Below, piece after piece: positions 1 to 64,000 of a DNA stretch of 64,000 bases. The notes beneath the pieces were generated by a model, which saw only the letters and a program-made list of their open reading frames with translations, was not told the DNA's origin and made no database searches. How positions within the stretch are numbered: the stretch's first letter is position 1; every line of letters starts with the position of its first letter. The stretch is from Cycas panzhihuaensis (taxonomy: Eukaryota > Plantae > Cycadophyta), in assembly GCA_023213395.1 (NCBI GenBank), contig CM041465.1, positions 82,777,741 through 82,841,740 of the forward strand, in the 5' to 3' direction. A program made the translations under genes and the position numbers.

Positions 1-2766
1 ACCCATTTCTATTGTTCATTTGTTAGGGATGCTTGGTTAAGGAAGTACTTCAAGCTATCATGATTCGTTTTAACAATTAACTTGTTTCCTAACAAATATT
101 TCTGCCATTGGTGGATGGCGTGCATGATGGCCAACACTTCTTTATCATATATGGGTTTGAGGCATTCCTGGGCATTGAGCTTTTGGCTTTTGTATGGAAT
201 CGGTCTTCCTTCTCACAAGAGTACTGCACCTATATCGAAACTCGATATGTCATATTCAATAGTGAATGGTTTCATGAAATCAGGCATTGCTAAGACCAGA
301 GTTGTGGCCATAGTTGTTTTTAATTGTTGAAAAGTACTTTCAGCCATTTGTGCCCACTTAAATGCATCTTTCTTAGTTAGATCCGTTAAGGGAGCGACTA
401 TGTGAGCGTAACCTTTATAAACTTGCATACGAATCCTGCAACTCCCAAAATTCCATGTACTCCTAACATATTTTTTGGTGTTGGCTAGTTGACGATTACT
501 TCAATCTTCTTTGGATCAATTTGTACCCCCTTCGAAGTGATGGCATGACCCAAATATTCTAACTTGGTTTAGACAAATGAACATTTGTTCCTGTTGGCAA
601 AAAGTTATTGATCTTGTAAAAGCTAAAGAATGATACAAATATGCTCTATGTGCTCCTACCAAGTTCGGCTATAAATTAAGATATCATCAAAGAAAACCAA
701 AATAAACTTTCATATGTATGACCTAAGAATCTGGTTCATCGTGTTTTGAAAGGTCGTTGAAGCATTTGTCAACTTGAACAACATAACTCAGAATTTGAAC
801 AATTCTTCCTGCGTATGAAATGTCGTTTTGTGAGTGTCTTAAGAGCTTTATAATCCCTGCACATTTGATACGATCCATCCTTCTTCCTAGAGAGTATGAC
901 TGAAGAGTCGAATTGACTAGTGTTGTGAGTGATGATACCCTACTATAAGAGCTTATGTGTAATGCGTTCAATCTCTCGTTTAAAGTGAAACGAGTGCCTA
1001 TATGGCCTAATGTTAACCGGGGCTGATTGCGGAGCCAACTCAATGGCGTGTTCACACCCATAAGTTGCAAGTAGCTTAGGAGGGAGCTCTTCAAACACTG
1101 TACTATACCGATCAATGAGGGTTTGAACCTCATATGGGACTTCTTCAATAGTTATCTTGTAACAAGAAAGCATGAAAGAATTGAGATTCTTCTGAAGTAG
1201 TTTTCCATTCACTATGACAACACCATTTGTATAGGAGGCTCCTCTGAAACTTGTAGCTTATATTTATGCCCCTTTAGGCGAAAGCCCATGAAGCATGTTT
1301 AGTAGTTGGTAACAATGTTACCTAGGGTTTGCAACCATTGGACTCCTAAAACCATGTTGACACCTCCAATTGGCATGGCAAACATACCGGTCAAAGTTGA
1401 GTAATCAACAATTCATAGATTTACTTGCTGATAGTATTTGCCACAAGGCATGGTTTTCCCATTTGCGATAGCCACCTAGAATACATTAAGTGGCTTAAAT
1501 GGAAGCCCTAGCTTGTCTGCTATAGGCTGATTTATGAAATTGTGAGTACTCCCACTATCTACCAAGATCGAAACTTTCACATTTATGATCATCCCTAAGA
1601 ATCGTAAGGTCTGGGGTGCATGTACTTCCCCTGTAATTGCCTGGAGAGATATCTAAATGTTATCCATAGCAATTTTTAGGTCATCGTCCAACTCAGCTTC
1701 ATCTTCATTGCCCATAGCTTCTTCTTCCACAATTTCTTCATCAACTTCTTCAAGAATATTTTCTTCTTTATTGCTTATCATAAACATCTTCTTGGGTGGA
1801 CATTTATGATCCCTATTGTATTTTCCACTGCAACAGAAACAAGTTCCATTTCTAATGCATTTAGCCCTTGATAGCTGCTCTTCCCTTTTTTCGGCTATAG
1901 GAGCCCCTGTTTTAGTTCTAGATTATGTCTAATTCGATACAAATTGTTGGTTGGGCTATCTCGAAAAATTGGCTCGATGTATAAAGCTTTGCCTATTCTC
2001 TCTAAATTTTGCCTTAATATTCCTTGCATGGTGAATGGCATTGCTAAGAAAGCTTACATCTGAAGTCTTCAAGTGATAGTTGATATTGCTTTTAAGCCCT
2101 GTGATGTAGACCTCTACTAATTGTCGTTCATTGATATTAGCTTCAACCAAATTGTGAAAAACTTGAAATTGTTCTATATAAGCTTGCATTGTTCCAATTT
2201 GTTATAGCTTAGTGAGTTGGGTGAAATAATTAGTTTTTGTCATGTCTTCGTATTGCTCAATTAAAGCCTCTTTTTAGGAAAATCCAAGTCTAATGGACTA
2301 TCCCTTCATAGAATCTCTGCCACTGGTGGTAATATTGTAAGGCTTTTCTGTAAAGATGTAGAGTGGCCACCACCAACTTCTCCTTATTGGTCAAAGAAAC
2401 CATCTTGAAGTATACTTCCATTTGTAAAATCCAACTATGCATGTCCTTGGATTTCTCTAGGTCAAATTTTTCCAATAGGAATTTAGTCCCTCTGAGGCTT
2501 GGACCTGCTTAACCATCTACATTGTTCACTTCTTCCTTAATCTCCTTCTCTTCTTTTAAGTGTTTCTAAGGGCTCAAGTCCTTTTGTTGAGCAAAAAGAA
2601 TATTTGATATCTTTTCGATATCTGCTCTTAAATCCTTGAATTGGTTTTGAAGTAGGTCTACATTGTCATTAACCTAATCCACCCATTTGGACACCTCTGC
2701 AACTGATTCGAAGGTTTGAAGCACCATTTTGCTAGAAGTAGTGGTCTTCCTTGATCTCAATTTCAT
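1..2766 (-). pseudogene. Degenerate gag-pol (gag, PR, RT with internal deletion, RNase H)
   Basis: ORF fragments 2290-2475, 1956-2189, 943-1212, 213-428 with Gypsy motifs; many stops and frameshifts. Confidence 0.9.
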
Positions 2767-2832
2767 TATGAGGGGCGAACATTTTACCCCTTTTTTGAAT
2801 GGAAACTTCTCCAAATTCCTCTTCGAAATGAA

Positions 2833-2844
2833 GCTTTGATACCA
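2833..2844 (-). promoter_or_regulatory. Primer-binding site, tRNA-iMet
   Basis: Minus strand TGGTATCAAAGC, 2 nt from LTR end. Confidence 0.9.
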
Positions 2845-2846
2845 CT

Positions 2847-3351
2847 TGTAGCAATAATTATGGATGAGCTAAAAAATAGTACACAATTCTTTTGAAAAAT
2901 ACTTATATCCAACAAAAATATCAGCCACTAAACATAAATTGCAACAAAAAATAAGTTATCAACAACATTCCAAAACTAAATAATGATAAAGCTTAATATC
3001 ATATGATAGATGAAAAAATTACATATACAATGAGGCTAAAAAATAGTCAAGTGATAAAGCTAAGATAGGATCCCTCTTTGAGGCGAGGTGCCCTTCAAAA
3101 GTGCAGCCCAAGAGCTGAAATTACAACAAAGAGAATAGCTTGAATGATGATCTTAAGAGCACCCAGCAACCTACTTAAATAGTCATTCAACTAACTCCTA
3201 AATTGGCCCGCTAGAACACCTTATGAAGTCAGCCAAAAAGTAAGTACCAAGTCAGCCACAACAATTGGGAAGAACTTTAACAGAATAAACTTAGATTCAA
3301 GTCAATTTTCTAGGTGTGTTGGAAGTCAGCCAAACTGAGGGGCTTGCTACA
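2847..3351 (-). repeat. 5' LTR (505 bp)
   Basis: Terminal inverted repeat TGTAGCAA...TTGCTACA, abutting the PBS. Confidence 0.9.
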
Positions 3352-3493
3352 CAAAGGCATTCATAGGAGCAATGCAAGAAAGAAATGGACAATTGATGAA
3401 GTTTGTGAGAAGAGGAATTATGAAGCCTATGAGCCAGTGACATGGCATTGAGTTGCTAGAGATAGAGCCAGTAGATAAAGGAAGTAACAGAGG

Positions 3494-4105
3494 TGTGTGT
3501 AGTTGATTTTGCTGCTACAACTACTATAGGACTGCTATAGGATCGCTATGATCGCTACAGAATGCTATAGGATCGCTATGGATCGCTGAGGATCGCGCTA
3601 TGGGGATCGCCATGGCTTCTGGGATTGCTACGACTACTACAGGCTGCTATGGAACTACTACAGAGCTGTGGCGACTGTTATGCAAGGTGCAACAATTGCT
3701 ACGTAAGGTGCAGTGACTGCTACGCGACTACGGTGACTGCTACGTAACTACTACCCAGCTGCTATTCGGGCAGAGAATGGGTCTGTCCGGCAAAGGCGGA
3801 CTCCATGATGATTAGAAGAAATAACTTATTTTTAGGAAACAGTTATGTAACGTCCACAATTTGTATATAAAAGTGGGAACCGCAATGTGCGGAATAGAGT
3901 TCAGTTTGCATACATGTAATTGTAATAGAGCTGCGCCACGTGTGAGGGCAGCCATTCTGTATTGCTCTGGCAGGCATCTGGTTGTGAGAGGACTAGACGC
4001 AGTGCCATGTTTTTGAATGAAAGTAATTCCGGATGATTTTACCCCCAACGTGTGTGTCTTTCTCTTTGCATTCTGTATGTTACAAGTATGATTGAGGCAC
4101 ACACA
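3494..4105 (+). repeat. 5' LTR (612 bp) with degenerate ~9-11 bp tandem array
   Basis: Direct repeat of 12902-13565; GACTGCTAY-type units ~3510-3765; TATATAAAA ~3864. Confidence 0.95.
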
Positions 4106-4108
4106 TAT

Positions 4109-4124
4109 TGGTTCCGTTGCCGGG
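4109..4124 (+). promoter_or_regulatory. Primer-binding site, tRNA-Glu
   Basis: TGGTTCCGTTGCCGGG is complementary to the plant tRNA-Glu 3' end CCCGGCAACGGAACCA. Confidence 0.88.
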
Positions 4125-4540
4125 TTTCCTAACAGAAAAGGATGAAAAATTAAAAACCAGAAGCCGCTCATGCCACCTAGGGTTAACTCGCTGAAGAAGA
4201 TAGAAACACAGGACAAAAGAAGCCGACGCTGGGACGCGGAGAAGAGCTAGGAAGGCGCGCGAAGACCCAGGGAGCTAATAGAGAAAAAACCGATAAAAAG
4301 GCGAAGTTAGAAGGGGCAGCAGGAGGAAAGCCAGACCCCAGTCGCACCTGTAGAATGCAATAAGGACGAGGAACCCCAGGAAGACACGAGTCGGCCAAAG
4401 GAAGAAAAATCGGATTTCGGCGAAATCAAGCAGAAGATAAAGACGCGGAAGAGAAAGACCTGCAAAATCTTCAAGATAATCAGGTATGGGATAATTTGGA
4501 CATATTTCAAAGTTTAAAGCAAAAGCAAGTAGTTGAGTTA

Positions 4541-5045
4541 GGGCAGCAAACCCAGTCAGGGTTGCGCCAAGTAGAAGCAGAGGAATTGCTGGAAAACCAA
4601 CTAAAGGAAGGGCGACAAACCCAGCCAGGGTTGCGCCAAGTAGAAACAAGAAATTCGCTGATAAATCAGCGCATAGAAGGGCGGCAAACCCAATCAGGGT
4701 TGCACCAGGAAGAAATAGAGAAATTGCTGGAAAACCAACAAAAGGAGGGGCGACAAACCTAGCCAGGGTTGCGCCAGGAAGAAACAGAGAAATTGTTGGA
4801 AAACCAGCAAGAGGAGGGGCGGCAAACCCAACTAGGGTTGCGCCAAGTAGAAATAGGAAATTCGTTGATAAATCAGTGTATAGAAGAACGGCAAACCCAG
4901 CAAAGGGAGCGCCAAGAAAAGACTGGAAATTGGCTGGAAACACAGCAAGAAGAAGGCGGGCAAACCCATAAAGGGTTGCGGCCAGAAGAAATTGAAAATT
5001 AGAAAACTCGACAAGTAGTAGTAGCAAACCTGTGACGGGTTGCAC
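4541..5045 (+). repeat. 69-bp tandem repeat (7 copies plus a partial) upstream of gag
   Basis: CAAACC anchors at 4547, 4616, 4685, 4754, 4823, 4892, 4961; encodes GRQTQxGLRQxE..LENQ..E 23-mers. Confidence 0.95.
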
Positions 5046-6647
5046 CTGAATGAAGACACAGATAGGCGGAATAATCAACAAAAGAACTGTGTAGGAATAC
5101 TGTTAAAATCTAAAAATTCACAAAAAATAGTGAGTAATGAAGAATTGCCCAGGCAGAATGAAACAGTGCAGGAGGGCTTGAATCCCAAGAAAAATCAGGA
5201 ATTGACGAACAAGCAAAAAGGAAGTTTGCAGATTGAGACAAAGGAAGAAAATTTATTAAAATTAGAAATATCTGACACCGCAGCAGGGTGGGACTGTTAT
5301 ATTCTGCAGGTAAAAGAAGATCACTCTCATGTATGGAATCCATTGTATAGAATGACTCGCATGTTCACAGGGTCATTATTCATTGAAGAAAGCCCAGAAA
5401 GTGCAACGTTGAAGCAAGGGGGAAGCGAGGACGAACTGAACATAATTGAACCAGCGAGACCAGGTTCTTCAGCTCCAAGAATAATGTCGCAAGGAAGTGG
5501 GGGAAGTCAAACAATTTCTCCATATGTAGTGGTGCAAAACGATGCCATGTTTGGACATCTTCAGTTCGATGGTTCTGGAGACCCCGGAGATCACCTGGCT
5601 TTGTTCTCCAACATGTTAAAAATCAAGAAAATTAAAGATCCAGAAGAAATTAAAGCCAGATTTTTTTCCACATTGTGGGGAACAACAATCGCGTGGTACC
5701 AATATGTTGCAGGAACAAATCCTAGTTGGGAAGCAGTTCAAACAAAATTTCTAGACAGATTTCAAAGGTTAAGAGATCCAATGGCGGTATTCTAGGCCCT
5801 GGAAGAAATCAGACAAATTCTAGGTGAATCAGTCAATGACTTTGATGGTAGACTAAGAATTATATTAAATAAAATGGATCATCTTGTTCCAATGAATCCT
5901 ATGCTGTCACTCAAGTATTTTGTACAAGGTCTATTACCTCATTTAAAGGAAAAAATAATGTTTCATCCTTTAAATAATTATGAACAAGTTAAGGAACTGG
6001 CGCTGCGATTTGAAAACCAGACGAGGACAGCATATAGTGGAATCCAGAATTCAGGACAAACGTCCTTATGGACCACAAATCCAGAAATTGAAAAGATGAA
6101 AAAAGAATTGGAAATGCTGAAACAACAGTCCTTTGTGATGCATGCTGAAAATCAACAGAATGACGAGATTGAAAAGTTAAGGAATGAAATAGCTAAATTA
6201 AAAGTGGGAAAAGCACGAGAGAACGTATGGTGCCCACCCCCTTGCAGACAACAGGGTCATTTTAGAAATGAACATCAGCAAAGAGAGAAGAAATGGTGTG
6301 AAATCTGTAGGAGGGAAAACCATAATACATGGGAATGCTATTACAGAAATCCACCAAGAGAATCCTTTTACCAGAAGAAGGAGAATTCTTCCTTTAAGCA
6401 ATACAAAGGGAAGACAAAACCAAATCACGCCATCATGCTCAAGATGGGGACATTTCAGACAGATCATCCATTAGAGAAAGCGGGAAAAGATTATATACAT
6501 GAAGAATGTGGCCTAGCGACCATGAATGGGCAAACCGTCCAAAGACTCACAGTCTTAAAATACAAACTTCAAATCTGGCTACAAAAATTCCAGATAAGGA
6601 AAAGCCAGTATATGTGCAGACGAGAAGCGGAAAAGCCACAAACTTAA
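5040..6647 (+). pseudogene. Gag with several CCHC zinc knuckles (stop at 5793, frameshift ~6270-6500)
   Basis: FDGSGDPGDHL...AWYQ capsid motif; WCEICRRENHNTWEC knuckle. Confidence 0.9.
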
Positions 6648-7480
6648 CAGACACTACAAATTTTCCAGATCCAGTAGTGGAAAAGAGGAGACTGCAGGAA
6701 GTTGTTGATGCAATACAAGAGGTGACAAGGACAGTACAATTGGATGAAATGGAACAAACAAATCGATTTAAAGGAAAGGTATACCAGAGAAAATCATTGG
6801 CGCATGAGGAGCAAAATCCTTGGCAGAAATTGCAAATTGTAAAAGAGTTGCTAATGGAATCAGGTATATCTATTCCTATATCTGTGATTTTTAAATGGTG
6901 GGAAGCTGGTTATTTTCTGCATCATATGGAAAAACCAGTGTTAAGAACAACGAAGATGGATGCAATTGACCCACGAGTTCCAATGATGTTGTTGGGAACT
7001 TTGATTTGCAAAACAGTGGTGGATGGAGGATCAGGAGTAAATGTACTTCCTGAATCTTCTTGGATTTCTTTGGGATGGCCAAAGCTGGTTTCCCCGGACT
7101 ATACAATTCGGTTAGCTAACCAATTGCAGGTTCGACCCATGGGGTCCTTGTTAAATACTCCAGTAACTGTAGCGGGAATTACAGTTCAATTGGATTTTGC
7201 AGTTGTTAGAATGCAAGACCATAGTAAAACATATCCAGCACTGCTAGGGCGGCCATGGTTGCTAGCGACAAAGGCCTTGCAGGATTGGGGAAGATTGACT
7301 TTCACTTTGTATTCTGCAGGAAAGAAAGTTGTACTACCTCAGTGTTCAGATGGTCCGCATATTGAAAGATTGAAGATGAAGACCGAATGTCCTCAACAAC
7401 AGCATCAACAGCCCGACAGTAAGCCCCTGTTCAGAGACAGCATTCCAAGCATTGAAGACCCCTCCACAGATGGCAAGTGA
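6506..7480 (+). CDS. Aspartic protease region
   Basis: VVDGGSGVNV and YPALLGRPWL motifs. Confidence 0.9.
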   Translation: MWPSDHEWANRPKTHSLKIQTSNLATKIPDKEKPVYVQTRSGKATNLTDTTNFPDPVVEKRRLQEVVDAIQEVTRTVQLDEMEQTNRFKGKVYQRKSLAHEEQNPWQKLQIVKELLMESGISIPISVIFKWWEAGYFLHHMEKPVLRTTKMDAIDPRVPMMLLGTLICKTVVDGGSGVNVLPESSWISLGWPKLVSPDYTIRLANQLQVRPMGSLLNTPVTVAGITVQLDFAVVRMQDHSKTYPALLGRPWLLATKALQDWGRLTFTLYSAGKKVVLPQCSDGPHIERLKMKTECPQQQHQQPDSKPLFRDSIPSIEDPSTDGK

Positions 7481-7556
7481 GACTTGATCTGCATACCTGC
7501 TAGACTGGTTGCAATTAGCTTAGGAAGAAACTGGAGAATCCTCAAAATGTTACCTG

Positions 7557-10500
7557 ATGGAATTATGTTTGGATGAATCAAGTAAAGGTAACAATGTACC
7601 ATGGGATTCTAAAGAAGATGATGTAATTCTTCCTTTTAATAAAACACAAAATGATTGCTTGTATGAATTGTCTAAAAATACGACATGCTCTGAAGAAGAT
7701 TCTAAAGAAGAAAGGAATTTTCCTAAAACATATTTTGTTGTTGAGTATGGGAATAAGGAAAGTTTGCAGGCACCAGCTTATGAACTAAACTCGGATGGAA
7801 AATCTGTTCAAAGGGAAAAGCTTCAGCTCAAACCCATTAATGTAGGGACAAAAGACAATCCAAAGTGTATACAATTAGGTGATTATTGGGAACCTGCAAT
7901 GATGCAAGAAGCTACCTCTCTTTTTCAAGAATTTAAGGATGTCTTCACATGGTCTTATAAAGATCTAAAAGGAATTCCTCCAGAGTTAGGAGAACACAGA
8001 ATTGAGCTAATGGAAAAGGCAAAACCAGTAAGGCAAAGACCTTACAGGATGAATCCGCGCTATAAGGAGCAAGTAAAGATAGAATTAGATAAATTATTAG
8101 AAGCCGGATATATATTTGAGGTAGAAAACAGTGAATGGGTAAGCCCGGTGGTGGTAGTACCCAAAAAGAGTGGAAAATTATGCATATGCGTTGATTATAG
8201 AGCTTTGAATAAAGCAATGAAGAAAGATCCATTCCCCATACCTTTCACTGAAGATGTACTAGAGAAAGTAGCGGGACATGAGATTTTTTCCTTTACAGAT
8301 GGTTTCAGTGGTTATAATCAAGTACGTATTGCACTTGAGGACCAATTGAAGATAACATTTGTTACGGAATGGGGGACATATGCATATAGGGTCATGCCAT
8401 TTGGGCTGACAAATGCTCCCACAACTTTTCAAAGGGTGATCTTAAACATCTTTAAGAAATTGTTAGGGAAAGTAGTGGAGGTATTTCTAGATGACTGGAC
8501 TCTGTATAGTACAATAGAAAAACATTTGTCTCAATTAAGGCTAATGTTAGAATTGTGCAGGGAAAGCAAATTATGCTTAAATCCAGACAAATGTACCTTT
8601 TTGGTACCGTTTGGATCATTGCTGGGACATATTGTCTCGAAGGATGGATTGAAAACTGACCCGACAAAAGTGGAGGTAATTTTGAGATTCCCTGTTCCTC
8701 AAATGCCAAAAAACCTAAAAGGTTTTTTAGGAATGACCGGCTATTACCGGAAATTTATAAGAAATTATGCTCGAATAGCCCATCCTCTAGAATCCTTGCT
8801 GAAAAAAGCTATTAAATGGGAATGGACACTTCAACAACAACTATCTTTTGATGCTTTGAAGAAAAAGATAGTGGAAGCTCCTGTGCTCAAATTTCCAGAC
8901 TGGAACAAACCGTTCCATGTTCATGTAGATGCATCACTGTATGCCATTGGCTGTGTGTTGGCCCAACCAGAAGATGAAAAAATAGATCTTCCAATTGCCT
9001 TTGCAAGTAGAAAGTTGACATTCGACGAGCGTAACTATACAGTTACTGAACGAGAGGGATTAGGCATGGTGTATGCCCTGCAGAAGTTCTGGCATTTCTT
9101 GTTAGCAAATCCATTTGTATTTTTTGTGGATCATCAAGCTCTTCAATTCTTGATTAATAAACCAATTTTGCAGGGGAGAATTAGCCATTGGCTAATGTTG
9201 TTTCAAGAATTTATGTTCAAAATTGTGGTAAAAAAGGGGGAGAAACACATCATACCAGATCAATTGTCACGAATAAAGGACAATGGGAAAGGTAAGGGAG
9301 TATTTGATGATTTTCTAGATCATAAATTATTCTCAGTCGAGGCCATGCCAGCATGGTACCAGGGAATCGCAGAGTATTTAACCACAGGACAAACACCTCA
9401 AGGATTGGAAAGGGTTGAAAGGGAAAGTTTTATTAAGAAAACTTTTCCATTCCAACTAATAGGAGGTATGTTGTATAAACTGGGACCTGATGGAATTCTA
9501 CGAAGGTGCATACTTCAACATGAAGTAGAACCATTGCTGAAGGAGGCTCATGAAGGCATAGTTGCAACACATCACGGAGGTGAAGTCACAGCCAGAAAAG
9601 TTTTGACAGCAGGATTATGGAGGCCCACATTGTTCGAAGATGCGGAAAAGTGGGTAAAAACCTGTGACATTTGTCAAAGAGCAGGTAAGCCATCAAAACA
9701 GAACTTTACGCTGCTTCATCCAATACTGGCCCAAGCTCCATTTGAAAAATGGGGATTGGATTTTGTTGGACCAATTAGTCCACCAGCAAGGAAGACGAAT
9801 GCAAGGTACATATTGGTAGCCACAGACTTTTTAACCAAATAGACTGAGGCAAAACCAATGAAAAAATGTGATGCAAGAAGCACAGCTCGCTTCTTGTACG
9901 AAGTTATTATCATAAGGTTTGGTTGTCCTTTAGAAATTGTGTTTGATCAAGGAGGAGCTTTCCTGAACCAGACAATTAGATATTTGACTACAGAATTCTT
10001 CATTCAACATCGAAGATCTTCACCATATTACCCTAGAGCAAATGGGCAAGTGGAAAGTACAAACAAAATTTTGAAGATCGCTTTGATGAAAATTTGCAAT
10101 GGACAACGAACCGATTGGGCGGAAAAATTGCATTCCGTCCTCTGGGCAGACAGAATGGTAAAGAAGCGATCACATAAACAAACACCATTTCAGCTGGTGT
10201 ATGGTTTGGAAGCTGTAGTTTTTCTGGAATTTCAAGCAGAAAGCCTGAGAGTGGCACAATACCTCAGGACAAATCCCAAAATTTCCCTCGACCAGCGGTT
10301 GATCCAGTTAATGAAGCTGGACGAAACCCAAGCACGAGCACTATGGGAATTGAGAATAGAAAAGAAAAGACGGAAAGCATGGCATGATCGCCATATCAAA
10401 AAGCCTGAATTTAAGGTAAATGATTTGGTATTATTGTATGATAGTAAGTTTAAATTTAAACTAGGAAAAATGAAAATTAGATGGTTAGGACCATATAGAA

Positions 10501-10604
10501 TTCAATTCATTTATGAAAATGGAGCAGTCAGATTGCAGTAGTTGGACGGACAACCATTGACTAAATTAGTCAATGGCAACAGACTGAAATTATATAGAAT
10601 GTAA
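7557..10604 (+). pseudogene. Pol RT-RNase H-integrase (stops at 9840 and 10539)
   Basis: FLDD RT, HVDAS RNase H, HHCC zinc finger, WGLDFVGP, WLGPY; ends VNGNRLKLY; no chromodomain. Confidence 0.96.
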
Positions 10605-10729
10605 AAATAAGAAAAAAAAAGGGGGGGTAAAATCACTGTCATCAAAAAACAATACGAAGGCGGTACATGGAAGCAGAACACAGACAGCAGATACGACCAG
10701 TAGCAGCAATGTTATTAGCGACGGGACAA

Positions 10730-10930
10730 AGTGACGGCGGTCTGATCGATAGCATTGATGCCAAGATAGTGACGGACGGAGAATGACTGACGGAGATGGA
10801 TCGACGGCATTGACGCCAAGATAGTGACGGACGAAGAACGACTGACGGAGATGGATTGACGGCGGGAAAGTGACTGACGGAAAAAGTATTAACGGACGGC
10901 GAATTTGAACTGCGGTGGACGGATGACGCG
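10730..10930 (+). repeat. CpG-rich 55-bp repeats with about nine TGACG motifs between pol and the extra ORF
   Basis: Units start at 10744, 10799, 10854. Confidence 0.8.
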
Positions 10931-11145
10931 ACCGCTCATAACACCATCATCATAAAATGAGCGCGAAGATCGTAATCATGATGATGATACGCTATGTTGT
11001 CAAATCGGAAAGACAAGGCAATAAAGCCTATAATTGACCACGGTGATAATCGACGCCGGTTTTGGTCGCCATGAATTGAAAAGTGGTTTTGCCAAGATAT
11101 CGTAGGTACTACGCATAACAGCGTAGTAGCCAAGAGAGGGGAAAG

Positions 11146-12806
11146 ATGGCAGGTACAGTGGAAAGAATGGCGCTAGCAATTTTAGTCTGGGAGAATGATG
11201 ATAGCCGAATTCCAGAAGAATGGATAGTAATCCTAGAAAACGACAGGAGACGCCAACTACTCCATCAAACAGAATTGCAAAAATTTGTGACGGTAGGAAT
11301 ATTTGGGAATGCGGAGGAGTTTATGCAGAAGATACTTCCTTTGCTGGCAAAGTACCCGCAAATGGTGCAGATTACAGAGGAGGTGTTGATGATAGCCACT
11401 GGCCTGCCAAACAGGGGGTCAGAAATCCGTCGAGATCCCTTATTATCTCGCGAAGAAGCAGCCAGGATGATGGGAGCAACGAGCAGTGACGTGACGTCAG
11501 CAGGAATTCGGATTGCAGGGATAGAAGATTCGAATAAGCACTTCCTTGCCCAGTTGATTTTCTCAAAAATCATACTTACGCAGAAGAATGCGTTTGCCCC
11601 GAGTAATTTGCGAACCATGCTTAATGAGGTAGCCCAGGGAAGAGTGTTCAACTAGGCAAAGTTTGTAAAGAAAAAGCTCTTGGATGCTTTACAAGCTATT
11701 AGGAGATCCAGTAGACCAGTTCTTTTTTATTATGTTACAATCCTGTAGGGTATTCTTTTATTCTAGTGTCCTGGTATTAGGATGCCCAATGGAATGGAGC
11801 AGCAGTCCCCTTCAGCCATATGGACAAATGAAAAGTTAGGAAGATGGGAAAAAGAACAAATACAAGTACAAGTTTGGATAGAAAAGCTATACCAAGCAAA
11901 TGAAGTAGCGCCAGGAGTTCCACAGCCGGCAATGTAGAAGGGGAAAGGGAAGGTCAACTGGGAACCGGGAGCAAGTTCCAGAATTGAAGACACGCCAGTA
12001 GCAGAGGTAGCAAGCGAGCAGCGTGACGCTGAAGTGGAGGAAGTGAGGAGAAGAAAGCAGGCCTGAAATAGACAGGCAAAAGTGCATGTGTAAGAAGGCC
12101 GAGGCATGAAAGGAGAAGAAAGCAGTCGTAAGAGGAAGTCATAGCAGAAAAGAAACGGAACGCTGCAGCGCAAGAAAAGTGGAAGCGAGAAATATTAGAG
12201 ATTTTGGACAATCAGCCACCGGAACTGGAGTTTAACATAAGCAAGGAGGTACTAGAAGAAGGTTTAGATCCAATGGAGTGCGATGCACAAGACGTCGCAA
12301 CCTGGAGAACATCTTTTCTAGCAAAAGTAACTAGGCAATTGGTTACGGAATTGGAAAGTAGGGCCAAACCGCCAGATGAATCTTTGAAAAAGATTCATCA
12401 GATCACGGAAAATAAGTTGGAATTCCTGAAGGCATTCATAATGGACTGGGTGGACGATGTTCACGAAATCGGACCACATGTGGCGGAGTTTCAGAAAATA
12501 TTTGACAAACACATTCCAGGGGACATGCAACCGGTCTACCACTGGCTGGGAGCATGGATCATAAAATCGGATGAAGATTCGGAACGATGTAAGAATCTTT
12601 GGAAAGAACGCAAGGCATACAGGGAGTGCTTAGAGTTAACAGAAAGGGTCAATATGGAACTCAATCAAGAAATTGACCAGTTACAATCAGGAGAACAACC
12701 AACATTGGCCTTGCTAGATACATTGCAGGATGTTGCAATGTTATGTAAATATTTGAAACAGAAAGGACTGAAGGTACCTCCTCACATTGCGGAACCGGAG
12801 ATGTAA
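11146..12806 (+). pseudogene. Extra (env-position) ORF, ~550 codons ancestrally, unknown function
   Basis: ORFs 11146-11655 and 12204-12806 are joined by read-through of C>T/G>A stops and one frameshift ~12100; C-terminus homologous to 31140-31670. Confidence 0.85.
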
Positions 12807-12901
12807 TATATACGCCGCGAGAGAATAAAGATAAAGGAAAGAAGGAACTAAATTTTTTGTGAACGAGTATGCTACTCATTCAAAACAGGCGGCCGGGAAG
12901 A

Positions 12902-13565
12902 TGTGTGTAGTTGATTTTGCTGCTACAACTACTACAGGACTGTTATAGGACTGCTATGACTGCTACAAGACTGCTATAGGACTACTATGACTGATACAGG
13001 ACTGCTACAGGACTACTACGGGGCTGCTATAGGACTGCTACGACTACTACAGGCTGCTATGGAACTACTACAGAGCTGCGGCGACTGTTATGCAAGGTGC
13101 AGCAACTGCTATGTAAGGTGCGATAACTGCTACGCGACTGCGATGACTACTATGTGATCAAGGGCGATCGCTACGTGATCGCGGTGATCGCCCTTTCTGC
13201 GGTGGTGGCGCTATGTAACTACTACCCAGTTGTTATTCGGGCAGAGAATGGGTCTGGCGTGCAAGACCATGACGATTAGAAGAAATAACTTATTTTTAGG
13301 AAACAGTTATGTAACGTCCACAATTTGTATATAAAAGTGGGAACCGCAATGTGCGGAACAGAGTTCAGTTTGCATACATGTAATTGTAATAGAGCTGCAC
13401 CACGTGTGAGGGCAGCCATTACATCTTGTTACGGCGATACGGTTGTGAGAGGACCAGACGCAGTGCCATGTTTTTGAATGAAAGTAATTCGGATGATTTT
13501 ACCCCCAACGTGTGTGTCTTTCTCTTTGCATTCTGTATGTTACAAGTATGATTGAGGCACACACA
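12902..13565 (+). repeat. 3' LTR (664 bp)
   Basis: Direct repeat of 3494-4105, followed by TSD AGAGG. Confidence 0.95.
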
Positions 13566-14807
13566 AGAGGATCATGGTCCATTAGAGGGCGGTCATGCAT
13601 TAGCATCATAATGTATTTGTGAGTGGAAGCCTTGGAAGAGAGCTCACAAAGAGGGAGATTTGTGATGGGGATGTTTGCAATATAACGATAGTCATTTGAT
13701 GACAATGCAGGAGACAAGATTAGAGTTGTTCGATCAGAGAAGAAGAAATGAAGAGAAGGCAAAGGAGTAGCAAAGTAGGTAGCTGCGATGAAACAACTAT
13801 TGTTAGATTGAAGATATGTGCGAGCATTTCGTGGACTCGTGGGTGAAGTAATCATAGGAGATCGTGAGAGGGAAGAAAGTAACAATGTAGTGAGTAGATA
13901 AAGCATGAAGCCTATTAGAGGCTGATGTGTGATAGAGATTTGCAAGACCAGAGACTTGCAAGATGAGATGATGGAGAAGCGTGAGAAAGCGAGAATGCAT
14001 GCAAACAATCAACTATAAAGATGTGGATAATTAATGCAAAAGCAACCATTGGAGTTAATGCATAATCGACCGGTAGATGAATTCAAACAAAGCCAATTGA
14101 TGAATTGGTGGGATGCCGATTTGCAGAAGACTGAATATATGGAGATGTACTCACCCTAGAAAGGGTTCTATGGGGAAGGACCATAGGAATAGAAGGGAAG
14201 AAGGAAGGAATAGAAAAGCTATGACGTGGAAACTTAAGGAGTTAGAGAAGAAGATGCATAGAACTGTCAATAGAGGCAATGCATAAAGGGGTTGAAGAGA
14301 AGAGAATTTGTTAGAAGTAGAAATGCCAATAGATGCAACATTATTTGATTGTAAAACTCAGTAGAATAACACTGAGTTAATATTATCAAGTAGATGCCCG
14401 AGAGGCATAGTGAGTGAGTGACTATGAGTGGGAAGGCCTATAAGGTGGTTGATAATGTAATACATGAGCTAGAGGGCAAATGTATGAAAGGAATATGTTC
14501 TTCTGTGTACTGTAAAGATCTGTAATCATTTATGTGTTCCTATTGGTTAATGTAAATGGAAATGTATAAATGTATCATTACATGTAAAATCTCTATTATA
14601 TAATAGAAAGGGGTTTTGTCCCCTTATTATTTAAAGATCATAGTTGCAATTTCATTGGGTGTCTATGTTGTGTTGTGTAGTGTGTGTCTAATTGGCATCC
14701 AGCAGGTATTTGCATCAGTTTTGGTATTAGAGCCAAGGAAAAGCAAAGGGAGAAAGAAACAAAGCTTATATGAAGTGAAGTCTTGTGAGGAGGAGGAGTA
14801 AAGGAAG

Positions 14808-15250
14808 ATGATAGGCAAGAATACTAGGAAACAGGAACTAGAGACTAAATTGAAGGAGGTGGAAGCATTGGAAAGAAGAATGGAAGAGTTGGAGAAAGGA
14901 AGGTGCCAGGTGAAGAAGAGCTCTAAGAGCATGGAGCAAAATCTAGTTGATCTACTGAGATTAGCTTTGGGAGAATGGATGAAGAAGAAAGGATTTGAAG
15001 CAGAGGAGGACATTATGGAGTTTGATGGTAGCCCAGAGAGATTAGATAGTTAGGTGAAGCCAATGGAACGCCTATTTCTAAAGAAGAAGTTGAGGGGGCA
15101 AAATAAGTTGAAGTTTGTTGTAGGGAGTTTGAAGAGAGAAGTAGAGCTATGGTGGAGGAGTGTGCAGGAGAAGAGAGTGAAGAAGAGCAAGAAGAAGATT
15201 GAGGAGCGAAGCACGATGAGAGATTGAGTGTTGAACAAATTTACACTTGA
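14808..15250 (+). pseudogene. Gag N-terminal remnant
   Basis: Coiled-coil followed by FDG..W..MER.F...WW pattern. Confidence 0.65.
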
Positions 15251-17411
15251 TGGGGATGAGGATGAGTATCTATATGCAAGAGGAGACACACAGGAGGTGA
15301 CTTTGTATTAAGAACAATTGGAGAACCTTTGGTGTTGTAGACTTCTACTTTGTTAGAGAGAGAAGTAGAGGATGGAGAAGAGACTGAGGTGATTCATTGT
15401 GATCTAGTTTCAGAGGATAGAAGCAAGGGTTTAGTAGATGTGGATGAGTATGTTGGAGACAAAGTAGATCCTCGTGTGGAGGACATACAAAAGCATGTCA
15501 GTCGCATGCTAGAGGAGGTGAAGTTCACCTGTGTTCTTGTAAAGGAAGCACATGTATGTTCATAGGTATTGGAGGAGAAACTTGGTGAGATGATGATTAA
15601 GGAAGAAGTAGAAGAGAGCATGCTAGAATTGTGCCCTGGTGATGAGGAGGATAAAGTGACTAAGAACATTTGTGAGGAGGATGTTGTGGAAGAGGTTGTG
15701 AAGAATGAGGAGGAGAGCTTGCATGTAGAGCCAAGCTAGTTACATGTTGATGCAACAAAGAAATAGATTGGAGGAAAAAAGAGGTAGCGAAGAAGCACAC
15801 ACTAGAGTTATGCCTTAGAGATGCAAAGAGTGACGTTGTGGAGAGTATTGCTATGGTGGATGTCTATGAGTAGAAAGTGCAAATGAAAGTAGACATAGAG
15901 ATATACTATGATAGTGCTCATTTGGTGGATGATGAACATGTGTTTGAGGAGGAGGATAAGCCCTTTATGACCATAGAGGAGAGTGTCTGAGGAGAACAAT
16001 GAGTTATCAATCTGTGAGGTTGTTGAAGAAAAAAGAAAAAGTACATGAAGGAAGAGAAGAAGAAGCTAAATACCTTGAGCGGGTAGAAGGAGGAGAGAAT
16101 GAAAATATGTAGAAAAATGCAATTGTGGATGCTGCATGTAAGTGCCTAGAGGATTGTGATGTGCAAGAGCCTGTAGAAGAGAGAACTATAGAGAAGGAGG
16201 CGAGGATTTGCTTGGTAAAGAAAGCAGATGAGATGACTATTGATGAGAGTAACTAGAATGGGAAGGCAAACATTTTGGATGAAAATATGAGTGAGTTTGT
16301 TGAGGAGGAGACTATAGAAGAGATGAAGGTGCTTGAGAAGGTGAAGAAGATGGAGATGGAGATGGAGATGAAGAATTTAGGTGCTAGACTTAAATCCATA
16401 TTGCCCTGTGTGATAATTAGCACTGGGGGTGTTATGGTGGATTTAGAGAAGAAAGTATATACAAAGGGGAAGTAGGAGCATAATTTAAGTGGGAGGCCTA
16501 AATCATTGAAGCAATGTGAAGAACTCGCCATCTTAGCTTAGCCAGTTATGAATATTTTTTTGAGGGAGGGTAAGTAGAAGGTTTGTGATCAATGTAATTA
16601 TTTGAAGATTATAAGAGAGGAGTTCTAGCATGAAAAGACCAAGAAGGATGTGTAGTTTGTGGAGAGGAGTTCGAGGACAAGAGAAGTGGAGTTGAGAAAA
16701 GAATTGCTGCTAAAGGAAGATCACAAAATTTTATTTAATCCTAAAGGGTCATTTTAATTTTAAAATTAAGAGAGAATGCAACAACTACAAAGCTAGCTAA
16801 TGAATTGGCAAGAGGTCCATTTGTAGAAGACTATATATATGAAGATGAGCTTGCCCAAGAAAGGGTTTCACAAGGAACGACTAAAGGAGTAGAAGGGGAA
16901 AAGGAAGAGAAAAGTTATGATGTGGTAGATGAAGAAGTTAGAGAAGAAGAAGATGCACAAAAACATTGATAGAGGTAATGCATGAAGGGTTTAAGAGGAG
17001 AATTTGTCAGAAGTGTAAAAACATCAATAGAGGCAACATTGCTTGATTGCAGAACTTAGAGTAATATTGAGTTAATGTTATCCAATAGATGCCTAGGGAG
17101 GCATAGTGAATGAGTGATTTTGAGTGTGAAGGCCTATGAGGTGGTCGATAATGTAATGTGTGAGCTAGAGGGTGAATGTATAAAGGGAATATGTTTTGTG
17201 TATTGTAAAGATCAGTGATCACTTTTATGTTCCTATGGGTTAATGTAAATGGAACTTTATGAATGTATCATTACATGTAAAAGCTTTGTTATATATTAGA
17301 AAGGGGTTTTGTCTTCTCATTGTTTAAAGATCCTAGTCACAAAACCCATTCAGTGCCTATGTGGTGTTGCATATTACAGGTCTATTTGGCATCTAACAGG
17401 TGGCTACATCA

Positions 17412-19040
17412 AAATGGCATCATGATGGAAGTAAAAGAGAACCTAAGATTGGTTAGGAACTAATCCAAGATGAAAATAGGTAGACAAAAAGGATTTGAGG
17501 ATGATGAGAAAACTTGTAGTTGGAAATGGAAATGTTCATCAACTATAGAGCTATGACTAGAACATAGAGCAAGCTTGAGTTTAGTGGCAAAAGGAGGACC
17601 TATGATTGATAGTGGTGACCAACGTATGATAAAGATGATGATTGGTGACCTAGCGACAAATGATTGGTAACAAGGATTAGGCAACTAGTGACTGGGAAGT
17701 TGATGACCAATGAATAGAAACAGTGGAACCCGAATTCTAATGTATGAGACGTAACTACAGAATTACGCCCATAGGTGCTAATGTGGGGAAGATGCTAATT
17801 GTGGCAATTGAGGTGACAAGAATAAGTTGTAAGAACCATTAAGGAAACAAATGCTAGTTGTTAGTGGATGATGCAACAAGAAATAATTACAGCTACCTAG
17901 GTTCTTTAGAAGAAAATGCTTCTCTTGTGAAGGTTATAAAAGTTGAGAGAATACATAGAAAAAGGGGTAGATAGTTTTAATGTAGTAATATATCCAAATA
18001 ACAAGAATCTTGTGCAAGTGATCTATATTCTTTGTAATGAATAACATCTCTCCTTGGACTCCTTTGGGAGTATCCTTGGATGGGATTACCTTTGTATTAA
18101 TAAAAGATACATATTTGATTAAGTTTTTCTCTTTGCTATGATATGTCTTGTACTTGGGAGTTCATCATTTGTGTTATATGTATGTCACTTCCCTTACATT
18201 CTTCTTTGAAAGGGGGTGAGTTATACTAAGCTATTATATACTTCTCATACATGGGTTGAGCATTCAAACTCTACTTATTAAATAAACTACTCCTACTAAT
18301 CTACCTTTTGAGATCTAATGGTTCACTAAAGGATATCAAAAATCCCAAGTATCGTTTAGGTGACAAGGCATATACCATCACCTGTAGAGAGTTTAAATTT
18401 TGGTATTAGAGTTGACTTTATGCCCTAGACAACAATAAGTGCACACCATTTCAGATCATAAATTTTGGTATCACTTTGAACCTCAGAAAGGAAGGCTTCT
18501 ACACACCATGCTAGTTCCATTTGGGTCCCTAACAAGGGATGTTGTAGAATGCTCCCATTGATTGGAACTACCTTTGTGGAAGAAGTGACTTTAAAGGACT
18601 ATGAGTTAAGGAGCATAGAGAGTACTAAACATGGATAAAAGAAAACGAAAGTGTGGTGCCAATTGACAAAAAAAATAGTAAATTCAAGTGGAAGCTATTG
18701 AATGGTGCCTTGGTCACGAGAGTGATGCAAGTGAAGGGGAATAGATTGCTGCCACAAAAGCACTAAGTCCCATATAAGCATTGCAAAATGTAAGACACAT
18801 AGTAGCATTATTAAAGGTGGGATTCTTCACATAACCAAAACCCTTTGACATGGAAGACCCCTCAAGGCATTGTCAATGGTGTGAGATAGATCTATGATAG
18901 GTCAATCATGATCTTAGAGGAGAGTATCAAGGGTGTCTAAGATATGTTACCAATTAGGGAGCAATTCCCATAATTGAAGAGTTGCAATATATATATAATT
19001 TCTTAGAGGGAAAGATTTGTTGAATGTAGTGATTGAGAAT
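17412..19040 (+). mobile_element. Highly decayed LTR element fragment
   Basis: Degenerate Met PBS TGGTATTAGAGT at 18401-18412 after LTR-like sequence; Cys/His knuckle-like remnants ~18870-18920. Confidence 0.4.
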
Positions 19041-19559
19041 GTTGTGACAAGCACAACTAACCCTCACTCACATGAATAAGGTAGGCTAGCTAAATTGTCC
19101 ATAGAAGTCACCTTAATGTCACAAAGCACTCTTTAACTACGTTGTTGCCACATATGATGTTGGCTCTAGTTAGCGATTGATTCTATGCATAAGACCCAAT
19201 TAAATTAATTCAATGTATTTTTCATATATACAAGCAATAGTTAGTTGGGAGTGGTTTAATTAATGGGACTTATAGGTAGGGGACTTGCACCTTTTTAGTT
19301 TTATGAACCTATTGCAAGGTTTCTTCATGCACATTGCCTCTACCTCCTAGCTGGAATCTCGTGGCTACCATCTATAGCAGGCTCCACCATATGACCCTCT
19401 ATAATGCCCCAACTCATCAACTGGTATGGCTTGTTGTGCCAACATGATAATTATGTCTAGGCTGCATTTTCGGACACTACGTGTTGGGTTCAAATTGTGA
19501 CTATACATGCTTGGGACAGTGGAAAACATGCTAATTTATGTCTAGTGGGTTGAGATATA

Positions 19560-20000
19560 TGTAGGAGAAGACCCAACACATGGCAAGTACGAATGGGAGT
19601 ACAATAGAACCAAGGAAAATGCTAAAATATGCTCTCAGAGAATACATTATAGGATGTGTTTTGAATAGGAACACATATGAAAATGCATATAGGAATGCAT
19701 GATAGAGAATCTAAAATTGGGTGATACATTCCATGTTTGATGACCTTAGTGCCCCAAGAGCCTTCGTATGGTCGAATGGCCACTGTGTTAAAGAATTGTT
19801 AGTAATTAAGTGTATTAGGATGGAAAGGTGTTGTGTTATGAAAATGAATGGTTGTGACCATAAGTCACAACCATTCCTCTGAAAGGTATATATTGGTCAT
19901 TTCTCCACCTTGTTGATATGAGAGCCAAGTTAGTGAGTTCTATGGCATGTTTTCAAATGTGAGAGCCAAGTTTCTTGATCTAGTGTCATCTTTTCTTGTG
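19560..20000 (+). repeat. Decayed LTR related to 35273-36915
   Basis: Similar start (TGTAGGAGAAGACCCAACACATGG vs TGTTGGGGAAAAATCTAGCACATGG), same 13-bp hairpin, TGAGAGCCAAG motifs. Confidence 0.7.
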
Positions 20001-22561
20001 CATCTAAACCAACACAAGATAGACATATTGTTAAGTGTGCAATGGTAGATAAAGATTTGTGAAAGAGATGTGCCATGAGAGAAAAGGCACCAAAGCATTG
20101 CTAAGGAGGCAACAAAGGTTGTAGCTAGGAACTCAAAGGAGCCATTGGAACTCAAACTGAAGAGATTTGAAATCCACTACTCCAAAGGTACACTATTGAA
20201 AGATGATCATGAAGAAGGACCAAGAGAAAAGTCAACCACTCTGAAAAGCCAAACTAGATGTAGAACTAAACCAAATGTGTACTAAAAGAAGGGCACAATC
20301 ACCGAGTCCATTGTTGGAATGAAGTCTACATCTATCATAATGGGTATGAAGAATCATACCAACGCCAAAATTACTCAAAATTGCCCCAAAAAGGTGCTTA
20401 AAGACAAAGGATCCAAGAATGCACTAGAAGGAGGCAACAACCAAGGTTATAATAGCAACAATAGGAAAAAGATCATCTACTATTAAAATGGAAACCGACA
20501 TCGAAAAAAATCCAAAAGGTGAACATCTTTGAAACATAAGCAAAATGAGAGTCTATCACAACTGAAGAACATCATGAACCAAGATGGCATGAAGCATCCA
20601 ACTGAAAAGCTAAACAAAGTTCTTGTTGAAATTGTAGAATGAAAGAAAGGAAGCAAAAAATTTACTTCACAATGCTGCTAATAACTCGAATAGGGCCAAA
20701 AGAAACTGGGACCAAAAGCAGGAGAAAATTTTGCTCAATCATGAACCACTACTACTTAGAGTGTCCAAAAGGTAAATGTTACATAATTGTTTACTAAATT
20801 GTGTAGCTTGACCACTGGCACATGTGACCAAATAACTAGGTTGTCAGTGTTGGGCATTTACTTTTGTGCGCGGGCCGTTTAGTCCCACCAATAGGATTGT
20901 AAGCCGCTTCTCTCTCCAATAAAATTCTATATAAAGCGACCATCATTGCCTATTTAAGGCCCCAAAAATATATAGGGTTCATTATGTTGAAATAATATCA
21001 AGAGATCATATTGTTGTATGTTTTGGTACCCATTTGGTGTTCAAATTTGTGCTCATTTCTGTATTTGGTTTACTTATTTTGCTAAAGCGAATGATCCCCA
21101 AATCATTATTTTGTGCTCTTTTGATCTTCTAATCTATTGTTGTGTAAAGAATACTTGAGAAAGACATGCTCCAAGTGGTATCATATCTAAGTTCAGATCC
21201 ACCCAAAGAAGAAGATCAGTAGGAGGAGCATAAAAATTGGATTTTTTTCTTTTCCCTTAAGCGATTCTGAGAACCCTCTTGTGCTTTCATTTATGTTTTT
21301 TGTGTTGTTATTATTTTCTAAAATCCTACAATCAGTTGCAAGTGGGTAACAAGATCCCTCCCTCCCATATCCCCTAGTTGTTAGGTAGAGACCCGATGGT
21401 GAGGGTCTTTAAACATCACAGGGATCTATCATTTTTAGCCAAGTGTACATGGGTATATGCTTGTGCATGGAGCAAAGTAAATAACACTGCTTATGTAGGC
21501 CTTAGACAAAACCTAGCTATGGAATTGAGCCTCCACGTACCTTCGGGTATATCAGAGGACCCTTACAAGTTCCCCTTGCCTTACCTAGTTTAGGAAAACT
21601 GTTGGCCGCTTGTCCTTTGCAATGCACTAGTTAACGGTTAGTGCCAAAAAGCTACTGTTCATGAAAACCCCAACACAACTATCGTGGCTACAGGAATGGA
21701 TTTCCTTCAAAGTTGGTGCCTTGAGACATTGGGCCGAGTGGTAGTAATGACTGGGAAGTTTATCAAGGGGCCTGTAGAACCAGGTACACCCTATAGGTAC
21801 TTCCAAATATAATACAAAATTGCTAAGACTGTTGTACATGTAAATATAAATTGTTGAGGCTATTGTATATCCGAATATAAATTGTTGATACTGCTATACT
21901 TCCTACTAATAATCCTACAATATAATAATAACACAAGCTTGTGATATGAGCACCAAATTCTAAATACTTCCTATCCAAATCTTTAACACAGTTTTTTGAG
22001 TCCAGTACCTAGTTGAGTCCAACCTTTAGTCCAACATCCACCTCACCTCTCAAAAAAAAAAAAAAAAGAAGAAAAAGGAGTCCATAGAGTCACTTCAAGA
22101 AATATTTGTTCAATTGAAATGAAACCTATATCAGTAGAGTCAGGACAAGAGTATTGGGCCATAAATTTTACCCTAGTCACATATACATCTTATTTTAATT
22201 AGCGCATTGTGTTGATCGTTGAGTTAGCAAAATCTCAACCTATTTTTTTAGCAAAAAATGATAGGTGGGCCCCACTGGCTAAAAAATCACACATAATTTT
22301 ACCTGCATCATCCTGATGAGCTCATTGCGCTCGTCGTGGTGCACTAAGTGGGATTGTTACCAAATTTGCACCCTACCTAAGCTTATTTGGACCCAGGAGT
22401 TTAATAGGCTATAAACACCTCCACCTCCACCGTTCTACACTATTCCCACCTCTTGAATCTTTTTCTTACTCTCTCATGCCCTTTCTTGGTGACTTTTTCT
22501 TCTCCCCTTAATACCTCTTCTTTGTATTCCCTTATTCACAAAAGTGGTAGTTACAAGTACA

Positions 22562-25500
22562 ATGACTGCCATACAAGCCGACAAGATCTAGGAACTCGAA
22601 ACATAGGTCGTCAACATCAACACCAATATGAAACAAAATAAAGACAACTTGTCCAAAGACATTGCCAACCTCAATAACAGTCTCACAATAGTGACCGAAA
22701 AATTCACCACATAGATGGAAAATGTTAACATAGAGGTCACCAAATTTTTGGTAGCTATGGCTAGCATGCCCTTTTCCTCAAACTCAACAAGGGATCACCT
22801 CCACCGATACCTCCAACAAGTGGACCATCTCCACCAGGACCATCGTTGTTTACACCAAGGCAAAACCAATGGCATCATAAGCTCAACATACCCATATTTG
22901 ATCCTGATCTCAACAGGGACTCGACCAGAAGTTGGATTAGTAAGCTTGAGTCCTATTTTGCCCTCAAGCCTATAGCCCTTGACGAGTAGCTAACCTTTGC
23001 TTCCTTTCACTTGGAAGGCAAGGCTCACCATTGGCTCCATTGGTGGTAGAAAAAGAACCTTATTCACACACAGGCCCTATTTTGTAATAACTTTTTCAAA
23101 TAATACGAGGATATGCGGAATCAATCCTTCTTTAGCCAATTCACTCAGTTAAAGCAAACAACTATGGTTGAAACATACACATAAGAATTCCAGGCACTTC
23201 AGAACAGAGTCTTCTAGTAGCTTGATCACCAAACGCTCATTGAAATATACATGTCTGGACTGAAGGAGCACATTCAAATGTGCCTAAAGACACTTACCCT
23301 TCGAACTTTGTGGGATGCCATCTCCATGGCCAAGGTTGTAGAAGAAGAGTTTGCAACAAAGTGTCAATCCAACTTTCGACAAGATTTTGGTTGGTACCAG
23401 CACTCCTAGTTTATCGATCAACAATGCCCATGACCTCTGGAGACCAACCAACAACAACCTTCAACAACACCTCCTCTTGACCCAGTTTGTGTACCTCTAG
23501 AAGAAGCTAATAGAAGGATGAAGGCTAGCCTCTGTATGAAATGCTCGAAGAAATGGACCCCCAATCATAATAGGGAGTGTAAAGCCAAAAGAATGATCTG
23601 TACCATTGATGCCAATTTGGAAGATGACTGAGATACCAATCATGAAGGGCCTAATCAAGAGTTGATGAGATCCCCCCTCAAGACCTTTCTCAGCCACTAG
23701 AACCTGAGGCCTCACTATCAATTGTCTCCTTTGTGTCATGTCCAAAACCCCTCCGTGTCAAGGGAACACTTAGGCAAATGCCTATTACTATCCTAATCGA
23801 CGATGGTGCGATGCTAAACTTTATTAACATATACTTACCAACTAGACTTGTACATAGTACCCAAAACTAGGTTCACTTGTTCTCTACTTGGACATCTTTC
23901 CCTCCATTGTGTAGAAACAATAAAAAATGTACAAATGCAAATAGGCGCATGCATCCTAATGTTCGATTTTTATGCCCTATCTATAGGAGGGTCTAATGCC
24001 ATCCTTGGGGTCCAATGGCTTCAAACATTAGGAACATACAACATAAATTATTTTTCTAACAATCCATTCATATTATTTAAAGACAACCATGGGCAAACCC
24101 ATAAACTCCATGGGATATAGACTCCCCTTAACAAACTTATCTCCCCTAGCAAAATGTGTCGACATTTGAATAATGGTGTCAAATACATAGTCTGTATCAA
24201 CAACATTGAAGTGCACATCACAACCAAACTTGAAATCCAAAATTTAATCCCCAAATACCAGTCTGTTTTTTCACCCATTTGTGCTACTACACCTCTAGAT
24301 CGTGGATTCCATCACTCAATTGAACTAAAAATCCCCACGGTCTAATTAGCCCAAGGCCATATCGAAACTGGTATTTTCAAAAGAATGAGATTGAAAGAAT
24401 AACCACTGAACTTATGGACATGGGAGTTATCCAGCCAAGCAAAAGTCCTTACGTAGCTCCGATTGTCCTAGTCCAGAAAAAAGATGGCTCATTCTACCTA
24501 TGTGTAGACTATAGGGAGCTTAGAAAATTACCATTAAAAATAAGTTCCCAATGCCCAAGATCGATCATATGCTTGATGAGATCTATGGCGCAACCATATT
24601 TTCTAAGCTTGATCTTCAATCTAGCTGTTGCTAAATCCCCATCGCCCTATAAGATCGCCAAAAACTGCATTCCATACACATCTTGGTCACTTTGAGTTTT
24701 AGGTCATGTCCTTTAGTCTTTGTAATGCCCCAACCACATTCCAAGCCCTCATGAGTAAGATGTTTGCCCCATACTTTATGCAAATTTGTCATTGTATTTT
24801 TTGATGATATCCTTGTCTACAACTCTGGGATGCTCCATCATCTCAAGCATTTGGAAAAGGTCCTCCAAATCCTTGCACAACAAAAGCTTTATGACAAACT
24901 ATTGAAGTGTGAATTTGGTAAGGCAATGTTGCAATACCTAGGACACATCATCTCCTCAGGGGATGTTTGAGTTGACCTTGAGAAAATTTCCACTATCACA
25001 TCATGGCCAATGGCTAAAAACTTAACACACCTTCGTGCCTTCTTCAACCTTATGGAATTCTACAAATGATTTATCTACAACTATGCCTCCATTGTTTCCC
25101 TACTAACGAACTTGCTTTGCAAGGACTCCTTTCAATGGTCCCCAGTAGTAGAGGATGCGTTCAACCATCTTAAGGCCATCATGACCTCAACCCCAGTCCT
25201 AGCCACTTCGGATTTTTCACAACAATTCTAGCTTGAATGTGATGCCTTAAGATTTGGATTAGGTGTTGTCCTTAATTAAAACTTTCACCCAATTGCCTTC
25301 AAAAACCATAAGCTTGAGGACCATGAGTGCAAGTTGTCCACCTATCAAAAAGAGATGAAGGCCATTATACACGTAGTTGACAAGTAGCACTAGCATCTCC
25401 TTGTCTTGACATTCACCATTCTTATAGACCACTATAGCCTTTGAACCCTCCTAGATCAACCAACCCTATCGGAGGAACAAGCCAAGTGGCTTTATCGCCT

Positions 25501-27690
25501 ACAAGTATTTGATTTTAGTATAACATATAAAAAGGGGAAGGATAAGGTTGTTGTTGACACTCTTTCTTGTCTTCCCCTTGAGCTCACAATTTAGGCGATC
25601 AACAAACCCAAACCTACATGGCTCACAAACTTGACAACTACCATCTAGTCCCAACTAGATAATGCCCAATGGTCAACAAAACCCCTCACACAAAAGGACT
25701 AGTTTCTCCATAATGACCTCCTGTTGTACAAAAAACATATTTGCGTTTACCCTTCTGCCCCTTTCGTTTCTCAAATCGTGTTTGAATTGTTGAGAATACA
25801 AGGTCCCAACCCTTTAGCTGCCACCAAGATCTATTGCATTCTTGCAACTAGTTGCAGAAATCGAAACTTAAAATTACATGCAAGTTCTAAAATCAAAGAT
25901 TATACAATAACATGAAAATGAAATCCAAACATCACATATGCACCCAATGTAACGTGGTAAAACCCTAGCAGTGTGTTAGGGAAACATCCACACAGGAAAG
26001 GTATCAATCTTTATTGTTGTAGAATGGAGAAATAGTACATCTCAATAGCAGAGTGCTTTTAGGAACAACAACCAGTCACCGCCCTCATCACGGTACATTA
26101 CATTACATACAGCATAATAAGAAAAAGCCCTAAATCGGGCTATATGAGAGGGACATCCAAGGCATGAATCTCAACCATAGAATCTAGGGTATTTGTATCG
26201 ACGACCCTGATTCTCTTTACATTTTAATATGGTTTACAGGGCTAATTTTTTGAGTCGGGGGCTATTGCCTCCGAACCCCCTCTTAGCGGGGGGCATTCCA
26301 TGCCCCCCGCACCCCTTGGCCAAGGGGGGCTCCCGCCACCCTTGGAACCCCCCGAGAAAGATTAGGGGGGGAAACCGCGCCGAAAACATGCCAAACTTTT
26401 AGCCCCAAAATATTGTTGTCACAATATCCAACATAAATATTATTCCTCCCTTATTGGCGGCCACTCGGGTTTTTATAAGACTTGCTGACTCATTCACACT
26501 AATTTTTACTGGCCACATATGAAGTTGACAATCCTTACATTTGTGGCAAAATGTGACATATGCTAGTGCAACAAAGTCAACACAAAAGCCCAACTCGATC
26601 TTCTCCAACCCTTAAACATTCACCAGAGCAAATGGCAAGACATTGCACTGGACTTTATCATGAGCCTTCCATTATCTGCTAAGTTTGAATCTATTTGGGT
26701 CATCATAGATAGGCTAACCAAATATGCTCATTTTCTGCTAGTACACACCTCCTATAAAGTCATCTACCTTGTTGATACATGCATTCAATCTATTTTCCAC
26801 CTCATGGGTTTCCGTCAACAATTGTATGTGACCAAGATACAAAATTTACTAGCCTGTTCTTGTAAGAGCTTTTTCGTGGCTTAGTAGCTTGTTCAACATG
26901 AGCTCAACCTATCATCTTGAAACCATTGGACAATTTGAGGTCTTCAACAAAACTCTAGGAACATACTTGCTTTGCTTTATCTCAAAACACCAAAGTAAAT
27001 GGTCCTCCTAGTTTATGCTTCCTAAGTATTGGTATAACTCCTCCCACCACTCTGCCATTGGCATGTCGCCATTTATGGCTCTATATGGGTACCCACCATC
27101 TTCCCACCGCACCCTTGCAACCAACCTCCGAACAACAATTGTCTATCAAAAATTAGAAGACATGGATCAAATCTTGCACATTCTCAAGCAAAACCTAGTT
27201 TTTGCACAAAATCGGATGAACCAGTGGCTGACTACACTGTTCTGATCAAGAATTTGTAATAAGTGACATGGTGTTCCTTCAACTTCAACTGTACAAGCAA
27301 CATTCTCTCCATAAGAATAAAAATCACAAGCTCAAGCCTCGCTACTATGGTCCATATAAAGTTATTCAAAGTATTGGTCAAGTTGCTTATGCCCTTGAGC
27401 TCCCACCCGACACCAAAATCTATCATGTTTTTCATGTCTCTTGCTTGAAAAAGTATCTTGCCAAAGTTGTTATTCCCTAGAATACTCTCCTCATTCTTGA
27501 TGAAGAATAAGTCTTCATGGTGCCTCTAGATCACATCTTGGCTACAAGGCAATGCCGTTTTCATAGTTGGGCCATCTTCAAGTATTTGGTATAATGGGTC
27601 TGTTGTGATCCGAAAGAGGCAACATGGGAATCAATAGAATTTGTGAATTGGTATCTACATCTCCTTCATTTCATGGACTCAACATCTTAG
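22562..27690 (+). pseudogene. gag-PR-RT-RH-INT-chromodomain, decayed, interrupted by a solo LTR
   Basis: ILGVQWL, FFDDIL, GGHSG, YYGPY, HVFHVSCLKK, YLV*W...EATWE. Confidence 0.92.
25788..26433. mobile_element. Solo LTR (646 bp) inserted in the integrase zinc finger
   Basis: TGTTG...CAACA ends; TSD TGAAT/TAAAT; removal restores QIVFEYYSSLIGGHSG. Confidence 0.88.
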
Positions 27691-28540
27691 GGGAGGGGAC
27701 CTGTTACATAATTGTTTGCTAAACTGTGGAGCTTGACTGCTGGCACATGTGACCCAGTAACTAGATTGTTAGTGTTGGCCATTAACTTTTGTGCACAGGT
27801 CATTTAGTCTTGCCAATAGTATTGTAGGCCACTTCTCTCACCAATAAGATTCTATATAAAGTGGTCATCATTGCCTATTTAAGTCTCGAAAAATGTACAT
27901 GGTTCATTATGTTGAAAGAATATCAAGAGATCATATACTTGTACGTTTTGGTGCCCATTTGGTCTTCAAATTTGTGCTCATTTTTGTATTTGGTTTACTT
28001 ATTTTGCTAAAGTGAATGATTTAAGCCATTATCTTGTGTTCTTTTGATCTTCTAATCTATTGTTGTATAAAGAATACTCAGGAAAGACACGTTCCAATAA
28101 ATGGTGAAGAGGGTGAGAGACTCCTAGGAGATTGGTTGGTTGGCAAGTAGTCCCTGACCCAAAATAGGAGTAATGTCAACTCAATAACCATGTGGGCAAT
28201 GGGAGTCTCTCAAAGTTGGTTCAAAGGCATTTTGACCCCTTCGATGGTGAGTTGCATGATTCAATCTAATCTAGGGATGAGGTTAGGGAAGGGAGTTGGC
28301 TCTAATCTCTCATATTCTCTTCATAAATATGATGACTCAATTAACTTCAATACATGACCCAAGAAAGAAGGTGGAGAACTGGGTGGAAGAGAATACAAGA
28401 GTTGACAACGGTCCCAAGAAAGTTTTACAAAAGGCCAACACGAATTATTGAACAATTAAAAGCAGAAGGGTGCTATCATTCTACTTAGACTTATATAGAA
28501 CCCAATTTTAAGTTTTTAGAGGAGCTTTAAGGGTAGGCCA

Positions 28541-28615
<75 letters not shown>
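28541..28615. repeat. Compound (AT)n(GT)n microsatellite
   Basis: Directly visible. Confidence 0.97.
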
Positions 28616-29565
28616 AAACATTACATTCTTAGGTGACTACCTAAGAAAAAAGATACGTTATATACAAAGGGTAAGTGGAACAAGCTCCTCTTGGCCAACT
28701 AGTCTAATGGTGCCCATTGAACTCCGCAATGATGAGTTGCGTGGAACCTAAGGGAGGGAGTCTGGGCATTGGAAGGATCTAGGTTCTATACCCAATGCTA
28801 TTTAAGATGAGATGACTCAATAAAGATAGACTCAACACAAAACAAGGTTACAGGAGTTGATGGTTCGGGTATGAAACCCTCAACCTAAGCAAAAGAAGAT
28901 GGAGGCAATCTAAACACAACAAGCCCTGATGAAACAACATAAGGAGACCTATTCCCCAATAAGTCGAATGAGTGGATCTAATTTTTCCGTTTAAGAAGTG
29001 CCCATGCCTAGTAGTCATTGGCAATCTTCAATAGATAAAGTTTTCAAACAATTTTCTCATAATTCACTCATGGCATATACAATGGATGCTAATATCTCCA
29101 TTTACCCATATAAAAGTAGCCCCTCATAGTAGTGACTAATGTGGCCATTGTCACACTCATCACACTGATCTCGTGGCTTTACAATGCTGAAGATTTGTGT
29201 GGAAAATTCGAAGATGGTCAAACTCAACAACCCTATGCCTACGACTGGTCAACAAGCAACAATTTAAGAGATTCAGGAGGAAGTGAGTTCTCCATGAAGG
29301 TGGCTGATCAATCCTCATGAATACGGTATGATTCATGAGGGTGGGAGTGGCTCTAAATCCTAGGAATTCTTTAACTCATAACTCTTTTTAGGCTGAATGG
29401 AAGGGGAAGAATTCTTAGACTGTTTTCCTATGGTATTAGTATAACTCAGCCTCCAAAAAGGAAAGCATAAAGTAGAAAATAACATGTAAGTTTCTATTTA
29501 TACTAACCTATAGGGCAAGATTTTATTGATAGGCATTAAGTATCATGTTTTCCAAGTAGTTTGTT

Positions 29566-29790
29566 TCATGTTTCTAGGAGCATGGAGTGGAAACAGTGAG
29601 CCAAATAGTGAATATAGCACAAAGCAGAGGTTAAAGTAGGGCTATGTGAAACACAACTACTAATAACTTGATCAACTAACAACTGCAAATTAGAGTAGAG
29701 GGCAACATACTTCACATTCGATGAAATGGAAAATCGCATGGCAACAATGATAGCTTCAAACTCAACCAAGTTATTGGTAGCATGATCAAG
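29566..29790 (-). pseudogene. RNase H fragment of the archaeal-like/RVT_3 type (Tat retrotransposon or plant LINE)
   Basis: TNNLVEFEAII...LYSNLQLLVDQV...SPTL...F pattern matches TNN.AE..A...SDSQL.V.QV. Confidence 0.7.
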
Positions 29791-30559
29791 ATACTTTCCA
29801 GTGACTTCAAAGAGATCTCTGTTGGAGTCTAGAATAATCTAGGCAGGCACAGATAGACATGATTTCCTTGGGAAGCACAATCCATGTAAATGGGCTAAGG
29901 TTGAATAGTTGACATGATGGTGACATAACATGTTTATCTAAAAGGTAAAGCAAAGCTTTGGGTAAGTAAATTGGTGGAAGAGGATAACTTTTGTGTGTAG
30001 AGGATTTTTGCAAACAATAATTCAGTACAAGATTGCAATCATCAGTATAATCGGGATTAGGATTATAATCAGGATTACAATCATAATCATGATCAAGACT
30101 CCAAGTGGTTAATGGATTGTAGTTGGAAGTACAATCAGGATAAAGATTATAGTTTTTTTAAAATTGAATTAACCATATACTAATTAGTTATTTTTACTAT
30201 TTTATAATGGAATGACAATTATAATTCTCAGGTGTATAAATATTAACTTTTGTTATAGTTAATATGACTCGTAGGTTAGGTCTCGTTTCTTTTTCTTGCT
30301 TGTAATGGCAATTGGTTGACTTCTCTTCTTGATTCTGATTCCACATTTTGTACTGTCTTGGAACTACATCTAGTTGTAAGAGAACTAGATGTAGTTCCCT
30401 CTTTAGTGACAAAGAAGCTATTGGATTGCATCAAATTTGACGTACATATTCTGAGATTGATATATGTATTCTTGTGTTTTTAAGGCCCTTTCAGTATAAT
30501 GATACAAGTTAGATAGCATAATACACATTGTTTTCATTGCTTTTCAATTGAACCTTGGG

Positions 30560-32388
30560 TGAAAGGCACAAAGATAATATGAACATTAAAGGCTAGGAGC
30601 AGATGAGGTCTCTCCATGCCCCCAAAGAATAATTTTAGAAGGAAGAGAGAAACACATTAGGAATGTAATGACCCTTGGGCGAACAAAAAGACACAAGGTG
30701 GCACACATAGACTAAGATTCTTTATTCCACAAAGGAGGCAGGTGAAGAGGAGACCACTTGCAAGGTCAACAGTAGCAAGGAAATCAACCCTAGAAGATAT
30801 AGAAGAAGATACAAAGTTTACAGAACTAGATGCTCCTAGACAACAAGTCCTAGTTTGAGATTTGCTTAAAGAAGTGAAAACACAAACGGGGATAGACATA
30901 AGAATTCCAGAAAAAGATTAACGGTATGCATTGGAGAAAGACTCTACAAGTGAAGGAAGCCAACGATCGAATACAGTGATGTAAAACTTCCTTGGAGACA
31001 TCCTATGGATCACACAAAAATATTTTAGAGGAAGGACTTGGCCTATTTTTGTGTTATCCATAGGATGTCTCCTAATAGAAGACTTCCTTTTTGGCTTGTG
31101 TGACTCGCCAACTTGTGACAGAGCTAAGCCATCACTCTTAGAAACCTCCATTAGTTTTGGAACAAATTCAACAATTGGAAGACCAACTTTGATAGGCATA
31201 AAACAAAACCATTATGACTAAGGAGAAGCTAGACTTTTTATGCCAATTCATCTTGGACTGGGTGGATGATGTATCTGTGATTGGGAAATAGATGGAAAAA
31301 TTTAAAGCACAATTTAGTTTACAGATTCCCTAAGGATTGGAAACTATAATTTATAAGTTAGGTGGATGGATATTTAAGACATATGAAGATTTGTAGGAAT
31401 GCAACCTACTATGGAGAAGAATACATGCCCTTCAAAGGGAATTAAAAGTTGCAAAGGATCTAACCAGGGATTTGCATGATGATATATCTCAGCTATAGAG
31501 TAGAGAACTAGTGAATAAAAAATAGTTGCTAGCCTAATATGATGTTTTGCAGCTCTATGACTTTGTCAAGGCAAAAGGATGGACACCACCACATTTAATT
31601 GTTCACCCAAATCTTGTCTACTTGCAGAGGGAAATGACTAAATTCAAGCAAGCAAGGAGGGAAACATAGGAAGTGTTGAAAGGAAAGAGTTCGCGGCATT
31701 GAAGTTTCAAATTTTGGGAGGAAAGGAGAGTTGGGGGAAATTTTGAGGTCAAGTGAGGACACTTGATGGTGTTGTGATAGGGGAGATGTATGCAGAGGAA
31801 AAGACTATAGTGCAAACAAAGTTCTAAATTGTAATATCGAGCATGAGCAAAGTGTTAGATTACAATCCAGAGTACGAATAGAGCCTTAGATTGCAATTTA
31901 GAGTGTGAGCAAAGGTGCAATCAAGATCCTAAATTGCAACTCGAGTTGCAATCAAGACCTTAAATTGCAACCCAAGGTGCTAGGAGGACCCTAGATTGCA
32001 ATTCAAAGCAGGAGCTTTGACTCCAATCACAACCTAGATTATAATTAGGAGTGTAATTAGTGAAGCAAACATAATTAAATGAGATTTCGACTAATTGTAA
32101 AATAAGGTAATTAGTTTGGTGAACGGAAGTAGTGTATATTTTCAGAATATAAATGTACTTTGGGTGCTAACTTAATCATCGGTTGGGTTAGGATTGATAT
32201 CTTCTTGTTGTAATAGTTGAAGTCGACTTTTGCCTATATTGGGTCCTCTTTTGTACTATTTCGAGACTGCGTCTGGTTGTGAGAGAACCAAATGCAGTGC
32301 TCGCTCTTGTGTACCTAAGTTGAATCACTTGTGTTCTTTCATTTGAATTTTATTGAATGTTCCGTCTAGTTAGATAGAGGAGCACACA
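30560..32388 (+). mobile_element. 3' end of a diverged relative of the 3494-13565 element (extra ORF, PPT, 3' LTR 31787-32388)
   Basis: Extra-ORF homolog; purine tract AGGGGAGA before TGTATGC...GCACACA; shared TCTGGTTGTGAGAG hairpin; TAGATTGCAAT-core repeats 31820-32050. Confidence 0.85.
31142..31670 (+). pseudogene. Homolog of the extra-ORF C-terminal domain
   Basis: Hand translation from 31226: KLDFLCQFILDWVDDVSVIGK*MEKFKAQFSLQIP*GLETIIYKLGGWIFKTYEDL*ECNLLW. Confidence 0.88.
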
Positions 32389-33809
32389 ATGCCCCAACTC
32401 ATTAGGTGGTACGAACCACCATGCCAACATGAAAATTGTGTCCAAGGCTTATTTTTAGACAACACATGACCACACATGATAGCCTATCCTCCTTTGGATT
32501 GATTATGCAACTAGAGTCATCCTAGAAGCACTAGCCATGAGCAAATCTAGGTGGTGATAGTGAGGGAGGAGGTCACAACTCACTTGCCCTTATTGGGTAC
32601 CCAATCACCACTCCTTTGGGCTTGGTCTCTTGCCAACTCGGGAGTGCCATCATGACTCAACACACACAATGTATGCCTCTGTAGGACTTACAACCACACA
32701 GACATGCCTTAAGCCACTTTCCAAAGGACTTGTAAACCCACATAGGATATGCCCAAGCCATCAATTTGGTCTCATGGTCCAACTAGGGACATGCCAAGTC
32801 TCTCATGGGTCCACTAATCATCCACCTAAGAGACATGGATGCTAAGTAAGCATCCAACACTCCTTATATATAGTTCACCCTACTGCAAACATCTTCTCCC
32901 CAGGTTTCTCCACATAGGACTACAAATTCATAAGTCATGGTTTAGTAATTTCACACCTAATCAAAGTTTGTATAGCGTAAAAGTAACGATGAACACATAA
33001 CCTCTATTATTTCATCATTCATATTTACATCATTAAGAGCATAAATAGCCATAGAAATAAAATCCATACCAAACTAAGGATTCATTTACCATGCATGCAT
33101 AATTCCCAAGAGAATAATGAATCACATAAATTATTTCAAACATCAAAACCCCATTCTATCAAATAGGTTCAATTTATTTATGTCCAACACAATTGGCCAT
33201 ATGCCAAAATTACCTAACTAGGGTTTGGACCCATTTATGGAGGTTTAACTATCAAGATGAATTTTTAACCATTAAGAATAATGGTTTTGAAATATCAATC
33301 CACCCAAACTATTTAGCAATGATATTTAACCATAGCCATAAAGTTTCAAAACTTTCTTTATCCATTGAAATATTAGGTTTTCTCATGTCATTGCTTATGC
33401 ATGAGCTATTCTAGGAACAAACTGCCACTTCTTTTTGCTATATAAGCCGTCCCAACTAGTTGTTCCAACCATTCCCCTAAATAGGGTTTTATATTTAAAT
33501 GTTTATTGGCATTCATTTCCCATATTTTGGGATGGTTTTATCAGTAGAATGCTTTTTTCATATGTGTAGGCCAATTTTTGAAAATTAGTCAAGTTGGTCA
33601 CACATGGGGCCCACTTGACTGCATACATAGTGAGCATCCAATTTAGAACATATTTTAAAAATTTTCAAAATTAAAATTTTGAGTTGATTCACCTCAAATT
33701 TTGATATTTGGTTATGATATAATAGATTTTAGAATTTTAATGGGACATCCATGTAAAATTTATAAAAACTATATAAGCATCAAACCCTATTTGGGTTTAG
33801 GGCATCTAC

Positions 33810-35272
33810 TTGCCTTTCCCTTCTTCGGTGTAAACCAAGAACCAATCAAGCATATTATATAGATAATTTACTCTTTGTACTTGGAATGATAAGAAGCCTA
33901 ATTTTTGTAAGTCAAATTGATAAGCAACAATTGGATGTGTTATTCCATAATAGACAATGCTTCATCATAAATCAACAAGGATAGGTGATTGCTATAGGAC
34001 ATGAAGAAAATGGTCTCTACAAATTGGATATCTCACCTAAACATTCTCATGCCTTTGTCTCACAAACAATGTCCAAAGATCGTTTATGCTATGAAATATT
34101 GTGTCATCTAAATCTAAATAGCATCAAGCTAATATTTCAACTTAATATGGTGCATGGTTTTCCAACAATCTCATAAGAAAAATGTTTCTGCAAAGCCTAT
34201 TTAATGGGGAAACAGTATCAAGAAGCTTTTGAATCAAATAAAGCATAGCATGCTCAAAAGCCTTTGGAATTGGTACATTCAGATATCTATGAAAAAATAT
34301 CTACACCATCTTTTAATGGAGCATCATATTTCATTACTTTTATTAATGATTTTTTGAGAAAGTATGGGTCTATTTCATCAAGTAAAATCCGGAAACCTTA
34401 GCCAAGTTTAAGGAATTTAAACTTGAAACTGAAAAAGAAGTTGGATTACCAATCAAAGTCCTTAGGATAGATAATGGTGGTCAGTACACATCCAAGGACT
34501 TCACACAATTTTGCAAAAACAATGGCATCAAAAGACAATTTTTGGCAGCCCACACTCCTGAAAGGATGAACAGAACACTTGTTAGCAAAGCCAAAGCAAT
34601 GTTGGTAGCTAAAACTTTTACAATAACTTTTTAGGCAGAAGCAATTAACATAGTTTCTTATCTTACAAATAGGTGCACTAGAAAGGCAATTAGGAATATC
34701 ACACTTGAGGAGGCTTGGACTAGCAGAAAGTCAACTGTTAGTCACTTAAGAACTTTTGGATGCACTGCATATATGCACATTCCTATAGAACAAAGAAAGA
34801 AAATTGATGACAAAAGTCTTAAAAGCTTCTTTATTGGCTATGCTACTTGTTGTGAAGCCTACAAATTATGTGATTCAATAACTAAGAAGGTGCATGAATC
34901 ATGAGATGTTGTCTTTGCAGAAGATAACAAAGAACTATATCTTAGTCAAATCCAATTTCCCCATAGTAAAACTATAATTGAGGGTCTAGACCCCGTTGAT
35001 CCTTTAACATCATATTCACCAAGCCCTTCCTCAATGCCTACTACATCTTCTTCAGAACCTTCTACATTACCTTTAGGTACTTAAAGTCCCAATGACAACA
35101 CTACAAGAACTTCAAGAATATAGGAATCTATTCAGCCTGAGGGTATTGAAGTCATTGTGACAATCAAGCAACTTCCAACGTGGTACGTTCAAACCATTTC
35201 TAATGCTCTACCACCTCCAACTGATGTAAAGAGAAAATCTAAAATGTGCTTTGACACCAATTTTGCACTTAT
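33810..35272 (+). pseudogene. Ty1/Copia fragment (GAG-pre-integrase and integrase), similar to 54450-58640
   Basis: GHEENGLYKLD, LELVHSDI, LRIDNGGQY, ERMNRTL, HLRTFGCTAY; cut off by an LTR at 35273. Confidence 0.9.
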
Positions 35273-38200
35273 TGTTGGGGAAAAATCTAGCACATGGGCC
35301 ATTTTGGATAGTGGAAAAGTAGGAATGCATGCTTATCCTAACCTAGGGAATGGAGGAACACATAAGTAGAAGGATGCACAAGGGAACACATGTCAAAAGT
35401 CCATGAAAGTGCCAAAAGGAAGTTGTCAAGGAACATATGATAGGGTGCATTCCCGAAAGGAACACATTACTAACAGGAACGCATGTAGAACATATAGTGA
35501 CGAACATATGGAATGCATGTCCAGAATTGAGCCGTACATTCTAGAGCTAATGATGTCACCACAAGGCATGCGTTCATATGGTCGTGTGGGCAAAATAAAG
35601 TGTAATTAATGATTATGTAATGTAATTAAAGTGAAAGGAACTTTGCTATGAAAGGGAATGGTTGTGACCACAAGTCACAACCATTCCCTAAAAGACATGT
35701 AAATGGGTATTTATTGATTATTTTACTACCATTTTGGTGTAAGAGAGAAGTCAATTGATCACAAGTCATCTGCTCTAGTGTGAGAGCCGAGCATTTGAGT
35801 CTTGTGTCATGTTCTCAAGGGTGTGAGAGCCAAATTATTATATTGGATGATATGGTTTTGTATGGAACGCATGTCAAACATTCCTTTCTAGTGATGTATA
35901 GACATTGATAGTGATATTGCTTATTGAATTAACGAGTTGCATGGAAATATTGTGTATCTTGTGCATGATGAATGTGGATTATGAATTTATATGGATATAT
36001 TGATTGATATGATGGTATGATGATGACTTGATGTTATGATGTTTGTATGGGGAGTGATAACATGACTATGTTGATCGAGCCCTAACTAGACTACTAGATG
36101 GTGACTCCCCTGACAAGTGTACTTTTGTTAGGATCAAATTGGAGACCTATATGCCCAAAAGAAGGAATGTATGATAAATGAGGTTTAATATGATTGGATA
36201 AATGCAAGAGAATCACCCAACAAGCATCCGAGATGAGGGGCGCATGACACAGAAGTAGGAATAGTGTAAGAATGTTTAACAATGAACATAGAACATTGTG
36301 TGTTCTGTTATAGGAATGCACAATAGATGTAGAACACACATGGATTACTCAATACAAAAGCAAGCTACATGGACAGAATTATACGAATGCATGTGTGGAA
36401 GACCAACAGACATGATGATTAACCATTGGATTAACTATCAAAGGGTATGCGTTATGGAAAAGGAATGGTTATGACTTCTGGTCACAACCATTCCCCAACA
36501 AGCAAACATATGTTATTTAAACATACTTGCATAGCCATTTCATTGTGAGAGCCAAGTTATTCATTCCTATGCCATCTGCTCTAGTGTGAGAGCTGAGTTA
36601 TTCAATCTTGTGGGACTTGGTCTGGTATGGATAACCAGCCAAGCATTGTATGGTCAATATTACATGAGAAAGTATGATGTAAAATAATGATTTTATTCAA
36701 CAAAATATCAAAGTTATGAGGAATATATATCTTCTATGTGTTTCTATTGATATGATGATGAATGTATGATAATATGATGTGATTGTGTTTATACTATGGA
36801 CTTATGAGGCATGTTATGAGATAGTGACCCGCATGTTGACCATGAGCCCAATCTAGACTACACTGGAAAACCCTTGACAAGTGCATTTTCCTCAGGGCCA
36901 GGAGAAGAGTCAACATTGGTTTCGTTGCCTAAGTCCACTAGCGAAGGGAAAAAGGAAGTTGAAACCCTCTATGCATAAAGATTAAGTCACCCTGGCTATC
37001 ACAGTGATGGCAAGCTCTAACTAAGCCTCAACAGCTAGGGGGACCTTCCAATGCCACCTAAATGGCGTTTGAAGGTGGAGAAGTCACAGACAAAACCTAA
37101 GGGGATAGCAAAATTAAGCAGATAGAAAGTTTTAAGGTGGTCAAAGGAGGAAAAAACTAAGAAGGGCAAGGAGATTGAGTGTAAGAAAAAGGGAAGATCA
37201 AATAGAAACAATGGAAGAATCTGAGGCAAGTAACACCTAGGCACCACAAAATATAAAAAATGAAGGCCAAGGGGAGCCAATGACAATCGCACCTGCGCCA
37301 AAGAAGTTTTACAATTTTGATATAGAAAGAATAGAAAAAGGGAAAGAAATAAAAAAGGGAAGAGGAGAAAACCTTGAGGAAAATAGTAAACGAAAGGAAA
37401 TAAAAACCCCCAAAGAGGAACCAAGTTTGGACTCTACTCCAAAGGACTTGAGTGAGAATGAAGATAAGGCAGAGGAAGGTACCTGGGCATATTGGGAGAA
37501 CTATTTAATAAGACAATTGTTTGAGGATCCACCAAAGAGAAGGTCATATCGGTCATTCCTGATAACAACTCCATTAGTGGTAGAGATACCAGGAATCCCG
37601 AAATTCACACAATTAAAAACATGAATTCAGAATCCACCCTTTAAAAGGGAGAACAGTGGAGAAGGGACACCATTAAGTGGACCATACAAAAAAATTTCAG
37701 AGGAAAAAGACATAACCCCACCACCAAGGGGGAACCAAGTAAACAACTTCAAAATGGCACATCATAAAGAATTTAGGAAACTCATCTTTGATGATACTTC
37801 ATATGCAGCCGATCCAATATATTTATTTTAGAGATTGATAAACTTTGAGAAGATTTTGGATGAAGTAGAAATTAAAGAAAGGTCTGCATATTCATTAAGG
37901 GGTGTCAACTAGCTTGGTACAAGAAATTGGACCCAGTTAAGCCATGGGATGAGATCAAAAAAGAATTTGGGGAAAGATCTTTAAAATATTGGAACAATGA
38001 CATAATCGAGCTACCCTTGAGGGAAATCCAACAAAAACGAGGAGAATCTATATTGACATACATAAGTTGGATTGATATGATAACATCCACCATGAACAAA
38101 GGAGAGAAGATTACGGATTTAAGTACAAGAACTTGTTTTGTAAATGGATTAAACACCAAGTTAAGGAATGTGATGGCTTCATATCCACTCAAATCATACC

Positions 38201-39900
38201 AAAATGCGCAGGAGCTAGCATTAGATTTTGAGAAGGAAATTAACACTAAGAGGATAGCATACAATCTCCTCATAGTGAGACTTTAGAAAGAAATAAATGA
38301 ATTATAGAGTCAAAATCTCAATAGACCCTTCTTCCAAGTGGCAAAATCAGGAGAAAGTTCGGAAATAGAAGCCCCGAGAAAGGAAGTTGCAAGGCTTAAG
38401 CTACAAGAGCATAAAGCCTAGGAGAACATTGAAGAAGAACCTATCAAGCATCAAATGAAGGAGGCCCTAATTGAAAAGTGGTGTCACATTTGCGAGAAAA
38501 ACACACACTCTACAAAGGAATGTGAGTGTAATGCAAGATCAAGAAAGTAGAATAGTTGGTGTCATATTTGTGACCAAAATTCTCACAATACCCGAGACTA
38601 TTATCATAATACCAGAAGCACAAACTCCAAAGGTAGAGGATGGGGAAGAAGTAACCCTATCATATGAACAATCTATACAACCTGCACATAGCCAGAGAAT
38701 TCAAAAGGAAAACCTCCCTTGGAAGATATTTGGTGTGTTTGGAATACAGGCATTGGAAATCAAACTGCCCGGTGGCAAAAATCTAGAAGGAATTCCCATA
38801 CACCTGTAAAAATTATGGACCGAGTATGCATACCACAAAAGAATGCAAGGGCAAGGGTAAATCTCTTAATGGGGTAACAATCATATCAAATGCTTCCAAG
38901 AATATTAACTTGCAAAACAAGAAGCAAGCAAGTGAACAAGGTTACCCCAATTCGAAAGTAGAGATTGATCAATTTGTTGTTTGCAAAGAAAGCTCTAGAG
39001 GATGCTGCCAGGGAAGAAGCAACCAAAACCTTACTACTAGGGAATAAGAAGTATATAAGTGAAAGAATAAAGGGGTTGAGGCAAAATCATCTAAGAAAAC
39101 CATAGAAAGCAATTCATATGTCTCGGCCACAAAGTCAAAAGAGCTCTTGCAAAAACTTGTAATGATGGAAGACTTAGTGAAACAACTAAAGCTAACCATT
39201 TCATTAGAACATATGATAAAATAGATAAACCTTCATGTGATCTTGACCCTTCAGTAAACATGAACATTTTGGGGATCACATTGCAAAACGTCATTGTTGA
39301 TCGAGGAGCTACAGTAAATGTATTACCAACACAAACATGGAAGAAACTGGAGAGTCCCCAATTGACACCCATAAATTATTCGTTAAAGCTGGCAAATGAG
39401 TTACTAATAAAACTCGTGGATCAATTAGAGAACATCCAAGTAAATGTAGTAGGAATCATAGTGCTAGTAGACTTTACCATTGTTGACATGGTAAAGAATA
39501 TGGTAGCCTATCCAACCCTACTCGGCAGACCATGGTTCTATTAGATAGAATGCTTGAAAAGCTAGAAAGATGTAACTTTTACCTTGACAGATGGAGGTAA
39601 TGAAATAATTATTCCCACATTGGCCAAGGGAAAATACACTATAGAGGTGGTCCTAGATAATGCATCCAGTACAATGATAGCAAGTGCAGAGACATCTTCA
39701 ATCTTTGACGAGGCAAATCTCTACCACACAACGAAAGAAAACATGAATATAAACGACTCACAAGAATATGAGCCAAATTATTATGGAGAATTACCATTGA
39801 AAAGTTCATCGAATAAAGGAGATACAATGAATATGGTTAATTATTGGATGAATAATTCATATGAGGCACAACCTCTCTCATATCGTTGTAATTTGTAATC
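35273..39900 (+). mobile_element. 5' part of a second tRNA-Glu-primed Gypsy (bipartite LTR 35273-36915, gag, protease), truncated
   Basis: TGTTG...CAACA; degenerate PBS TGGTTTCGTTGCC 36917-36929; WCHIC knuckles 38478-38600; IVDRGATVNV...YPTLLGRPW. Confidence 0.85.
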
Positions 39901-40329
39901 TATATGTTTTTCAACTAACAATGAAATAAATAATAATTTTGACTATATGGATTCTATTCATAGCAATGAGTCTTTAGAAAATGAATATATAAATAAACCC
40001 TTAGTGAATGTAGATTTCAAGATAGATTTAGAAAATAAGGTGTGTGTAAAAATTCGAGAAAACTTCCTATCTTCTAATCCTTTCCCCTATCTTATCCCCC
40101 ACCCCAACCCTCTTCCCACCCCTAGACCTATCAAGGTTGACTCAGGAGATCTGGCCAATCTTCCCTCAAACCTTGAGAATCTTCCTACCCTTGCCCCCAC
40201 CCTAGAACAAATAACTAAGGTGGAATCCCCTACCCCAACCTCTTCCAAGGATACTAATCCCCCAAATTCTCTCCTAGTTTTCCCACCAAATAAGGAAGAG
40301 ATAGAAGAGTATCTTTAAGATCTAAATAA

Positions 40330-40618
40330 AAAAGATACAATGCCATCTCAAGCAAACTTGGAGAATTCTTATTCCCCACATCTTATACCAAAGGATAGGA
40401 TAGAAATGCAAAAAAATATGCCTACATTTTTAGGGGATAGGTTAGAAGACATTAACCATCTCATTTGATGTATGAAATATTGGTTAAAATTTAGGATTTT
40501 TGATAGAACTTAATAGGATTTGGATTTTATCCTTACCCTACATGATCAATCTTAGTGATGGTACATAGCCCACCATCACGCCCTTAGAACTTGAAATGAT
40601 TTTCAATTAGCATTTCAA
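40330..40618 (+). pseudogene. Gag remnant of another (Tat/Ogre-like) element
   Basis: KNMPTFLGD..ED.NHL pattern followed by a WY..P motif across frameshifts. Confidence 0.45.
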
Positions 40619-41986
40619 TTAAGATTTGATCCTCCCCAAGGAATATTGTATCCACTCATCTAACTCCCATGCCGCATCTTCTGTGTCCAATGTCTGCAAC
40701 TTTATGAGGTACTCTTTGACTTGTCTTCTTCGGAGTTGCCTGGTGCAAATTTGCAATATCCCTTCTGGTTCTAGTATAATCTTTCCTTCTTCATTGAGTT
40801 CTGGTAAGGATGTCTGTGGTATTATTTTGTTGCCGATCTTTTTCTTCAGGCATGAAACATGAAACATCTCATGGATCTTACTTGTTGTCGGTAACTTAAG
40901 TTTGTAGGCTACTTTAGCAATTCTGTCAAGTACTTGATATGGTCCAAAATATCGAGGAGCGAGCTTTTGTGTATTTGTCTTGCTCAATGATGTCTGTTTG
41001 TATGGTTGCAACTGGAGAAAAACCCAATCATCCTTTTGGAAGCTCCTTTCGAATTGCTGTGCATCTGCTTATTGCTTCATTCTGTTCCTTGCCATTGCCA
41101 AATTATCCAAGGATTCAAACCATGTCTCCCATCTGCTTTTGGTGTTCTTGGATAGCCTGAACCTGGGATGATCCGTTCCATGTCAATAGAGATGGTGGTT
41201 CATATCTGTAAAGATCCTAGAATGGTGTCATCTTGGTGGAAGAGTGGTATGTTGTATTATACCACCACTCGGCTAAGTGCAACCACTTGTGCCATTGATT
41301 TTATTTATCCAAGCAAAAATTCCTCAACTAGCCTTCTAGACATTTGTTGACTATCTGTGTTTGTCCATCTATTTGGGGATGATACGTTGTGCTCATGTGC
41401 AATTTTGTACCTACAATTTTGAATAAGTCCTTCCAAAATTTACTGGTGAACTTTGGGCCACTGTCACTAATAATAGTTTTAGGAAAACCGTGCAATCTAT
41501 GGATTTCTTTCATATATAGTTCTGTAATGTCGCTTGCCTTTGCTGTTGACTCTAGCCCTCGAAAATGACTATATTTTGTTAATCTATCGACCATGAAAAA
41601 GATTGCATCTTTAACTTCTGATTTTGGGAGACCTGTAATAAAATCCATTGAAATTTCTTCCCACTTTTGGTTGGGAATTGGTAGGGGTTGTAGTAGACCT
41701 GGGGTCTTTACACATTCTACCTTATTTTGTTGACAAGTATTATATTCTGTCACAAATTTTTGGATGTCCGATTTCAAGTCATTCTAAAAGTACGATGCTT
41801 TTATCTTCTGATATGTCTAGTCTATACTAATGTGGCCTGCTTTTGGGACCAAATGTGCTTCTTGCAATATAATTCCCTTTAATTTGGAATTTTTGGGAAT
41901 ATAGATTTTGTCGTTCCTAAGAATCAAATCGCCCTTTTGCTAGTATCTATCTAACTCGCTTCCCTTGATGTTATCTAGGAGTCTTT

Positions 41987-44900
41987 TGTAGCGATCTACT
42001 TCTACTTTTATAGCAATTTTCCTCAAAACTATATGTAATAATCCACAATAAACAATAACAATCTTTCTTGAAAAAGTGATCTTCCCTCTTCAAGGCGAGG
42101 AACCCTCCAAACTGTAATCCCCAAATGGCGAGCTAATTGCAGCCCTAGAACCGAAAATGCGCAACCAAAAGAACCTCTGACGATGGTTTGGGATGCCGCC
42201 CAAACTTCCTATATATAGTGATAAAAATACTTCAATTAGAAGTCGGCCAGACTGGATGATATTATCCTTAATACTACTTAAATAGAAGTTGGCCAGAACT
42301 TCTCCAAAATTGGTAGGCTAACTTTAAATGGTCATAACTTTTGATAGAGATGTCAAAATTGACTTTCGTCTAAACCGTTGGAATCCTTATTCAAAGGCCT
42401 TCAATTTGAATGGTCACATGGCATAGTTTTGACTAAATTTTGGAATGTTACAAGTCCCTCCCCTTCAAAACATGCTTTGCCCTCAAAGCATTGGTAAGGG
42501 CCTATTTTTTCTTCATCCATTCTTCAAACTCCTACGTTGCATCTTTAAGTTCCAATGTCTTCCATTTGATGAGATATTCTTTCATTACCCGGGATCGCAA
42601 ATTCTTGTCCTTAGTCTTCAATATTCCCTTAGGTTCCACTATCATCATTACTTCTTCATTCAATGTTGGTAAATTCGTTTCTGGAGCCTCTTTTTCGCCC
42701 AACTTTTTCTTTCAACAAGACACATGAAAGATATTGTGGATTTTGCTTTCTGGTGGCAATTTTAACTGATCTATTGCATGTTCCAATTCCCTTTTCGGTG
42801 GCAGTCCTTGGGGTTCTTCAAAAACTCCTTGATGTTCTTCTAAGATTGCCTGAATCTTTGGAGGAACATTTTTTATGTCTACTTTGTAACATGACATTAT
42901 GTACATTTGTGGATTCTTCTTTAAAATCTGTTCCATTCTGTGAGATGATATGAGTTGAACTGACAGTGTGGATGGGGCTTGCAGTCGATATTTGCATCCT
43001 TTTTGTTGGAAACACATAAATCTTGTCATATAATTAGTAACGATGTTCCCCAACGTTTGTAGCCATTGAATTCCTAGAACTACGTCTACTTCACCTATGG
43101 GCATGGCAAACATACAAGTTTTGACCTTGTAATCGTTGATCTGGAGAGTTGTGTCTTTGCAATATCCTCCACACAGTATTGTTCTCCCATTTGCTATTGA
43201 CACCTGGAATGTGTTGAGGGGTTTCACTTGTAATCCCAGTTTTTCTGCCGATGCCTTGTTTATAAAATTGTGTGTACTCCCACTATCTACCAATATTGAT
43301 ACTAGTCTCCCCTTGATTTGTCCTTGGAATCTTAGGGTTTGCGGGGATACTTGTTGCCCTGTAATGGCCTGCAAGGATATTTGGACATTCCCTGTATCCA
43401 CTTCCAGAACTTCATCTTCCTCCCTTCTTACGCTCTGGTCTTCTACTTCTTCCTGTGCTACTTTTGGTATTTCTGCATCGTCGTTATTGATCATGAAAAC
43501 CTTCTTTGCTAGGCACCAGTGTTCCTTATTCCATTTCCCTCCACACTTGAAGCACGTCCCTTTCCTTATGTGCTCCTCTTTTGTTGTTCCTGATCTTTCT
43601 ATTGTATTTCTTATAGCTAATGGGGGGTTTGCTTTTGTTCCCGATCAGGCCCCATTAGGATTCTGGGTTTGATATGTTGGTGGCCCATATTTCCTTGTAT
43701 ATGTCGGTCTGCTATCTCTAAGTTCTGCCTCTACATTCCTTGCTATTTGAATTGCCACTTGGAGTTGTGGTGGATCTGTTGCTTTAACTCTAAATTTGAT
43801 CTGATTTTTCAATCCACTAATATAAGTCTCTAATAAGCATTCCTGCGGTATCTTTTCAAAGACCATACATTGTAGCATTTGGGCGTTCGTATCTTGTTGG
43901 ATTGTTCCTTCTTGATATAATCGTGTTAACTGAGCAAAGTAATCAGTATTCCAAGAATCGTCATATTGCTCTACTAATCCTGCTCTTAGATCCTCCAGTG
44001 CATTGCATTGGTAAGTTCATCTTTTTCCACCAATAGTACCACCTTAACGCCCTTCCATTTAAGTGTAAGGATGTTATTTCCATCTTTTCCTTAGCTGTGG
44101 AGTTATAGACCTTGAAATAGTTCTCCATTTATAAGACCCAATTAGTGATATTCTTGGATACTTCTGGATCGATTTTTTCCAAAGATAATCTTGCCCCTTT
44201 CCATCCATTATCCATGTTAGGAGTTCTCCTTTCATAAGCTCGTCCATTGAATCTCTTGGTCTCATTTCCTTGATTTTCTTGATCCATTTGATCTATCCCT
44301 GATGTAGTGTTGTTATCCATTTCTCTACCTGACACATTTTGTGTTGCTTGATCCGTTTTTGCTAGTAACTTCTGGATTAGGATTGTTAGAGCCCTTATGC
44401 TCTGGTTTAATTCTGATGCACCTTCAATTTTTTCCTCTGAGGTTCTAGATTGGGCTGCCATCTTCTTGTGAATGAGCTTTTTCCCTAATCTCAATTCCGT
44501 TTCTGCTTCCCTTGGGGGGAAATTTTGACCTTTCTGAGCTTTTACCTCTGCCCTTTCCCCTCGAAACAAAGCTTTGATACCACTTGTAGCGATCTATTTC
44601 TACTTTTATAGCAGTTTTCCTAAAAAGTACAGGTAATAATCCAAAAAACACAATAACTAGATGCTATTCAACAAGAAAATGAACAAGGAACAAGAATTAC
44701 AGAATCCATAGAAATAAATAATAATCTTTATTGTCAAATAATACCAAAATAGAGCGAAATTATAACAGAATACTAGTCTTTCTTGAAGAAGTGAGCTTCC
44801 CTCTTCGAGGCGAGGAACCCTCCAAACTGCAGCCCCCAAATGGGCGAGCTAATTGCAGCCCTAGAACCGAAAATGCGCGACCAAAGAACCTCCGACGATG

Positions 44901-45167
44901 GTTTGGGATGCCACCCAAACTTCCTATATACAGCGATAAAAATACTTCAATTAGAAGTCGGCCAGACTGGATGATATTATCCTTAATACTGCTTAAATAG
45001 AAGTCGGCCAGAACTTCTCCAAAATTGGCAGGCTAACTTTAAACGGTCATAACTTTTGATAGAGATGTCAGAATTGACTTTCGTCTGAACCGTTGGAATC
45101 CTTATTCAGAGGCCTTCAATTTGAATGGTTACATAGCATAGTTTTGACTAAATTTTGGAATGTTACA
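41987..45167 (-). mobile_element. Internally deleted chromovirus (gag-PR-chromodomain), non-autonomous
   Basis: LTRs 44585-45167 and 41987-42452; TSD TCTTT/TTTTT; PBS 44571-44582; PPT 42456-42466. Confidence 0.95.
42470..44461 (-). pseudogene. gag-protease fused to integrase C-terminus/chromodomain
   Basis: LVDSGSTHNFI; junction LEHAIDQ|LKLPPESKIHNIFHVSC; EYLIKWKTLELKDAT*E. Confidence 0.9.
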
Positions 45168-47439
45168 TTTTTGGTATCTTGGATCTCCCATATATTCAAT
45201 TCTGATGGATTTTAGCCATGAGGGCATAATTGTTGATATCAACTGTAGTGAAGGACCTTCCTTTGTTTCGTCTAGGATTCGTGATAATGTGTTTGCTATA
45301 ATATTCTCTTTGCCTTTCTTACATACTATCATGAAGTCAAAATTCTGCAACTTACTGACCCATTTTTGTTGCTCATCGGACAATGTCTTCTGTTTGAGGA
45401 AGTATTTTAGACTATCATGATCCGTGCACACTTGAAATGAATTCCCTAGTAGATATTGTTGCCATTGCTGGATGACGTGCATGATTGGAAGCATCTCCTT
45501 ATCATAAATTGGTTTGAGTTTTTCTCTGTTATTGAACTTCTGACTCTCATAAGCAATTGGTCGTTCATCTTGGAGTAAGATTGCCCCTATTCCAAATCCT
45601 AATGCATCACACTCGAGTATGAACAGTTTCGAAAAATTGGGTGTTGCTAAGATTGGAGTTGTTACCATGGATTTCTTGAGATCACCAAAAGCTTCCTCTG
45701 CTTTTGGGTTCCAAGCAAACGCGTCTTTCTTGGTTAAGTCTATGAGTGGAGCTACTAGGTGTGCATAACCCTTTATGAATTTCCTAACAAACCCTGCTGT
45801 CCCCAAGAACCCCCAAACTATTGTAACACTTGTTGGGGTTGGCCAATTGACAATAGCTTGTATCTTCTTTGGGTCAATCATTATGCCTTATGTAGTTATG
45901 ATGTGTCCTTAGGTGTTTCTTCTTCCTCCGATATTGTTGTATCTTCGGTATTAATCATGTATACCTTCTTCTAGGTGCATTGATGTTCGTGGTTCCACTC
46001 TGCCCTACATTTGAAACAAGTAACTTTCTTCATATGTTCTTCCTTCGTTGTTGTCTCTTGATTATTTCTAACTGCTAATGGGGCCTCGGCTTTGGTTCCT
46101 GACCTATTCTAATTTGGATTAAATCCCTGTGAGCTTTTCGTTTTGCATGTGAATGTAGGTCTAGTCTCCCACAGTTCTGCTTCCACACATATTGCTATCT
46201 TGATTGCCGAATCCAATGTTGGTACCTCCATTGCTTTTAGACGATATCTTATTGGAGGTTTCAATCCACTAATGTATGTTTTTAGAAGGAGTTCCGGTGG
46301 CACTGTTAATAGAATTAGACATTGTAACACTTAAAATTGTTCAGTAAACTCCTAGACTAAGCTTGTTTGCTATAACCTTGTCAACTGGGCAAAATAGTTT
46401 GTACTCCATGAATCTTCATATTGGGTTATGAGCCCATGCTTCATGTTGTGCCAGCTTTCTACTTGTTTCCCACTTGTTTGAAGCCACCATGAATACCATT
46501 TCAAGGCTCGACCATACAAATGTAATGATGCCAAGGATACTTGCTCGTGTTCCAGTATTGCATAGACTAAGAAATAGGTCTCCATCTGTAAAATCCATCC
46601 TCTTATATCCCTTGATTTATCAGGGTCAAACTTCGCTGAGGTGATCTTTGCCATTATCACCCCATCGTTACTCTTAAAGTTTCTTCTTTGATATTCTCCT
46701 CCTGTTTTAAATCTTCCTTCGAAACTACTTGTATTTCATTGTTCTATTTCCTTTTCTTGTTTGGCCCGTATTGGTTGTGCTTGTGGTCCATCCAACTTGA
46801 GGTTGATTTTGTGCATGAGGTCTGTGAGGCTCACTAACAAAGCTAGGATTTCCTTCCCTACTTTGTTTGTGGTGATTTGTTCCTAACTGGATTGGCCTTG
46901 GGCGGTTGACATCTTTTTTTGCTGTATAATCTTCTTAGAACGTAGCTCCGTTTGGGCTTCTCTCTGTTCGGAAACATGAAATCATACACAAATGTTCCCA
47001 TCCGCAAAATATTTAACCATACACAGCAAGCAAACAAGAGTACACACAGAAAACAGATGCACAATACATAGGATTTACGTGGAAAAACCCTTTCGGAAAA
47101 AAACCCACCACAAAAGGATCCTTGATGGATCACATTGATTATTGCACAATTGATTGATACAATAATTCATGGAATACACAAGGGTTCAAGGCATTTATAT
47201 TCTTCCAAGAGGTGTCACCTAATTAGAGTTATGACCCTCCGAATAAGTCGCACCTTTTGGCTTCACACCTTTTCGCTTAATTAAATCACATTAACATTAA
47301 CTAAGTGGCTTAATAATTAACTACCACATTAACATCCCCCCTTAATGTGAGTGTGGGGAGCCTGCCAACTGCAACAGTTGTGTTATCACGAAGGCTAGGA
47401 TTATCTTGCAGCTTCTTTATCCTTGTCAATACATCCCCC

Positions 47440-49940
47440 CTCAAGGATAACATTGGTGAGTCCAAGTCCGGTATGCATCTTCATGAATTGATCTTCAGTG
47501 AGAGGTTTGGTGAACACGTCATAGTCGGAATTCACTCGCAAGAGTCGACTTGCGCTTCACGATTTGATTTGTTCCCGAATGTAATGGTGTTGAATCTCAA
47601 TGTGCTTCGTATGCACATGAAACTCTGGATTCTTTGATAGGCGAATGGTACTTTGATTATCAACAAAGATAACCAGGTGTCCATTTGAAACTCCAAGAAA
47701 CTCCAAGAGACCTTGCAACCATACGGCTTCCTTTGCACTCGTATTGAGTCCTTGATATTCAGCCTCTATAGAAGATAGTGCCACTATCTGCTGCTTCTTC
47801 GACTGCCATGAAACAAATCCATTGCCAACACCAAACAGATATGCAACAATGGATTTCTGATCGTCGAAATCTCCTCCCCAATCAACATTCATGTAGCCAT
47901 GCAACCGTATCTCTTCACCTCGATGGTATTTGAGACCAAGATTGATTGTCCTCTTCAAATACTTTAGAATCCGCTTCGCAGCAACCAAATAAGGTTCCTA
48001 AGGATTCTGCATGTAACGGGAAACCAACCCGATAGCGTATGTGATATCAAGCCTAGTATGAGTCAAATAGATCAGACTCCCTACCAACTAGTGATACTTT
48101 GTGCCATCTATAGAGGGCTTGGCCATATCCTTCTGCAACTTAACGCCTTTTACATATGGTGTTGCAACTGGTTTGTAATTCTGCATTCCAGATTTCTCCA
48201 ACAAGTTCTTCACATACTGCGACTGCAACAACACGATCCTATCATCCATCTGCCTAACCTGAATACCCAAGAAGTAGTGAAGTCTCCCAAGGTCTGTCAT
48301 GTCAAATGAAGCTCCCAGATTGGATTTGACTTTAGCAATAGCCTTGCCATAGTTACCGTTGATGAGCAAATCATCCACATACACCATGCAAGTAACTATT
48401 GAAGTCCCTCTTCTCTTCACATACAAATTTGGGTCGAGTTCTGAAGTCTCAAAATCTTCAGCTTTAAATTTTGCATCCATCTTTTCATACCAAGCACGAG
48501 GTGCTTGTTTCGAGCCATAGATTGACTTCTTCAGATGGCAGACAAGGTGCTCCTGGCCATCCTTAACGAATCCCAGAGGTTGCAACATATATATCTCCTC
48601 CTTTAGATCTCCATTAAGGAATGTAGACTTTACATCAATTTGGTGTAACTCTCAACCATAAGCAACTGCTAAGGAAATGAGTAATCAGACCGTTGTCATT
48701 CTGGAGATTGGTGCAAATGTCTTCTCATAGTCAATTCCTTCTTTCTGCTTGAATCCTTGTGCAACAAGTATGGCCTTATACTTGTCCACCTCTCCATTGA
48801 AGTGGAACTTCATCTTGTAGACCCACTTGCATCCCGTAAGGTTCTTCATCGAAGGTAGTGGAACCAAATCCCATGTGTTGTTCTTTAGCAGAGAACTATA
48901 CTCCTCCTCCATTGCAACTCTCCATCGTGGATCTCCTTTCGCTTCATCAAACGAATCAGGATCACTGAAGTTGTTGGTGTCTACTGGTAGAGTTCGACTG
49001 GCATGCTAACTTCGTGTTCTTTGATCATCAGTTAAGGTATGCATCGCCACACCGGAATCTTCTAGAGCCTTCCTTGCCCATAAAGGTATTGAAAGACCCG
49101 TTGCTAGAGGTACTTCATCTCGCGGTGGCTCCTCACTATTACTCGTCCCACTTGATCCTGCTTCCTTAGGTGTTCTAGTGACTGGCTCATCGTCCTCTTC
49201 GCTTGACGAATCTGGGAATGGGAGAAGGGGGCGGTAAAAAGGCTCCTATGATGATTTGTCAGCGTGCTACATCGATGACTCATCAAATTTTACATCCCGA
49301 CTAACCACAATCTCCTCCCCCTTTGAATCCCATAGTCTGTAGGCTTTATTCTCAGTGCAATACCCCATGAATATGCACTTTAGACTCTTCCGATCTAGCT
49401 TCTTGCGGGTATCATCTGGGATGTGGGCGTATGCAATACACCCAAATGCTCTTAAATGGCTAATGATAGGCTTACGACCGGTCCATTTTTCTTTGGGGTT
49501 CATGCTGCGAATTGCTTGAGTGGGTACCCGGTTCAAAATATAAACAACAGTCACAACAACTTCTGCCTAAAACTTCGGTGGCAAGTTTTTAGCGTGCACC
49601 ATACACCTCACCATCTCCATCATGGTACAGTTTTTTCTTTCAACAACTTTGTTCTATTGTGGGGTATACAAGACCGTAAATTCCTGCTTTATACCATGAT
49701 CGTGTCAGAACTGATTGAACGAATGATTGTCACATTTCTTGCCATTATCACTTCTTAACATCTTTATCTTTTTATCACTTTCATTTTCAACCATTGCTTT
49801 CCAATCACGAAAGCGATCAAACACGTTTGACTTGTTCTTGAGAAAGTAAACCCATGCCTTCCTAGTATAGTCATCTACAAATACAAGGATATAACGAGTT
49901 CCAAATATTGAAGGGTTAGGAAGAGGACCCATTATGTCTG
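47440..49940 (-). pseudogene. Copia A INT-RT-RNase H
   Basis: VDDYTR, YVDDLL, KHIEIQHHYIRE. Confidence 0.95.
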
Positions 49941-50853
49941 TGTGAAAATGGCCTAATGGCCTTACAATCCCAAGATCTAGAAGCTAGGTTCACTCTAGTT
50001 CTAGAAAGCAAATAAACTAGACAAGAATGAAACTATAAGATGAAATATGAGTAAGATAAGGCATGAAGAGAAAGAGCAAGAAAATGATACCAAAGATGAG
50101 GAGTTTGAATTGGTCCAACTTCCAAATGAATAACAGTTTGATTAGCAAACTGGCAGCATAACAATACATCTCCAACTCTACATGAGAACAATGAGGAGAG
50201 GTCTCATTATATAGAGTGAAAGGAGAGACCTAAGGAATTGGATGTTTGACAAGTGTCAAACATCTAAGGTACATGCCTTGCATGTAGGACATGTGATATG
50301 CATTTAGATTCAAGCACCTTCAGATCTTAGCATGCACAAGAAAATTAGATTAAGAGGAGGAAAGAAGTGCTTATCTCTTCATTGATTTCTTGAAGAAATG
50401 ACTTATGTATTTATACAACCTTGAGTTGGTTATATGTAGGACACATGCATGTTCCATGTAGGACATGTGTCACCTGTGTACCTAATTACTAATTAGGTTC
50501 CTTAAGTATCTTTAAAATGATACTTAAAGAGTATTAAGACTAAGATTACATATGACTATACATAAATACTTATCATTTCCTCCCTGCTTAAAAAGAAATT
50601 GGCCCCAATTTCTGCTAAAGATGGAGAAATGTTCTTGGAGAGTTGCTTCTTCGTTTCCCGGTTCGTCGTTGTCGTAATGGTGTTTGTTGGACGGAGAATC
50701 AGGAATGGTACAAAGATGAGCAACAACAAGTACATCAAAGGTAAGGTGGCCCAAATCACTTGAGTTGACTGTTGCGACCACCCTGAAAAGAAAGCTATGA
50801 AGTGAAGTTGATGTTGAATCTACCGTGAGTATCTTGTCATGATGTGTTTAAAT

Positions 50854-51240
50854 GGGGTATGCTTGCCTGTGAAGAGGGCTTATGGCAATATGCCCGTAAA
50901 AGAAAACTACAGAGTATGCCTGCCTAAAGAGAGGGCTTATGGCAATATATCTGTTGTATGAAATAGGGTTTGTCTTCCTAATGAGAGGGCTTATGACAAA
51001 AATGGTATGGAGTATGTCTGCCTAATGAGAGGGCTTATGACAAGTATGGGGTATGTCTGCGTAAGGAGAGGGCTTATAACAATATGCCCCAAATTAATGC
51101 TGAAGGGGGTATATCCTTGACTACCAAGAAAGGAGTGTAAGGGACATGTCTGCCTAGAGATAGGGCTTACAACAATATTCCCGTAGTAAAATAAATGTTT
51201 GAGACATGCTTGCCTAGAGAGAGGGCTTATGGCAATGTGC
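50854..51240. repeat. Seven ~32-40 bp repeats with variable spacers
   Basis: Starts at 50857, 50914, 50968, 51012, 51051, 51143, 51203; invariant AGGGCTTA core. Confidence 0.93.
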
Positions 51241-52084
51241 TTTAAAAGGTAGTCTAAAGATATATCAGAGGTTGTTGTTGAATTGGCTGAAGACAAGATA
51301 CTATTGTGTCTGCATCTGAGATTGTTACTGCTGAATCAACTAGAGGATAGGCTGCTGCTATGACTGTGGTTGCGCTTGTTGTTGGATTGCATGTATTTGC
51401 AAATGTTGTTGCTATACAGTAGGACAATGTTGCAGTGTAGGAGCAATAGGCTGTTGAACCTAAGGCTGAGAAACTGGCAACTGCCCATACAACACTTGCT
51501 ATGAAGCAGGTAATGGACCACAAGTGACCTATTGTTGTGTGAGTGGTTGAGTGGTTTGCACCAGTTGATTCAAAAAAATTTCGAAGATAAAATGGTGGCA
51601 GCACCACAAATGCTACCAAAGTAAGAGGACCCAAAATCTAGACGAAGGACGGATTTACTTTTGTAGAAGATGCAGAATCCAAGTCTTCTTCCTTTAGATG
51701 CTGGTGACAAACTCCATAGAAAGAAACAAAACCTGGTCTCCCATTCAAGGGTAGTTCGATTCTTGCCTCACACTCAAGTTGGTATATTTTCCTTGAGAAA
51801 ATCCTTTAAAGGCTCTTGTGGGCCTTGATCTGATTTCAATAAACTACTTGAAACCTGTTTGTTTGAAGCAACAGTAGAAAAAATCCCCGTTCTTTTCATT
51901 ATAGGTGCCTTGTGTCTGGACCCATCTGGATTGCACAGTGACCATCTGCAAAAGAACTTGTGTGAAGTAGCCATATTCCATTTCCCAGAGGCCATGTGTT
52001 GAACAACATGTTTCTGGCCTTCTCTACACTTTCCTTGAAATTTTAGATTAAAATGCTAGGACGAAGAAACTGGATCTCCATGGT

Positions 52085-52285
52085 AAGGCCTGCTCCTCTG
52101 AGTGAAAACATCAAACCTACAACTAGTTGTGTAGCTCTGTTCAATTGATGGAGTCTGTAAACTTGGAAAACAACTGGAACAAGAGGCCAAACAGATGGAC
52201 TTTTGCGTTGGACATACTGCTCAAATGTGAACTGTACAATAAGGACCAATTGCAACAGAGGCTGTCGATCCTGTCCATGGCTATA
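52085..52285 (-). pseudogene. Captured fragment of a conserved plant membrane protein (AT5G63040-like, recalled from memory)
   Basis: *PWTGSTASVAIGPY/IVQFTFEQYVQRKSPSVWPLVPVVFQVYRLHQLNRATQLV with a small frameshifting deletion. Confidence 0.75.
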
Positions 52286-52499
52286 ACTTCTCCTAATTCC
52301 TCCATTTCCTGTGATTTACCTATGGGTTGACCAAGCAAGACTACAGGTGAAAGTGCAATGGGAAAAGCTGTAAGAGGAATACCAAAATTGCAAGCTGACA
52401 TTCCAGTCTGGTCTGGAGCCATGATGCTTGGAAAGCTCAGATTTTGGCCCAGATTTAGTTGGCTTGTGAACTCTGTGTTGACTGTGATTGAGTTTGTTG

Positions 52500-52610
52500 C
52501 TTAAGCTGCATTTGCTGGACTGCCTGTACAAGCATCTGGTCTCCAACTACACTCCTTATCTCTCTTAGAAAATCCTCTTTAGTTACTTCATTTCTCCTGA
52601 GCCTTGAATA
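52500..52610 (-). pseudogene. TAF4: Captured RST-domain fragment, TAF4-type
   Basis: YSRLRRNEVTKEDFLREIRSVVGDQMLVQAVQQMQ matches the RST C-terminal half; GDQML is TAF4-like. Confidence 0.85.
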
Positions 52611-52909
52611 CCTAGGAAACCGTTGGATTGGTTCATTGCGGTGTTGCAACTATTGATGATGCAACCGCCGCTATTGTGGTGTTCAATTGCTATGGCACCT
52701 ACTGTTGTAGTGGTTGTAATTGTTGCGATGGTATTACTGCCCTTCCGTGGCGGTGAGGTCGTGGTTGTGGCTGCTGCAAACACTGTGGCTGTTGTTGGTC
52801 CAACTCTAGGTGTTAATTCTATTTTGGCTACTGCAGATGACTCTGTTGGGGCTACAAGACAACTTTTAGCCCACTTGCAATCATAAAATCTTGCATAACA
52901 CTTGGAAGA

Positions 52910-53396
52910 GAAGAGGTTGAAGAAAGGTGACATGTCTCCTCCAACTACTGCAATTCCAACCTTTGAAGCAGCAACTGCATCCAAACGCTTCACACTTCTC
53001 TTGTATGCCTTTTGCCTTTGCTTCCTCTTCCTTTTGCCTTTGGCATTCTTGGAAAAGCTGTTGATCCATCTCCAAGAACATCTTCCTGACATTCAGAGTC
53101 AAACTGTGCATAGCCTAATTCTAGTGGTTTTGTGTATTCTTCTCTAGAGCAGAAAAAATTAGTGGCAAAACCACATGTTCGTTTTGTGCAATCAAACTTA
53201 CAATGTAATCATTGTTCCACAAAAACAAAGCTCACTCAGCCACCTAGAAGTGTGAACTATTCAAGCATCGTCCAATTTGCCTAAATAAGGGTACCATGCA
53301 TCATTGGAATTCAGTTGCCTGTGTGGCTTCCAAAACTTCCTCTAGTTCTCCACGAAACAGTACCTCCTTTTGACTATTTATGATGGGCCAATACTT
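52910..53396 (-). pseudogene. PP2A-B': Captured C-terminal fragment of protein phosphatase 2A B' (B56) regulatory subunit
   Basis: [60 protein letters not shown]...[26 protein letters not shown]. Confidence 0.96.
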
Positions 53397-54449
53397 GACA
53401 ATCTCGATGATGTATGCACTCCAAATATTGTTGTTAATCCAGATGATGGCCTGAAACAGACACCTTTGGCAGGTCCTAAAATATTTCCAAAAATGGTTCT
53501 CTTCATTATTTCAGATGGTATTTGAGGCATGCAAAGTTTTAGAGTAATTGCTATTGAAGTTGTGACTCCAACAGTTGTTGAACCAGTAGCAACAGAAGAT
53601 GACACTTGCTGCACCAAGTACAGGGGTTACAAATGTTGATGCTGCTTAGGAATACCATCAAGCGCGCTAATAGAGCTTGTTAAAGATGCCTACAAAAGTT
53701 GAGTTGAGGAAGAGGAGGAGGACGCAGATGAACCAAACCATGAAGAAAGGGCAGGTTGAGATCGGCTAGGGTTCGAGTCTCCGTGGAAATAAATAAAAAT
53801 ATAAAGAAGTTGTGATAACTTTCCTCAATCTTTATGGCTAATGAAAAAGAATAGGTCGAGAAGAAGAAGTCTAAACAAAAGCTAAAGGAGAAGTGAATGA
53901 AGAGAGAGAGAGATATTAATGCTAAGATCCTTAGAGACCGACTAGGCTCTGATACTAATTGATATGCATTTAGATTCAAGCACCTTCAGATCTTAGCATG
54001 CATAAGAAAATTAGATTAAGAGGAGGAAAGAAGTGCTTCTCTCTTCATTGATTTCTTGAAGAAATGACTTATGTATTTATACAACCTTGAGTTGGTTATA
54101 TGTAGGACACATGCGTGTTCCATGTAGGACATGTGTCACCTGTGTACCTAATTACTAAATAGGTTCCTTAAGTATCATTAAAATGATACTTAAAGAGTAT
54201 TAAGACTAAGATTACATATGACTATACATAAATACTTATCAACATGTGTCCTTTTAGGGCTCTCAAGTGAGCAAAAGTGCATGGGGGTCCATTTGACCCT
54301 TTAGTGACAATGTTGTGTCACTAGAAAAGAATGTGGGTGTGCACTTTATCACTTAAGTGATAAGTCACCCCTAAAAGTACAAAAGTACAAATATTACATG
54401 ACAAATAAAGTACATAGTCTCAACATGTAAACATAAGGTTTAACACCCC

Positions 54450-57400
54450 CCCCTTACTGTTTACAATGTTAAGTCGGACCCCTAGACCATCTCTAAATTT
54501 TACAAATTTTTCTCTACCAAGTGGCTTGGTAAAGATATTTGTTGTCTGTTGTTCTATCGGTCTATACTGAAGGTTAATCTCACCACTTTGCACATGCTCT
54601 CTGATGAAGTGATGATGAACCTCAATGTGTTTGGTCCTTGCATGAAATACAGGATTCTTGGCCAACTTGAGCACACTTTGATTGTCACAATAAATCCTGG
54701 TGGGATGATCCTGCTCAAGTCCAAGTTCCCCAAGAATCCGTCGTAGCCAGATAGCTTCACTGGCTGTTGGTAGCTTTGTATTCTGCTTCGGTGGAGGACA
54801 AGGTAACATTGGGTTGCTTCTTGCAACTCCATGAAACAACTATTGAACCAAGGGTAAAACAGTAACCCGAGGGTGATCTCCTGCTATCCTGGCAACACCT
54901 AATCGAAATCGAGAACCCTTCGGTGAAGTTCTCATCATGTGCATACTCAAGGCCATGCTGCAATGTGCCTTTGATGTATTTGAGTATGCGTTTAGTTGCA
55001 TTCCAATGTTTCTGATTGGGTTGAGACATGTATCGTGAACAAATCTCAACTGCAAATGAAATATCCGGTTGAGTGTTGGTGAGATAAATGAGGCTACCAA
55101 TCAACTTCCGGTAAAGAGTGGGATCTACAGGTTCAGCTTCCTCACTGAGAGTAAGCTTTGTTCCGTTCTCCATGGGTGTAGGCGCTAGCTTGTAGTCGTG
55201 CATCCTGAACCGCTGCAAGATGTCCCAAGAATATTTGGCTTGGGAGATGAAGATATAGCCTGGCTATTGCCATACCTCAAAGCCTAAGAAATAATGGAGG
55301 AGTCCAAGATCTATCATTTCAAAACTCTTCTTCAAGTCATCCTGGAGAATCTATATCATCTTAGTGTCATTGCTAGTGATCACTAAGTCATCTATATACA
55401 AGACAATAAAAATGGCATGGTTTTTTTCATCTTTGATGTATAAGTCAGGATCTGAAGTAAATCGATGAAACCCATGTCTCAAAAAGTAATCATCAATCTT
55501 TGAGTACCATGCTCTTGGAGCTTGTTTCAAGCCATATAATGCCTTTTTTAGGCGACAAACTAAATGTTCCTTGCCTTGTACCTTGTAACCGGGCGGTTTC
55601 TCCAAGTATACCTCCTCTTGAAGATCACCGTTGAGAAAGGTGCTCTTCACGTCCATCTGAAAAACTAGCCATTTGCATTGAGCTGCTAAGGCCAAGATGA
55701 GTCTGATGGTATTCATGTTAGCCATTGGTGCAAAAGTCTCCTTGTAGTCTATACCTTCCTTTTGTTTGAACCCTTTTGCCACAAGGCGGGCCTTATGCCG
55801 CTTAAGTGTACCATCGTAATGGAATTTGGTCTTGTAGACCCATTTGCAGCTGATTGCCTATTTATGTTTAGGCAATTCGACCAAATCCCAAGTTCCATTC
55901 TTTTCAATAGAATGGATTTCTTCATCCATGGCAACCTTCCAATTCTCATTTTTAGAAGCCTCCTCAAAGGTGGAAGGCTCATCAACACATAGCACTTCAG
56001 CCATAAGTGCAAAATTGGTTTGCTACCTGCATTTTGATGGACATTTTCCTTCAATAATGTGGTCATCCTGCATTGTTTGAGTATACCATTTTGGTAACTT
56101 TTTAATTGATGTGACTTGAACCTCAAGATCTTCTGGTCTAAGTGGTTGATCAACAGAAGACGTGCTAGGATCAAGTGGAGTTAAATCTGATGATGTGGAT
56201 GGTCCAACAGGTGCAGATGATGTACATGGAGTTGAAGATTGAGAGGGAAGGAAAGCCTCAACAATCTTTTTGCCTTTGTCAATGGAGGGTTGCATGGATG
56301 CTGTATGCAACTCCTTATGGTCTTTTTTAGCAAAGATTACATCTCTTGAGATATGCATTTTCTTTCCAATGGGATCATACAACTTGTAGGCTTTGCTATG
56401 AATGGCTTAACCTACAAAGATGCATTTTAGACTGTGCTTGTCTAATTTTGTTCTTTGCTGATCGGGGATGTGCATATAAGCAGTGCACCCAAAAGTCCTC
56501 AAATGGTTGACAGTTGGCTTTTTGCCAGACCATGCCTCCTCTGGTGTGATGTCAGTGACTACTGTTGTTGGACTTCGATTTGCCACATAGGTAGCTGTGT
56601 GGAATGCCTTTGCCCAGTAAGCTCGAGTGAGTCCTTTTGCATGCATCATTGCTTTGGCTTTGTTAGCCAAAGTTCTATTCATTCTTTCGGAGACTCCATT
56701 TTGTTGATGAGTATGAGGAATAGTAAGCTGTCTTTGAATGCCATTATCTTTGCAGAATTGGGTGAATTCATTTGAAGTAAATTCACCTCCATTGTCTGTC
56801 CTTAGTCTTTTGATGGATTGGCCAAACTCATTCTCCACTTCAAGCTTGAATTCTTTGAACTTTGAGAATGCTTCAGACTTATGCTAGATGAAGTAAACCT
56901 AGACTTTATGAGAGAAGTCGTCAATGAAGGAGATGTAGTACAAAGCTCATCCAAAGGATGTGGTGGACATAGGTCCACACAAATCTGAGTGTACTAGCTA
57001 TAAAGGATGTGATGCACCCCAAGCTTTGCCTTTAGGGAAAGACAAGCGATGTTGTGTCCCCATTATGCATGCTTCACAAAGATATTTTGTGCCATATATC
57101 TTTGGAAGCCCATGTACCATATTTTTATTCACCATCTGCTTAAGATTGTCTAAGCTCAAATGGCCTAGACGTTGATGCCAAAGTTGCATCTTGGACAAGG
57201 TTTGAGTGATAATGGAACTAGAGTAAGCAGAATCAAGTGTTATGTTATTAGCATCCAATTTGTAGAGGCCATGATCCTCATATCCAACAACTACTACTTG
57301 GTCATCTTTGTCACTTATTACACATTTCCCATTTTTGAACAAAATGCTCATCTGTTGCTTGTCCAATTTGCTAACAGATAGTAATCTCTTGTCCATGGAA

Positions 57401-58640
57401 GGTATAAAGTAGGCATTGCCATTGGGAAATGAAGAGGAAGGATTGGAAAAAGAATGAAATAGAGCTATTGTGCATATGCCAGAAATCTTGACAGATTGAT
57501 TGTTGCCGAAGGTCACTGATTGACCTTTTCCTTCCTTGATGTCGCAAAGGAGTTCTTCACACCCAGTCATGTGTTGAGTAGCTCCAGAGTCAATGATCCA
57601 AGTTTCATCAACCTTGGATGAATGATAAGCACAAAACAGTTTATCCTCATCTGCAAACTGATTGAAGTAGCGTTGATTGCCACCTCTAAAACCCCCCCTT
57701 CCTCTTTGACCTCCTTGATAGGCACCTCGATTTGGTCGAGGGGGTTGCTGCTGCTATTGTTGCTGAAATCTTTATTGGAATTGTTGTCGTGGCTGCTGTT
57801 GTCTCTGACTTTGTTGACATGGTTGCTGCTACTGTTGTCGTAGATTTGCTTGCTTCTTCCTGCAATTAGGTGCTATGTGGTCAGCTTTGCCACAATAATG
57901 ACAAACAACATTGGTCTTTGAGGAACCAATGTTCATGTTCCTAAACTGCTTTGAAAGTGCAGGTTTGGGATTCTGCTTGGCCTTTGATTTGGCCGTGAAT
58001 GCACCTGATGTAGATGCTTCGTCCTCATTATCCTTGGTGTAAATTTGCTCCTCTTGAAGCAACAAGCTTTCAAGTTCATTAAATGACATTCGTTTGAGTG
58101 AACCATCCCATGTAGTGGAAGAAATAAAGCCATTGTAGTCCTTAGGCAAAGCTTTGGTAATTGATGTTATAAACTCATCTCTAGTGTAGGACTACCTAAT
58201 GTATTCAAGTCATTACATACCTCCTTGATGGAGGAAAGGAAAGCTAACATAGGCTTAACAAATTTTACAGAATACAACTTGGCTTTTACCATCAATATGT
58301 GAGCTTCATCTCGCCTTTCATACAAAGGGGACAAAATGTCCCATGCTTCCTTGGAAGTTTTTGCACATACTATATTTTGATCTACATGAACATCAACAAT
58401 CATATGTAGGAATGCCAAAGCGATTTCATCTTTGGCTTCCCAAGCAGCAATAAGAGCATCATCAGGTTGAACAGTTACATCACCATTGATAACAGTTACA
58501 GGTTGAGGTATCCTTCCAGAAACATAACCCCAAATTTCATTCATTATCAAAAGATTTTGAGTGGTCCTTTTCCATTCTTGATAGTTGTCTTGTCCTGTTA
58601 ATCTGATGGTGCATGCATTAAGCATGTTAATTGCAACCAT
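54450..58640 (-). pseudogene. Copia B gag-PR-INT-RT-RH
   Basis: CHYCGKADHIAPNC, WIIDSGATQHMT, LRTDNGGEF, YIDDL, HARTKHIEVHHHFIRE; scattered stops. Confidence 0.96.
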
Positions 58641-61600
58641 GTTTCAGTTGTAAGGCTTGAAGCTAGCAGATAACTTGGAAACTCAAAGCTTTCATTGCTT
58701 AAGTTCCACCTTCTAACAAAACCAACAGTTCTGATCTTACTAGAAGATCGAACAACTGAATGGAATGATGAGGGGTGGAGGACTAGGCTATGAAGTTGGT
58801 CCAACCCTGATCTATAGAGGAGATCCAACAGTTGGCCAAGTTAAATCTAGGACAAGGCAGGTAGGGTTGATCTGCATGGACATACCATGCTTTCCCTGGG
58901 ATTCACAGACCCAATAACACCCTTTTCGAACCTCCTTTCCCTCAAGCAACCTTAATTGTCATGCATTGACCGTACGGTCGGTTGGTTCCCTAGGGAATGC
59001 ACCAAGCTTAAGGTTATTTCAGAGGCAAGATTTGAACCTTTTTCGGGTCTCTCTAACAAGATTTTTAAAGTCACTTTTTCAAAGCTTAAAGTGAACTTAA
59101 GATTTATTTTACTTGGATGATGTACTTATGAAAGTGCTTGATTAAGCTTACAATGAAAGAGGCTTCAAAAGAAGCAATCTAGTACATCAAATGAACACTT
59201 AAAGTGTTGTTACAATGAGAACTTAATGAAGTGAGAGTGCTATACAAATCCAAGTAAAAAAAGATGCTTGAGTACAATGAGTTTTGCAAAAATAACTACT
59301 TGAAAAAATGCTAAGTACTCAATGAAACAAAGCAAAACCTTGTGATAAAAATACAAGTGGGTTCCTTTTAATGCTCAAGAGTGAAGAGTAGAAGACCACT
59401 TGCCAAATAAGAACACCAAGCACCAAGTGTTGGGACTTTAAAATAGTCCCAACGATCAACAAATGAAGTGATTTTATTAAGTAAAAAAAGGTGTTTTTGA
59501 GCCCTTTTTGTGACTAAGGGCAATAGGTCACCATGCAAGGTGCCTTAAAAAGAGTGTTGAAATAGTGATAAATATCACTTTTGACAAAGTATCAACACTA
59601 AAAATCACTTTCAACATTACTTTTTAACACTTATAAACATGAAATAAGTGTAAAATAAAGCTTGAAATGCCTAAAAACAAAGGTTGAAATTCAAAAGTTT
59701 TTTTGAAATTGAGCACTAAGGACACCACCCTTTATGATGATGAAAAATAACTAAAAAGTCAAAAAACACAATTGAAAAATCTTTTATGTGTTTAAATGAC
59801 TTTAAGAGGCATAAAAAAAGCTGAAATGAAGTTAAAACAGGCGATTACATAAACTTTAATTGATAATATATCAATTAAATAGCTTTAAAAAAGAACTTTT
59901 ATGTTAAAAAGATAATTAAAATTAGAATATTCTTAATTATATATCATAAAGTTTAAGAACTAATGTTAAAAAAAAAATGAAATTTTCGAATTTTCGAAAT
60001 CACGTCGATCTGTGCACTAAAAAAATAGTGATAAAAAAGTATTTTTTCTCACAGATTAAAGCCAGAATCTATAGACTATCATCAGATCTGAGTAGAGGAT
60101 GGCGATACGATCGATTCAAGTAGCATATTCGAGCACTTTCAGAGTGTGCAGTGAAATTCTAATGTGAATGAGCCGCCACTGTCTACGCGCCTGTGGAGAT
60201 GCTTAGATCGTTCATTCCATTTGCAGAAGACTCAGATCAATGTCCAATTTTAGGAGCAAGGATGCAACTGTTATATGGAACTATCTCCAGAGTTTTGGAG
60301 TGATACGTTCACTATACAGTGAGTACGGATTGAGCGCAATTTGTAAGAGGCGCACGACCGGCTGTGTAGTTGTACGGCTATACGGTGACTTTGGACCACC
60401 ATATGGAGTTGTGGGACCCATTGCAGGATTGCAGGATGGTGCAAAATCGATGTGGACTTTAGATCTTTGGACTACACTAGTAATTTAGAGTAGAAACAGA
60501 TCTATGCCAGTGATTTGAGCTTTTTCACTGGGGTTTGAGGGCTGAAAATAGCCTGAAACTAGACCAAACACTTCAGAGAGCCTCAAAGTGGTCTGGATTT
60601 CTTCCTTGAAGACAGATACTCCTGTAAATAATGTCAGTTTAGGGATAGCCAACCAGATTTAGTAGAAATGAGTGAAAGATAGTAGTTTTTTAGGCTAAAA
60701 ACACTGAAAATAGTAATTAATCTACCCAACATTGAGAAATTTTTGGTGCAGATCAATTACAGGTCAAAGATAATAATTATCGATCGATTTCTGATCAAAA
60801 ATAGCTAAACAACTTAGATCTGCCTCCTTTCTTGCAAAATAATTTTTTTCTTGAAGAAAAATTAAGGAAAAAGCATTGTTTTTGAAGAAAACAGTGTTGC
60901 ACCCTTGACAGAGATTTGAAAAAAAAGATTTAGATCTGAATGTAGCCTTGCTCCAGCTTTTAACATTGCTCCAGAAGCTTGAACCTGAAAGAAATAGGTC
61001 TCAACAAACCTTGGATTGCCTTCAGAGGGCGAAGGTCGTCACCAAGGGTTTGTAAACCTTCTTTGAATCTCCTTGAGCAGAAAAATCAGAACTGAGGGAA
61101 CTAGTCTCTTTTAGCTCTGATACCAAATGTGAAAACGGCCTAATGGCCTTACAATCCCAAGATCTAGAAGCTAGGTTCACTCTAGTTCTAGAAAGCAAAT
61201 AAACTAGGCAAGAATGAAACTATAAGATGAAATATGAGCAAGATAAAGCATGAAGAGAAAGAGCAAGAAAATGATACCAAAGATGAGGAGTTGGAATTGG
61301 TCCAACCTCCAAATGAATAACAATTTGATTAGCAAACTGGCAGCATAACAATATAGGTCCAACTCTAGATGAGAACAATGAGGAGAGGTCTCATTATATA
61401 GAGTGAAAGGAGATACCTAAGGCATTGGATGTTTGACAAGTGTCAAACATCCAAGGTACATGCCTTGCATGTAGGACATGTGTCCTTTTAGGGCTCTCAA
61501 GTGAGCAAAAGTGCATGGGGGTGCATTTGACCCTTTAGTGACAATGTTGTGTCACTAGAAAAGAATGTGGGTGTGCACTTTATCACTCAAGTGATAAGTC

Positions 61601-61678
61601 ACCCCTAAAGTACAAAAGTACAAATATTACATGACAAATAAAGTACATAGTCTCAACATGTAAACATAAGGTTTAATA

Positions 61679-63127
61679 GTTTGAATGTACAAGCTCCAAC
61701 TTCTCCTTGGCTCTCCAGGCATTATCCCGAGCAAAAAGGTAGCGGTGGTGCTTGCCATACATACACCCTTCGCACACACCATCTGAGTAGGTAATTGATG
61801 GCAATCCTTCCACCATCTCCAACCTCTTGAGCAGTGCAATACTCCTATAATTAAGGTGCCTTAGGTGATTGTGCCACAACTTACTCACGTCAATTGTGCT
61901 GGCAACAAAGGCATAGGACTTCTTTTGAGATTGAAACTTCTCAAACACCCAAAAGTTGTCCCTAACTTTCCCAATAACTATGACAGCAAAGTTTTCTTTT
62001 AGATCCTTAATTAGGCATTTGTCATTGTATAGCTCCACTTTCATACCTTGTTTGCAGATCTCTGGTGCTAAAAGAAGGTTCAACTGCATCTTCGGTACAT
62101 AATATACCCCAGTAAATTTACCTCCTGCAATGGAAACTTTGTCGATACCTTTTGCCGGCCAAACGTGAGCATCCCCAAGGACAATCTCAGCACCACTTTG
62201 ATTTGAAGTCATCGTATCAAAGTTCTGCCTCTGGTAAGAAATGTGCTTCTGCGCTCCAGAGTCAAGGACCCAATAATCTCTTTGATTTGACTTGGATGAT
62301 GAGGCTTTTGCTCAGACGCAGTGAGCAATAACATTCTTCCCTTTATCATCCTGATTGACTTTGCGCTTGTACGACGCTTGAACCAATAGTTCTTCTTGCG
62401 GTGACCGTCCTTCTTGCAGTAATTTCATTTCCTGTTGAACTTCTTTTTGTCATGCGAACTTTCTCCTGACCTCTGTGTGATATTCTCCTCCTTAGCGGCC
62501 TCCTTCCTTTGAGTTTTTGTGGCTAAGGCCTAACTTGAACCAAAACCTCCAAGCATACCGTGATGTTTGAGCTTGGCATCCTCTGCTAGAATCAGGTTCT
62601 TAAGCCCATCAAACGTCTTTGCTTTCATCACTTCGTCTCTACCATAAATGGTCTGGAATGTGGCGAAAGCAGCTGGCACTTTCGACATGATTATTGCAAA
62701 TAGCAACGCATCATCGATCGAGTTTGGCTTCAGTTCCTCTAGCTTATTCTTCAAGTATGTAATCTTGTTAAGGTAGGAGCTGATGTTGTTCTCATCCTCC
62801 ACATGCAAGTTGAGTAACTCCAACATTAGTGCAAGACGCTTATTCATCTACTTCTTTTCAACTGTATCATAGAGTTTTGTCCATATCTCATCCGATTCGT
62901 CTAGATTGTGAACCGACGCTCTTTGGTTCGGCTCCAATGACAGTTTCAACAATCCCATAAATTTCTTCTCTTCGACGAATTTTCTCCTTATGGTCTAGTG
63001 GAATTGCGTCCACTTTCGCCTTGGTGATACCCCAAAGTTGATTCACCATCAAAATAAGCTCCATATTGGCCTTCCACTCGCTGAAATTGTTACCATTAAA
63101 GATAACTTTGGGCATAATGCACTCCAT
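61679..63127 (-). pseudogene. Copia A gag-PR-GAG-pre-integrase
   Basis: FNGNNFSEWK, WVLDSGA, LWHNHLRHLN, CEGCMYGK; LELVHS joins DIMGP at 49940. Confidence 0.93.
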
Positions 63128-64000
63128 CTCAAGAAACGGGCTTCAATATGAATCAATTGACACCAAAAACGAATGTCTGCAGGACAAAATGCACACCTGT
63201 ATCTTCCTTTGGCTCACAAGCACACTTCCAAGGGCACCCAACATCGACTGTACCCATGTTAAGTGAGCCACTGACTGTTTATCCCTCATCAACTGTCAAC
63301 AAACGGCCTTAAATAGCCATGTAAATGTTACAACTGACACAAATAAAGGCTTAAAAAATGTTCTTCAAATCAAAGTACAGCTCCACAAGCGATGATGCAC
63401 GGTCTCCAAGTCACAAAACACAATAATCCTCCTCGATCTGTGCTCAGAACAGAAGAAGAATGCTTCAAATAGCTTCAAAGTACTTCACAATAGGCAAATA
63501 TGACAAAGTATCAATGGTCTAAGGGCCTTTTATAAAGTTGAATTGGGGAGAATATACCAAAAGGTATATTCTATGAGTTGCGACTTTTTATAAAGTCCCA
63601 TGCCTTTGGAACTTGACCCACATGCTCTAAATAATCACGAAAATATATCAAGATGTCACTATGTTTAAACCATAGTGTAAAGACATCAAATATCTTAGTG
63701 AAAAGTTGCACAACGTGAAGGTAGGAGGCACGGCTGTCATGAGTTTACTATCGACGACCTATGACCTCCATTGTTCTCTACGGTCTTGTGACCTTATACA
63801 TGGACCTGCACTCCACTTGGACAGCTGGCAAATGATCTCTAGACCAACTAGCCACCTCTAAACATGCCCAACCAACATAAATAGTGACCAGCCAAGAGGA
63901 TAAGCACCCAAATAGTGTGAATAGTGCCCAGCCAACACAGAATGGGCTCAAATTTGATGAGAAAACAACCCAGCCAGCTTTCAGAGGAGACAAAACAGAC

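Follow-up and report, generated by a model that had tools for sequence, protein, structure and literature searches.

Maize Bs1 is an LTR retrotransposon known for the capture of several host genes, the primary studies reportedly being those of Jin and Bennetzen (1994) and Elrouby and Bureau (2001, 2010). According to the account of Bs1 given in a review (PMC13317346), the element carries segments of three host genes, none of them full length, and its origin by recombination during reverse transcription is accepted, with template switching as the textbook model. In gymnosperms, a statistical survey of 12 species, based on BLASTN to annotated exons, found captured coding fragments in the LTR retrotransposons of these giga-genomes at an average of ~400,000 per genome, and on average 13.7% of the capturing transposable elements held at least two fragments (PMC13477047). 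Here we describe an element of this kind within a window of 64,000 nucleotides (the whole stretch of DNA that was analysed) from the cycad Cycas panzhihuaensis (GCA_023213395.1, contig CM041465.1, positions 82,777,741 to 82,841,740). The gymnosperm survey does not describe this element or its combination of cargo. However, because Bs1 and gymnosperm-wide capture have already been described, the suggestion of a first-pass annotation of this DNA, that such a family may be undescribed in this lineage, does not hold, whereas its appeal to Bs1 as a precedent for multi-gene transduction by an LTR element agrees with the review.

The cycad element resembles Bs1 in that its interior holds fragments of several unrelated host genes. 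The donors differ (H+-ATPase, xylan endohydrolase and glucanase in Bs1; PP2A B56, TAF4 and MYB here), and so do the lineages, a grass in one case and a gymnosperm in the other. Moreover, the Bs1 fragments are fused into a chimeric open reading frame which is transcribed and translated, whereas those of the cycad element occupy three reading frames and contain many stops. Pack-MULEs, Pack-CACTA elements and Helitrons are likewise non-autonomous, with an interior mosaic of unrelated host fragments, but they are DNA transposons which capture at the DNA level, keep introns and have terminal inverted repeats or Helitron ends, in contrast to the architecture of LTRs, primer binding site and polypurine tract with a 5-bp target duplication observed here. 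Acutely transforming retroviruses are comparable as defective LTR elements in which sequence derived from cellular mRNA replaces gag or pol and which are rescued by a helper; however, their cargo is usually a single functional gene that is under selection, whereas the present element carries several fragments which appear to be in neutral decay. LARDs and TRIMs share with it the LTRs, the primer binding site, the polypurine tract, the lack of gag and pol and, presumably, mobilisation in trans. TRIMs have a whole length of ~1.5 kb or less and LTRs of ~100-250 bp, a size which the present element exceeds (3,948 bp, with LTRs of 282 bp). LARDs are large elements whose LTRs are long and whose copies have in common a conserved, non-coding internal region. 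The present element is smaller and its LTRs are shorter than those of classical LARDs, and what fills its interior is mostly debris of host genes instead of such a conserved region.

The element occupies 50294-54241 on the minus strand of the window. Its 5' LTR (53960-54241) and 3' LTR (50294-50575) are direct repeats with 5 mismatches (98.2% identity, K = 0.018), and its termini, TGATA...TATCA, provide the TG..CA ends. The primer binding site TAGTATCAGAGC is located at 53957-53946, 2 nt inward of the 5' LTR, and agrees at 11 of 12 bases with the canonical TGGTATCAGAGC, which is itself present beside the own LTR of a Ty1/copia element in the same window. We take TAGTATCAGAGC to be of the initiator-tRNA-Met type from general knowledge of plant LTR elements rather than from direct pairing with a tRNA. 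A polypurine tract, AAGCAGGGAGGAAA, was read from the sequence at 50589-50576, where it abuts the 3' LTR. The primer binding site is followed, in element orientation, by a CT-rich leader (53511-53945) whose stop-free pieces give no credible Pfam match. Towards the other end of the interior, a Q/P-rich low-complexity stretch, seen in the frame-1 translation and also without a Pfam match, is present at 51290-51560, and beyond it lies a degenerate tandem array (50847-51260). The array was recovered by repeat search, Tandem Repeats Finder (period 39) and self-BLAST, and comprises ~7 units of 39-57 bp which share a common core of ~30 bp. Both the complete set of cis signals (282-bp LTRs, ACATG duplication, Met-type primer binding site and polypurine tract) and the interior repeat array had been claimed in the first-pass annotation, and both are borne out.

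The pentamer ACATG flanks the element on both sides, with the upstream copy in element orientation at 54242-54246 and the downstream copy at 50289-50293. The sequence that received the insertion is one LTR of the Ty1/copia element, which is degraded, and the other LTR of this host element provides a paralogous empty site (61465-61484). The counterpart of the left flank (49941-50293) is 61128-61480 and that of the right flank (54242-54443) is 61476-61676, and the two alignments overlap by exactly ACATG, present as a single copy at 61476-61480, with which a motif search agrees. Since the empty site holds a single ACATG and the flanks overlap by exactly 5 bp, insertion of the element into the LTR of the host copia is proven within the window itself. 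The Met-type primer binding site and the 5-bp duplication are compatible with a copia affiliation, of which they are not diagnostic. The host copia was rejected as an autonomous partner because its sole similarity to the element is one 20-mer. A search with a reverse transcriptase piece of the host copia yielded fragments of only ~60% identity, one of them bearing a gene name in the Ginkgo style.

No retroelement Pfam family was found in the interior among 38 stop-free pieces scanned on both strands. These pieces comprise 37 of the 67 interior stop-free pieces of at least 30 aa, covering all those of at least 52 aa, together with one piece of 20 aa. Gag, integrase and RVT_2 of the neighbouring host copia were readily detected with the same scan. 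The element is a non-autonomous LTR retrotransposon without gag or pol, as had been claimed from the letters alone. Each piece of a broken gene was searched separately, and no proteins were built by reading through stops.

The first recognised cargo in element orientation is a PP2A B56/B' fragment at 52945-53510, of which the 3' limit is approximate. PF01603 matches it in three colinear pieces (E = 6e-10, 7e-10 and 1.4e-5) which together span positions 234-399 of the 413 in the profile; two pieces exceed the gathering threshold and the third is just under it (24.7 against 25 bits). Human B56 structures in the PDB (gamma and delta chains) match the last of these pieces. The fragment corresponds to the last ~40% of the coding sequence, in sense to the element. 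The nucleotide gaps between the pieces (72 and 12 nt) equal the gaps in the profile (24 and 4 positions), and therefore the colinearity extends through 166 codons, with neither an indel nor an intron-sized insert. The absence of introns here carries little information, as plant B' genes contain 0-2 introns at most (PMC7001923). The 173 codons of the fragment include five in-frame stops (TGA, TAG, TGA, TAG and TAG, in codons beginning at 53303, 53246, 53234, 53123 and 53117), a frameshift is present near 52990, and the CpG observed/expected ratio is 0.20. The B56 stretch is a pseudogene fragment and not a gene.

The second fragment (52458-52812, with an approximate 5' limit) consists of a Q-rich stretch, seen in the frame-1 translation, and an RST domain downstream of it (PF12174, 52458-52649, E = 1.9e-11), also in sense to the element. 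The best solved relative of the RST piece is the RST domain of Arabidopsis TAF4 (7ac1, E = 1.5e-7), compared with E = 3.6e-3 for RCD1 (5oao), and the Q-rich flanks fit TAF4 as well. Judged by these similarities, the piece derives from a TAF4-type gene and is closer to TAF4 than to RCD1/SRO.

Directly after the RST domain, 52470-52273 encodes a 66-residue match to the C-terminal half of proteins that combine a CCHC motif with a SHAQKYF-class MYB domain. A phmmer search over 1.84 billion representatives identified a protein (P0001) with an E-value of 2.3e-5 and 56% identity, which carries a Myb domain and whose cluster includes a Picea sitchensis protein. Comparison by tblastn gave 52% identity over 66 aa, and hhalign of the piece against the family alignment (A1) gave a probability of 97.7%. 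On the strength of these matches the piece can be assigned to a SHAQKYF-class MYB gene, in sense to the element. Besides the MYB cluster, the phmmer search returned one spurious bacterial repeat protein only. For the region 52144-52500 as a whole the ESM Atlas returned nothing. The first-pass annotation had named a PP2A B' C-terminus, a TAF4-type RST and an AT5G63040-like membrane segment at 52144-52500. The first two names stand, with PF01603 reaching profile position 399 of 413 and 7ac1 preferred over 5oao. In contrast, the third is not supported, since 52470-52273 matches MYB instead, in a search of representatives rather than a direct comparison with AT5G63040; a literature search found no mention of AT5G63040.

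About 1.9 kb of the interior has no assigned origin. One stretch of this kind (51561-52272) holds a weak match to zf-C3HC (PF07967) at 51777-52055, which with E = 0.059 falls short of the family cut-off. The upstream half of the zf-C3HC domain was not detected in the neighbouring frames, the ESM Atlas returned nothing for 51777-52055, and sequence searches of the PDB with 51777-52055, 52046-52315 and 51573-51767 gave no match. We therefore regard a cargo piece from a zf-C3HC gene as a weak hint only; a fourth gene piece besides B56, TAF4 and MYB is possible. A nested TIR transposon as the carrier of the cargo was rejected, since no bounding inverted repeats are present in the interior.

All three recognised fragments (3/3) are in sense to the element, whose strand is defined by its primer binding site and polypurine tract, although chance alone would give this arrangement in as many as 1 in 8 cases. 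Past the C-terminal end of B56, sequence from the middle of TAF4 begins within ~130-300 bp. The MYB piece, itself drawn from the middle of the MYB protein, overlaps or adjoins the TAF4 piece. The fragments begin and end in the middle of coding sequences, the gaps between them amount to 0-300 bp, and neither a promoter nor an intergenic stretch of genomic size is found between them. The description of the interior as a chain of unrelated host gene fragments is upheld by at least these three pieces. A single contiguous genomic locus, which the same annotation had named as the alternative that would count against its reading, is incompatible with this arrangement, because pieces from the middle of genes overlap, abut or sit close together without a promoter or an intergenic stretch.

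The best explanation, which we consider probable, is that the locus is a mosaic non-autonomous LTR element which acquired its cargo from RNA, through template switching, and carries it as a decayed, non-coding passenger. Because its cis signals are complete but neither gag nor pol is encoded, the element would have depended on an autonomous element for mobilisation in trans. Reverse transcriptase would have jumped between the RNA of the element and cellular mRNAs packaged with it, and the fragments may have been acquired in a single event or across successive generations. Serial template switching onto co-packaged mRNAs, as put forward in the first-pass annotation, is plausible. Against capture at the RNA level stands the absence, by reading of the sequence, of a poly(A) remnant at the B56-TAF4 junction. 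The cargo seems to be older than the insertion, since five stops, a frameshift and a CpG ratio of 0.20 are set against 5 differences per 282 bp of LTR. It would have been heavily decayed before this copy entered the LTR of the older copia element, and the mosaic would have passed through earlier rounds or have come from an older source.

It is conceivable, though improbable, that the mosaic arose as DNA in an ancestral copy, from filler of double-strand-break repair, nested processed retrocopies or a nested Helitron-like element with its own chain of gene fragments, and later spread within the LTR element. Helitrons typically carry chains of unrelated gene fragments in the same orientation, and the ~1.9 kb of unexplained interior leaves room for such a history. 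Nevertheless, the interior shows no terminal inverted repeats or nested-element boundaries, and fragments that start and stop in the middle of coding sequences at distances of 0-300 bp speak against it. The lack of any intron-like interruption in the 166-codon B56 stretch and in the RST stretch does so too, although the 0-2 introns of plant B' genes (PMC7001923) make this a point of little weight for B56. It also seems unlikely that a ready-made, already decayed mosaic was inherited from another retrotransposon family through recombination of RNA or DNA copies, the captures then being those of an older lineage. The excess of cargo decay over LTR divergence would be expected of such an inheritance, but self-BLAST revealed nothing else in the window that shares the cargo. 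The reading of the mosaic as a working chimeric gene, comparable to the open reading frame of Bs1, is effectively refuted. The one observation in its favour is the longest open frame (169 aa, 53092-52586), but this frame keeps the register of neither B56 nor RST, is long because CAR-rich sequence is read in a different frame, and found no match in a search of 5.8 billion proteins. Each of the three fragments is in a frame of its own, and B56 alone contains five stops.

The finding leaves the known mechanism unchanged. Its value is that of a documented case, a clean and fully bounded instance of multi-gene capture with its empty site within the same window, and of an entry to asking about cargo-swapping families. 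Self-BLAST found neither a second copy nor an autonomous partner in the window, where nothing else resembles the element, and searches of metagenome contigs with exact patterns (the junction of LTR end and primer binding site, and the core of the repeat array) gave no match. That this copy belongs to a lineage of non-autonomous LTR elements in which a conserved LTR, leader and array beside the polypurine tract surround a slot of fixed position, reloaded time and again with differing mosaics of pieces from host mRNAs, is a tentative and rather doubtful proposal; if true, such a lineage would be the retro-element counterpart of Pack-MULEs, with capture at a preferred site instead of rare accidents. 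Elements which bear host fragments confuse gene annotation. They also scatter pseudo-exons of regulatory genes, here those of a phosphatase subunit, a TFIID subunit and a MYB factor, throughout the genome, and such pseudo-exons can give rise to small RNAs or to methylation directed at the donor genes.

The element, a minus-strand LTR retrotransposon of 3,948 bp, is bounded by direct repeats of 282 bp each (50294-50575 and 53960-54241), which were identified by repeat search and self-alignment. The two LTRs differ at 5 positions (98.2% identity, aligned over 282 bp), and both have TGATA at the start and TATCA at the end. ACATG is present on both outer flanks, and the same window holds the insertion site a second time, without the element. 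The left flank of 353 bp (49941-50293) aligns to 61128-61480 and the right flank of 202 bp (54242-54443) aligns to 61476-61676, with an overlap between the two alignments of exactly 5 bases, ACATG. Together with the LTRs and the ACATG flanks, this identifies a true insertion of the integrase type that duplicated 5 bp of target, and excludes an artefact of assembly or alignment. The primer binding site TAGTATCAGAGC (53957-53946, minus strand), two bases after the LTR at 54241-53960, agrees with the initiator-tRNA-Met site in 11 of its 12 bases, and the purine run AAGCAGGGAGGAAA (50589-50576, minus strand) directly precedes the LTR at 50575-50294; their positions therefore orient the element with its start at 54241 and its end at 50294. 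Read in this minus-strand orientation, the LTR contains a TATAAATA motif. All parts of the anatomy described in the first-pass annotation (282-bp LTRs, ACATG target-site duplication, Met primer binding site and polypurine tract) are thus seen, and the insertion is proven by the empty site. Converted with a grass-type rate of 1.3e-8, the LTR divergence (K = 0.018) gives ~0.7 million years, and with a conifer-type rate of 2.2e-9 it gives ~4 million years.

The insertion is hosted by a degraded minus-strand Ty1/copia element (49941-61678), recognised by its LTRs, domains and primer binding site: one of its LTRs is split into the two flanks, and the other (61128-61676) is intact. Since the LTRs of this host copia (~550 bp) are 96.9% identical as compared to 98.2% for the nested pair, the host is the older of the two, as expected. 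Its interior (54444-61127) contains copia-type gag, integrase and RVT_2 broken up by frameshifts, its primer binding site is the canonical TGGTATCAGAGC and its polypurine tract is G-rich; GTCTG/GTTTG are its probable target duplications. The insertion point of the element lies inside a 20-mer of the host LTR (61465-61484; interrupted copy 50277-50293 and 54242-54249), which contains the duplicated ACATG and has a counterpart in the LTR of the element itself (50452-50471 and 54118-54137) that is identical at 19 of 20 bases, 17 of them contiguous. The two LTR families are otherwise unrelated in sequence, and a search of the 64 kb that allowed up to 2 mismatches found the 17-mer at no further site (chance expectation 0.01). 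The insertion target also forms an inverted repeat, AGGACA-TG-TGTCCT. Tethering of integration by a host DNA-binding factor is one possibility.

Counting from 30 aa upwards, the interior of the element comprises 67 stop-free pieces (34 minus-strand, 33 plus-strand). A Pfam scan of 37 of these, including every piece of at least 52 aa, plus one 20-aa piece, gave no match to gag, protease, integrase, RT or RNase H, in agreement with the earlier reading that gag and pol are lacking; the same scan readily detected gag, integrase and RVT_2 in the neighbouring host copia. The longest open frame of the interior (169 aa, 53092-52586) does not share the register of the recognisable cargo and has zero relatives among 5.8 billion proteins. 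It is long because it runs, in another frame, through CAR-rich sequence that encodes a Q-rich stretch. Three fragments of host genes could be assigned, all on the sense strand of the element, and no domain was found among the scanned pieces of the plus (antisense) strand.

The first fragment derives from a PP2A B56 subunit and matches PF01603 in three minus-strand pieces: 53510-53304 (E 6e-10, profile positions 234-297), 53231-53124 (E 7e-10, positions 322-357) and from 53111 onward (E 1.4e-5, positions 362-399 of 413). All of them are in one frame, and the gaps between them (72 and 12 nt) correspond exactly to those in the profile, 24 and 4 positions, so that 166 B56 codons are colinear with zero indels. 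This substantiates the proposed PP2A B' C-terminus, sense to the element. Only five in-frame stops divide the pieces: TGA, TAG, TGA, TAG and TAG, with first bases at 53303, 53246, 53234, 53123 and 53117 (minus strand). B56 proteins ordinarily have R, Q, R, W and Q at these positions, which makes the stops C-to-T or G-to-A transitions. The CpG observed/expected ratio is 0.20 in this stretch (52990-53512, minus strand). Decay is mainly by substitution and looks like methylation-driven deamination, and the pattern of stops and CpG fits a long stay in a methylated, non-coding state. The last piece is also matched by human B56 structures, and a frameshift near 52990 is followed by the apparent C-terminal tail.

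The second fragment is an RST domain (52649-52458, minus strand; Pfam E 1.9e-11) with Q-rich sequence on either side. It is nearer to the Arabidopsis TAF4 RST structure 7ac1 (E 1.5e-7) than to RCD1 (E 3.6e-3), and its assignment as TAF4-type therefore stands. Directly after it, phmmer of 52144-52500 against 1.84 billion cluster representatives gave a single credible match (P0001; E 2.3e-5, 56% identity, residues 172-232 of 361), a protein in which a CCHC knuckle at the N terminus is combined with a SHAQKYF Myb domain. Members of its 90% cluster include a protein of Picea sitchensis and one that bears the name "SHAQKYF class myb-like DNA-binding protein". The only relatives found for the fragment fall in clusters with a Picea sitchensis protein, which suggests a gymnosperm-like genome. 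Tblastn placed the fragment at 52470-52273 (minus strand), with 52% identity across 66 aa; the relatives P0017 and P0018 place the match at the same stretch, and profile comparison with the family alignment gave 97.7% probability. The first-pass annotation of this segment as an AT5G63040-like membrane segment finds no support; it matches SHAQKYF MYB proteins instead.

For the remaining interior, namely 52055-51777, a second Q/P-rich stretch (51560-51290, minus strand), a degenerate tandem array (51260-50847, minus strand) and the leader of 435 bp, no source gene was identified in Pfam, PDB sequences or the Atlas; a faint zf-C3HC signal at 52055-51777 (E 0.059) stays under the cut-off. Repeat searches resolve the array, just upstream of the polypurine tract, into ~7 units of variable spacing (39-93 bp) with a common conserved core of ~30 bp. 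It may be the native 3' region of the element and a handle for tracing its autonomous partner. Elsewhere in the window, a whole-window repeat scan found a tandem array at 4541-5023 (69-bp period, ~7 units, 66-78% identity between 207-nt reference copies). Direct repeats of 285 bp at 42168-42452 and 44883-45167 are 95% identical and 2.7 kb apart, with similarity continuing further left and a TGGTATC-like motif after the second copy; the pair may represent a further LTR element, small or rearranged, and has no sequence relation to the element at 50294-54241.

The cargo fragments start and stop in mid coding sequence with short stretches between them. The B56 piece extends to the C-terminal end of the protein, the middle of TAF4 appears ~130-300 bp later, and the MYB piece, itself the middle of a MYB protein, adjoins the TAF4 piece or overlaps with it. 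A single contiguous genomic locus as source, the alternative against which the first-pass annotation had set its proposal, is ruled out by this order, the mid-gene fragments and the short spacing. As inverted repeats bounding the cargo are also absent from the interior, RNA-level capture by template switching is the best reading. Reverse transcriptase would have switched between element RNA and co-packaged cellular mRNAs, and the defective product would then have been propagated by a helper element, presumably by mobilisation in trans. Such a model has a precedent in Bs1 with three transduced genes (PMC13317346), the same kind of multi-gene capture. The chain may have formed in one event or, as had been proposed, serially. 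The intron-free B56 stretch is weak evidence for an RNA intermediate, because plant B' genes have just 0-2 introns (PMC7001923). Decay of the cargo far exceeds what the 1.8% LTR divergence allows, and capture therefore occurred well before the last transposition or the cargo was inherited from an older element; the present copy is not itself the capture event.

Gymnosperms carry on average ~400,000 TE-captured coding fragments per genome, 13.7% of the capturing TEs on average contain at least two fragments, and examples are given for both Ty1/copia and Ty3/gypsy (PMC13477047). Surveys of such capture in rice and sorghum are cited in a review (PMC13317346). With Bs1, these make the phenomenon an established one, multi-fragment TEs of gymnosperms included (PMC13477047), and the suggestion that it may be undescribed in this lineage does not hold. 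Self-comparison found no second copy of the element elsewhere in the 64-kb window, and exact-pattern scans of metagenome contigs, for the junction of LTR end and primer binding site and for the core of the array, returned none. A 'Pack-LTR' family, in which conserved cis modules would surround a reloadable slot, is a less probable reading. What is new here is a well-bounded element with a new combination of cargo.
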